Shown one piece after another: positions 1 through 64,000 of a stretch of DNA of 64,000 bases (within the stretch, counting starts at the first letter, position 1; every line of letters starts with the position of its first letter). The translations under genes and the position numbers were made by a program. The notes beneath the pieces were generated by a model. That model did not search any database. It saw only the letters and a program-made list of their open reading frames with translations, and was not told the origin of the DNA. The DNA is from Oopsacas minuta (Eukaryota; Animalia; Porifera). Location: assembly GCA_024704765.1 (NCBI GenBank), contig JAKMXF010000033.1, positions 124,001 to 188,000 on the forward strand, written 5' to 3'.

Positions 1-270
1 TGTACTAATTTGAGTCTATTTTTAGGGACCAAAGATATTCCTGTCACTTACCAAAACTCCCAAACAGCATTGGACAACCCCAACAGAGTTCTAACCCCAT
101 TAGAATCTAACCAATTAGATATCAGCGTTAAGGAGCAGACAATATGATTAGTATAAATAGGAGTGTTTTAATTTAATAATTTTTGTTTACTTTTCTTTAT
201 TGATTTATTATTGTTTGTGTTTCTGTCAAATTGTTTATATTTATTATTATGATTGCTAAACAAACAAATA

Positions 271-994
271 CTAATTCCACCATGTCAATAGTCCTAATCC
301 CGGGTCGGTAATTTGGGCGTATAACTTGTAAGGAAGTTCTGTTTCCTTGTTATCGTCTTGTCCCTTTTTATCAACTGCTATATCAACAAACTTCTCCTTT
401 GTTATACTAAATCTTATCGGCTCGCCTTTATCGATATACAAGTCGTGAGTATTATCTTCTACTTTATACTTCCAAACCCAAACCTGTTCATTCTCTTGCC
501 ATACTGAGTCTTGTGGCAGACAATCTTGAGTAATTAGAATGTCATGGAAGAAATCTATAAACAAATAAACAAGTAAACAAACTTGTTTAGTTGCAAAGAA
601 ATTTAGAATCGATTGCCCAGTTCCTTGCCCAACAATTGTTAAGAGATAGGAGGACAGTTATGTGGCCACTATATACATGTCCTCACTTACCTACATGTAC
701 GTGTACTCCCTCATGTGTAGATTTGAACACGTGACCATTCAACACCTCCCCAATGAAGGGTCTAAACACAATAACTCTAAACTCAAGCGTAATGATGACG
801 TCAGGTTGTCCAGGGAGTACAACAGGCTCTGTCATATCTAATATATCGAATAGTGCTATAACTAGTCCTATGTTATAGATGACTTTATTTCCATATTTGA
901 TTGCGAGCTGGTCACGTAGATGCTTTGTCAGTTCCCAACCCAGTCTGTGTGGTGGTATCATGATGACGTCACGCATGTGTACCAGCTGGAACAT
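271..994 (-). CDS. POLR3H: RNA polymerase III subunit RPC8/RPC25 (2 exons: 994-691, 554-271)
   Basis: MFQLVHMRDVIMIPP...NKVIYNIGLVIALFDI and EQVWVWKY...HDLYIDKGEPIRF...PGLGLLTWW match RPC25; in-frame GT-AG intron 690-555. Confidence 0.93.
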
Positions 995-1818
995 AGCTAT
1001 CATATGAAATATACTATTGTTAGTTCTGTAAATAATTAGATAATTTTGTACCTCAAACATTAACAGATTTATAATTACAATATAAGAGTATAATAAGACC
1101 AGTTCTTATGTTGCTAGGGTGAGTGATTCAGGAATGTCTGTAGCTCTATTATATGCCCTTGCTCTTGACTGTCTTCAAATCCTCCCAATTAGTTGTGATC
1201 GGCTTGCGGAGGTCGAGATCAGCTGATTGTCTGGAAGAAGTTAGTTAGGGGTGAGAGGGTCTGTCGGTATTAGCGTTCCATTCGTTAAAAATTTGTCTGG
1301 TAAATAATCCGTCATGGTTTCATGGCTTCTTCTTGGTTCTTTGTTGTTGTCCTTCCTTTCTTGTTCTCTTCGTTTCTTTCTTCAGCTGGTGATCTGGTGT
1401 TCTTCAACTCACAGCCCCAGACACTAGGCTGCAGAGGGACTATCACTAAGATATTCATATATTTTTCTTGCTATTATTTGCGATATAAATTGTTGTAGTT
1501 TAATATAACAAACAAACAATCAAACATTTGTCACTATTTCTTATATAATGGAATATAACTCAATTATAATTTTGAGGGCTATATATGATCAATAGTTATT
1601 CATATTTTCTTGTATGTTCGGATAATGCAAAAATAATTATTGCAGTAATCTAATAGAATTTCCATCACTAATATTTGAGGTATATACATATAGCTCTGTA
1701 ATGCGTAATGCGTCTTCTTTGAAAGACGTACGTACAACAACTTAGCTATTTTTTGTCTAAACTCCTAACCTTCCTCCTTTCATTATTTCGAGTATAAAAC
1801 TGTAGTTAGCTGTTTGCA

Positions 1819-2565
1819 ATGAGTTCTGATGCCATCGAGCTAGCAAGATTGAAAATGGAGAATGCCAAATTGACTAATCAGCTGCAAATAAGTAAAGAAG
1901 AGAAGGAAATAGATGCTGATATGATTAGATCTCTCAACAGAGAAGTAAACAAACTTAAGCTAATGTAAACAGTATTTATTTATTGTAATAATGTCGAATA
2001 TGTTGATATTTGTTGTTGTTGTTGTTGTTGTTGTTTAGGATTGAAGATGATCAGAGCAAAGAACTAGCATTACTCAGATTAGAGAGGGAAAATAAACAGC
2101 TGAAGAATGACCTGATTGAGACTAATGCGAAGGCAAGAAGTGAAAAATATAAAAGAGGGAAAATTGAGTCTAGTTTATCTGGTAAGTAATTGCCTAATAA
2201 ATAAACAGACAGACAGACAAACAAACAAACAAACAAACAAACAAACAAACAAACAAACAAACAAACACCTAATTAATTTCCTACATTTAGAAGTAGAGGA
2301 TGACATTCTCTGGCTAAGAGAGAAAGAGTCAAAACAAAGAAAAGAGAAACAAAAACTAAAATGCGAACTTGACGAGACTAAATATAATCTCAGACGCGTA
2401 ACAAAGTCTCAGGAGAACTTACAGTCCCTGCTGAGTGAGGACAAGAGGGAGTACTCAAGAGCTGAGAAGGAGTTCAAGAAGTTGGAGGACTCTATTTTGT
2501 CTAAGCGGCAGAAACGAAGGAGACGCTTATACGGTGAGTTAAAATTCCTTGTCCATAGGTGCTGA
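1819..2565 (+). CDS. Coiled-coil protein, at least 3 exons, 3' end uncertain
   Basis: ATG 1819; E/K/L-rich heptad exons splice in frame across GT-AG introns near 1965-2038 and 2182-2290. Confidence 0.55.
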
Positions 2566-2926
2566 ACCTTAGATCGTTCAAGTTGTTAGGAAGTTCGACG
2601 CTCCTGTCTCTGCGATTAAACATAAATTAACACTTCAATATCTTAGGCAATCTCCTCTCGTCTGATTCAGATTCAGATTCCTATCCCAGCTATAACTACC
2701 GTCTGTCTGCACCTAAACATTACCGTCATTATCTTTACTGAATTATAAATAGGATAATTATCACTGTTTGATTACAACGCTTTTATCTCTTATTTGTGTT
2801 TTCGAAATTATGAGCTATGCAATTCTCTATTTCAATACAAAAACGTGAACAGGTTACAAACAAACAAACAGTCAATAATAGCTACAGATTAGTAATCTCA
2901 AAATATACATTTTTCCTCTGACTAGC

Positions 2927-4728
2927 ATGAGTGATCTATTCCATGGGTTTGCAGAACAAACACAGAGTGCCCTCTCTTCTCTAACAACTCTCCTACAGGA
3001 ACATGAACACGCTATGCGGGACTTAGACCGTGAATTATTAGAGCAAGGTTCGAGTAACAACCCTGATTCTATATATAGAATGAAGGTGTGTGCTGAGAAG
3101 AGAGCTCAATTAGAACAGAATAAAGAGAATATTCAAGATAATATATCACAGAATGAAATAATGTTATTAGCTTTAGCTCGTATCTCACAGCTAGAGACCA
3201 ATTGTTTTTCTCTTCAGGAACAACATAAATTCATGGTTTCAGAGGCTGAGAAAGTAAACAAATAAATAAATAAACAAACAAACAAACAAACAAATGAACA
3301 AACACAATTTTATTATTATTTATCCTAACAGTTGAAGGAACAATTAGACGATACAAGAATGCAGTTAGAACAGAGTCAAGAGAGAGTAGTAATCCTTGAA
3401 GCAGAGCACGAAGAGGTCAAATTCCTAGCAGCATTAAGTTCCAGAGCTGAGGCAGCACTCACTGGATCTCTGGAGACATCTGGTGCCACCCAGGTGTCAA
3501 GTGGCACATGTAGTAAGAAGGACGGCGAGGATAAGAGTGCTCATATGCATATGGATGATTCTACAGAGAGTAGCGTGACTGAGAGTGGTTCTATCTCAGA
3601 ATTAAGTATGTTATAGAAACTACGTGTAAGATAGTCAAATCGGCTACCACATCCCTAGTCCAAATATACAAATTCTTGTTACTATATAATTAATTCAGGT
3701 CCCATAACAGACATGTCAGCTGATACTAGAAAGCAGATCGCAATCATTAGTGATTACAATAAGAAAGGCAGCTACGATATAGCAGTAAACTTCTCAAAGA
3801 AAACATTACAAGATTTACAAGCAAACACTCCTCAGTCTAAGTCTGATAGAGCAGTAGTTCTAAACACATTAGCGCTGCTATACAGAGATATCGGCGATCC
3901 AATCCAGAGCATACCCTTGTTAGAAGAAGCACTTAGAATACGGGAAGAGTTACACGGGAATAATCATATAAGGGTTGCCTCTATCGCTAACAATTTGGCT
4001 ATTTTCTATTCTAAAACTCGTCAGTATGAGCTAGCTGAAAACAGCTGTAAGAAAGCTCTTACTGTCAAGGAATTAGCGTTAGGTTCTGATTCAGTAGAGG
4101 TAGCTCGACAGGTAATTTAATTAACGCTTATAGTTCTGATCGTACTAATTAATTCCTGTGTTTGTAGGTGAGTAATTTAGCTTTGATCTGTCAGAGCAGA
4201 CATAAACTGGAAGAGGCAGAATTCAACTTTGTGCGTGCATTGAATATTTACCAAACAGAACTGGGAACAAAAGACAAATCAGTTCTCAAGACAATGACTG
4301 AGTTAGGACAGTTTTATCTACAACAGAAGAAGTATGAAGAAGCTGAGAAATTCCTGAAACAAGTGGTTGCTAGTGGCGAGGAAGTGAAGGAACAAGGAGG
4401 AGACGCCTTATGGACAGGAGTACAACCAATAATTTTACAATGTGTAAAGAGCTTAAAAGATCTTTATAGTGCTACGAGAAATACCGAACTAATCAAACAG
4501 ACAGAATTAAGATTTCAAAAATTAAGTAGAGATCTCAAAAATAAACATTCTAGAATTCCTTCCCGAAATAGAACGCCACCTCCTAGCATGCTCCCCAAGC
4601 TCTCTAGCCAGGCCCCTGCTAGATGTAGTCCTACTCCTACTACTCCTACCCTTTCTGTCACAGGCATACCACGATCTGAGTCAAGAGGATCTTCTATGAG
4701 TAGACCCTCCAGAGACAAACAATTATGA
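2927..4728 (+). CDS. Divergent kinesin light chain-like protein (heptad repeat + TPRs), about 4 exons
   Basis: LKEQLDDTRMQLEQSQERVVILEAEHEEVKFL resembles the KLC heptad; KLC-type TPRs (VLNTLALLYRD, EALRIREELHG, ANNLAIFY, LSNLALICQ). Confidence 0.8.
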
Positions 4729-4985
4729 AAATGGATAGTTAATATTTGAATTAATCTGTATATATGATGTCTGTAATATTATCTCAATAAATGTTCACAG
4801 AGGATTGACACCAATTCTACATCCATACTGCTCTACTTGAATAGATGTATGAAGCAATAAATAGATTCACTAATATCATGCTATGCTATGCTTCTTAACC
4901 ACTAACCATATGAAGCCACTATTATAACACTTAAAGCTGTATCTGTATAAATATTGTGGTCTGAATTTCAATAACTTAGCTGATA

Positions 4986-5720
4986 ATGGCAACAAGTAGA
5001 ACTCAGTTTACTACGGAACAAGACGATCCTCTCGTCTTCCTGAATCTAGGATTCCCCCTTACAGTAGAAATAGAAGACAAGGAATGGCCTACGATAGAGC
5101 ATTACTATTTAGCTATGAAATTCCCTGAAGAGGAGCAACAGGATAAAATCAGGACCGCTAGGCTGGAGGACGCGAGACTTATGGCATTCCATGCTTCCCC
5201 TGGGGCCTTGAGCGAGGTAGAAATAGATGAAGTACTCCTTAGAGCTCTGAGAGCTAAATTCAGTCAATACCCTAATCTAGCTAAAAGCCTTGGTTCTATT
5301 AGAGATCATGTAATTGTGTTAAAAGATAAAGATCCTTACCTTGGCAACGGGAATGGCACTGGGAAATGTGGGCAGAATAAACTAGGAATTCTATTGGCAT
5401 TCATGCGTAAAGAAATCAACGATAATGCTTCGAAATATTTGGAGGAAGTATCCGATTCATCTTCTGAGAGTGATACGGAGCCTTGCCTTCCCCAATCTGG
5501 ACCACTTAACTCTGTAACATTCCAATCGCCACCTACGTTACTACGACAAGATCACCCGTCAGAGGGATATATGGGGAGCAGGGAAGAGAACCAATTTATC
5601 GGGTTCAATCATCAGCTCCCTCCTCTTCCTGAGTACTACAAAACACACACAACAACGGATGTTCTCTCAGGAATGCCTCCCTTCTCTCATGCTAGGATTA
5701 AGCATACCAGTATTCTATAG
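4986..5720 (+). CDS. NADAR/YbiA-family domain protein, intronless, with low-complexity C-terminal tail
   Basis: WPTIEHYYLAMKF, ALRAKFSQYPNL, DPYLGNG and GQNKLGILL motifs. Confidence 0.85.
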   Translation: MATSRTQFTTEQDDPLVFLNLGFPLTVEIEDKEWPTIEHYYLAMKFPEEEQQDKIRTARLEDARLMAFHASPGALSEVEIDEVLLRALRAKFSQYPNLAKSLGSIRDHVIVLKDKDPYLGNGNGTGKCGQNKLGILLAFMRKEINDNASKYLEEVSDSSSESDTEPCLPQSGPLNSVTFQSPPTLLRQDHPSEGYMGSREENQFIGFNHQLPPLPEYYKTHTTTDVLSGMPPFSHARIKHTSIL

Positions 5721-5964
5721 AAACTATATTTGATAATTCTTCTGTATATTTGGCTGAAAGATTGAGTTATTTAATGAAGTAAATTTGATACAATATGGGA
5801 CCGTAGGAGAGGTTCAATTCACGGGACAGGACCCCGAGGTACATTAGACAAAGCATAAATTGGAACTAATTTCATTATACGCACAATTAAACGGGAACTA
5901 TAAGGGTGATAATCTATAATACACAAACAGTTAATTGTTAAATAATATCAAATTAATATTTTTC

Positions 5965-6908
5965 TCAATTTTTATTCCTAGAAATAAACAAACAAACAAA
6001 TAAACAAACAAACAAATAAACAAATAAACAAATAAACAAACAAACGAATAAACAAACAAACAAACAAACAAATAAACAAACAAACAAACAAACAAACGAA
6101 TAAACAAACAAACAAACAAACAAATAAACAAACAAACAAACAAACAAATAAACAAACAAATAAACAAATAAACAAACAAATAAACAAACAAATAAACAAA
6201 TAAACAAATAAACAAACAAATAATTATCCGAATAACCTCACTTCACAACTTACAGTCTATATCTAATCAGCCTCCATCCTTGTATCAGTTGTGCTCCTTC
6301 ATTAGTAAAATGACATGAGAACAGTAGCCAATTCCTCGGCTGTACTTTAATAGCAAATCTCATGAACAGCATTGAATACACAGCTAGAGCTAAGTAACAC
6401 TTTGAAATTGACAATATATGTATTTACTTCAAATTCGTCTCCCTCCCTGAGGGGTGTAGCCAAATTTCCTCAGCTACTGATCGAGGAAATGGGAATTTTC
6501 AAGGTGTTAATAACCCCTCTCATTACAATATAAACTTACCTGCAGTCATTTTTCCAGATATCATTGTAGGATCTCTCTTCATATCCGCTATTGCTGCTAA
6601 CGGTAGTCCCCAATTAGCCACTGAGAATAGCAAAAGTAATCACAATTATTGTTATTTGTATAAGAACATACTTACCTGGTCCCCAAAAATGCTAAAAGAT
6701 AAACAATAATAAATCAATTAGTGTGTACGTAAATATACAAATAAACAAATCAACAACTGACCGTGCTGTCGAATCACAAACATAGAAGAAATAAACAAAC
6801 ATAAAGTACCAAAACAAATCAGAAAGTAACACCTCACCTCAGAAAATATTGTGCCCATTCTCTCGCCTTTGGATTCTTCACAAATCTATGAATAATTGCT
6901 GTTGTCAT
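5965..6908 (-). CDS. MPC1: Mitochondrial pyruvate carrier 1 (exons approx. 6908-6838, 6765-6762, 6691-6676, 6620-6540, 6389-6254, 5977-5965; last exon tentative)
   Basis: Spliced product ...[74 protein letters not shown]; missed by the ORF track because the exons are tiny. Confidence 0.93.
5983..6221. repeat. AAAC/AAAT microsatellite (about 240 bp), probably in the last MPC1 intron
   Basis: Directly visible tetranucleotide array; it generates the spurious FVCL-type ORFs. Confidence 0.95.
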
Positions 6909-7286
6909 GGTAATAATTCGTGTCGTTTGGAATTATAATTATCTATAGCGTAAGAATAATTGTTATGGTTGCGTTTATACAAAACATTCAATTCTAATGG
7001 ATTATCCCGTGGGTACATGTAGCTACCAATTGGCTCACGTCACGCAGTGAACGCTTCGATATTTAGCTTCTCCTAGGTGTTGAAAACTCTCCGATGCCTA
7101 CCTCAGTTTTTGGGGAGCTTGTGACACTAATTATAGCAGGATTGTGTTATCTGCTGAATATCAAAATGCCCGCCTACATCGAGTCTATAATTGTACAAAT
7201 ATTTTCCCAAACCGTTGCATAATGAAGTAACCATCACTGTCCCTTGAAATGTCTTTAATTTTTGTATGCTAGTAACTCTTCATGAG

Positions 7287-9421
7287 ATGGGTTGTACTTC
7301 CTCCAGTAGTTCAGCTCAAATACCTTCCAAACACCCCATAGAAGACACCCATCAGAGACAAAATCACCCTTCCACAAGGACTATAATACATGCTGGAGAG
7401 AATGTTGTTAAAATGTCCTTACCTGTACAGGAGGCAGTTATGGTAGTCATGTATCCATACTCTGTCCCATCGATTAATTTGAAGAAGGATGATCTAGTTA
7501 GACTAGGGGAGAAGGGAAGAGGAGATTGTTATTGGTGTGAAATACAGACCAATACAGGAGATAGTATACATGTCCCTGAACAAATACTGGCTAGTAGAGG
7601 ATCTCTTCCTGCTTGCGAGTAAGTTAATAAGTGCCCGATTTGATCCCCAAGGGGTCAATTTGTATACTCAAAAATATGTGAAAACATTATCATGTTTTGT
7701 AGATGGTATTACGAGTGTATCTCTAAACGAGAAGCTGAAAAGAAACTGATACAACCGAGAATCGAACCAGGGACCTTCCTTGTCCACAAGAAGCCTTACA
7801 ATGAAGATTACATATGTACAACTATGACTGAAGGAGGTACTAAGCAATATGTAATACGTAGCGACGAGAAAGGAGGATATTTCATTACTAGAAGGAGAGT
7901 ATTTGAATCAGTTCAGGAGTTGATAGATGTGTTTACGCTAGAAAAGGGAGAGGATATTCCATTTAGATTACAGAAACCCCTACAGCGTGTTCCTCCTATC
8001 CTGTACTCCTGTTATCAAGGGATTAATTATCCTCTTGAAATACAAACTGATAAGATTGAGATTGGGAATTGTATCGGAGAGAGTAATGTATGGGAAGGTA
8101 GATTCAATGGAAATATTGTAAGTTGTTTGTTTACTAGTTGTTATAGCATTTGTTTATTGATGTTTCACAGGTAATAGTTAGGAAGTTGAACTCAACTAAT
8201 TTTACTCAAGAAGAATTTACCAAATCCATGGTCCAATTTAGAAACACCTATCATAAGAATCTCCAGCTGTTAATTGGATTCTGCTGCCCTAAAAATGAAT
8301 TCCTGATGGTTACTGAGAACTTTCCTAGAGGTAATCTCAGAGATTATCTAAAGGAGCAGAGTGAAGTACTCATTGAGCCTGAACTCATAACTTATTGTAC
8401 TCAGGTAGATTTTATCACTGTGTTTGGTCTTGCTTCTAGATTACAAACTTGTTAACTACAGTGGAGTCTCCCAAACAGACACTCAAGAAGCGGACAACTG
8501 CCTATAATGAACAAAAGCGATGCGTCCAACGTGTCTATTATTCGGAGACTCTACTGTAAATCCAGGAAAATATTCATTGCAGTTTTTTGGTAAAAATAGT
8601 CAAAATTCATAAAATTTGAATGCAGGGGAAAGCAGTTAGAAGTGTTTATGAGTAATGTGATAATACAATATTGAATGTATTTCTATAGATAGCAAGTGGA
8701 ATGAATAATCTTGAGTTAGCTGGTATAACACACGGATTATTGTCTGCTTGTAATATTATGATTAGTAACGATGATATACTCAAAATATGTGACATAGGAG
8801 TATCTGAATTTGTTCATTCTAAAGATTATTATGTGAGGTGGACAGCTCCCGAGGTGTTACGAGATAGTTATAAGTGAGTTTATTAAGATATTATGAGGTG
8901 TTTTGATATTTTAACACCCTCCTATTCACTTTTCACTACAATTATATTCGATAGCGTCAGTCCTAAATCAGATGTTTGGAGTTTTGGTATCTTATTAACA
9001 GAGATTGTGACTCTTGGAGAGGAGCCTTACTCAACCTTAACAAATCCAGAAGTTAGTTATCTGTTTTATGCTCTCGTTATATCGAAGCTCAAGGAACCGC
9101 GATAATTACTTCGATATACCCGATGGAGTATATGTAACTGTTTTGGATCATATTTGTACAATTTCAAACTTTGATATATCGGTGTTAGATATAACGAGAG
9201 TTCACTTTCTATAGGTGAAGACACAGGTGTTAGATGGCTACCGTATGCCACGTCCTACTGATTGTCATGCTTACCTCTACGATATGATGAATGAATGCTG
9301 GAACAATAATCCTAGACGGAGACCTACTTTTGATAGTTTATCTTACCGGTTAGATGATTTTTATATCGCAGCTGAACACGAGACCAACCCTAGGCAAAGT
9401 TTGTATAGATATTTTAAATAA
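7287..9421 (+). CDS. Src-family pseudokinase (MGC N-terminus, degenerate SH3, SH2 and kinase domains)
   Basis: SH2-like WYY...EAEKKL...GTFLVH; kinase exons with [47 protein letters not shown]. Confidence 0.85.
8457..8558. mobile_element. Short TA-flanked MITE-like element in an intron
   Basis: Inverted ends TACAGTGGAGTCTC ... GAGACTCTACTGTA. Confidence 0.7.
9070..9208. mobile_element. TA-flanked Tc1/mariner-pogo-like MITE family; other copies at about 12908-12981, 15578-15735, 21002-21170, 25690-25830, 36868-37005, 50986-51052 and 54115-54189
   Basis: Shared core GTTATATCGAAGCTCAAGG(G/A)ACC..GATAATTACTTCGATAT and ends resembling TACAGTCAACTC...GAGTTGACTGTA. Confidence 0.85.
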
Positions 9422-10196
9422 TTAACGAGTATTTGGCGTTTTTATCATTTGACGTGTATATTTTGATTTTTTTGTAATTTATTCTAAGAAAGTTTGTAGT
9501 TTTGATACATTTTTGTGTGTAAGCATTGACAACAACAATGGGCAATTGGAATTCAACATTTTCTAGACTCCTACTCCTGTGCTTTTGAGACAAAAATAAT
9601 TCACGCCAATTACAAGCATTCCTATACTACACACGTGTCTTATAGCTCTATGAATATTGTATCATGATTGAACCTATATGATAACACACCAAGTATGTAT
9701 GAGATGGCTCGGCTCATATTTCTTCTGGGTTGGTGGATTAGATATCAGTAGGCTTAATACCGTCTGACACACTTATAACTAGCTTAAATGTATTATTCCA
9801 TTGAGTAAAATACTCATCCATGGATGGCAAATATTTCGGGTTTTGTTGGGGACTTGAATTCTGTAACTAATATTTGGTTGTAGAATTCGAACCTCCTTAA
9901 TGGTGCAAGTAAAAGTAGGCATTTGCTGATAGGTTTCACTACCCTCGGTTGGTATTCGTATTACTTGTCAAGGGTAGGTCTTAAAGACAGTAATACCCAT
10001 TGAAATACCGGAGGCTCTATTGTTGTGTTTTGCTGTATAACCAGAAATTAATCGTCCCTGAAAAATTGGCAATATCCCCGCTACATCCAGTTCTGTAATA
10101 ATTATAATATTTGTAATAATACTGATTTAATAATCAAATAATTACTGCTATAAAAGACAGGAATTATACTCAAAATTATATATTCACATATCAAAA

Positions 10197-13215
<3,019 letters not shown>

Positions 13216-13438
13216 GATCTTTTTTTATTAGATTCTACTTTATTTTGAATTTATTTATGGTATTTTAATTACTGTAATAATACAAACAAGAGGATCTATG
13301 TAGATAGGTGTGTATTTTTGTTTATTGTTTGACTCTATTAGATATTCCATACCAAGTCTCGATGTGCAGATCTGTAATTTTTATTCGGTATTGCTTAATT
13401 ATTAAACTATTCTAATAATTGTAATTATACAGGAATTG

Positions 13439-13677
13439 CTATACGGACACTTCGCTAGATTGTTAGTGAGGCTATTCTAAAGATGTTACGTCACTCATGG
13501 CATGATTTCCGTAGTTGTGTTTACTACACATGAAAGCATACTCTCACCAAGCGTGCTTTGGTTGCTTGCCCTGCGTTCTTACGCAAAGGATTGTTTAGAC
13601 ACCAACTGACCAATATGATGAGTGACATGAGGTCTTTAGAAAAGCCTCACTAACAACGTAGCGAGGTGTCCGTATAG
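13439..13677. mobile_element. MITE-like element with about 45-bp imperfect terminal inverted repeats
   Basis: CTATACGGACACTTCGCTAGATTGTTAGTGAGGCTATTCTAAAGA at 13439 is the reverse complement, with about 3 mismatches, of 13633-13677. Confidence 0.8.
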
Positions 13678-13992
13678 ACGTGGTTCCAATAGCTACCATT
13701 GCTTATGGTTATAAGAAGCAGGACGGGATTCATGAACCCCTTGGAGGTATACATCAAGAATATTTCGAGTGTCAACTTAAGCAGCACCTCGTTAATGCGA
13801 ATTTGTGGATAAGACTGCTATACTTCAGTTCCATAGACATACGTTTTGCTAGCGTAATGAGTATATTGCAACTATCATATAGTAGATATCAGTGTACGTA
13901 AACTGAGCTGAATAGATGAAGTATATCTCATAATTACGAGGTGTTACATGTTAACTATATAATGTATAAATTACAAATATATTCAATTAAAA

Positions 13993-14643
13993 ATGAATAG
14001 TCTATTTATAACACTCATTGTTTCAACACTCCTGCTCAATGTCTCAGCACAATTTCCTGCACTATCCCCCAGCTACTCACTCTCTGGCCGGGGATTTAGA
14101 TCAGAATCGAGTTCATCACCAGGTACTGTCTTTTCATACGATGTATCAGTCGACATAGACAGACAGCTTTTACTTTATGAGGAAGCTTCTACAACGACTC
14201 TTGTCACTTTCACTTCTGTTACATTTCAACTTTCAAGTGGAAATGATGAGACCACATACATCAGTGTAAACGGAGAATGTGATATTACTACTACAAGTAT
14301 TCCCAGTATTAGTTTCCCGATAGATACCAATGTATGGTTCATGTACGCTAATGGGTCTGAGTCTCCAGCTGGTACCTACGGTTTCTCCCAGGATAGAGTA
14401 TTTCATGAAGTTGTAATAGAAGATGGATATCCTGTGGAATTTTCCTTTTCATTCGGAAATTCCTTTGTAACTTTAACTGTGGAGAATTTCAGTGACCAGA
14501 AACCAGATTTCTCAACTTTCTGTCTCCCCAGTGAATGTTCTGAGTACCAATGTGATGCCTGTCATAGCGGAGCAGCTACAGTAACTAGCAGTGTCCTGTT
14601 GCTCTTATCTGCTCTCCTTGTGTACCTCATGACAGCTGTATAG
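13993..14643 (+). CDS. Secreted, probably GPI-anchored ependymin-related-like protein, intronless
   Basis: Signal peptide; YISVNGEC and FCLPSEC resemble ependymin-family motifs; small-residue SGAA followed by a hydrophobic C-terminal tail. Confidence 0.6.
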   Translation: MNSLFITLIVSTLLLNVSAQFPALSPSYSLSGRGFRSESSSSPGTVFSYDVSVDIDRQLLLYEEASTTTLVTFTSVTFQLSSGNDETTYISVNGECDITTTSIPSISFPIDTNVWFMYANGSESPAGTYGFSQDRVFHEVVIEDGYPVEFSFSFGNSFVTLTVENFSDQKPDFSTFCLPSECSEYQCDACHSGAATVTSSVLLLLSALLVYLMTAV

Positions 14644-14853
14644 CCTCGTGTTATTGTTGTTATTGTTTATGTTATACACATGCATGTATATTTAGTTGTG
14701 TATTAGTTATCAAATCTAAAAATAGTAACTTTTTCTAATTGATTTGTTCCTTAGAATTCTCCTACAAAATACTATTTCGAATTAGCCAATAGAATCATTC
14801 CTTGTGGAATCCTCAATAGCTATAAATCTATAACATATTTGAATTCTTTTATG

Positions 14854-14866
14854 GTTGCTAGGCAAC
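14854..14866. promoter_or_regulatory. RFX X-box-like palindrome upstream of ULK4
   Basis: GTTGCTAGGCAAC about 105 bp before the ULK4 ATG. Confidence 0.55.
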
Positions 14867-14971
14867 TCTAAGGTGTCAATAATGTACCTTCATTTTAATG
14901 GGGCTTTCGAGGGACAGCACGACCCTATCAACGAACTAACATTTGAATTTTGTAAATATAAATTAGCGTCT

Positions 14972-16500
14972 ATGGAGAATTACCTCTTATATGAAGAGAT
15001 ATTACGCACACAACGAGCGGTCTCTTTCAAAGGTAGAAAGAAAAAGACATTACACTTTCTTTGTATACAGCAATACAATAGAAAAGATTTGGAATTCATT
15101 ACGAATGAGGTAATTTAATTAGTGCTAGACCCTGTTAATTAATAGCTCCACAAATGGCCATCTGATCATGCGTGCGGCCGCGGGCGACATTTCATCATTA
15201 TTTGATAACGTTATCATAATAATAAGTGTCCAATCATAGCGGATATAGGGGCTAAAGGTGTTGATATCCGCTCCTCCCAATCAGACAGGCAACTTTAATA
15301 ATATAGATGATATCTACTTTCTCTTGTAGGTTAACGCTATACATGATTTGGATCAGATTAATATCTGTAGATTCCATGAATGGTATGAGACACCTAAGCA
15401 TATCTGGTGTATTAAGGAGTTGTGTCTTGGTGGCACACTAAGGAGGATTATAGGAGAGGATGGTAGAATGCCTGAGAAATCTGTGAGGGAATTTTCTATT
15501 GATATAGTACATGCACTCACTTATCTGCATTCTAATTCATTAGCTATGGCAGACTTATCTCCTGAAAAGGTTGGTTTTTAACTCCTGTTATATCGAAGCT
15601 GAAGGGACCGTGATAATCCATTCGATGTTACCAATGAAATATGTTACTTTGACGGTTTGGGACCATATTTGTACTATTTCACACTTCGATAAAAGCGGGT
15701 ATTTCGGTATATCCGTGTTAGATATGATGTTTTCTAATTTAGATACTTCTTGGAAATGATCATCAACTCAAACTTTACGATTTTTGCCTATCCAAATTTC
15801 TCCCTCACAATCCTGATAGCTTTTCAGAACCCACAGACTCTGAGGGAGAGATAGAGAGGGCGCGACATAACCTATCCCTTCTAATTCCAGAGGGATACTC
15901 ACGGTACCATATGGCTCCCGAAATATTAGTATTCCAAGCCTTCAGTCCTGAGAGTGACTTCTACAGTTTAGGCTGTATTATGTATGAAATGTACACTGGT
16001 CAGTAGTTATACATGTTGTCACCTTCCTTGTAGATATGTGACTAGAATATTGTTGATAGGAAAGGTACCTTATCCACAGAGGAATGAAGATATCATACCA
16101 GCTGTTCTGTATTCAGAACCCCCAGCATTACCTGCTAATGTCAGAGGTTAGTTATACTATAGTGTATCTATAGTGGAAACTGGGAAATTCTGGAAAGGGA
16201 GTGAGTAGAGGGATACATGACCGTGACCGTTGGGGATCCCTCTTGTACCCAACTAGGAGCTTACAACACCCTCACAGCTGACAATTTATGTATATTTATT
16301 TAGACAAAGCTCCACCTAGTCAAGAGTTCATGAGTCTTCTATCATTGCTACTACAGAAAGATTGCAATACAAGGTAACAGTGTTACAAATATTTGTGCGT
16401 TGCTAGGTTACCAGATGTAAACATTGTCATTTGTATGTCTAGAATGAATGATGAGACGATTGAGGATCATTCTTTCTGGCTACACAACAGGAACAGCTGA
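14972..16500 (+). CDS. ULK4: ULK4-like pseudokinase, kinase domain only (about 6 exons)
   Basis: MENYLLYEEI..KGRKKKTLHF, FHEWYET..HIW...LCLGGTL, VREFSIDI, DLSPEKILL, DFCLSK match ULK4; TGA at 16498. Confidence 0.85.
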
Positions 16501-16673
16501 TTAACAATTGTCTCATGGTTTAAGTTTGTTGGTTAATCGATCACTTCATGGTGTATGTTATTGTTTTTGTTTACTTGACACTAATTAGAAACTACTGTAT
16601 GCATACAGTTTCCGGGAAAATATTTTTGTCTATAATTATTACCATCCATGGTCCAGTTAAGTACTAGCTAGTA

Positions 16674-19600
16674 ATGCAGAAGTACCAATCTGTTAAGAAG
16701 ATAGGAGATGGTACTTATGGATGTGTCTACCTTGCTAAGAATAAAGATAATGGAGATAAAGTTGCTATTAAAATGTAATTTAATTAACAGGGGACTATAG
16801 ACACCCACAGGGGGCAGGAATTGCCCCCTCCTCCTGCGGAGCCCCATAAATTCATAGAAATGTTTTTAGGATGAAAAAACAGTATAAGAGCTGGGATGAA
16901 TGTTTAAACCTTAGAGAAGTTAAAGTTAGTGTATTTGATTATTCATATTCTAACACCTTTGTTGTTTGTTTACCTTCATATTATTGTTTACTTTATGTAT
17001 AATGTGTTTACAGAGTTTAAGGAAGATGAAACACCCGAATGTAGTGAAACTGAAGGAAATAGTTCGCGAACATAATTATTTGTATTTTGTGTTTGAATGT
17101 ATGAAAGAGAATTTATACGAAATGATAAAGAAAAGGTTTGTTTGTTTGTTTAAAGGTGTTGTTGTTTGTTTACATATTTGTTGTTGTTTAGGACAAAACC
17201 ATTTCCAGAATCTGCGACTAGAAACATCACTTATCAAGTTCTACAGGGGCTAGCTTATATGCATAAAAATGGTGAGTAAATATTTATAATAATTTCTGTG
17301 TTACAATCAAGACAGTTATCGCCTATAAGAAGATATTATACTCGTAACAAGGGACATTCCATTTACCGGTCACCGTTGCTCCATAAGTTTACTACACATG
17401 ATTTAAGCCAAAGTTTCGGAATTCATTTGACTACTGAACCCTCCCCTCGGGTGTGATGCTATTAAACTTCTCGTTATGAATATAATGGAATCAATGAACT
17501 TATATGTTCTAATTCAAAGTGTTCGGTTTCATAAAGCCTTTGAAATGAACAGAGCCTACCGTAAGCTAACCGTCACTGATACAAGACATATAAATACGGT
17601 GAATTGAATTACAATTCAACCATAGACTCTCTGTATGCTCTACTGTATGTACTGTACTGTAGTGGCTAGTGACTAGTGTATATATTGTGATGGAAAGAAA
17701 GTTCGATGTTTTCCTGCATGAGAAAATCTCTGAGGAGAATTTCAGTTTCGGCACTTCGATAGATAGTAGTGATGACGATATTGTCGACACGAATAATGTT
17801 ATTCACCCTAGCAACCAGTCTGGAATGTTTGTTGATGATGATATAGTGGTTAAGATTGAATCTCTTCTTGATGTTAATTTTCTGAGTGGTTCTAACATGG
17901 ATTATACCGAGAGAACCGAAATTCGGCAAAATGTACCATTTTTTGGATTTCCATTTGAAAAGCCTCTTTGGAAATATGTGGATGTTCCCCCTCAAATACA
18001 TATCATCTCACAACAACAACAACAACAACAACAACAAATAGAGGACGAAATACAAACTACCGTTTCTCAGAGTAAAACAGATCTACAATGCATTTTCTGT
18101 AAAGTTTCGTTCGATTCAAATCACAAATTGTGTTGGCATCAGGTCTCCTGCCCGAATAATCCATTTATTGACTTAGACACAAATAAACAACTCGTAAACA
18201 ACTGCGACACTTGTAACCAATCTTTCAGGTCCAAAGACGATTTAGACTATCACACATGCACCAGTAAACATGATAAAAAATATTCCTGCGAGATCTGCGG
18301 TAAGACATATAGCAATATTTGTGTGAAGATTAGACACATGCATTCACATTCAAACATTCGTCCCCACGAATGTGATGTCTGTCATAAATCCTTCCTTCGT
18401 AAAGAGTACCTGACCTCTCATTACCGTGTACACAGCGGGGATCGTCCCTATTCCTGTCAGATATGTGGTAAAACATTCGCATATACTTCTGCTAAACGAT
18501 CACATATGAAACTGCATAGAACTAAGCCTTATGCTTGCTCTATTTGTTCGAGGAATTATGTTTCCACCGAAAAATTATCTTTATCTAATTCGCAAGATTC
18601 TGATCTTAAAGTGTATACATGTGATAGGTGTGTTAAAAATACAGAGACAATACAACAAATAGTTGAAACACATGGTGTCATACAAACTAGCGAGAATAGC
18701 AGCATACCACAGACCTCTGTACACATCCCGAAGACATCGAAAGAAAATATTCGAAATTTGAAGTGTAAGCATTGTCCTCGTGTTTACATCCGTCAGTCTG
18801 ATCTTACGAAACATTCTAGGACACATTTCTCTACTCCCACTCCTTCCATGACAACGACTATACCGCATACGAATGTTACTAATCCCATACCGAACGAATC
18901 AGCGCTTGAATTCCCACCTCATATCGAATCACCATCTCTGCTAGTTCCTGAACAAACTACATTTGAATGTCATCTCTGTAACAGGACTTTCAATGCAAAG
19001 AGATTGCTAGTTCGTCATGTTTATGCTCATTTGGGTATAAAACCTTATTCCTGTTCGATCTGTGATAAGAAATATGCAAGGAAAGAAGATTTAATTTTAC
19101 ATATACGGACACATACCGGAGAGAGACCATTTTCATGTGACATATGCGACAAGAGGTTTATTCGCCGGCGGTCTTACAAGCTTCACAGACGGACACACGC
19201 TGAGGGAGGAGATACAGAAGTACCTGAAGATGGGGGAGACGTGGAACTAACGGATAATGTTGTTAGTCTAGGAGTGCCTGAGAACTAAACTGAGTATTTG
19301 TAGTATTACAATGTTATAACATAAAAGTATGTAAATTCATTTGATAGCAATAATATAGTATTTGGTTATAACACCTATATCTGCCCGGTTCTTTGGTGGC
19401 TGATTAGGCGCCAAACACGCCAATGAGACCGATTTTCGTAGTCCTCCCACCAATTAGTGTCCCATAGCTCTTTCGACTCCAGAAATAATTAGGGATCATA
19501 TCACCGAGCGATGACTGTTATTAATTGTTTATTTATGTTTTGTGATTGTGTAACCGCAGATTCACGGTTAATGTAATTGTCAAAATACCAAATATCCAGT

Positions 19601-21821
19601 CTGGTTGTCAGTTAGTATCTGTGGTTATACATCTATTCACTTAACCATGACTTAACCTCAATTATCTAACATTTCACGGAGTTCTGTACTGTGTAGGATT
19701 CTTCCATAGAGACATGAAGCCGGAGAACTTGCTCTGTAACGGACCGGAGCAGGTGAAGATAGCTGACTTCGGTTTAGCAAGAGAGATTAGATCACAACCT
19801 CCATATACTGACTATGTAGCTACCAGATGGTATGTATATTGTTATTATCATCACCTCCTGTCCCCCTGGAGGAGCGGATTGTTCCCCTGGGGTGTAGAAT
19901 CAATACACATTTGTGGTTTTAACCGAAATCATACATTTTATCAGATAACGAGCTATAATCTATAGGTATAGAGCACCTGAGATACTTTTACGCTCTACAG
20001 CTTATAACAGCCCGGTAGATCTGTGGGCAATTGGTTGTATCATGGCAGAGGTATACACATTCAGACCTCTATTCCCTGGAGCTAATGAAGTGGATGAAAT
20101 ATTTAAAGTGTGTGCTATACTGGGTTCCCCTGATAAGGAAAGCTGGCCGGATGGTCTGAGACTTGCTTCTTCTATGAGTTTCAAGTTCCCTAATATTGTA
20201 AGTATTATATTTCTAAGAAATACAGAGGGTGGGTGTCCGATCCTTGGAGTGCCAGTCTCGTTAACTGTATCCGTATATATCTACTGCGGATCTATTCTGT
20301 ATTAATCTAGAATGCCACGAAGTTACGGAATATAGTGAGGAATGCTAAATATGAAGGAATGGATTTGATGGAAAAACTTCTTAGCTGGGACCCAAGAAAA
20401 CGACCCTCCGCAGTTGAGGTAATTATGTCTGTATAACTGTGTCAATTCAAAGTGGAAGGGGGACTATATCGATCCCCATGATGACACCACGTGGATTTAT
20501 TTTGTAGGCACTGAAACACAAATACTTCGCCGTGGGACCCAATCTAGTATCAGACACAAAATCTACGAATAATACACTCAATCAATCTGTAAACAAATCT
20601 CAGCAACAGCTGAGCTATCTAACACCTAACAAAGAATTGGAAACCTCAAAAACACTTAATTTGGCTAATCAGGTATTAATACACATCATATGTGACAAAT
20701 AAATTTGTTTACTATATTGTTAAAAAGCTAGAGAAAAGAACGAGAAACATCAACAACTTCTGGCAACCAGTAAAAGTAGCCAAACATTCAATGGAAAATA
20801 ATTCTGATTTAAAATACGATTCTTCATATCTTCCTTACCGCAAGGAAGCTCTCCCTCTGATACAAGATAATCCTAAACCTCCAGAAATGAGAGAGAGCCC
20901 TGTCTTTAAGAGAGATAAATCTCTCGACTCGTTATTCAGAGAATCTCCTAAACCTGGGCTTAAATCTAAGCAGAGAGAGAGAGCTACTGATAACAAGCTG
21001 TAAGTACAGTCAACTCCCGTAATACCGAAATACCCGCTTATATCAAAGTCTAAAATTATACAAATATGGTCACAAACCGTCAAAGTAACACACATATCGT
21101 TTCAGCGGTTATGTGGAAGTAATTATCACGGTTCCTTGAGATTCGATATAACGCGAGTTGATTGTTATTAATACAATCGTCTCTCGCTACTTGAACTTTT
21201 CCCCAAAAAACATGTGACCGCAGGGCATCATGTATATTAATATTTATAGAAATGATTCTCCTCAATCAACAAATCAAGACTTATCACCTCACAAGCCTCT
21301 TAGCTATAGCACTAATCCTCAGAGTAACTACTCCCTAGCTTCATATAAATTAGATTCCTTACAAAATAAGTATTCTCCTCTAACATATCAGAAGACTAAG
21401 ATATTCCATCAAACCGTGTCTCCTACTGTGACCACAGAGACGAGGGTACTACCTAAAGTCCCACCTCTGATACCCAAGAAGAGCTCTGCCAATAAGAGCA
21501 TATCTATTGATCATAAGGATCAGTTGAGTTCTTCGTAAGTTTGCTTTAATATACTTCAAATTAGTATATGAAAACCTAACATCCATATTTGTCAGTAGTA
21601 AGCCTCCTCTGGTACCTCTCTGTGTGAAGAGGACAGCTGCTGAGTACTATTTATCAAAGTCTAGATATTCTCCCAGTAAGGGTATAGCGCCTACTAAACA
21701 GCCTCTGGTTGGGTTTGGATCTACTGCTGCTAGGTTCAATGAAATGCTACTGGGTACGTAAACAAACACACAAACAAAAATATTTACTAACACTATTCAT
21801 GGTATAGTGGCTCAGTTCTAA
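16674..21821 (+). CDS. MAK/ICK(CILK1)-family RCK kinase, multi-exon
   Basis: [61 protein letters not shown]; C-terminal [11 protein letters not shown] motif. Confidence 0.93.
17690..19288 (+). CDS. Intronless C2H2 zinc-finger protein nested on the same strand in the MAK intron 17272-19696
   Basis: Multiple CxxC...HxxxH repeats with TGERPF/SGDRPY linkers; polyQ tract. Confidence 0.92.
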   Translation: MERKFDVFLHEKISEENFSFGTSIDSSDDDIVDTNNVIHPSNQSGMFVDDDIVVKIESLLDVNFLSGSNMDYTERTEIRQNVPFFGFPFEKPLWKYVDVPPQIHIISQQQQQQQQQIEDEIQTTVSQSKTDLQCIFCKVSFDSNHKLCWHQVSCPNNPFIDLDTNKQLVNNCDTCNQSFRSKDDLDYHTCTSKHDKKYSCEICGKTYSNICVKIRHMHSHSNIRPHECDVCHKSFLRKEYLTSHYRVHSGDRPYSCQICGKTFAYTSAKRSHMKLHRTKPYACSICSRNYVSTEKLSLSNSQDSDLKVYTCDRCVKNTETIQQIVETHGVIQTSENSSIPQTSVHIPKTSKENIRNLKCKHCPRVYIRQSDLTKHSRTHFSTPTPSMTTTIPHTNVTNPIPNESALEFPPHIESPSLLVPEQTTFECHLCNRTFNAKRLLVRHVYAHLGIKPYSCSICDKKYARKEDLILHIRTHTGERPFSCDICDKRFIRRRSYKLHRRTHAEGGDTEVPEDGGDVELTDNVVSLGVPEN

Positions 21822-21842
21822 AATGGCTGACTTAGTGTATCT

Positions 21843-22200
21843 ATATTTGTTTTCGCTCTACTGTTCACACCTTTAGTGATTAAGACACTAAATTTGGCAT
21901 GTGTAGTCGTCATGACATCTAGTTGTACACCTGACATTTGAAATATTTCTAATGTGTATATTTTCACACCTTTTGGTGAACATTTCAAAACTATCATAGA
22001 GATTAGCTTCCACTTGTTAAACAGGGGTAAACAGGGAAGTAGAATTCGATTTTGACACTTTTGAATATCTAACAAGATTAGTAAATTCAATTTTCTCATT
22101 CTTTGCCAAAAGTGTATATTTAGTAGAAGAATATACTTTCAATAATCCACTAAAATAATTTTGGTGAATTTTAGTCGCACAGACGGTGATTTGAGATTTT
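21843..22200. repeat. Dispersed repeat, longer copy; a shorter internally deleted copy lies at about 47050-47218
   Basis: About 135 nt identical (TATTTGTTTTCGCTCTACTGTTCACACC...CACACCTTTTGGT) plus shared end CAGACGGTGATTTGAGATT. Confidence 0.9.
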
Positions 22201-22424
22201 TTATTTATTTAAAGGTAATAAAGACGCTCATCCTGCGTATCAAACATCACAAGCTATCCCTAAATTCTCAGCTTTGGAAACTAGTAATATTCACTCATAC
22301 TATAGACCTATTATACCACCGCAAGCACAGCTACCCTCCAGAGTTGATTGGACTCAAAAGTTAGTTAATATCATGTTTATTTCGTCACGCTTCTGCCAGT
22401 CACTCTCTGCATTTATCCAGTTTC

Positions 22425-22530
22425 TCAAACCATATGCTTAAAATGGTATTCTTATAACCGGTATGTTCTTATAACCGGCATATTCTTATAACCCCGGTAT
22501 GTTCTTATAACCGGTGTTCTTCTATCCGGT
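22425..22530. mobile_element. MITE-family end with tandem TTCTTATAACCGG units; relatives at about 28645-28790, 36255-36315 and 46368-46560
   Basis: Repeated TGTTCTTATAACCGG and terminal ...CCGGCATCTACTGTA-type ends; reverse-complement CTGGTTATAAGAAC at the left end of other copies. Confidence 0.65.
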
Positions 22531-22566
22531 ATTTACTGTACTAGATATCATATATACATTATAGAT

Positions 22567-22805
22567 ATGGTGGAAGGAAATACTGATAAGGCAAACTCTT
22601 CTCTTACAAGATTCGTGATTACTACAGCAATGCTATTTGTTATTTTATACAAACAGATCAGTAATATTGCTATAATACGACAAATGATCTCTCTTTTATT
22701 AGCAGTAGTAACGGTACTCTAATTACGAACTATATATGATTTGTTGTTTTGATTTAGGTGTTAAGTTCTTGTCTCTATCTCCCATTTCTTTCCACCATTG
22801 TCTGA
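22567..22805 (+). CDS. Possible small hydrophobic protein (about 50-65 aa, 1-2 exons)
   Basis: ATG 22567 ORF MVEGNTDKANSSLTRFVITTAMLFVILYKQ...; no family recognised. Confidence 0.2.
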
Positions 22806-23542
22806 GGTGTGAGGATAGAGATACATCACCATACTTGTAGATCTCACACCTGTTACGTTTCGGGGGATATTTAATTCTTCGCTCGCTCAGGAGTTGAGTA
22901 GGTATAACAATTGCTAGTTACTTTAATAGAGCCAGAAACAGAACCATACAAATAGTGTTGATTTCTATATCTGCATATAGCGAGGCGATTACACTCGTCT
23001 ATTCATACATTTATGGCTATTTGATTATAGGTTTAGGCATTCAAATTGCTAACCATATATTCAGTTACATTTAATAAACCGTAGAATGTACAATATGGAT
23101 ACAATCGAATTTGGCTACTTTAGCTAGAAACTAGCTTCAGCTCTACTGCCCGCGTCGAGTTTACCTGTCGCATGAATATTGTCATTATTTCATCATAGGA
23201 GACTGGGTCCATTGAAATTATCCATGAATTGTCCACATGATGTCGTAAATAATGAGATAATGATAATGGGAGGCTGCCCACCCTCATGCTTCAAATGGAC
23301 TGCAGCAAGTTTCTTATTAACAGGCCTTATCCAGTTTTGAAAGTGTTTACGGACAGATTACTGGAATTATACCAAAAACCTAATGATTAGTTATTGGAGT
23401 TTAATCTGCATTTATTTGACGCAATCTTGAAGACGTTTGTAACGTCCATCTGATATGTGAATTAATTAGAGTAATTCGTATAAATTCAACTTTTGTATCC
23501 GTAAACATTTATGTACATGTTAGCAATTGAATTTTTGTGAAA

Positions 23543-25585
23543 ATGGAACAGATAAATGACGTCATAGAAAATGGCGTGTCTTTCGATTCATCGGATTTAC
23601 TATTTGAGGATAATCAAACTTATTTTTCTGAGATCGATGAATTTCCTGGTTTCAAGTCATCCGTATTAAACCCTGATATCAATAATCAGACATTGACTAT
23701 GGAAGATCTCCAGATCCCTTTTGAAACGAACGAGTGGGGTTACACCCAGTATCATAATCCAGGTCAATGGGACCAAAATTACCCCGATGGGTCTTATGGG
23801 AACTATCAAAACCAGCAGTTCAATGGGGAAGTGCCAACCAATCAGATGAATACTTTTCATGATAGCCAAGAGCACAAAGACTTCTCAACCAATCAGATTC
23901 CTTCTTTCCAGCACTCAGATTGCTATACAAATGATCAGATGGAATATTTACAAGTTCCAGCCAATTATATCAACAAACAAACAAGTTATCTTTCATCTCC
24001 AAACTCTGATTATTATTCCGGAACTAACACCTCTGATTCTTCTCCCCCGCGCTCCTCCACTAACCAATCAGATTCTCACTCTTTCACCACACACACCTCT
24101 GATTATTCAAGTGTTGAATCTAATAAACAAACTGGTAAACAAACGAGGAAACAAACAAGACATAATATTGGTAATCTTCCTAATGGCTTAATGAAAGCTC
24201 TAACGACTGTACTCACACAGACAAACAATCCGGCATTCAAACAACTAATCAAAACACAAGAAACAACAACACCTCCACCACCAAAAGGTAAAGTAAACAA
24301 AACAAGAAAACAAACACCTAAGATAGCTTCTAAAATCCCAGAAACCAAAAAGGCTCCTTTGATAATTCCAATACAGAGAACAGGATTAGGTAATAAGACA
24401 TCCCTTGAAGAGATGAGGAAGAAAAAGGCAGAAAGAATGATACGTAACAGAGAAGCAGCCTTGCAATCTAGGAAGAGGAAATTAGAGGAACAAGCAGCAC
24501 TGGAGGACACTTGTAGAGACTTACAGGATAGGAATGTACAGCTGGAGAAACAAGTATCATTCTTAGAAGGTAAGTATTGGCTATAAGGCAAACTACTGCA
24601 TTCCTACTACCAGAAATGGTATCCATGTACCAGTAACTTATAGACCTCCAGGGGATGGTATTTGATTGTTTTCTATTGTTTAGGTCGCCTATCTCAGATC
24701 GAAGAAACAAACAGGAAATTAGAAACACAACTAGCCAAGTTCTCAAAACCATCCAAAATTCTCGCTTCTGTAGGTTTCTTAATGTTTATATCTTTCATGG
24801 CGTTTTCCTCCTCTCCAATCTCTCCCGGACTAACAGCCCTCCCCGGCCATCCTGTAAACAATACTAATATTTATTACATTCCTGAGACCGTAAATGAACT
24901 ACAATGGTTGCTAAGACCAGCTCATCAACTTTGGAAAAGTGTAAATACGTTATTTTATAGTGAAGAAAAATATGAACTAGCTCTTCCTCATAAACATAAA
25001 TACATACCTCCTGTCAACAACGACAATAAAGAGCAATATCCAATCGACACAAATACACCATCTGTCCCACAAAAATTCGCTTATGACAACAGATTTCATA
25101 GTCGTGTCATATCTGATCGGACAATGGAGTATACATTGCCTCAAGATTTGATAATTTCGCTACCAGAACAAGAATGGCCTCCTGGATTGAATTCTACACA
25201 TATTCATTCAGATTTTGTACATTTTTTGAAGAATCAATCTCTAACTAAGGAGCTGACAGTATCCCAGAACAATTACGGAGGAAAAAACAGACCAATGATG
25301 CTCCGCTATCCTCCTAGTGACAACCCCCTTTATATGAAATATTTGAATGAGACTAGCTTCATTTTCGATTCACTCGAACCTGAGTTTCACCAAAAACCCC
25401 AGAACTTATTCGTAGTCTCGTTAGATCACGCTTTTTGGGTCCCATCTCGCTCTACCCCAGATCAAACCCTCTCTCTCATTTTCCCCAGTCACAAGGAGTA
25501 TGTCTCCTCTAATTACTTCTCTTGGACACGATGGGACTGTGTAGTCACTGGATATCAGGAATTTCTAACACCTATACCTGCTTAA
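23543..25585 (+). CDS. ATF6: ATF6-like membrane-tethered bZIP transcription factor (2 exons)
   Basis: ERMIRNREAALQSRKRK basic region, leucine zipper, TM segment ILASVGFLMFISFMAF, luminal LFVVSL..H...LSLIFP...DCVV resembling the ATF6 C-terminus. Confidence 0.8.
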
Positions 25586-25885
25586 TCAGTATTATAGTAC
25601 ATTGCTCTTAATTATCTCTTAACTTGTTATCTAATATGATAACATCATTATATGAGCTAGTGTATTGTCTATCAATCTTAGATATTTACCGTATACGGTC
25701 AACTCACGTTATATCGAAGCTCAAGGGACCATGATAGTTACTCCCCGAGATAGCCGGTGAAGTTATGTTTCTTTGACCGTTTGGGACCATATATGTCCAA
25801 TTCCAGACTCCGATTTAAAGGCAGTTGTCTGTATTAGCATTTCCAAAATCGGAGAAATGACAACACACAAAACACTTCGGTTAAT

Positions 25886-28843
25886 ATGCTTCTTATAATT
25901 AATGTAATTAGAATAGTATTATAGTGTAATGTTACAGAGAGGAGGCAGGAGTATCTTACACAGCTCTATACTGACTAATGGTAAGTATTATACTCATAAG
26001 ACAGGGACACAAACCAGACCAACTTAAAATCAGCGGTTTCCAACCTTTCCCATCCTTGAAACCACCCAAAATGCCATTTTAACACTTTCTGTGGAGCATA
26101 AATAGGTGTGAATCACTTCTTTAAATTCTACATTATATAGTTTGTAAGAGGAATGTCTCACAAGGTGTGAAACCTAGATTCTTTATGAAACAGAATATCG
26201 TCCTTATTGATGGAGCAAGGACCCCTTTCCTGACATCTGGTACAGATTTTAAGAACTTAATGCCTCATGACCTGGCTAGGTAAGAGAACTTCCTTCCCAT
26301 TATTATCCCGGTATATTAAACTAAGAGAGCTACTACAGTGGAGTTCTCTTGTATCATATTTGGCTAACACCTCTATACTATATGTATTATAGGAATGCTA
26401 TATCAGGTCTCCTCTCTCGTACTCAATTCTCTCCTTCTAATCTTGACTATGTGGTAGTAGGTAACGTAATACAGGAGGTATCTACATCCAATGTAGCTAA
26501 GGAAGCTGCCCTAGGAGCTGGAGTTCCTAACTCAGTCCCTTGTCACACCGTGTCACAAGCATGTATATCTTCAAACCAAGCTATAACCACTGGTGAGTTA
26601 ATTAAGAGGGTATCATTTTTGAACCTCTTGTCCAATCGTTTAGGTTCCAAGAAGGCAAGAACAAACTAATAATTGTATTTTTTAGGTCTAGGGCTTATTA
26701 CGAGTGGTCAGGCAGATGTAGTGCTAGCTGGTGGAACTGAAACTATGTCAGATGTTCCTATACGTGTGTCTAGACCTATGAGGAAGATATTATTGGAGTT
26801 CAATAAGGTACTTCCCAAGGTGTTAGTATTTTTCGCAGTCATTAATCATATAATAATTTAATAAATAACAGGCTAAAGCTACCGGCAAGAGATTGAGTCT
26901 AGCGTTCTCAGCTTTGAGCAAGCTGGGACTAGAATTACCTGGAATTACGGAGTTCTCTACTAACGAGACAATGGGACATTCTGGAGATAGACTCGCTGCT
27001 GCTTTTGGGATAACTCGTAGAGAACAGGATGAATATGCCCTCAGGTCCCATTCTCTAGCTCAAAAGGCTCAAAACGTAAGCTGTTTATTTGTTTGTTTGT
27101 TTGTTGTTATTATTTACTGTGTAGGAAGGCAATCTATCAGACGTGTTATCTATCATGGTACCAGGGATTAACAGGCCTGTTGATAAAGATAATGGTATCA
27201 GAGTGTCAACTATTGATAAACTTGGACAACTAAGACCCGCATTCATAAAACCTCACGGGACCGTAACACCAGCTAATGCTTCATTTCTGGTCAGTTGGAA
27301 TATTAATTATTTGTATTATTCAATGATAATTATAAAAGCAATTAACACCTCATCAAATAATTTATCATATGATTAATCCTCTTTTAACACTGCTTTATTC
27401 TCTACTACAATTATACACATGACCTACATGCATATTGATATTATTAACTTATAAATGAAGGTAAATTCATGTAAATAACCATAGCCCTTCTAGGCCTTCT
27501 AGCCCTTCTAGCCCTTCTAGCCCTTCTAGCCCTTCTAGCCCTTCTAGGCATTACCTTCTATCTGTCTGTTAGACAAATATCATTGCTCCTCAAATCTAAT
27601 ACTATCCCTTCCATGCAATATCCTACAGATATCTATTATACTACTAATCAGCATTTATGGGTTCTTCTATTGCATTGGATGGGGATCGATAGTTTTGGTG
27701 GCTGTATGGTAAACTTCTTCATAAACATCATCTCGCTATTTCTGTCGGTATTCTTGCGTGTATTTACTTCATTACTTCTATTTCTAATCAAATTATCGGT
27801 CCTATCATTGCTGAAACTTACGGAGATCATGTTTTGTTTATTGTTTATTTTGTTATTTGTTGTTTTGCTTTATTTACCCGATTATTTATTGAAACTATAG
27901 GTACAAATTCAAATAATTTGCAGCTTAATATTGCTAATAAAAACTACATTCTTCACACATTTTCTGTTGTTATGAAACGCTAGTTTCTGTATGTTATATT
28001 TGTGTTACACAGACTGACGGTGGATCAGCTATACTAATGATGACAGAAGAGAAGGCCCTTGCTATGGGCTACAAGCCTAAAGCATATCTCAGAGACTTCT
28101 GTTACGCCGCACAAGACCCCAAGGATCAGCTGCTTCTTGGACCAACATATGCTACTAGTAAACTGTTGAGTAGGACAGGAATGTCTATTAATGATTTTGA
28201 TGTGTATGAATTGCATGAAGCATTTGCTGGACAGATCCTAGCTAATCTAACAGCAATGAATTCTGAGTATTTCTCTAAATCATTTTTAGGTGGAAAAAAG
28301 GTGATTATTGAGTGTTAAAATTGGGACACAATTATGTCACATATGAGCTATATTACTTGAGGTGCAATTGTGACACCTTTTCACGTTGCTATAAATTATA
28401 CATTGTCCCAGTTTGGATCTGTTTAGACCCCTCATATATCGTGTTTAGGTGGGAGAGCTACCGATAGAGAGACTCAATCTATGGGGAGGATCTCTATCGC
28501 TCGGACATCCATTCGGAGCTACAGGATGCAGGCTAGTTACTACAGCTGCTAACCGTCTGAGAAAGGAGAATGGAAAGTTCGCATTAGTAGCTGCTTGCGC
28601 TGCAGGCGGACATGTAAGTATATGATAATCTCGTTATTGAATATTAGAGTGGATACTGGTTATAAGAACGCATTGGGTGTAGTAATACATGCTCTCCTAA
28701 CCGTCAAAGTATGCAGGAATATTTGAGAACCATTTTCCAGAGGATTTCTTATATCCCGGCATGTTCTTATAACCGGCATCTACTGTATTTATTGAGTATT
28801 ATCCTAGGGTCACGCTATTGTGGTTGAGAGATATCCTAGTTGA
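25886..28843 (+). CDS. HADHB: Mitochondrial trifunctional enzyme beta subunit (3-ketoacyl-CoA thiolase); start codon uncertain
   Basis: [62 protein letters not shown]. Confidence 0.95.
27485..27983 (+). pseudogene. Frameshifted fragment resembling the last helices of an MFS sugar-porter, inside a HADHB intron
   Basis: Three successive frames read [13 protein letters not shown] / [19 protein letters not shown] / WWLYGKL...[35 protein letters not shown]. Confidence 0.45.
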
Positions 28844-29060
28844 TAATTAGATTAACTATTAACACCGAAAGGTATTCATATATTGATGTAATGTGTTAAG
28901 ACATTATTAAAAGAGACGAATATATATCTGATAGTTCTATTGAAGCTTTAATCCGCTCAATCGGGGCCTGGTTCGATGTGATCCTATTAATCGGAGTCTA
29001 CTGTACGTATATTCAAAATGATTAATTCTAATATTCTAAAATCAGTTCAAATTTCTAAAA

Positions 29061-31751
29061 TTAAAATCCAATTTTCCTTTTTGTCTTTTTAACCTTAGCA
29101 GTAGTATCAGCTGTTGAGCTCTCCTTATGTGGAGTAGTATTGATGGGAGGGAATTTACTGAGAGGAGATTCGTAATCGTCTGGGACTGAAAAGTTTGAAA
29201 ATGAAGGAAGGTTGTCGTAATTAGGAAATGTAGAGTAGGTGTTTGAGAAATCTACCCATTCCATCGGCCATTCTCCGTCGCTAGAGACATCTTGTTCTAT
29301 TTCATTCTGGCTTGTTTCATTGATGAAGTCAACTTGAGAATCTTTTCCTTGTGAGTATATTTTGGAACCTTTTTCAGGGAAAGGTTGAGATAATATTTCT
29401 TCTGGCTCTGTTGGGATAATTTCATTTTCTGAATTACTATTTATTATTTCTATAATTTCACCGTCCATGTCCTCATGAATTGGCTCCAGATATTCACTGA
29501 TTTCTTGTAAAGTTGTGTTATCGTCTGTGACAGGCTTTTCAATTACTGGACTATTTGTATCAGCTGACCAGCTCTCCCAGAGATTTGTAAATAACTCAGA
29601 ACAATTATTAGCTAGTCCAGCTATCGGTTTCCAAGGCAATTCATAGGAATCTTTATCGATATTAACAAAATCATCGATTGATAGCAAGCAACTGCAGTCT
29701 GGTGCTACAACGCTATCAGGTAGAACTCTGAGATATTTCATAAATCTTCTTCGGTTACGTTTTTCTAACTTCCCCTTTCGTTTCGATTTAATAATTCCTT
29801 TAAAAGATACTCTCGTGTATCGGAGAACTGGTATGCTATTCCCGAAATCGCACTTCGCCCAATTCGAGTATTTCGGCCAGCCTGACTGGAAGTATAGTTT
29901 GTTAAGCGAAGGAAAGTTCTTCGTATTGAATGGTAATTTTAATTCATAGCAAGTAAAGCATTTTTCTTCTTCCAAAAACATCCAACTTAGGAGTTTATTA
30001 GAGTGAAAATATTCCATAGATTCTATCAAAAAATCAAAATATATCTCTGTTACTTTGAAGTTAGAGAAATATTGATTCTTCCCCTGCTCCATCCATTTTA
30101 TGAGTGTCGTGTAGTCATAGTTAGTTGGTTTAATCAGGACACAATTGGGCTTAGAAATGGCACTGTTCTGTATTAACTGCTGCCAACTTAGATCACCACA
30201 TGCAGAGATAGTTATGATTATATTGTGAATAAAATCTTTGTTAGCACTTGGTAGAATACAAAGTGTATTTCCTGCACAGTCAGTTTCAAATCTTCTTCTA
30301 CATGAGAAGAATAGTTCTGGAGCAAGGAACGTGAGACTCTCCCCCAAGTTGTCCGACTGGAACAGCATTTCTGATTGAAAAGGTGGGTTTGGTACATCAT
30401 CAGAGGTAAGCCCCATCCCGCCGCTAAACGCAAACACCCTTAACTCACCATCTCTGTTATTAGTTAACACCTTCACCACATCTTCTGTTGTTCCTGGAAT
30501 ATGTAACATACTTAAGAACTCAATAGGACCAGTTATCTCAGGGCTAATGCTGAAATAAGGTGTGACTGGCTGACGTACATCCATCAAAAATATCCTTGTC
30601 AGGGTTGCTAATGCGAATATATAAGAGTTATTTGGGTGGCGTGATAGTGCTACGATTCGATCCTGTGTAACTCTGTACAATCTCTCGTAACAATTCAATT
30701 TCCCTTGTTTCAGTTGGCAAGCGTATACACTCTTCTCGTTAGCACAAACTACAAATCTTGGATGAGGTCCGTAGACTACTGTTATCCAAACATGTTCTTC
30801 TGGTAGAACTAATCTTGTACTCTCATTTCTGCTCACAATATACAAAAGTCCTTCTTGTAAGAGTACTGCAGCTTCGTTACGTATGTGTGGAGATAAATCA
30901 GTAGCAAGTATTACAGCTGGGAATTTAGCTTCTAAAGTTTGTCTGAAGGTTTCGTCGGAATTAATCGGGTTTGCTTCGAATATGTAATAGTAATAATCTG
31001 TCCTACACCCGAATATATTTCTACCATCAATATACATGTATTGAATAGATTTAATTCTGGAAATCAGCTGTTTCTCCCTGACTGTATCTACTTTAGGCAT
31101 ATCATATGGTAGTTCACAAGTTGTGCAACCATTTTCTGAACCCGTGACACTATTCTTCTCTGTGAATGTCAGCGATTTCATAACCACGCGGTCCAAATAC
31201 GAACCTGTCGCGTACACTATATATTTTCTAAACACTGTCTCTCTATTATCGAACAATATTATAATATTTGAACGTATTTCCTGATCTCTATTGTATTGCA
31301 GATCCTCGCATAACTCTTCTATCGCGTCATCACGTACATCAAATAACCCAATATTTCGCGTATACCTTTTCGTAATAAACTGGTGTTGCTCGATAGCGTC
31401 TGGATATTTTATCGGTTTCTCTAATCGCCATTCATAATCGATGTTGGGGCCTGCAAATGGTTGTGTTATGGTTTTTGCGAATAGGACAGTATTTTTTATA
31501 TTTCTTCTGAAAATTATACCTTTGCTAATATCAGTATCATCTATCATGACTTCATGATTCACAGTACAACCTCCAAACACCCCGTGATCTATGTGACTAT
31601 AACTACAGGGGTAGCCGATTGAAATGAGAATATTCTGGGTGTTATAGCTAAATGGTTTACCTCGGGATCTCTCCATCCTCTCGATGCGATCTGGTTCCAC
31701 CCATGGAATTCGGAATTGAGGGAATGAGAATTGTTTTCTTGTTGTCAACAT
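29061..31751 (-). CDS. TAF1C: TAF1C/Rrn6-like RNA polymerase I initiation factor subunit, intronless
   Basis: WITVVYGPHPRFVVCAN and IFLMDVRQPVTP resemble TAF1C HPR and DxRxP motifs in a beta-propeller-like region; 896 aa. Confidence 0.6.
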   Translation of the reverse strand: MLTTRKQFSFPQFRIPWVEPDRIERMERSRGKPFSYNTQNILISIGYPCSYSHIDHGVFGGCTVNHEVMIDDTDISKGIIFRRNIKNTVLFAKTITQPFAGPNIDYEWRLEKPIKYPDAIEQHQFITKRYTRNIGLFDVRDDAIEELCEDLQYNRDQEIRSNIIILFDNRETVFRKYIVYATGSYLDRVVMKSLTFTEKNSVTGSENGCTTCELPYDMPKVDTVREKQLISRIKSIQYMYIDGRNIFGCRTDYYYYIFEANPINSDETFRQTLEAKFPAVILATDLSPHIRNEAAVLLQEGLLYIVSRNESTRLVLPEEHVWITVVYGPHPRFVVCANEKSVYACQLKQGKLNCYERLYRVTQDRIVALSRHPNNSYIFALATLTRIFLMDVRQPVTPYFSISPEITGPIEFLSMLHIPGTTEDVVKVLTNNRDGELRVFAFSGGMGLTSDDVPNPPFQSEMLFQSDNLGESLTFLAPELFFSCRRRFETDCAGNTLCILPSANKDFIHNIIITISACGDLSWQQLIQNSAISKPNCVLIKPTNYDYTTLIKWMEQGKNQYFSNFKVTEIYFDFLIESMEYFHSNKLLSWMFLEEEKCFTCYELKLPFNTKNFPSLNKLYFQSGWPKYSNWAKCDFGNSIPVLRYTRVSFKGIIKSKRKGKLEKRNRRRFMKYLRVLPDSVVAPDCSCLLSIDDFVNIDKDSYELPWKPIAGLANNCSELFTNLWESWSADTNSPVIEKPVTDDNTTLQEISEYLEPIHEDMDGEIIEIINSNSENEIIPTEPEEILSQPFPEKGSKIYSQGKDSQVDFINETSQNEIEQDVSSDGEWPMEWVDFSNTYSTFPNYDNLPSFSNFSVPDDYESPLSKFPPINTTPHKESSTADTTAKVKKTKRKIGF

Positions 31752-31884
31752 TATACATATATTGCTAGTGAATATATATATGGAGAAACCATATGGTCTA
31801 ATTAAGATAATGAATTGTACTGGCTAGATCTTAGTAATATTTCTAGAAAATCAGTAATTCAAAATTAATATTGTTTCACGAGTT

Positions 31885-33126
31885 TTATTGACTAAAAATA
31901 TGTAACCCAAAATTAGTATCGTAAGAACTACAAATAATCTTGTTACTGTTGGTTACTGCTATTCCGAAAGGGACAATTCTCTTGTCATCATCTTGTGTAT
32001 CTCCCAGTGTGTGAAGTAGATCTCCATCTAGAGAGAATACTTTGATATTTCTATCTGAATAGTCTCCGATCAGAATATTCTGTTTCTTATCAAAACAGAA
32101 TGTGTGTGCTACTTTAACTTGTGCATTACCCTGATCACTACGTGTGATAAAAGAGCGTAGCTTCTCACCAGCTGTAGAGAACACGTGTAGACACGGGTTG
32201 TCAGTAATACTCAGGACATACAATGAACCATCAAGTAGTTTAACATCTAGTGGCTTAGTCATGGTGTGATGTGTGATGTAATGTTGGTGTTTTAGCTTAG
32301 CATTCATCACTGCTATCCTGTCGTTATATTGATCTGCTACGAACACAGATCCGTCAATAGATACAGCGAGGCCCCATGGACTATTAAACTCTCCTACACC
32401 ATTTCCCTTCTTACCTACTTTAGTTACCAATTTGAAGTTTGGTAACTTAAAATGATATACGGAATGAAAGAAGGCATCACTGACGTATACATCCTCCCCA
32501 CTCATAGCTATGCCTCCTGGAAAACTAAACATTCCCTTACACACTGTTTTAATGTATTCTCCTGTAACAGAGAATACACTTATACGACCTGGAATATCAT
32601 GTGCTACGTATATGAGCTGTGTATTCTCATCGAATACTACTCCCAAAGCATTTGTAATTTCTCCATCATCTGTTCCTTTCTTCCCGACAGATATGCTAGG
32701 TTGTTGGAGAGCTGAGTAGTTTGGTGTCTGGATGATATCCCTCTCTATCAGCTGACCTAACACAGAGATACTCTCCTCTATCTGTTGTGCATCGTACTGA
32801 AACAGCACCTCTGTCTCCCTCACTGTAACCTGCAGCTCTCTCATCTTATCGTCCATTTCCTCAATCATCCTCTCTCTCATGGAGTGGAGCAAGTTCTCTT
32901 TCATCTGGGATTGTAGATTTGCTTTCGATTCCTGGAGCTGACGAATAGTTTGTTCACGTCCACTTACCGCAGCCCTTCTCTCTTCCCGTTTCTCTCGGAA
33001 CTCTCTAATTAGCTCAACCCGTCTTCTGTTGAGACAGAGTACCAGCTGATCAAACAGCTGATTGATACGTACCTCTGTCGAGTCCATGACTAAGGGAGCT
33101 TCAATTTGTGGATAACGTTCAGCCAT
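31885..33126 (-). CDS. Coiled-coil + NHL-repeat protein (TRIM-NHL-like, no RING/B-box), intronless
   Basis: N-terminal coiled coil; repeats FNSPWGLAV..GSVFVADQYNDRI, PGGIAM..DVYVSD. Confidence 0.88.
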   Translation of the reverse strand: MAERYPQIEAPLVMDSTEVRINQLFDQLVLCLNRRRVELIREFREKREERRAAVSGREQTIRQLQESKANLQSQMKENLLHSMRERMIEEMDDKMRELQVTVRETEVLFQYDAQQIEESISVLGQLIERDIIQTPNYSALQQPSISVGKKGTDDGEITNALGVVFDENTQLIYVAHDIPGRISVFSVTGEYIKTVCKGMFSFPGGIAMSGEDVYVSDAFFHSVYHFKLPNFKLVTKVGKKGNGVGEFNSPWGLAVSIDGSVFVADQYNDRIAVMNAKLKHQHYITHHTMTKPLDVKLLDGSLYVLSITDNPCLHVFSTAGEKLRSFITRSDQGNAQVKVAHTFCFDKKQNILIGDYSDRNIKVFSLDGDLLHTLGDTQDDDKRIVPFGIAVTNSNKIICSSYDTNFGLHIFSQ

Positions 33127-33804
33127 TGTTGAGTATATTTCTTGATATTAGTTTGTAATTACTTAAACAGATAGAATATCATTACTTATAGAACAGGACA
33201 GCTTATCGCTAGTACTGTCTCTTGTGTAATAGCATTTGTGTCTATTCAGCAGTTTCTAAGAAATATTATCTGTCTTTTGTAAGAAAGTTCTCCCGCGAGA
33301 TTCTAACTCGTGTTTGTTGGTTGTTAAGTTCATTCATAGAATTTAATATTATTTGTAATAGCTTACGAATTTGTGAATAATTCTAATTATTATTATTCCT
33401 TCCTCATTTACCTCCTGTCTACCTCGAGGTGTCTTTACAGTAATTAATTCGTTACGACAGATTAATTAGGAGATATTTCACTTTTGAAAGAATCAGAGTT
33501 TTCTTACGGATGCACTATTAACTTGGCAAAGGAATTCAATTATTTTGGCGAATGGTTAAAATTATACGCCCTATATATTGGTATCGTTTCAACATGTCCC
33601 TTTGTAGAGTATGGATCATATACTCAGACACATCAGGTACTTCACTACATCCACATATCCGTCCTCAGACATTCGTTTTCTTAGGATATCGGTTATACTT
33701 TTGATAGTTTGCTGCTAGCGTATCGAGCAAAAAGGTTGCAAACCTCCTCTCGAATAGTGCGATTTACTTAAAAATTCATTATATAATCAATAGCTTATAC
33801 TGTA

Positions 33805-34743
33805 ATGTCTGAGACCATTGGTAAAATTGTAAATTTCTGTATTCGCAATCAGAAACTTGGCTGTCTCGGTGGTTACAATCCTAGTCTCCTAACTCAAGAG
33901 CTCTCCCTTATAGAATCAGAAATGTTATCCTGTACTGAATGTGAAGGCATATTACGAGATCCACAACACGTTGACAACGGTTATAGGTGTAAGGAATGTA
34001 TGATGGATGGTGAGAAAGGTAAACTTGACGAGACGAAAAGTAGACTAATCGGGAAATTATCAGCAAAATGTCCGTTTAAAGAAGATGGCTGTGAATGGGA
34101 AGGAACCGTAGCAACATTTCTACAACATTCAGAGACCTGTAATATTATCGGAATCCCTTGTCCATATTATTCTTATGGCTGTAATATTGTTAAAACACGT
34201 AAAGAAATGGAAAAACACGAGGAACAGTTTTTGTTAATTCATCTTAAAATGATGAAGACACGAATTGATAAGATTGAGAGAGAGGTTAGAATAACAGGAG
34301 GGATAGAATGGGAGATCAGAGGGATCAAAGAACTTGTGTATAGAGGGGGAATCCAGTGGAGTTCTTGTTTTTATGTCGGGTTATATAAGTTTCAGATTTC
34401 TTTTCAGTATGAATATGAAAATGATCCGAATTACGTGGGTGCTCTCATCTACCTTTGTAATGGAGATTTTGACGAGGGACTTGAATGGCCTTTTTGTGGA
34501 AAATTCACGATGGAAATTGTCAACAAAACCGATCCGAGCAAGTCAATTACTTACAAGTTTGGTACAGAAAATGGAAAGATTGATGCATTCCTGAGACCTA
34601 GCAACGGTGATAACGGAGGATTTGGCTGCACAGACCTCGCAAGTTACGAAGATTTGTTATTGAAGTCTTTCTCAAAAGACAATTCTATTATTCTTAAAGT
34701 TTTCATCGAACACACACCAAAATGGAAAAGAAATTATTCATAA
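33805..34743 (+). CDS. TRAF-like protein (RING-like, TRAF zinc finger, MATH domain), intronless
   Basis: CTECEGILRDP...CKEC; CPFKEDGCEWEG; WEI, FYVGLYK, GDFDEGLEWPF, GFGC MATH motifs. Confidence 0.88.
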   Translation: MSETIGKIVNFCIRNQKLGCLGGYNPSLLTQELSLIESEMLSCTECEGILRDPQHVDNGYRCKECMMDGEKGKLDETKSRLIGKLSAKCPFKEDGCEWEGTVATFLQHSETCNIIGIPCPYYSYGCNIVKTRKEMEKHEEQFLLIHLKMMKTRIDKIEREVRITGGIEWEIRGIKELVYRGGIQWSSCFYVGLYKFQISFQYEYENDPNYVGALIYLCNGDFDEGLEWPFCGKFTMEIVNKTDPSKSITYKFGTENGKIDAFLRPSNGDNGGFGCTDLASYEDLLLKSFSKDNSIILKVFIEHTPKWKRNYS

Positions 34744-34999
34744 TTTTGAAAATTATTTTGTATCACTTTTTACAAATTTTTATATTTTTATTTTAGAGAT
34801 AATTATATTTTCACACCTTTTATAGAGGACACATTGGGAAATTCATTTGGCACAAATTTAAAATATTTCCCTTGTGTTAATATATATTTTTAACACCTTC
34901 TTAGGTTCAAATTTGGCTTTAAAATGTGCTATTTGGTCTCCTTGTATTTGATTTATTACATTCATAATATATGAATTCCAATGCAGCAACCAGATCACT

Positions 35000-36016
35000 A
35001 TGGAACCAAAATCAAACCAAGTGACTGTTCGTCCTACCACAGATGACTACATAAAGGTAGAGAAGATAGGAGAGGGGACTTATGGTGTAGTCTACAAAGC
35101 TAAGGACAAGCGGACGGGTGAGTTTGTAGCTATGAAGAAAATACGTCTAGAAGCGGACGAGGAGGGAATACCGTCGACAGCGATTAGAGAGATTTCTCTC
35201 CTGAAAGAACTGCAGTTTTTCAAACATCCATGTATAGTGTCACTACTAGAGATCTTACATGAAGACTCTAGACTGTACTTAGTATTCGAGTTTATGCAGA
35301 TGGATCTGAAGCGGTATCTTGACTCTATTCCCCCAGGTAATTAAGATATGTTCTGGAATTGTGCTCCCCTCACTGTCCGGTATATAAACTGTACTCGTAT
35401 AGATACCCCAATGGATCCTCTACTAATTAAGAGTTACATGTTCCAGATATGTATGGCTATATTCTTCTGTCATAGCCGTAGGATTCTACACAGAGATATG
35501 AAACCTCAAAATCTTCTAATTGATCAAGCTGGAGCTATTAAAATAGCGGACTTTGGACTGGGCAGGGCAATCGGTATTCCAGTACGCGCGTACACACATG
35601 AGGTCGTTACCCTATGGTACAGGGCTCCAGAGATCCTGCTGGGTGTGCAAAAGTATTCCTGTCCTGTTGACGTCTGGAGTATCGGTGCCATTTTCGCAGA
35701 GATGAGTAACAAACGACCTTTCTTTCACGGAGATTCTGAAATTGACCAACTCTACAGAATATTCCGGATGCTGGGTACCCCAACAGAGGAGACCTGGCCT
35801 GGGGTTACGACAATGCCAGAGTACAAAGGTGTATTCCCCAAATGGCCTCCTGGTCCCATGAATAAACATGTCCCCCGTATGGAAGAGACAGGAATTGATT
35901 TGATGAAACAAATGTTGATATATGACCCGGCACATCGCATCTCCGCGAAGAGATCTGTCGAACATCCTTACTTCTCTGATTTAGATAAGTCTAAATATGA
36001 AAATCTTTTGCCGTAG
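35000..36016 (+). CDS. CDK1: Cyclin-dependent kinase 1 (2 exons, intron about 35337-35401)
   Basis: [59 protein letters not shown]. Confidence 0.92.
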
Positions 36017-36493
36017 ATCTGAATTCCTGTTTGTTTAGTGTGTTTACTTATGTGATTATTTAAATTCTCAATTCATTGACTAGTAGTACTTATCATAGAG
36101 AGCACTTTGAAATAAATCTTCCTTCAATATTATTATTTATTAACTGCCCTCTCTCGATCCTCCCTCGGTTAGAATGAAGGAGATTCCATGAGAAATCTAT
36201 CCCCGGGGTGAGGTTATTGAAGTGATAACCTGTTATGAATTAAGTTCTTTTCAGAGCTGGTTATAAGAACACACTTGTGAGTAGCAATACATGTCCTTAT
36301 AACCGGTATAAGTATACAGGAAAATATGGTAATAGTTTTCCAGAAGACGATGCGTATATCCGTCATACACTGTATATTCCCTTTGGCCTCTGGAGTGCAA
36401 AATTGCCCCCCTCTGGATCAAAATAATATCCACATTTATACAAACAAAATACAGGAATAATATTAATAGTAAAAACTTAAAAATCAAAAATCC

Positions 36494-39400
36494 TTATACT
36501 GTGATGGTTGTGTCATCAGGTTTAATATATCTGACCTTTTGAGACTTATGATTGAATATATATCTATACCTATTGGGTTTGTTGGGTGTACACGGGTAGC
36601 TGCTGTTTGGTAGTCCGTAATATCTGTATAGGATAATTCCTAATATTATTGAGAGTATCAGTAGGATTACTACGAAGATTACAGATAGCATTGATCCAAC
36701 TATTATGCCTGCGATTATTCTTGTTTGTTCTAGAAATAAATATTCATAAATTGTCACCTCAGAGGGTGAATAGGAGGGGTCATATGGCCTCTCCCCTAGG
36801 GGATCAAACTTATGGAAGGTCTCGAGCCAACCTAGTGATTAGTTTTATGAGAGTTATATTTTTTGTGCAGTTAACTTATATCGAAGCTCAAGGAGCCGTG
36901 ATAATTAATTTTAACGGTATGTGACCATATTCGTACAGTTTCAGGCTTCGATATAAGCGGGTATTCTGATACATCCGTGTTCGATATAACTGGAGTTAGC
37001 TGTATTTGTATTTACCTTCTGTAATAGGCAACTGAGTTGTTACTGATACTGATACTGTTGTAGTGTTAACAGGTGCTGAACTATCTGTTGGTATATCTGT
37101 CGGTATATCTGTGTTATTAGTAGTTACCGTTGGTGTTGTAGAACACTCTAAATAATATATTAGGCAAGGTGTAAGAATGTATCACATCTACTATTATGAA
37201 CGAATTTATCCTCACCATCAAAGTATATATTCCACTCCTTGAAATATGATATTCCGTTTATATCTATGAAACATCTCAATAGATGTGACTGATCATATGG
37301 TTCCAGGTCTGATAATTCTATCATATTAGTTTCACTATTAGTTCCAGATTCTGTACATATACTACAGGTATTTCCATCTATTTCCCATTCAACCTAGAAG
37401 CATTAGTCCCCATAAAGACAGTCGACACAGTTCCTCTAATTAATCCAGCCCTACTTACCGCTTCAAGTTCTTGACTTGTCCCTCCCAGCAGCTGATAGCT
37501 ACAATCAAATGTATGGGAGTGTATTACGTCATCAACACATACTGATATGAAGTAATCCTCTCTAGTATTTGGGAGATCTGCGATTGCTAAAACACAAAAT
37601 AGTGTGCTATTAAAAGGTGTGATAACTTAATTATCAGTATACCTAGGTCCTTATTAAATTTCCACAGGGTGTACTTAATAATTGAACTATAACTTAATCA
37701 TAGTTTCAGTTCTATATTGCGATCAATATTAAGAACTCAAATTAGTTCCGCTGGTTAACTTCATGTATATTATACTTATTAACTTGCTTGTTACTATTAT
37801 TAATACCGTGACGTCATGCTTCCATTATTAGTTCAGATACCATTTTGTGATTACTCTAGAATATATTAAAATTCATATTTGTAATCGCTCGAACTTATCT
37901 GCGTAATACACTTTTCAGAGTTCTAAGCTTTTCTAGGATTCATTAATATATCTCTCCTCGTACGCAATATCTGATCAAGAAATTGGAAAATCAGATTCTT
38001 ATTTGTGTCGAACTGTCCCCAATAAGAATATCAAGTTTGTAGCTATACATGACGTGTCATTACAGAAACACAACTTTAATAAGTTAAGAATGGACACAGC
38101 TAACACCACCAATCTCTCATTACATCTATAATTCATTAGTGTCTATCGTATAATCTAAACAATATACCTAACAGACAGATGTGTTACTCTGTCTACATAT
38201 TCCATAATAGGAAGTACACTGTATAACAGTGATAGATTATAAGTAATAGATATGTTGTTCATAGCGAGATTTTGGTGGGCTAGACATATGACATTCCATC
38301 TGCCGATTGGGTTGTTATATTTAGCCTATAATTATATTTGTTGTTGTTTACTTACCATTTATTTGTATTCTATATTCATAAATCTGTTCTGTAACAGGGA
38401 AGCCCTTATTGTCGACATTCTGACAGGAAATATTGAAATCATTTTCTAACACTATTGTGGGTATTTCTTGTATAGCATATTGTGTCTGTTCATCTACCAG
38501 TCCATTAGAGAATAATACAGTTATAATTACAGCATTCCTATCTCCAGGTGCGTTGCTACATAACGTGTATTGTGAGTTATAAGGTAACTCTATTACTTCT
38601 GCTGTCACTGTTCCTGTAAGAATAGTATTAACTAATAAATCCTCAAATCTGATAGGGTAAGACAGTTGTCACCTCTTCAAAGAGATTTGTGGTTACATCG
38701 CTTAGATATTTTAACAGGTTATGACCTGTAGCCCTTTGCATACATATAGTAAATTTCAAGTCAGCAGCTCTTGCAAATTCCACAATATATTCAAAAACCC
38801 ATAAGAACTAACTTACTTGTCCTAATACTAATATCTTTATCAATTGTCTTCCCATTAAAATATGTACCGAGGTTTACTCTACATTCTAATGTGTTGCTAG
38901 AAAGGCTTATGTTTGGATATATTGCGTACTGTCTGAACGGATTGTTTAGTCTAGGAAAGCAAGCCTCACAGCTGGTACAGTATGGGTATTTGTCGTATTC
39001 ACAATCTTCTACATTTATATTGTCAATAACTCCATCAACCTATAATAAACAAACAGTAACACCTCTGAAATATCATAGTGATTATAGAGGTACTTTAGAA
39101 TTCACTTACATCAACAAATGTGTCTTGAGCATCAGTTACTCCAGTAATATTATAATCACACTCAGCTAATAACGAGTACCCATCTGCACCAAATACTGTC
39201 TGTTCATAGTTCCCTGTACTAGTACCCTTCACCCCTGAGTTATAAGAAAACACTCCGTGTATGTATAGAGTGAATAAACAGGATAAACCACCATCTCCTT
39301 GCACAATATACATTCCTTCATCTGACTCAATAGAGTCTAGTATTGTGAGGCCAATTACAGTTTCCGGTATCTCGTAACGAGATCCGTTCTCAGCTGTTAT

Positions 39401-39732
39401 CGGCCAGTAGGGTGCTGTTTCTGACTCTTTGTAGTACCACCTTGTTGTACCCGATATTTCAATACAACCCAGTTGTATGTCGGTGTGTACTTCTTTATAT
39501 TGTACCTTCTCTTTAACTAGAAATATATTTATGCAAATAAATAAATTCATACACATATAACTGCGAGCATTTCATTTTGCACAATTTCTATACATTTCGC
39601 GATTTTTATCCTACAGAACACGAATGAACCCATCGGCCCGCGTATCCTCGTGGCCTCTCAGAACTCACCAATAGTTTGCTCTGTTAATACAACAAGCAAA
39701 AGTAGATATCCTATATGCACGACATCCTTCAT
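36494..39732 (-). CDS. Type I membrane protein with Ig-like domains, Thr-rich stalk and short cytoplasmic tail; joining of about 9 exons is inferred
   Basis: Signal-peptide exon MKDVVHIGYLLLLVVL at 39732; Ig signature C...W...LTI...DEGMY; internal GT-AG exons; TM IIAGIIVGSMLSVIFVVILLILSIILGII. Confidence 0.65.
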
Positions 39733-40152
39733 CTTAGATCTCTCCTCTGTCCAATAAAGCTATCAATAGTATATATACTTGATATAAGCTAATAATGCAT
39801 AATACTTGTACTGACTGAGGCTTCAATTATGACCAGTACTATGAATTGTAGTGAATGATGCAACGAATAGTGTCCTTTATCAGTGGCATCATAGATGGTA
39901 ATCAGAGATTATGTTTCATTTTATTAGCGTATAAAGAGAATGTGTCGGTTAATACGAATTTCTGGATATGACGAATAAATAGGTCTCTACAATGGCTATA
40001 CAATTGGTATTACTTAAAACTAACAATTCTGAATGTCCGTTGGTGTTCGTAGTTCCACTGTATATACACCGATACAACATAATCGTTAAAATAATTCACA
40101 ACACGTATTTGTATTTCTAAACAAACGAAGAATTCTTGCATACAACTTACTG

Positions 40153-42170
40153 CTATTTGTTGCGGCGTTTACACTTACAATTAGTAAGAATAATCACAGC
40201 AACAGATAAATACACAACAACAATAAGAAACGTCCCAAGAGTGTATAGAACACTTTTCCAAAGACAGTTATGACACACTAAGTAAATATGACAACAATCA
40301 TCTTCTTGAATATTCTCATATTGGATCAGCACAAATTCCCACACATTTCTTTCAGATATATTTGCATAGCTATAGGTGTTAATATTTCCATCACCTGCAG
40401 CTGAATACATGTATCTGTGTAAAATAACATATTCATCAGGCAGAAATGCAACCTCGTACATCCCACTCTCATTTAGAGTACAATTCTTATCGTTTTCACA
40501 CATGTATTCCTGCATGTCTCCATATTATCACAAGTAACATCAAATCCTGTAAGATCTGTCTCCTCCGTGTAACACGGATAAAGACTGTACGAACCGGTAA
40601 TAGATATGGATCCTTGACTTGTAATATTTGTTATATAAGAATCTTTCGGATACCAATTAAGTTCTTGAATTCTTTTCTGATCTTTTTGGATTTGGAACTC
40701 AGGTGCTCGAATTGTCTTGTAGAACAGAACCGAATTACTATGCGGACAACTCTTTGGTGTTATCAGATAATTTTTATATTCTATATTAAAAATCGTGAAA
40801 TCTTTTTCGACATTTTCCTTGGCGAGTACTTTATCACAACTTTTCATAAACTTCTGCAGCTGACTGCCTCTCTCATTCAAATGTATATATTCTCCTGGCT
40901 TCAATATCAAATGCACGCGATTACCCGGTTGATACCATATATAACTTGTAAGTATTGTGATTACGACGGCAATTGACACAATTGTAACACTGTTTATGAT
41001 AAAGGCCTTCAGAACACTCTGCGCATTTGACACTAAAGGTAAACTCTCCTGCGGCAACGCCTCACTATTATCTAACGAATTGTAGTCTCGCGGGTTATTT
41101 TGAGAAGATCTGTATTCACTCAATGAATTGATTAAAATTACAATGAATAATATTGTTAACAAGGGAAGAATGAAAGCTAAAATATCTGCCAACACAGCAA
41201 ACACCATTTCAAGGATAATCACATTACCTTCTTTCATGTGTTGACATCTGTATACGAAGTTAGGGAACTCACATTGGATTAAGTTTAGGATAAACTCAGT
41301 GATAAGAAGTGACAGATATATGATGGAATATTTCTTGATTCGTTTCATCTCAGTTTTATCACACAGAGTGTTTATTAATGTGTCGAAAGGGGAGGCTTCC
41401 TGTCCATCAGGACGTTGCTCGATTATCCTCAATTTATCTCGGATAGTCCGCCATAAAAATATCACAAACACTATACAAATTAGAAGATTAATCAACACCT
41501 CAATGGTTCGGACGGATTCCGCAAGTGTCTGGAAGGGACTGCTAGATGAGACGATCTCATAAAATGTTGGATTATATGGTAATGTATTCGCAAATAGTTC
41601 AGGGATTCGATAACTGCAAATAAACACGAAAACTACTCTGATAGATAATAATAATGCGAATGTTTTGAAATAATAAGTTTTCACTACAAGTTTGCAGATA
41701 TAGTTCACTAGGAATAAGAACCCCCAGAGCAACAGATTCTCCCTCGCAGCTTCCAGGGCTGCTTCTAGAAAATACAAAACATGATGTGTGGACGGTATTA
41801 TATATCCAGATAGATTGACCTCGTTTTCCTTCTGAGTAATAATAAATTTTTCGTTTAGAAGTATGTTAAAAAGGAAGTAAACAGCATGTATACAAATAAT
41901 AACAGAGATTACCTGCAGTATAACTACTGAGATAAAGATACACAGAGTTATACGGAAGTGATTATAGTCATACTCTTGGTTGCCGAATATAGCTCTCCTC
42001 TTCTTACCGATCGGCTTCACTATTATCCAAATAGATCGGATAACGAGAGGGAGAATAAACAGAGATTGGATAAATGATATCATGAATACAGCTAGCCCAA
42101 TGTAGATATATTTTGGGTCTTTAGGGTAACGACTAGCTATTAGCATATTCCATAGGGATAACATATTCAA
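40153..42170 (-). CDS. Multipass membrane protein with Cys-containing C-terminal region, split by an apparent 1-nt frameshift near 40525
   Basis: 565-aa ORF with about 7 hydrophobic segments overlaps a 120-aa ORF in another frame that ends in a further TM segment. Confidence 0.7.
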
Positions 42171-42462
42171 ATATTATAATCAAATGGTTTTGAAGTAATA
42201 TACGGATACAGTTTGGCTATTTATTCGTATTTCATTTGATAGGGGATTATGTTACCCGTGGGAGATATGTATTGAGTTCTTATGGTTAATAAAGTGTATG
42301 TATGTATGTGTGTGTGTGTGTATTTATACTTAACACCTTTACAGTATGCCATATATTATCACCTTCCAGTTTAAACTGTCTACATGTGATGGTTATTTAC
42401 AAGTTGTGTCCTTAGTGATAATTGAATTATATATCAGCTATTAATATACTAGTCTAGTCTAG

Positions 42463-44350
42463 ATGGCTTCTGTTATGAAATCTAGTCCAACTTCTGAGTT
42501 ACAGATACCATACCCCAACCTCTCAGAATCTTTAGTATCAATTAACAATGATAGCAAGGTGTCTAGCCAACGGAGGAAGCGACGAGTAGTCATCAATATT
42601 GAACCAGATATTAAGAAATTAAAACTCAATTATGGTAGGTGTTTATAGCTCATTCGTATAGTTAGCTATTAAATTGATAACTGGATCTTTTCTACTATAG
42701 ACCTTCCATCTGTCCGGGGAGCACAAGCTTTGATGTTTGGGCAAGGAGACGTGGGACAGCTGGGACTAGGAGAGAATATACTTATGCGTAAGAAGCCTGC
42801 TCAGATTAAGAGTATGGAGGGTGTAGGTTTGAGACAGGTAGCTGTTGGAGGTATGCATACTGTATTATTAACTGATAATGCAGAGGTGAGTATTTGACAA
42901 TCTACGAATCTTCCTGTATAATTATATTATATATTCATAGTGTTACAGTTTTGGGTGTAATGATGAAGGAGCTCTGGGTAGAGTGACTGAAGAGGGAGAG
43001 GAATATGTCTCCGGTAAGGTGTCAGGACTGAGCGACGTTAAGATAGTCCTTATATCAGCTGGTGACAGTCATTCCGCATATCTCACTGATACCGGCAAGG
43101 TCTATGTGTCAGGAACATTTAGAGTGAGTTATAATTAATTACATCCATGGTACATCATACAGCATAACTCTGATAATCTATTGGTCAATACTGTAGGATA
43201 ATTCTGGTTTATTCGGCTTACAAGATGACGTCACTAAGACAAAGACACCTGTTCTAATCTACCAATCAGATTCGAGTCCTGTGATAAAGATATGCTCTGG
43301 AAATGATCATCTGGTCCTATTGACACAAAAGGGAGAGGTTCTCACCCTGGGGAACGCCGAGCAGGGACAATTGGGCCGTGTGGCGGGGAGTTTTAGCACC
43401 AGAGGAGGCAGAAGAGGGAGGAACTATCTGTTAGAACCTAAGGTAATGACAAATACTCCCAATATCATTTGAGAGTTTATTTTACACCTTATAGCCAGTG
43501 CATTTTCCAAGAGAGCGAGGCTTCAAGCTACCAATAATCTGTGACATATATGCTGGATCCTATCACACAGTAGCTATTGCATCTGGGCCAGTACTACGTG
43601 TGTATGCATGGGGTCTTAATAACTATGGACAATTGGGTCTGGGACATTTTGAGACAACATATATACCAACTCGGATGGATATGTCTGGATGGTCACCTGA
43701 TCACATAACTGGTTCTGAGATACAGTTCTCAGGAGGGCAGCATCACTCAGTCATAACAGTCCGTGGGAAGGTGTACGTGTGTGGGAGAGGACATTTCGGT
43801 ACACTTGGACTAGGTTAGTTCGCCCTTGGTTACCATAATATCATATAGTAATGTTATCTATTCATTATAGGCTCAGGACACAAAACAGAATTGAGTACAC
43901 CTACATTAATAGACTCTTTAAGCAGAATATGTTCTGTTGAGTGTGGTTCATCTGTCTGCTATGCTATTAATGAGGAAGGCAAGGCTTATGCCTGGGGTAT
44001 GGGAACTTGCAATCAACTGACTACAGGTTTGGAATAGTTGCAATCAGCATTTCCTAATCTGGGATCTGTTTACCCCTTGGTGATCCACCCATGACAGTAA
44101 ATAGTGTTGTGTCCAGCTGTTATAAGGAGTATTCACCTGAAGTTATATTATATATTAATTGTAAAAATTCTAATCAGCATTTATCGTTGCTATAGGAGAT
44201 GATGAAGATGTGTTTGAACCAGTACTATTAACAGGGAAGCAGTTAGAGGATAGGAGGATAATATCAGTATCATCTGGTGGACAACACAGTGCATTACTAG
44301 TCAAACCGGTTTTACCAGATAAGCCGGTTACGCAGGAATTAGTACAGTAA
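42463..44350 (+). CDS. RCC1: Regulator of chromosome condensation 1
   Basis: [66 protein letters not shown]. Confidence 0.93.
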
Positions 44351-44587
44351 TATTAATCCAGTTTATTTTCGTTATTTGTTAAAGTAGAGAAGATTGAAAG
44401 AAAACATTAGGAATGAATTTGTTGATTTTCATATTAATTGCAAATCTCATTTTATTGTTTACTTTCTTACACTTCGAAATAAATATTTGAAATATTAAAT
44501 TTCGGAGTGGGTCCCTTGCCCAATCGGCACGGTTGCCATGGTTACCACTTATCATAATATTTGTTTATTTTGTTAATTAGCAGCCAG

Positions 44588-47247
44588 ATGAACACGGAAG
44601 TAGCTAGATTAGCTAAACAGTTAGAAAAACTACAGAAAGATGACTTTGAGGTATATTTGTATTTGTATTTTTATTTGCATTGGTTGGTTATTAGAAGTAT
44701 CAATACATGTCCTTCTAACATATAATGTTTGTATCCATTAGGACCCAGAACGAGCACTAGACTTGCTCCATCAATTGAAAGAATGTCAGATTAGTATTAA
44801 CCTTCTCAATGTATGTATTTGTCTTATAAACTATTTTTCTAATACTCAACACGTTATTAATATCTATTTTTAGGATACTAGAGTTGGACTGATTGTGAAT
44901 ACTCTCCGAAAGAAAACTAGTAGTCCAGAGGTTTCAGCTTTAGGAAAGAAACTAATCAAAACTTGGAAGAAATTCCTTCCCGCGGGTAATTACCATTAGC
45001 TATAGATCTCTATGTAATTCCTTGATGCACATATTATATTTAGAAGAGCCGAAGAGACCCAAAACTGCATACAGGAATAGTCCTGTTTATGAGCAAGATG
45101 ATACACTTAAGAATAGTCCAGAGCCTCAACCTCTACCCATCGTATCTTCCAGTAACTACCAGTCTGTGTCTCGGCCTCATGTCTCTAAGAGAGAGTATCA
45201 TCCGGTATTAACTGGGAATGTTATTAGAGATAAAATCATTGAAATGATTGTGGATGCTTTCAAGAAGAATGTTCCTGCTGGTAAAGTCATTAGTTAATTA
45301 GATTAATAAATACTTGTTATCTCATTCCAAATACCAACGAAGTAACCATGGAAACTGGGGCATAACACGTCACAGAAGCACGTTAGGGGAGTTGGTGAAT
45401 GATTCATGGTATGTAGTATGCGATTATATGTTATGTTCCCCTTCCAAAGGTGCTAAAATATGAATAATCACCTTGGCTACTTTTGGAGGAATGTATTTAT
45501 TTTAGAGTTAATATACGATGCACAATTCTACAAATTGGCTACAGAAATCGAAGAAAATATCCTCACACATAGCTTAATTACTTTATTTAATTATCACAAT
45601 TTTCTTATTCACAAAAGTTGTTCATATACAGCTCGATTAAATTCTTAGTCTCTTCTCTGAGAGATAGAATTTTAACACCTTTTCCTCCTCTGTAAGATTT
45701 CCGTCTCCTTTTTGAATCTCTTGAATTTGTGATTTTAGACTCGATCGTATCTTTCTTGACTTTCTTATGAATTTTATGGAATGGGTCTGGGAGTGTGTCA
45801 GTTATTTCTGGAGCTATTTCTTTGCTCTTAGCAACAGCGTAATCATATAAGAATGCTCTCTCTTGTGGTGTTCTGAAACTCTGTAGGACATCGTAGGAGT
45901 AGTGGAGAGAATCATTAACCTGGAACTAACACATTATACTACTAGATTGCATATTTATATCAAATATTGTTATTTACTTACTTGTTTATCTATAGACTCG
46001 TCACCAGCTATATCTTTAATAACGTGTTTGTATTCAGTAATTCCTCTCATTTTCCTAAGAATATCATCTTCTAACTTGTTCGGTATAATTACTAGACCTC
46101 TCTCCCTCCCTCTGATCCCAAAATCTCTGATCTCCTCACGTGATACTCCTTCTTGTTTGTATTTACAAACACGTATATGTTGTTTGTTTGTATCCTTGAT
46201 ATAATGTTGAGGGTTAACAGGACATTGCATTGAATCATCAGTGCTAATATCTAATTCAATTAGTTTTGTCTTATATTCGCAATCTTCTAATCTCTGTCTC
46301 ATAATCTCCAGCTGTACGCTCCTCACTTCTATCTCTGCTTCTGATAGAGACATCTATACTATAGCTATAGCTAGTACTGGTTATAATAGCGGTCCCCAAG
46401 CTGCCCTTGGTGGTTTACGATCGACAGCAGGGGGGGGTAATTAAGGACAAAATAGATTGGGAACAGCTGGTTTATAGATTATCCCATATGAATAATTATG
46501 CAGCAATTGGCTATTATTGATTCTAAGTCACAATTCTTATAAAATGTACCCGGCATGTGTTATTCCTAAACTGGTCACATATATACAATGAGTTCAAAGA
46601 TACAGGGCTGAAGTATAAGAACAGATGTCGGAGTCGAATATCTAATCTGAAAGATCTCAAGAACCCTCTGCTCAGACAGAGAGTACTCTCGAGAGAAATA
46701 AACCCAGAAATGTTCGCACAAATGAGCGCAGAAGTAAGTTATCAAGAATTCTCGATTTTATCCGAATCCAACATCTTTTATTGTTCATAGGATATGGCAA
46801 GCGAACAGTTGAAAAAGAAAATAGAAGAATACAAGGAAGTAAATATAAATAATGCACAAATGGCGACAGGAGGAGGAACCAAAACAGATCTCTTCAAATG
46901 TGGAAAATGTAAAAGTAATGAATGTTCTTATTTTCAGTTACAAACTCGATCAGCTGATGAACCAATGACAACATATGTATGGTGCTGTTCATGTGGAAAT
47001 AGATGGAAGGTTTGTTACCCAATCGAATTACAGAGATAAGCTTACCTAGATATTTGTTTTCGCTCTACTGTTCACACCTTTAGTGATTAAGACACTAAAT
47101 TTGGCATGTGTAGTCGTCATGACATCTAGTTGTACACCTGACATTTGAAATATTTCTAATGTGTATATTTTCACACCTTTTGGTAAACTTAAGTCGGTAC
47201 AGACGGTGATTTGAGATTATAATTCTTTCATTTTGTAGTTCTGCTAA
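44588..47247 (+). CDS. TCEA1: Transcription elongation factor TFIIS, including a predicted AT-AC intron 45557-46578
   Basis: [33 protein letters not shown]...[11 protein letters not shown]...CGNRWKFC zinc ribbon with the DE motif. Confidence 0.95.
45557..46578 (+). other. U12-type (AT-AC) minor-spliceosome intron of TFIIS
   Basis: 5' end ATATCCTC, branch-like TTCCTAAAC at 46563-46571, 3' end TCAC; splicing gives in-frame IEE-N-IYNEF matching the TFIIS IEExIY motif; no suitable GT donor near the exon end. Confidence 0.85.
45605..46353 (-). CDS. SNRNP48: U11/U12 snRNP 48 kDa protein, 2 exons, nested antisense in the TFIIS U12 intron
   Basis: CHHC finger CPVNPQH...HIRVC followed by GVSREE; second exon [11 protein letters not shown] and [11 protein letters not shown], characteristic of 48K. 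Confidence 0.85.
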
Positions 47248-47949
47248 CAGACATATTTCCTCAAATCCTTACAACAGCTGTAGCCATCAAACAACAGCTA
47301 AACACACTTCTGCCTATTATTACTATATAGCTAAGCTTAAACATCAGTTTATCAGCTGAGTACTGTCTTTGTTGACTCAATTGCATTGCTAATTACTCTT
47401 ACAGCAAGTTTGTACCTGTAATTATATATTTTGAATTGTTCTCTTTGCTTATTATTTTAACACCTTCCTCGAATACCCTCAAATCTGATAGGCCGCTATT
47501 CTCAGAAATGATGAACATTTCGTTTAGGTAGAGTCCACAATTGATCCTCTCAGGTTTTAAAATACAATACATGACTCAACCCATCAGTTATACAGATTAT
47601 TCACATGTGATTATATCACATTAACTATCGATTACAAACATACATAAACCTTTGTACATTTGGTAGTCACAAGCTATTATTTCCTCTGAACAAACAGATT
47701 ACAGATCATTATTCCAGTATACTATAGCTTCCCTGTACACAAATCAATCGCTTAATTTGGAAAATAAAGCCATTTCCATAATACGTATCCTAGCAATAGC
47801 TATTAGACACTTTCAGTGTATCCTAAAATAGATCATGAATCATATTAACGTCATTCATCTCGTGTGTGCTTATACGGCTGTTATGTATATAAGGATTCTT
47901 TGAATTTATAAATGTATTTTCTATACATTGATTATTACTAGCAGTTATA

Positions 47950-49842
47950 ATGGCAAACATTTATCCATCTCTTGAAGACATGGTCGTGGACAAGATGGCC
48001 AAGGTAAGTCTATTTGTTTATTTGTTTGTTTGTTTACTTTATTGTGGTGTTATTTACAGACTCAAACACAGTTCGCAGAAGCTATCACTCCTCAACAACC
48101 AGCACTGGTGAGTAACCCCCAAAACTGAACTATTTTCCTATCATAAATTCTATTTTTATCCACCATTCTTCTACTTTTAGCCTGCACAGCCTTACCAACC
48201 TCCAGTACACGTGTACCCTTCTACAACCAGTGACAGGGCTCCCCCAGCTGTAATGCCCTTCTCCTCAACCATTTACCCCTCTCTAGGAGAATATATGGGT
48301 ATCAATATGAAAGATGCACAAGTACAGCAGTATGCGGACACAGCATCAAATAGTTGTGAGTATATTGAAACCCTACAATTCTATTGGTTTATATACACCA
48401 GGGGTTTTCAACCTTTTTCTGACCACGACCCACTTTCCAACTTTTTAAAGCGTTCGCGCCTCACCCGATGAAGGCATAACCAAAACGTAAATTTCAAAAT
48501 GTATGTAGGGTTTCTAATTACGCAATGCGACACTAACCACAAATTAATAGTAATAGAATCACTGAAATTCAGTAAAAATTCCTACCTTCCACGACCCACT
48601 GGTTGAAAACCCCTGATATACACCAATAAGAATACAAAGTTATAATTTGTTATATTTTATAGCCAGCAGCTGACCATCAATTAGCTAAACAAGGAGCATG
48701 TACTGTAGTAGCTCCAGTAAGTGGAACTCATAATCCTGATATACAGAGGGCGGAAATTAAACAAGGTAAACATTTGAAGTGTCCCGTCGTACCTAGCTCC
48801 CCCCGCTATGATATGTATTGGCTGTACACATATGGCCACAAGGGGAGGAGGTGATTTGTCTCAGTAACGAGGAATTCCGTAATTCTCATCAATAATCAGA
48901 TGGATTAACGATTATTATTACATCATAGACAAATAACGATATCACCTCCTTTATATATTTGAGAAAAATTAGTGTATTTTATGGTTTATTAATAATGTTT
49001 ATGTGCAGGAGTTCGTGAGGTTATTCTGTGTAAAGCAGCTGATGGAAAAGTAGGAATTTCCATTAAGGACATCAACAAGGTAAATAAGATGTTCACGCAT
49101 TAAATATACAAACATTAACACCTGTTATTGTTCACTTAGGGAGTGTTTGTTGCTTACGTACGCAAAGGATCTCCTGGGGCTATGGCTGGACTCCGTTTCG
49201 GCGATCAGATCCTACAAATAAACAGCGAAACAGTCGCTGGCTGGACTCAGGACAAATTCAATAAAACAATAAAATCTGCCTCAGGGGGCAAAATCACTTT
49301 GGCTATTAGAGATAGGCCCTTTGAGAGGATAATTACAATGCAGAAAGATTCACAGGGTCATATTGGGTTTGCTTTCAAAAATGGAGGATCTGTCAGATTA
49401 TCAAGGATTCGTCAGCTGCCAGGTAAATAGGTGTGAAAATTATTCATATCTAACACTTTTGATACTTTATTTTATGATTAGAAATGGAATTCTCATTAAC
49501 CACTATTTGATTGAAGTCAATGGACAAAATGTTGTTGGATTGAAGGTTCGTATTATTCATAAATACATGATAGATATATACATATGAATATAAAGAAAAC
49601 AGCTGTTTTTATATTTAATCAATATAGGATAAAGATATTCAGGAAATATTTGGACAAGCTCCAAGGACTCTAGCTATCACTATCATGCCTGATTTCGTAT
49701 ATGACGTTATCATGAAACAGTGAGTTATACAAATTCATAACAGCTGATCCCAACCTCTATTGTTGTTATTTACTTGTATTCTTTCTATAGCATGGGTAGT
49801 ACTCTTAAGAAGTCGATGGATCACTCTATCCCAGACATATAA
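47950..49842 (+). CDS. SDCBP: Syntenin (tandem PDZ protein)
   Basis: [61 protein letters not shown], terminal MDHSIPDI. Confidence 0.95.
48399..48615. mobile_element. Non-autonomous hAT-type element, 217 bp, in a syntenin intron
   Basis: Perfect 15-bp TIR CAGGGGTTTTCAACC / GGTTGAAAACCCCTG and perfect 8-bp TSD ATATACAC at 48391-48398 and 48616-48623. Confidence 0.95.
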
Positions 49843-50115
49843 CACCTCTCTCTATGTTACTACTGACTATATGAACTTCAATTTTACCTTAGTAACCAAC
49901 TTCCCCCTAAACTATGTACAAATGTGTGTATACATGTTATTCGTTTTCAAGAATTAAACTTGTATTCTAATAACATTGCTAATCTATTTTGTGTAATATT
50001 ATTATTCTGGGTTATTGAGTGTTCTAATAATAGTATCAAATAATTAATCACAGCTGTGAATATGTGGATAACATTATCATAGAATTCCCCGCTTATCATA
50101 GTTTAGCATTTACAG

Positions 50116-51822
50116 ATGTTTGGTGGTAGTACTAGTGTATCTCACACACCAAATCATAACCCAAACAAAGATATAGAAGTACCCAGCTGTCCAGATGATT
50201 CAATTAGCAAAATATCATTCTCACCTAATGCTAATTATCTGCTAGCTAGTTCATGGGACAATTCTGTTAGTTATGTCTAAAATTTAGTGGGAGTGTAGAG
50301 TAGTAACATTCCATTTTATCAGGTACGTTGTTGGGAAGTAGCAGATACAGGGCCAGTAGCAAAAGCTCAGATCGCTCATTCAGCTCCTGTATTATCCTGT
50401 TGTTGGCATGCTGATGGGACAAAAGCATTTACAGCTGGTTGTGATAACACAGCTAAGATTTGGGATCTTGCTTCTAACCAAACCATGGATGTAGCTGCCC
50501 ATGAGAGCCCGATCAGGAGTGTGAATTGGGTACAGGGAAAATCTTACAGTTGTCTCATGACTGGATCATGGGACAAGACTCTTAAAGTTAGTCAACAATG
50601 CAATCAATACAAATACATCTATAGCAATGTATTATTTGTTGTTTTAAAGCTTATTATTGTTTATAGTTTTGGGATACAAGAGCTCCCACTCCCAGCCTAG
50701 TGTTACAGCTACCAGAGAGGTGTTATTGTGTCGATGTGGTAAGATACATAGTTTATACATATCCCGGTTGCTATGTAACACCTATATGTATAATATTTAT
50801 AGCAATACCCTATGGCGGTAGTTGGAACAGCTAACAGAGGATTGGTAGTGTATCAACTTGAGAATCAACCTTCTGAGTATAAGGTGAGTAATTTGAATTA
50901 TTCAGAGATTAACTATCTTCCATTCGACTGTACTTTACGATAAGTATATTTCTAGAAAATAGATTCTCCTCTCAAATATCAGGTAACGACGGTCAACTCT
51001 CGTTAGAACGAAGTCCTCCAGTTTCACTTGGTTATTACGGGAGTTTTCTGTATATTTAGCATAGATGTATTAGCATATTTACAGATAAGAATCAACAACC
51101 TACTGGATTTGCTCTAGGCTCTATTGAGGGTAGAGTAGCTATACATTACATGCAAACAACTAATCCGTATGTAGATAAAGTCAACAACAAACAGGACTAG
51201 TATTAATATTGTTATTTGTTGTTTAGTGGGAAGGATAACTTCACATTTAAATGTCACAGGTCAGCTCCGCCTTCTCAACCAAATCAAGCACAAGAGATAT
51301 ATGCAGTTAGTTGAATAATTGACATAGGGGGCAACTGGACCTGTTCTATTTATATCCTATATTGTATTGCTTTAGGTAAATGATATCGCATTCCACCACC
51401 AACATGGTACACTATCTACTGTTGGGTCAGATGGAAGATTCAGTTTCTGGGATAAAGATGCTAGAATGAAACTTAAGGTTTGTTTATGTTTTTGTTTACT
51501 TGTAGAATGTTGTAAATATAAATTGTTGCCTTTTGTCACCTTTCTCGGAGGTGTGAAAAATATTTCCATAGACATCAGAAGCTATGGAGCAGCCAATAGT
51601 ATCTTGTGGATTCAATTATGATGGACAGATATTCGGATATGCAGTCAGTTATGATTGGTCTAAGGTAGGCGGAATTCATTTATGATTTCTCATAATAGCT
51701 ATTAGTAAATAACAACAAATTTTGTGTGTTTACAGGGACACGAAAATTACTTTTCTCAAAAGAAAAACTATATTTTCTTGAGAAAGGCAGAGGACGACTT
51801 ACGACCGAAAAAGAAGAAATAG
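50116..51822 (+). CDS. RAE1: mRNA export factor RAE1/Gle2 (WD40)
   Basis: [66 protein letters not shown]. Confidence 0.95.
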
Positions 51823-52172
51823 AATTATATTTGGGTTCATTCATTCACTTGCTTGATTCGACTGATATTATTATTCATAGCTAATTGTAGTATATTTTAG
51901 ATATTTTCTAACTAGACTGAGCGAAGTACGCCGAAGGGTGCTACTGGGTTTCTCTGTTCTGCAAATTTCCTGTTTGTGGAAGTTCATTTGTATGGGACTA
52001 GGGATTCCCTTTTTTCCTCCTTTTCCACATGCCCGGTTTCGCTGCTTAAGAGATTTAATAGACGCATAACTGATAAAGTTTGAAACAATAATTATCCCAT
52101 AAATAGTTATAAATGTACCTGTATGTGTAAACTAGCGGCCTGATATGATAAATAGAGGATGTCTCTAACAGA

Positions 52173-52191
52173 ATGAATGGTATTGGACAAG

Positions 52192-52234
<43 letters not shown>

Positions 52235-55200
52235 ACTACACAGCAGAATTAAAACTTGTTTTAGTGATGGCGTATTTTTTGATTCAGACTTTGACTCGGC
52301 TAACTTAGCTGCGGTCGTTGAAATTCCTAAATCAGAATTCGACTATGAGTTTAACCTATGGACAGCACCAGATTGTGCTGGTACTGAATTCGAGAATTCC
52401 AACAGGTACGCATACTGTCCCTCTATTTATACTAACTTGAGATTGTATTGACCAATAGGATAAGATCCTAATTAATAATCATTTACAGATCTTGGTTTTA
52501 CTTTGGAGTCCGCGGGGGGTCACCAGGCGGTAAAATGCTTCTGAATCTGATTAACCTGAACAAACAAGTTAAACTCTTCCAGCAAGGTATGACACCTGTA
52601 TACAGACAGAGGACTGGATGGGAGAGAATGAAAGAGAGACCAACTTTTGAAGTAAGTTATGCTAAGTAAAATATTCAATTTTTTTAATCATAATTTTTGC
52701 GTATAGATGTCAGACTGGGGCATGAAACTATCCTTTTTTCATACGATACCCACCAGCTCTAAACTAACTACCTATTATGCGTTCTGTTATCCTCACTCTT
52801 ATACTGATTGTCAGAGGAACCTTGAAAGAATTGGAAATACATTAGACAAACCTGAATACAAAGATATATACTTTCAAAGGTTTGTGTCATATTCTCCAGC
52901 ACGGAATGAAGGAGGATTTGACCTCTGAACACGCCCCGGAGGAGGTTATTGAGATAATCAAATCCTCTAGATTTCACATATTTCATTACTTTATAATATT
53001 ACTGTTTATCGCAGAGAACTAATGAACTTATCGCTAGACGGCCGAAGAATAGATCTTATTACAATATCAAGCTACTCAGGGATAACAGATGAGAGAGAGC
53101 CTCGGTTAGAAGGTCTGTTCCCCTCTGACGAACCCAGAGCTAATATATTCCAAGGCAAAAAGGTAACAATTTATATAGCTTCTGAATTAAAGTTTAATAT
53201 GGAATATACAGGTATATGTTCTTAGCTCAAGAGTACACCCTGGAGAAGTTCCTAGCAGTCACATATTCAACGGATTCCTGGATTTCATTCTGAACCCAGA
53301 AGATCTGAGGGCCAAAATGTTGAGGAACAAATTCGTGTTTAAACTTGTGCCAATGCTGAATCCTGATGGAGTAGCTCGAGGTAACTAAAATTTTTACAAA
53401 GCTTTAGTTACCAAAGCTTGAGAATGGAATGTGATACTTCTATCCTACAGGTCACTATAGAATGGACCAGAGGGGAGCTAATCTTAACAGGTACTACCTG
53501 GACCCAGATCCCTCCCTTCACCCTTCAATCTTTGCTTTGAGGAAGCTTATACTCCATCATCATGATAGAGGAATGTTACAAGCTAAACACCGAACCGTAG
53601 GAATGTAAGCAATCTGATTGGGTTACAAATACAAGTGCTTTTAAATCTATTTTTTTAGAACAAGTGAACTTCCATTGGTTCACTTCCGATTGGACACGAG
53701 AGACACCTCCTCTCCCCCTGGACAACCCGATCCCTTAACCACACAGGACAACAGCGGTATCGCCGTATTTGTAGACCTACATGCTCACGCTTCTAAGAGA
53801 GGCTGTTTTATATATGGCAACCATTTTGATGACGTCACGGTACAAACTGAGAACATGCTATACCCGAAACTAATATCACTAAACTCTCATAACTTTGATT
53901 ACGGATACTGTGTATTCTCAGAGAAGAATATGTATTGGAAGGAGAAGAGAGACGGTCTGTCTAAGGAAGGTAGCGGTAGAGTAGGAATATACAAAGCAAC
54001 TGGTATAATCAGGAGGTAATGTTTCATATGCTAGCGCCCCTGGGCATAAGGATATTAGGTTCATGAGAATGCCACACATTGAGAGATTCATTGTTCAGCT
54101 TCATCAAATCTTTATACAATCAACTTCCCTTATACCGAAGCTTAAGGGACCATGATAATTACTTCGATATGTAACTGGAGTTGACTGTATTCAAATATTG
54201 ACAGTAGTTATAACTGTATTTTCCATAGTTACACTTTGGAATGTAACTATAATACAGGAAGGTTGTGTAACGCTATATCACCAGCTGATCCAACTGGAAG
54301 ATCAACACCCCCTCATAATCTGAATTACCCACCTAAATTCACTATCCCTGTCTTAGAAGAGGTGAGAAATGTCCACTTTTGTGGCACCTTTAAGAATTTA
54401 TTTTTGTCTATTTTTAGTTAGGAAAATCTGTCGCTATTTCAACACTGGATTTATTTGACTGTAATCCCTGGTCCAGGATAAAGAAGAGTCAATACAGTAC
54501 ATTGCATGGTGTAAGACAGAGTATTACAGAGCAGATTAATAGTTCTAGAATATGCAGAGATCAATCTAGCAGTAGTGTCAATAGCTGTACCCAAAGATCA
54601 TTGGATAATAAACCTAAGTAAGTTCTAGTAATGTGAGGTGTTAATAACTGGAACTATGAGTTATCTTTGGTTTAAAATCCTGACAAATATCATCCTGTTA
54701 TTACGTAGATATGCTTATTACTTACTTAACCATGGATGGTGGATTAGCTAATCTGCTTGGATATTGTTCTTAATGAAATGAATTACGATTCGCTTTATTG
54801 AGTTGCTAATCGATAGGATATCTCGTAACGGATTCAACAATACTTCAGAAGTAGAAGATAGATTATCACACAAATCTCCTCTCATACATCCTAAGTCTAA
54901 CAACACAACTTCAAGGAGCAGTTCTAGAGCATTAGCTACACCCTGCATTCCTATTGCTAGTCCCGCCGCTAAGCAGATACCTATTAAACAAGCATTCGGT
55001 AAGTTCTGAAGTTAACCCTGCTCATTTCATTGTATTTAAAGGTGTCAAAATATGATTAATCATATGTATAGGAGATATGACAATGTCTTCTCTAATAATT
55101 TCAAAGAGCAAGCTCTCATCTATCCCAATGGATAGCTCTACACACAACAGTATTATCTCAGAAGCAAAATGTAAACTTAGCAAGCAAGCTAGTTACAAAC

Positions 55201-55660
55201 AATTGGAAATACGCAGTGTAATTAGGAGAGTGTCAGACGGGGAAAGACCAGTTTCTGAGGCTGCACAGACAGCTAAAAGGGGACTTGTGGGTAAAAAGGA
55301 TAAGGCACACTCCTCTAGGGGAAGAGGGACCTCTCTTAAGAGTTGTAAGTTATATGCATATAGGTTAAAATCTGATTGGTTTAATATTGATTGAGAAGCA
55401 CATGTTTAATGCAGCGGTTACCAATCTATGCCACTTTAGTTACAGATAAAGTTGTCGATGTGTCACCTCAGAAATCAACCTCTATTGTTATGGGGTTAGA
55501 TCTAGCTACCCTCTTTCCTGTGGACAGCTGTATGTCTGTACATACACCTACTACACCACCTGGATATCTGTCTGCCTCTCCTCTCAAGACCCTGTCAAAT
55601 ACTCTCAGAATGAAGCAGGGAGAGATAATAGTGAAGGAAAGAAGAAAGGTATTATTATAA
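52173..55660 (+). CDS. AGBL5: Cytosolic carboxypeptidase 5 (tubulin deglutamylase); 3' exon structure tentative
   Basis: [76 protein letters not shown]. Confidence 0.92.
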
Positions 55661-55766
55661 TTATTTGACTGTTTGTTATGAATTAGAAACTAAAGCACTG
55701 TAATTTGCAGAATTTTGAAACAAAGATATATATACATGCAGCATAGGAAATAACAAATCATATATA

Positions 55767-56216
55767 TTAGCTAGAAAAGTTATGAATTGTATCAGGAGGG
55801 AGAATAGAGTTAGGTTGTAAGGAAAAAGGTGCACCAGTCATGTTCCAATGTGTTAAACTGGTCTGTGAGGTCTCTTTACCTCTCCTCTCCAATTCAAAAG
55901 CTTGATTCAGTTTACGAAGTAGAAACATTTGAGTTTTCTCATGAACCATTGATTCTGCTAAAGCTAGGTAACCATCGTTTCCCCGCGTTAGCAGAAGGTC
56001 TACTAACTTTTCTGCTCGTCGCTGTCTAGAGGCTAGCTGCGAAATTTCATCACATTCCGATGCGGTGATTACGTTACGACTTTTCAAAACTGGAAAATGA
56101 TTTTCTGGGTCGATATTTTGGACCAAACTTGTCCGATTCTTTTCTAATATTTCTCTGGAAATTTGGCAAAGTTGTTCTTGATCCAATCTACGTTTCTTGC
56201 TTTGTCTTGAAACCAT
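55767..56216 (-). CDS. BCL10: BCL10-like CARD protein, intronless, 149 aa
   Basis: HFPVLKSRNVIT..ECDEIS...RQRRAEKLVDLL...G..ALAESM..EKTQMFLLRKL resembles the BCL10 CARD including its EKTQxFLxxK helix. Confidence 0.72.
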   Translation of the reverse strand: MVSRQSKKRRLDQEQLCQISREILEKNRTSLVQNIDPENHFPVLKSRNVITASECDEISQLASRQRRAEKLVDLLLTRGNDGYLALAESMVHEKTQMFLLRKLNQAFELERRGKETSQTSLTHWNMTGAPFSLQPNSILPPDTIHNFSS

Positions 56217-56229
56217 TTTGATTGTTTGT

Positions 56230-56337
<108 letters not shown>

Positions 56338-56761
56338 CTATTGATTTATGCTCTATTTATACACATAAATAATCTTTATAATAAACACCCCCTTCCTTCA
56401 GAAATAATTTGGAATTCCTCAGCTAATAATTATAGTATTTTCCAATATTTACTAATTAGATCATACAATTATTATTATTATTATTGTATATTCAAAGTGA
56501 AAGCTTTAGGACTTTCCTATTTTATTTCTCCAGAAATATCGAAAGTGACCCATTTGCATTTCTGAGTTTAAACGTGATACTCTGTGTAATCTCATTATGA
56601 ATGGCTGTACCCAAAATATGTCTAATTAATATTTGATTACAATCCAGTTTGTCATTATTATTTCTCCCTGAATTACCGGCCTGGAAATTATTTTTCGCCG
56701 AAGCAAAATTCCCTTTTGCGCTTAAGTTGTGATCTATTTGTTTGTTTGTTTGTTTATTTAG

Positions 56762-57133
56762 TTTGAAAAGAACATTCTACCAATAGAAGGAATAGAAGGA
56801 AAAGACTTCGTAGACCCACATTTTAGTTCTGAAGAAATAAAATTAGTGAAAAGATTACCAAAAACTTTGCAAGATAGAGCTCTCAGATGTTTGAAAGAAC
56901 AAAAAATTATCAGTGAAAGTAGGAATAAAAGTGACAATAATTTAGAGACGAACAGCCAAACCAAACTTCCCTCAAAATCTGATAAACGTAAGAACGGTTT
57001 ATTTACAGTTTGGACAAGTGAAGCTGACAAAAATTCTTCTAAAAGCAAATCAAAAATCCGCAAACCAGATTTCAGTCCTCTGGGGACAATACAGCCACCT
57101 AAGACCTCAAAATCTAACCCTAGCAAGAAGTAA
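56762..57133 (+). CDS. Lys/Ser-rich terminal exon of an unidentified gene
   Basis: Acceptor TATTTAG at 56762 opens a roughly 120-codon frame; upstream exons not resolved. Confidence 0.35.
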   Translation, partial: FEKNILPIEGIEGKDFVDPHFSSEEIKLVKRLPKTLQDRALRCLKEQKIISESRNKSDNNLETNSQTKLPSKSDKRKNGLFTVWTSEADKNSSKSKSKIRKPDFSPLGTIQPPKTSKSNPSKK

Positions 57134-57269
57134 ATATACGTCAACATATATCTCAAGTGTGAAATAAATACAAACAAAACACAATAACAAACAAGCTGTA
57201 TGTAAATACTGCAACCTAATAATGCGAACTCTATTAATTAAATCTAAACTAAGAAACTATTTGAACTAT

Positions 57270-60200
57270 TTATATCTTGTCTATTCGTCAGCTGTTTTTC
57301 ACCTCGTAAGGTATTCTGAAAACATCAATTTTGAAATGTGAACTCAATTCTTTGACCTATCAACAGAAGAATGTGAATTTTGGTACCGTGGGGGTCCTAA
57401 AAGTGACCCTCTGTCTCTGTAAACTCACCACAACAAAACCGAAATGAAAGTGTGAGAGTAGTAACACAATAACATAAGCGTATAGCACACCAATTTCTAT
57501 CTGTGGCACAGCTACTGAGGTTATAAGGGATATTACGGCTAGCAAAACCAAACTGTTAAATATCCTGAATCTTACTCCAGACATCTGTGAGATTATCAGG
57601 TTACACTACATGGGACAGATGTCATTTGTTTGTTTGTGTTTGTTTGATTGTACATACCGTTACATTCGAGAATGCTATTCCTATAGCAGAACAGAAGCAC
57701 CTTATCTCTATCTGCATTACCTTATTAGGAGATACTACAGACCAGATAATAAACACTAGGATTAAACCAGTAAGTGGTATAAATGGAGAGATGGAATCTA
57801 TAAAGCTGTCACACTTGTTCTCCTTGTTCACATAACTCCTAATTAAATTATAGAAATATGAGAGGACCCGATAATCCCTCCTCTCCTGGGTTTCCCCAAC
57901 AACTCACACTATCACATTCCATAAACTGACCAACAGACTAATGGCAGTACCACCTACAAACAAACAAACAAACAAACATACAAAACACATAATGTTTATT
58001 ACCTGCCATACCACTGACGTATAACACAATCAGAGGAATACCAAATCCTTCCAAATACCTTCCAAGAACACTCCATACTTCCATACCAAATATTCCTGTT
58101 ACTAAGTAAGCAGCTGATATACCCTATAGATACAATTTATTAACAGGGGGCGATCCCCTGGAGAGGAGGGGGCAATTTATCTATAGGAACATATAGTAAA
58201 TAATTGGATTGGTAAACAGCATAAATAATATATGTAAATTAGTTAGTGAGTCAAGTCAAAGTAAATATGTAATACAGCACAATTGTCCTTGCAGTATAGC
58301 TCATCTTTCAGTAGAGATATGTCTAAGAATAGGAAATTATAGCTCCTGGTATTGAGGTCCAGTTTATGAGTTATCCTATCGGTGAGTACTAGAGGTTCCC
58401 CTTCATCAACTGGTACCAATTCACACCTATAAGAACTGAGACAATTGTCCCCTATGATCTCATCAAAGTATCCAGGTAGTCTGCTAACAGTCAGACTTAT
58501 AGAGCCTAATAGACCGGAATTAGCTGTGATTCTAACATTGTTATGCCAGATATAAAAGGGAGGACTCTCAATGGTAGAAACAGATCTTGTGAGAGTATTA
58601 ACATCCAGGATACTCCAGCTGTACCCTTCTAGTATACGTCCTGTTATTGAGTCATATTTCATTAGCTCTGGTTTAGTGAACAGGGCTTTGGTTAGAAGTT
58701 CATTTTTCTTCTCTAAACTTGATACTCTTCTTTTCAGCTCAGCTGTCTCTCTCTCTATATTCAGATAATGCTCATTCATGTTTCTATCTGGTAGAGTGTC
58801 CTGCTGTCGTGTAACCACTATTTCTTCTATCTGGGTTATTGCATTGGTGATTCGTGATGATTCACATTTGTTAGAGCATTTATTCATATGATCTTCTAAC
58901 TCATCTCTTTTCATAACTACTTCACAATTCGTACAAGATACTGTATGCGGACTACAGGTGAAGAGATGTTTTTCTAGATCTATAGCTTGTAGCTCTACCC
59001 CACAGATCTCACAGGACACCTGTCTCATTACACACACCTTCCCGTGTTGCTCCATAGACCTACGGCTAATCCCTAATTCACATTTATTAGGACATTTATA
59101 TAGAAGCTCTTTGCAACGTTGTAAATGAATTTCCCCTTCCGTCACGGTACCAGTCCAGCTGCATCCCCGAGAAGATAAGGGACATTTCATGACTAGGCGT
59201 GCCACTAGCTCGCGTATGTCTCTAACCGGTGTTGCTTTGTCCGGACCATAGGAACAAGGTTTGCAAGTTGTCATCCCCTGGAAGGTGCAAGCGTCCCTTT
59301 TCACACCTTGACATAGGGTACAGATTACCAGAGCCTCTTCTATGATCGTGAAAGCCCGCATGAATAACTCCCTGTGGTATCCGCCATATCTTGTGACGTC
59401 ATTTTGTGATACTGTAGTATAGAGCAGTGGAGATAGTTTATCTGGAACAGCCATATATACTTGTTTACTTAGAGGTTAGTTTGTATACAGTTAGTGTTTG
59501 TATTGTATTATTATGTTATTGTGCAGTAATAACTATTCTATTCGCACAATTAAAGTTTACACCTGGAAAAGGTATGGCAATAAACTGGTTGAATGGAATG
59601 TGTTTGTTAATTATTAATTACCTGATGTACGAAATCAAATATCCAAGGTAGGAACAAAACTCCTGTATTGTACTTCTCCCAGTGAGATAAGTAGAATCCG
59701 ATTATTCCCATTATAACTGTGAAGAATATGATACCCTCTGTAAGTCCTATTCCCTGGCCTAGTCCTAGCCCTGAGGCAGCAGTTAAAGGGATTATGAATG
59801 CTACTATACTGTCCAAACCATGATCAAATAATTCTCCTATACACATTATTTATTGTAACAGCCATACAATAATTTCTATACAATGTAGCCTCCTTAAACT
59901 GGGTCGGAAAATGCTACCCAGTTTGTAGAGGCACACTGTACTTATTTTCACACCTAAAGGTGTGGAAGTCTTGGTCCTCCTAGCCTGCTTACCGTCCATA
60001 CCGTCCAGATTGTAACCAGTGAAATGAGCGACCGCAGAGTAGGCCCACACCCATGAGGGAATACCAGCTGTGTTCTTGAAGTCATAATCATACCAACCAA
60101 TCAGAATATAGGTAGACAGGACTAATAGGAATCCTACTACGGTCATTAGATTGGGAGCTACCCATCTTGGCGTTAACTACAGGAATGGGTAAAAGGAATT

Positions 60201-62345
60201 TACAATTGTTATGTGTATTTGAGTGCAGTACAAAGAATTAGTTATTAATAATTTGTAACAACAACAACAACAACAACAACAAATGGCTACAGAAACAGAG
60301 GACAAAGAATTCGTACCCACATTCGAAATAAAATCCCATCCAACAGACATACGAGCATATCAAAATCCATTCCCAGATTATATGTCTGCAATGTCTAACG
60401 AAACTTCTCTCATACACATAGCACAAGAAATTGTTATAAGCACAGATTTTATAAACAAAATTAAGTATTTTATAGCAGAACAGCTGGAGGTTATTGGAGA
60501 TAATTATTTGGATAAACTATCATATCAAGATGATAAGACCGTTTATACAGGGAGTTGTGGGCTGGCTTTTTTGTATATTAAGCTAGGTAATGGAATGTAT
60601 AAAAGAGATTCAAAGGCAGCTAAGTCTTTTCTGGAAATGGCAGGGGAAATTCTTGAAACGGTAGGTTCATATTTTAACGCCTTTTACAGATAATGTATAT
60701 TCACCTATTAGCAATTTGTTATTTTGTATTGTAAATAGAACGCATAATAGCAAGTTCACGTGTTGCAAGGAAATTCATATAAATACGATTTGTTAACAAG
60801 CGAACTACTGTCATTTGTAGGCAAGAGATGAAGTATATAAAGCATATCCAGCGTTTCTAATGGGGGACGGTGGTCCATGGACTCTATCGATACTACACGC
60901 ACAAGCTACGGGAGATAAGGACAGTATAGCTAAGTACACGGCAGAACTAGTGCATTTACATCACCATGTAGTTTGTAGTAAGAAAAATAATGAAGATGAG
61001 TTATTGTATGGAAGTGCTGGGTATTTGTATTGTCTGTTGTTAGTAAGGAAACTTGTACCTGAAGCCAATATAAATGACGAATTAGTTAAGAAAGTCAGTG
61101 ATGTGTTGGTAGAACATGGGATCAAATTGGCTCAATCTTTAGGACCAATTCCTCCCCTGATGTACTCATTCGCAGCAAAACAGTATATAGGAGCTGCCCA
61201 CGGATTAGCTGGTGTAGTGTACATACTGCTATGTAGTGCTGAGCTGATGGGAAGCAATGAAAACATGGATAATATAATATCATGTCTAGAGTATCTGCAG
61301 GGGGTAAAGTATGCTTCAGGTAGGTTAAAGACAACCCCAGGGCAAAGGGCAGTGATGGCGTCTGTCAATAAACTCATTATGCTAGACATGAATCAGTTCC
61401 TTGCATGCCAATGACTCTATGATATCTCTAGGGAACTTCCCCACTCAGTTCGGAGATACAGATGACATGAGGTTACACTGGTGTCACGGAGCTCCTGGCA
61501 TAGCAGTACTATTCTGTAAAGCATATAGTGTTACTCATAATATAAAATATCTCAAGACTGCTGTACAAGCAGCTAGACTTGTATGGGACAGAGGTCTGAT
61601 CAAGAAAGGAATTTCTCTATGTCATGGTGTAGCAGGGAATGCATACACATTCCTACAGTTATTTAAGGTAACTATGGTTGGATACACGCAGTAAATACGA
61701 GAAATATATTGTTTGTTTATTACTTTATTATCAACTAAGGTTACACAAGATGCAGAGTATCTCTACAATGCTCTCAAGTTCGCTGAATGGTGTATAGATG
61801 CTACTAAGGCTAGAGGGAGACCAGATAGACCGTTCACACTGTTTGAGGGACTAGCAGGTGCTATATACTTCCTTAACGACCTACTGGACATCAAGAATGC
61901 AGCATTCCCCGGATACGAGTTGTAATATATTATTATTGACAAAATATATACGTTTAGTATATGAATATCGAGTGTATCATTTCTATACAATATTACAAAT
62001 ATATTTAAGGTATTGGGATGATTTTCAAAGGACACATCCATAGATACGCATTTGGCTTTAAGTTATGTCTAGTTAAAATCCATAAAACAAATAAATTTAA
62101 TACTCACCTCCACCATTTTGTTCCAACAAGGATTGACTACATACACTGAATAAGGACTTGTATCTCTGCAACTATACTATAATGTATTAATATAAATTGA
62201 GTACCTAGGAGTGTTTATTCGCCCCCTGGGGGTACATAATTGCCCTGTCAACAACAACAACAACAACAACAACAACAACGCTTACCTTATAGTTGTCAAA
62301 TCCTTTGAGTTGTCTATCATTTAGATACGGTACCCCTGTTATCAT
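57270..62345 (-). CDS. SELENOI: Ethanolamine phosphotransferase EPT1/SELENOI-like, about 9 exons, hosting two nested genes; first stop TGA at 57288-57290
   Basis: LKGFDNYKYSCRDTSPYS, WVAPNL, DGMDGKQARRT..STPLGELFDHGLD CDP-alcohol phosphotransferase motif, SHWEKYNTGVLFLPW, VKELSSHF. Confidence 0.92.
58243..59454 (-). CDS. TRAF-like protein, intronless, nested on the same strand in EPT1 intron 58124-59621
   Basis: RING-like CTLC...CKPC, CPLSSRGCSWTG, several TRAF zinc fingers, coiled coil, MATH-like YSW..SPPFY..PGYFD. Confidence 0.87.
   Translation of the reverse strand: MAVPDKLSPLLYTTVSQNDVTRYGGYHRELFMRAFTIIEEALVICTLCQGVKRDACTFQGMTTCKPCSYGPDKATPVRDIRELVARLVMKCPLSSRGCSWTGTVTEGEIHLQRCKELLYKCPNKCELGISRRSMEQHGKVCVMRQVSCEICGVELQAIDLEKHLFTCSPHTVSCTNCEVVMKRDELEDHMNKCSNKCESSRITNAITQIEEIVVTRQQDTLPDRNMNEHYLNIERETAELKRRVSSLEKKNELLTKALFTKPELMKYDSITGRILEGYSWSILDVNTLTRSVSTIESPPFYIWHNNVRITANSGLLGSISLTVSRLPGYFDEIIGDNCLSSYRCELVPVDEGEPLVLTDRITHKLDLNTRSYNFLFLDISLLKDELYCKDNCAVLHIYFDLTH
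60283..61925 (+). CDS. LanC-like protein (LANCL1/2 family), about 4 exons, nested antisense in EPT1 intron 60177-62107
   Basis: RAYQNPFPDY, VYTGSCG, ELLYGSAGY, GAAHGLAG, WCHGAPG, LCHGVAGN, PDRPFTLFEGLAG. Confidence 0.93.
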
Positions 62346-62392
62346 ATTCATTCTGTTATAATCTAATTATATAAATATACACAAACAAGTGA

Positions 62393-64000
62393 ATGGAGTT
62401 TTATACTACAAGGAAGCCCCCCACAAAACGGCGGAATATTCAACATCATCTAGTGGATGGTCTCCAAAAGGATGAAGCATATCCTTTGTCAATTAATATG
62501 TACAGAGACCCCCCTACTGAGGATATTATGTTGGAAGAGTTTAAAGAACTAGCGCTTAAGCGTAGAAATTGTTAGTTATCAATTCTGGAAATATTAAAAT
62601 ATTGTTTGCTATGTTTTATTAATATTACTTTTTTTGTAGTGCTGAAAGAGATAGAATACTTCAACAGTAAGTTTCAAAAATGGGGGGAAGATTGGAAAAT
62701 GAGAATGAGAGACATTTCTAAATCAAATAAACTACACGTAAGTATGTTTGTAAACAAATAACAAACAATAAATACGTTCTGAATATTGTTGATGTTATAG
62801 GTAGACAGGATAGATGAAGATAGTCAGAAGATAAGAAGGAGAGACTATATATCACATTTTCTACTCAGATTAGCTTATTCTCAAAGGTAACTCAGATAAC
62901 TCCAGTCTATGGGTCCTCTCACTTTACTTCTTAAAATTTTAGTGAGCATCTGAGGAGATGGATGGTTTTACATGAAACTGATTTATTCAGGTAAACTAAC
63001 CGCCTTTATAATCTCTAAATAACAACAGGCTTATTGTATTTAACGCGTAGATACAGATTTGAGAATGCTACAGAAGTGGAAAGATTCGAATTTATGTCGA
63101 AGGACCCAGATTTAAAGTCTTACTCTCAAGTTAGTAATAATAGAATAGAGTGTCGGTTAATTGGGTCACTTTGTCCCGAGGGCATTTTGGCGACACAATA
63201 AGCAGGGACGGATGAATTATTAATTACAGACATATTTTAGATAGAAGATTCAGAATTTCAGTTAGTTGAAGAATCTCTTTTAGAGAGTTATATTAAATTC
63301 CTTAGGGACAAAATCAATAAGGAAAATGTAAAGTTTTACAAAGTAAGTTATTTGTACGGAAATATATTTATGAGCTAAGCCAGGGCCCGTAGAGATCTGT
63401 GCTGTGTGTATTCTGTTTAGATACCATTCACTCTAGTACCGAATCTAGTGTCTAACAGATCTATTTTTATACAAAACGTGAGTTGGATTTGTATTGGAAA
63501 TATGTCCCACTGTATTTGGAATTCTTGTACTTGTGTAGGGTTACGCTTATTTGCCTTCCTGGGATCTACAGACAATAGTCACAAGTGTATTCCGAGCTAA
63601 ACTCTCTCTAGCATTAACAGTAGGTTAATATTATCTAAAAAATTATTGCTATATGAAACGTGTTACGTTGCTATATTTAGAATACTAGTAGGAAATTAGA
63701 AAGAGCAAGAGATGATGAGAGAATATGGAAATTCTTAACTCAATTAGAGTGAGTTCTATAATGAGACTAAACAGAGGTCTGGGAACTTGTACTTCTCATG
63801 AGGTTATCTTACATCTCTTTATAGTACGTATTATGAGGGACCTGAATACAGAGGAACTTCTAAAAAAAATAATGAGAAGATTAGTGTTGGAGATATTGAA
63901 GATGTGAGTATAGTTACGAATATGTTACAAAGGAATTCATGGTTTCATATAAGGAGAGAGGAGATAAATCACCCCATGTAGCCCTTGCTAGTATGTTTAT
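62393..64000 (+). CDS. PRIM2: DNA primase large subunit, truncated by the window end
   Basis: YRDPPTEDIMLEEFKELALKR, RREDYISHFLLRLAYSQ..LRRW..HETDLFRYRF, FYKIPF, GYAYL. Confidence 0.9.

Follow-up and report, generated by a model that had tools for sequence, protein, structure and literature searches.

SNRNP48 nested antisense in a U12-type AT-AC intron of the TFIIS gene of the glass sponge Oopsacas minuta

The gene for the U11/U12-48K protein (SNRNP48) of Oopsacas minuta lies entirely within, and antisense to, a U12-type AT-AC intron of the TFIIS/TCEA gene. The locus was analysed in a window of 64,000 nucleotides (contig JAKMXF010000033.1 of assembly GCA_024704765.1, positions 124,001 to 188,000), and all positions below are those of the window. 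The 48K protein is the component of the U11 snRNP that contacts the U12-type 5' splice site, and the product of the nested gene is thus specific to the machinery for introns of its host's class. We consider this nesting to be probably a frozen accident, in which an ancient U12 intron came to hold SNRNP48 as an independent antisense unit. The features of the locus are collected in Table 1.

Table 1. Features of the TFIIS/SNRNP48 locus of O. minuta, in window coordinates.
Feature	Position	Strand	Description
TFIIS/TCEA gene	44588..47247	+	8 coding exons, 304 aa; exon model, Pfam and RNA joints
TFIIS coding exons 1-4	44588-44650, 44742-44810, 44874-44985, 45044-45280	+	
TFIIS coding exons 5-8	45506-45556, 46579-46733, 46791-47009, 47239-47247	+	
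TFIIS exon 5	45506..45556	+	last letters ...GAAGAAA, directly before the U12 5' splice site
TFIIS exon 6	46579..46733	+	exon model, RNA joints
U12-type AT-AC intron of TFIIS	45557..46578	+	1022 nt, phase 1, inside the TFIIS_M domain; RNA joint
U12 5' splice site ATATCCTC	45557..45564	+	consensus match; same 8-mer across seven sponge lineages
U12 branch-point box TTCCTAAAC	46563..46571	+	7 nt upstream of the terminal AC (46577-46578)
Nested SNRNP48 (U11/U12-48K) ortholog	45605..46353	-	228 aa, 2 exons; identical to NCBI LOD99_13942
SNRNP48 exon 1	46353-45982	-	ATG at 46353
SNRNP48 exon 2	45919-45605	-	stop TAA at 45607-45605 included
GT-AG intron of SNRNP48	45920..45981	-	62 nt; RNA joint
CHHC zinc-finger coding region	46165..46224	-	C-x5-H-x8-H-x3-C spacing
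Predicted AATAAA poly(A) signal of SNRNP48	45582..45587	-	from sequence only; 25 nt from the U12 5' splice site

The U12-type intron of TFIIS

Translation of the eight joined exons gives a TFIIS product of 304 aa with the C-terminus WKFC, in which Pfam recognises Med26, TFIIS_M (6e-33) and Zn_ribbon_TFIIS (1e-17). Spliced joints in RNA contigs were found for six of the seven TFIIS introns. The five joints other than that of intron 45557-46578, from the same RNA run, are all GT..AG, with no other class observed among them. The O. minuta TFIIS protein itself was not among the database matches.

The contigs used here come from a single run that behaves as RNA and are unstranded. In them, a joint from 45556 to 46579 skips 1022 nucleotides with AT..AC ends at a depth of 4777. 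A 4-nt ATAT repeat at 45556/46579 permits five placements of the cut, and only the AT..AC placement fits a known splice class. The intron splits codon N179 in phase 1 (IEE/N/IYNEF). Its 5' splice site ATATCCTC matches the /RTATCCTT consensus at 7 of 8 positions, the branch box TTCCTAAAC differs from TCCTTRAC by one mismatch with the branch A at about -9, and the 3' end reads TGGTCAC. A branch A at about -9 is at the short end of the known U12 range, and U12-type introns do not require a long polypyrimidine tract.

The 8-mer RTATCCTY occurs in the window at chance frequency (9 occurrences against 13 expected), thus the motif alone proves nothing. The weight for a U12 intron comes from the RNA junction, the branch box, the restoration of the reading frame and the conservation across species. 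The RNA junction, the two consensus boxes and the orthologous U12 introns of coral and fish mark intron 45557-46578 as a U12-type AT-AC intron, with exactly the coordinates given in a preliminary description of this DNA. Its splicing probably depends on the minor spliceosome. No minor snRNA genes were found in the window (an Rfam search of its whole length returned no matches at all), and a repeat search over 45250-47300 gave nothing relevant.

Structure and identity of the nested gene

SNRNP48 occupies 749 of the 1022 nt of the host intron (73%); 48 nt separate its stop from the U12 5' splice site, and 225 nt separate its ATG from the 3' splice site. The preliminary description, which placed the whole gene antisense within the intron and had it fill about three quarters of it, was correct in this geometry and exact in its coordinates; a single detail had to be changed, as the acceptor used in RNA lies 6 nt downstream of the first in-frame AG and yields a protein of 228 aa. 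This joint, 45919/45982 (recorded as 45917->45980, cut +2), is CT..AC on the + strand and hence GT..AG on the - strand, at a depth of 229 in the unstranded contigs. The presence of an antisense spliced joint in RNA contigs establishes that SNRNP48 is transcribed in antisense. As in the U12/U2 twintrons of Drosophila prospero and SRSF10, a U2-type intron is physically located within a U12-type one; however, the introns of a twintron compete on one transcript, whereas the inner GT-AG intron in the sponge is part of another gene, transcribed from the opposite strand.

The nested protein is named "CHHC U11-48K-type domain-containing protein" at NCBI (LOD99_13942), and its UniRef label is likewise. 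A Pfam search with the whole protein and with its separate exons gave no relevant match, including to zf-U11-48K (PF05253). In an alignment of the CHHC finger, O. minuta has one residue fewer between the two histidines (x8) than its relatives and the SNRNP48 of Glandiceps (x9), and this short loop accounts for the Pfam miss. Among the relatives, one protein (P0005, 23.1 bits) exceeds the Pfam U11-48K cutoff of 21.1 and two others fall below it (P0003, 20.6; P0002, 18.6). The Pfam miss and the deleted residue would both fit a different CHHC-finger protein (GTSF1- or TRMT13-like) or a decaying copy rather than a working U11-48K, a reading that we regard as very improbable in view of the searches that follow.

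SNRNP48 proteins have conserved regions beyond the finger, a central ERxxLYDY and a C-terminal RDxKRRRxSYR...LYM. A word-indexed homolog search returned only the O. minuta protein itself, and an exhaustive HMMER search was needed to retrieve relatives. A profile built from sponge sequences only matched human SNRNP48 (8r7n_F) with an E-value of 1.1e-6, positions 45-203 of the profile aligning with residues 51-252 and covering both the finger and the C-terminal RDxKRRRxSY / LYM region. The same profile also matched GTSF1 (E 7e-4), a point in favour of another CHHC-finger protein, but this match is confined to the finger. With phmmer, the annotated SNRNP48 of Glandiceps was matched over residues 43-223 (E 1.5e-4). 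It was the sole significant full-length match outside the sponge clade, the one other non-sponge match being a spurious repeat protein. No second 48K candidate was found in the sequence library searched. The open reading frame is intact in 7/7 lineages, and the gene is spliced and expressed, which argues against another CHHC-finger protein or a decaying copy. The nested antisense gene is thus a genuine, divergent SNRNP48 ortholog that is transcribed and spliced, and its earlier tentative assignment holds.

Conservation of the nesting and age of the intron

In six related genomes besides that of O. minuta, SNRNP48 likewise lies antisense within this AT-AC intron, and this conservation is new here. 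No published description of SNRNP48 nested in TFIIS was found in the literature on TCEA1 minor introns, SNRNP48 or sponge U11-48K, and the genome paper of O. minuta is silent on both U12 introns and nested genes. The 48K proteins of the six relatives are 37-63% identical to that of O. minuta. The 8-mer of the U12 5' splice site is the same in 7/7 lineages, and the branch box of the relatives, (T/C)TCCT(A/G)A(A/G)C, likewise lies exactly 7 nt before the AC. All 48K introns examined in the sponge relatives are GT-AG. In a TFIIS tree, the seven nested lineages form one clade with support 100/100.

The distance from the end of 48K to the U12 5' splice site ranges over 15-599 nt; measured from the stop it is 15-62 nt in four lineages and about 500-600 nt in three, in which the longer spacing consists of tolerated repeat-like insertions. 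In the one region that was aligned, from the 48K start codon to the 3' splice site of the U12 intron, the only conserved non-coding sequence is that of the splice signals. The flanking RCC1 and PDZ genes are as syntenic as the nested pair, hence the conservation of the nesting does not rise above the background.

The TCEA gene of the coral Desmophyllum has a U12-type intron at the same codon and in the same phase 1, GTATCCTTT...TTCCTTGAC (11 nt, ending in AG), and so does TCEA1 of the pufferfish Takifugu, ATATCCTTT...CTCCTTGAC (11 nt, ending in AC). The TFIIS U12 intron is therefore ancient. The intron is absent at the corresponding position of TFIIS in the demosponge Halichondria. Human TCEA3 has been named as a minor-intron gene (10.1101/2021.12.09.471104), a likeness at the level of the gene family. 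The sponge gene thus resembles other TCEA genes in having a U12-type intron, but the non-sponge introns examined hold no gene: no 48K-like sequence was found in the U12 introns of Desmophyllum TCEA or fugu TCEA1. The hemichordate Glandiceps has its SNRNP48 outside TFIIS. A possible retrogene origin of the sponge gene was weighed by setting its intron position against the Glandiceps exon boundaries; the boundaries lie at about aa 118 and about aa 126, in a poorly aligned region.

Probable chance nesting and possible feedback

The preliminary description had raised the possibility of a feedback circuit between 48K expression and minor splicing, and the present data neither support nor refute it. 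USSE-mediated autoregulation of SNRNP48 and RNPC3 is said to have been described by Verbeeren and colleagues in 2010. In the USSE, the 48K transcript carries a tandem pair of U12 5' splice-site motifs that activates an upstream U2-type 3' splice site (PMC8329584, PMC5473595). A comparable circuit in the sponge would again involve SNRNP48 and would sense minor-spliceosome activity through a U12-type 5' splice site at the 48K locus; unlike in the USSE, the only U12 5' splice site of the O. minuta locus is on the opposite strand and is the genuine donor of TFIIS. No USSE-like tandem U12 5' splice sites are present on the 48K strand in O. minuta or any relative. RTATCCT is absent from this strand in O. 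minuta, L001/2 and L005, and single, non-homologous U12-type motifs occur on it in the relatives L003 and L004. In these two, a single ATATCCT inside the 48K introns was considered as a mark of a U12-type 48K intron and rejected, every 48K intron being GT-AG. An internal GTATCCTT at 46190 on the + strand, in the finger-coding region, was rejected as a decoy or USSE as it is not conserved in the relatives.

A functional sensor, in which the efficiency of host U12 splicing feeds back on 48K output, appears unlikely. In its forward arm, slow minor splicing would let unspliced TFIIS pre-mRNA persist, fully antisense to the 48K mRNA, and would thereby alter the processing, stability or transcription of the latter; in a reverse arm, the 48K 3' UTR or convergent transcription would mask the TFIIS U12 5' splice site. 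Such a sensor would be in line with the retention of the nesting in seven lineages across deep divergence, with the U11-dependent negative feedback on SNRNP48 in other animals (PMC8329584, PMC5473595) and with the missing canonical USSE, which leaves room for a different control. In the four lineages with only 15-62 nt between the 48K stop and the U12 5' splice site, moreover, the 48K 3' UTR must complement the splice site or TFIIS exon 5. The RNA contigs span the entire host intron and continue past its 3' splice site with about 6% of the depth of the spliced form, and the neighbouring GT-AG intron 6 of TFIIS has zero coverage in the same contigs. This coverage is compatible with a retention of the U12 intron that yields antisense RNA, but retention is inseparable from 48K transcription because the contigs are unstranded. 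The sensor is also at odds with the insertions tolerated in three lineages between 48K and the 5' splice site, the lack of a conserved non-coding element in the aligned upstream region, the equal synteny of the neighbouring genes and the absence of the nesting outside the clade in the hemichordate, coral and fish examined. Finally, the simplest antisense model gives positive, not homeostatic, feedback. It is doubtful that glass sponges have replaced the usual USSE feedback on SNRNP48 by a positional one, in which the dwell time of the host intron would report minor-spliceosome activity and set 48K output. The routes of such a homeostat would be antisense RNA pairing or convergent-transcription effects, with the 48K 3' end abutting the U12 5' splice site. 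If true, it would be a self-referential control built from gene arrangement alone.

Generic co-regulation of host and guest, in which the open chromatin of a highly expressed host or transcriptional interference would maintain the nesting with no U12-specific logic, also has a low probability. The depth of TFIIS exons exceeds that of the 48K region by a factor of 10-50, but this is unstranded contig depth, a poor measure of expression. Both genes are housekeeping genes of the nuclear RNA machinery, and nested genes appear to be frequent in this genome; on the other side, there is no promoter conservation, and the present data are the same as those that a neutral frozen accident would give.

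A frozen accident is the most likely reading. In its favour are the equal synteny of the flanking RCC1 and PDZ genes, the missing USSE, the variable spacing, the lack of a conserved non-coding block upstream of the 48K ATG, and the absence of the nesting from Glandiceps, coral and fugu. The TFIIS U12-type intron was inherited from early animals and is probably removed by the minor spliceosome, and SNRNP48 would have come to lie antisense inside it in the ancestor of the glass-sponge clade. There it would act as an independent transcription unit with one ordinary GT-AG intron, a promoter probably located in the ~225 nt that separate its ATG from the branch site and 3' splice site of TFIIS, and a putative poly(A) signal at a distance of ~25 nt from the U12 donor site. 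The protein itself would join the U11 snRNP and aid the recognition of U12 5' splice sites genome-wide, including that of the host intron. The nesting probably arose by chance in a compact genome; other nested genes lie in the same window, and such genes appear to be common in the O. minuta genome. We propose that it was retained because no rearrangement could part host and guest without disrupting the host gene, which is essential. Apart from the generic interference between host and nested genes, no dedicated feedback between 48K and the host intron would be needed, and the two are probably uncoupled. Against an accident stands, besides the points given above for a sensor, the thematically striking pairing of guest and host: the probability that a gene specific to the minor spliceosome ends up in a U12 intron by chance in one lineage is, by a rough estimate, of the order of 0.1-1%. 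The locus resembles other intron-hosted nested genes of animals, in which a complete antisense gene in a host intron is stable over long evolutionary times, but differs from them in its host intron, which is of the rare U12 type, and in its guest, whose product is specific to the machinery for removing introns of this type.

If the arrangement is an accident, it serves as a useful warning that compact genomes can produce suggestive coincidences; if functional, it would represent a new mode of minor-spliceosome autoregulation and a rare regulation encoded purely by nesting. Gene predictors may fail at AT-AC introns that hold nested genes. The TFIIS/TCEA minor intron, traced to sponges at the same codon, is one of the deeply conserved U12 introns, and the locus offers a clean, conserved case of a spliceosome-specific gene housed in the intron type that its product helps to remove. 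The identification in Hexactinellida of a divergent SNRNP48 that Pfam misses implies that glass sponges keep the minor spliceosome.

The TFIIS gene and its AT-AC intron

The window is from the glass sponge Oopsacas minuta. Its TFIIS gene lies on the + strand and comprises eight exons, which encode a 304-residue protein with Med26, TFIIS_M and Zn-ribbon domains and a canonical WKFC end. Exons 5 and 6 are separated by a 1,022-nt intron that starts with ATATCCTC, interrupts codon N179 in phase 1 and ends in AC, 7 nt beyond the TTCCTAAAC box. The window has about as many copies of the RTATCCTY 8-mer as chance predicts (9 against 13 expected). The U12-type identity put forward in the preliminary description is upheld jointly by an RNA junction, the two boxes in correct geometry, frame restoration and conservation.

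The junction was found, as anticipated, in contigs of the public RNA-like run X4, from the same sample as the genomic DNA-like runs X1 and X2 (flat depth, contigs continuous across introns). X4 contains the 45556->46579 joint ("skips 1022, AT..AC") at a depth of 4777, and five more TFIIS introns appear there as GT..AG joints. Because of a 4-nt ATAT repeat, the 45556->46579 cut can be placed in five ways, of which AT..AC alone fits a known splice class.

A TCEA intron at the identical codon and phase in the coral Desmophyllum pertusum reads GTATCCTTT...TTCCTTGAC, then 11 nt to the terminal AG inclusive; the intron at this position in Takifugu rubripes TCEA1 reads ATATCCTTT...CTCCTTGAC, then 11 nt to the terminal AC inclusive. 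Human TCEA3 is named as a minor-intron gene (preprint 10.1101/2021.12.09.471104). The TFIIS-family gene of the demosponge Halichondria panicea has no intron there. Sequence comparison with the coral and Takifugu introns, and the TCEA3 listing, thus indicate that the host intron is a TFIIS-family U12 intron of ancient metazoan origin; that TCEA genes carry it is not new in itself.

The best database match to O. minuta TFIIS is just 46% identical, and the sponge's own protein is missing among the matches. The deposited annotation of 44588-47247 probably mis-models the gene; the AT-AC intron and the gene nested in it may be the cause.

Segments of TFIIS introns 4 (45327-45472) and 7 (47050-47218) reach 30-100 times the local baseline in the DNA runs (up to ~15,000 vs ~150), and variant contigs are numerous. 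The segments are plentiful also in the organism B run, one record of which joins 47218 to 45328, and they look like a high-copy interspersed repeat family. A 508-nt DNA contig from run X5 (different organism label, 2024) is ~95% identical to TFIIS exons 6-7 (46555-47024), with branch box and AC terminus unchanged, and probably stems from either a closely related organism or a population that has diverged. Elsewhere in the window, the - strand carries a pair of ATATCCTC motifs with a spacing of 77 nt (7880 and 7957), the upstream one followed after 38 nt by CTCCTGAAC; the pair could mark a U12-like intron of very small size or a duplication of exon ends.

Features of the nested locus and of a second interleaved region of the window
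Feature	Position	Strand	Remark
TFIIS host intron	45557-46578	+	U12-type, AT-AC
Branch box TTCCTAAAC	46563-46571	+	
48K gene	ATG 46353 to TAA 45607-45605	-	two exons, wholly within host intron
CHHC finger of 48K	46165-46224	-	
AATAAA of 48K	45587-45582	-	predicted
TRAF-type zinc-finger ORF	58243-59454	-	
CDP-alcohol phosphatidyltransferase exon	59850-60146	-	
LANCL-like ORFs	60860-61694	+	

The antisense gene for the U11/U12-48K protein

The nested gene fills 73% of the host intron and 48 nt separate its stop from the U12 5′ splice site, in agreement with the geometry first described. Its antisense expression, also predicted then, is evident from the X4 joint 45919/45982 (GT..AG on the - strand, depth 229), and thus the gene is transcribed and spliced. 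This joint moves the acceptor 6 nt downstream from the initial candidate and yields a 228-residue protein as in the NCBI annotation, identical to LOD99_13942.

A Pfam search with this protein gave no match. Pfam PF05253 misses the O. minuta finger because it has one residue fewer between the histidines, 8 versus 9 in all relatives and in SNRNP48 of the hemichordate Glandiceps talaboti; the relatives reach 18.6-23.1 bits, on both sides of the 21.1 cutoff. Searched exhaustively with phmmer, 1.84 billion representatives yielded eight exon-sized fragments from ENA assemblies. The sole significant full-length match outside the sponge clade was the Glandiceps U11/U12 snRNP 48 kDa-like protein (E = 1.5e-4, residues 43-223). 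A 1177-aa repeat protein (E = 9.9e-6) carries bacterial surface-protein domains and looks spurious. The guest and its relatives align over the CHHC finger and share ERxxLYDY, DPF, RDxKRRRxSYR and LYM motifs. A sponge-only profile matches human SNRNP48 (PDB 8r7n chain F, E = 1.1e-6) over the finger and on through the C-terminal region; its match to GTSF1 is confined to the finger. We therefore accept the proposed identity, on sequence grounds, as a divergent SNRNP48 ortholog.

The single 48K intron of L001, a contig from a related sponge, is ~930 nt long (6378-7303), enlarged by a tandem array of ~85-nt units; that of O. minuta has 62 nt.

Conservation of the nesting

Contigs encoding the phmmer fragments were retrieved and their loci inspected. 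The nesting was confirmed and extends to six further lineages (L001/L002; L003; L004; L005; L010; L011-L014), in which TFIIS residue 178/179 and the next exon flank a 48K-like gene in antisense orientation. All six host introns read ATATCCTC...(T/C)TCCT(A/G)A(A/G)C-N7 with a terminal AC. Identity to O. minuta is 37-63% for 48K and 67-82% for TFIIS (aligned parts). In a TFIIS tree with demosponge, coral, fish, hemichordate, annelid and mollusc outgroups, all outside the O. minuta group, L001, L003, L004 and L005 cluster with O. minuta at 100/100.

The neighbours of Glandiceps SNRNP48 are unrelated, and nothing 48K-like lies inside the coral and fugu U12 introns or the Halichondria locus. Among these loci, nesting is absent outside the O. 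minuta clade.

A (TTG)n microsatellite adjoins the branch-point box in five of the seven lineages (L001/L002, L004, L005, L010, L011) and is absent there from O. minuta and L003. On the 48K strand it reads (CAA)n and falls in the upstream or leader region of that gene, and in L005 it occupies most of the ~370 nt upstream of the ATG. Its retention at one site over such divergence is unusual.

Coupling or frozen accident

The preliminary description proposed a feedback between 48K expression and host-intron splicing. In the compact lineages, 9-25 nt separate the predicted 48K poly(A) signal from the U12 5′ splice site, so the 3′ UTR must overlap that site or TFIIS exon 5 antisense, which leaves room for coupling. 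X4 contigs also cover the host intron end to end (depth ~310-750), and an unspliced contig (46464-46606) spans the U12 3′ splice site at depth 313, ~6% of the spliced joint, versus zero coverage among X4 contigs for the adjacent GT-AG intron 6. A retained U12 intron or a long transcript of 48K could each account for this signal, and the two are inseparable because Logan contigs are unstranded.

The lack of the canonical SNRNP48 autoregulatory element, the USSE (tandem U12 5′ splice-site motifs on the 48K transcript), can be counted on either side: the O. minuta 48K strand has no U12 5′ splice-site motif, the relatives' 48K genes have no tandem pair, and 48K introns are GT-AG in all lineages. 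Against coupling, the branch box and splice site are the only conserved elements that the aligned lineages share from the 48K ATG to the U12 3′ splice site. The distance from stop to U12 5′ splice site is 48, 15, 16 and 62 nt in four lineages and 497-599 nt in three others, through inserted repeat-like sequence with a recurring CTCCGCTTAAT motif. Moreover, synteny in these loci also takes in the neighbouring RCC1-like and PDZ genes, so conservation of the nesting does not exceed the background. Finally, nested genes appear frequent in the O. minuta genome; in the window, TRAF-finger and LANCL-like genes interleaved with CDP-alcohol phosphatidyltransferase exons (57000-62600) are consistent with further cases. 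The proposed circuit thus gained no positive evidence, and we consider dedicated coupling improbable.

In L003, L004 and L010, ...CTCCGCTTAAT[A/C]GGG[T/A]CAC... recurs in the extra host-intron sequence and in other non-coding parts, the 48K intron included, which points to a small family of mobile elements in these sponges.

As a rough, uncomputed inference, with nested genes taken as a few percent of all genes, U12 introns as 0.1-0.5% of introns and minor-spliceosome-specific genes as about ten in number, chance would pair such a gene with a U12 intron in one lineage at an order of 0.1-1%; one such coincidence across many animal lineages and stretches of DNA is not unexpected. A search of the literature found no description of SNRNP48 inside a TFIIS U12 intron, and the arrangement appears undescribed; its conservation across lineages is new here. 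Once formed, the nested pair is hard to part without breaking the host gene, and it is probably a neutral, frozen accident in which host and guest interfere with each other in a generic way at most.
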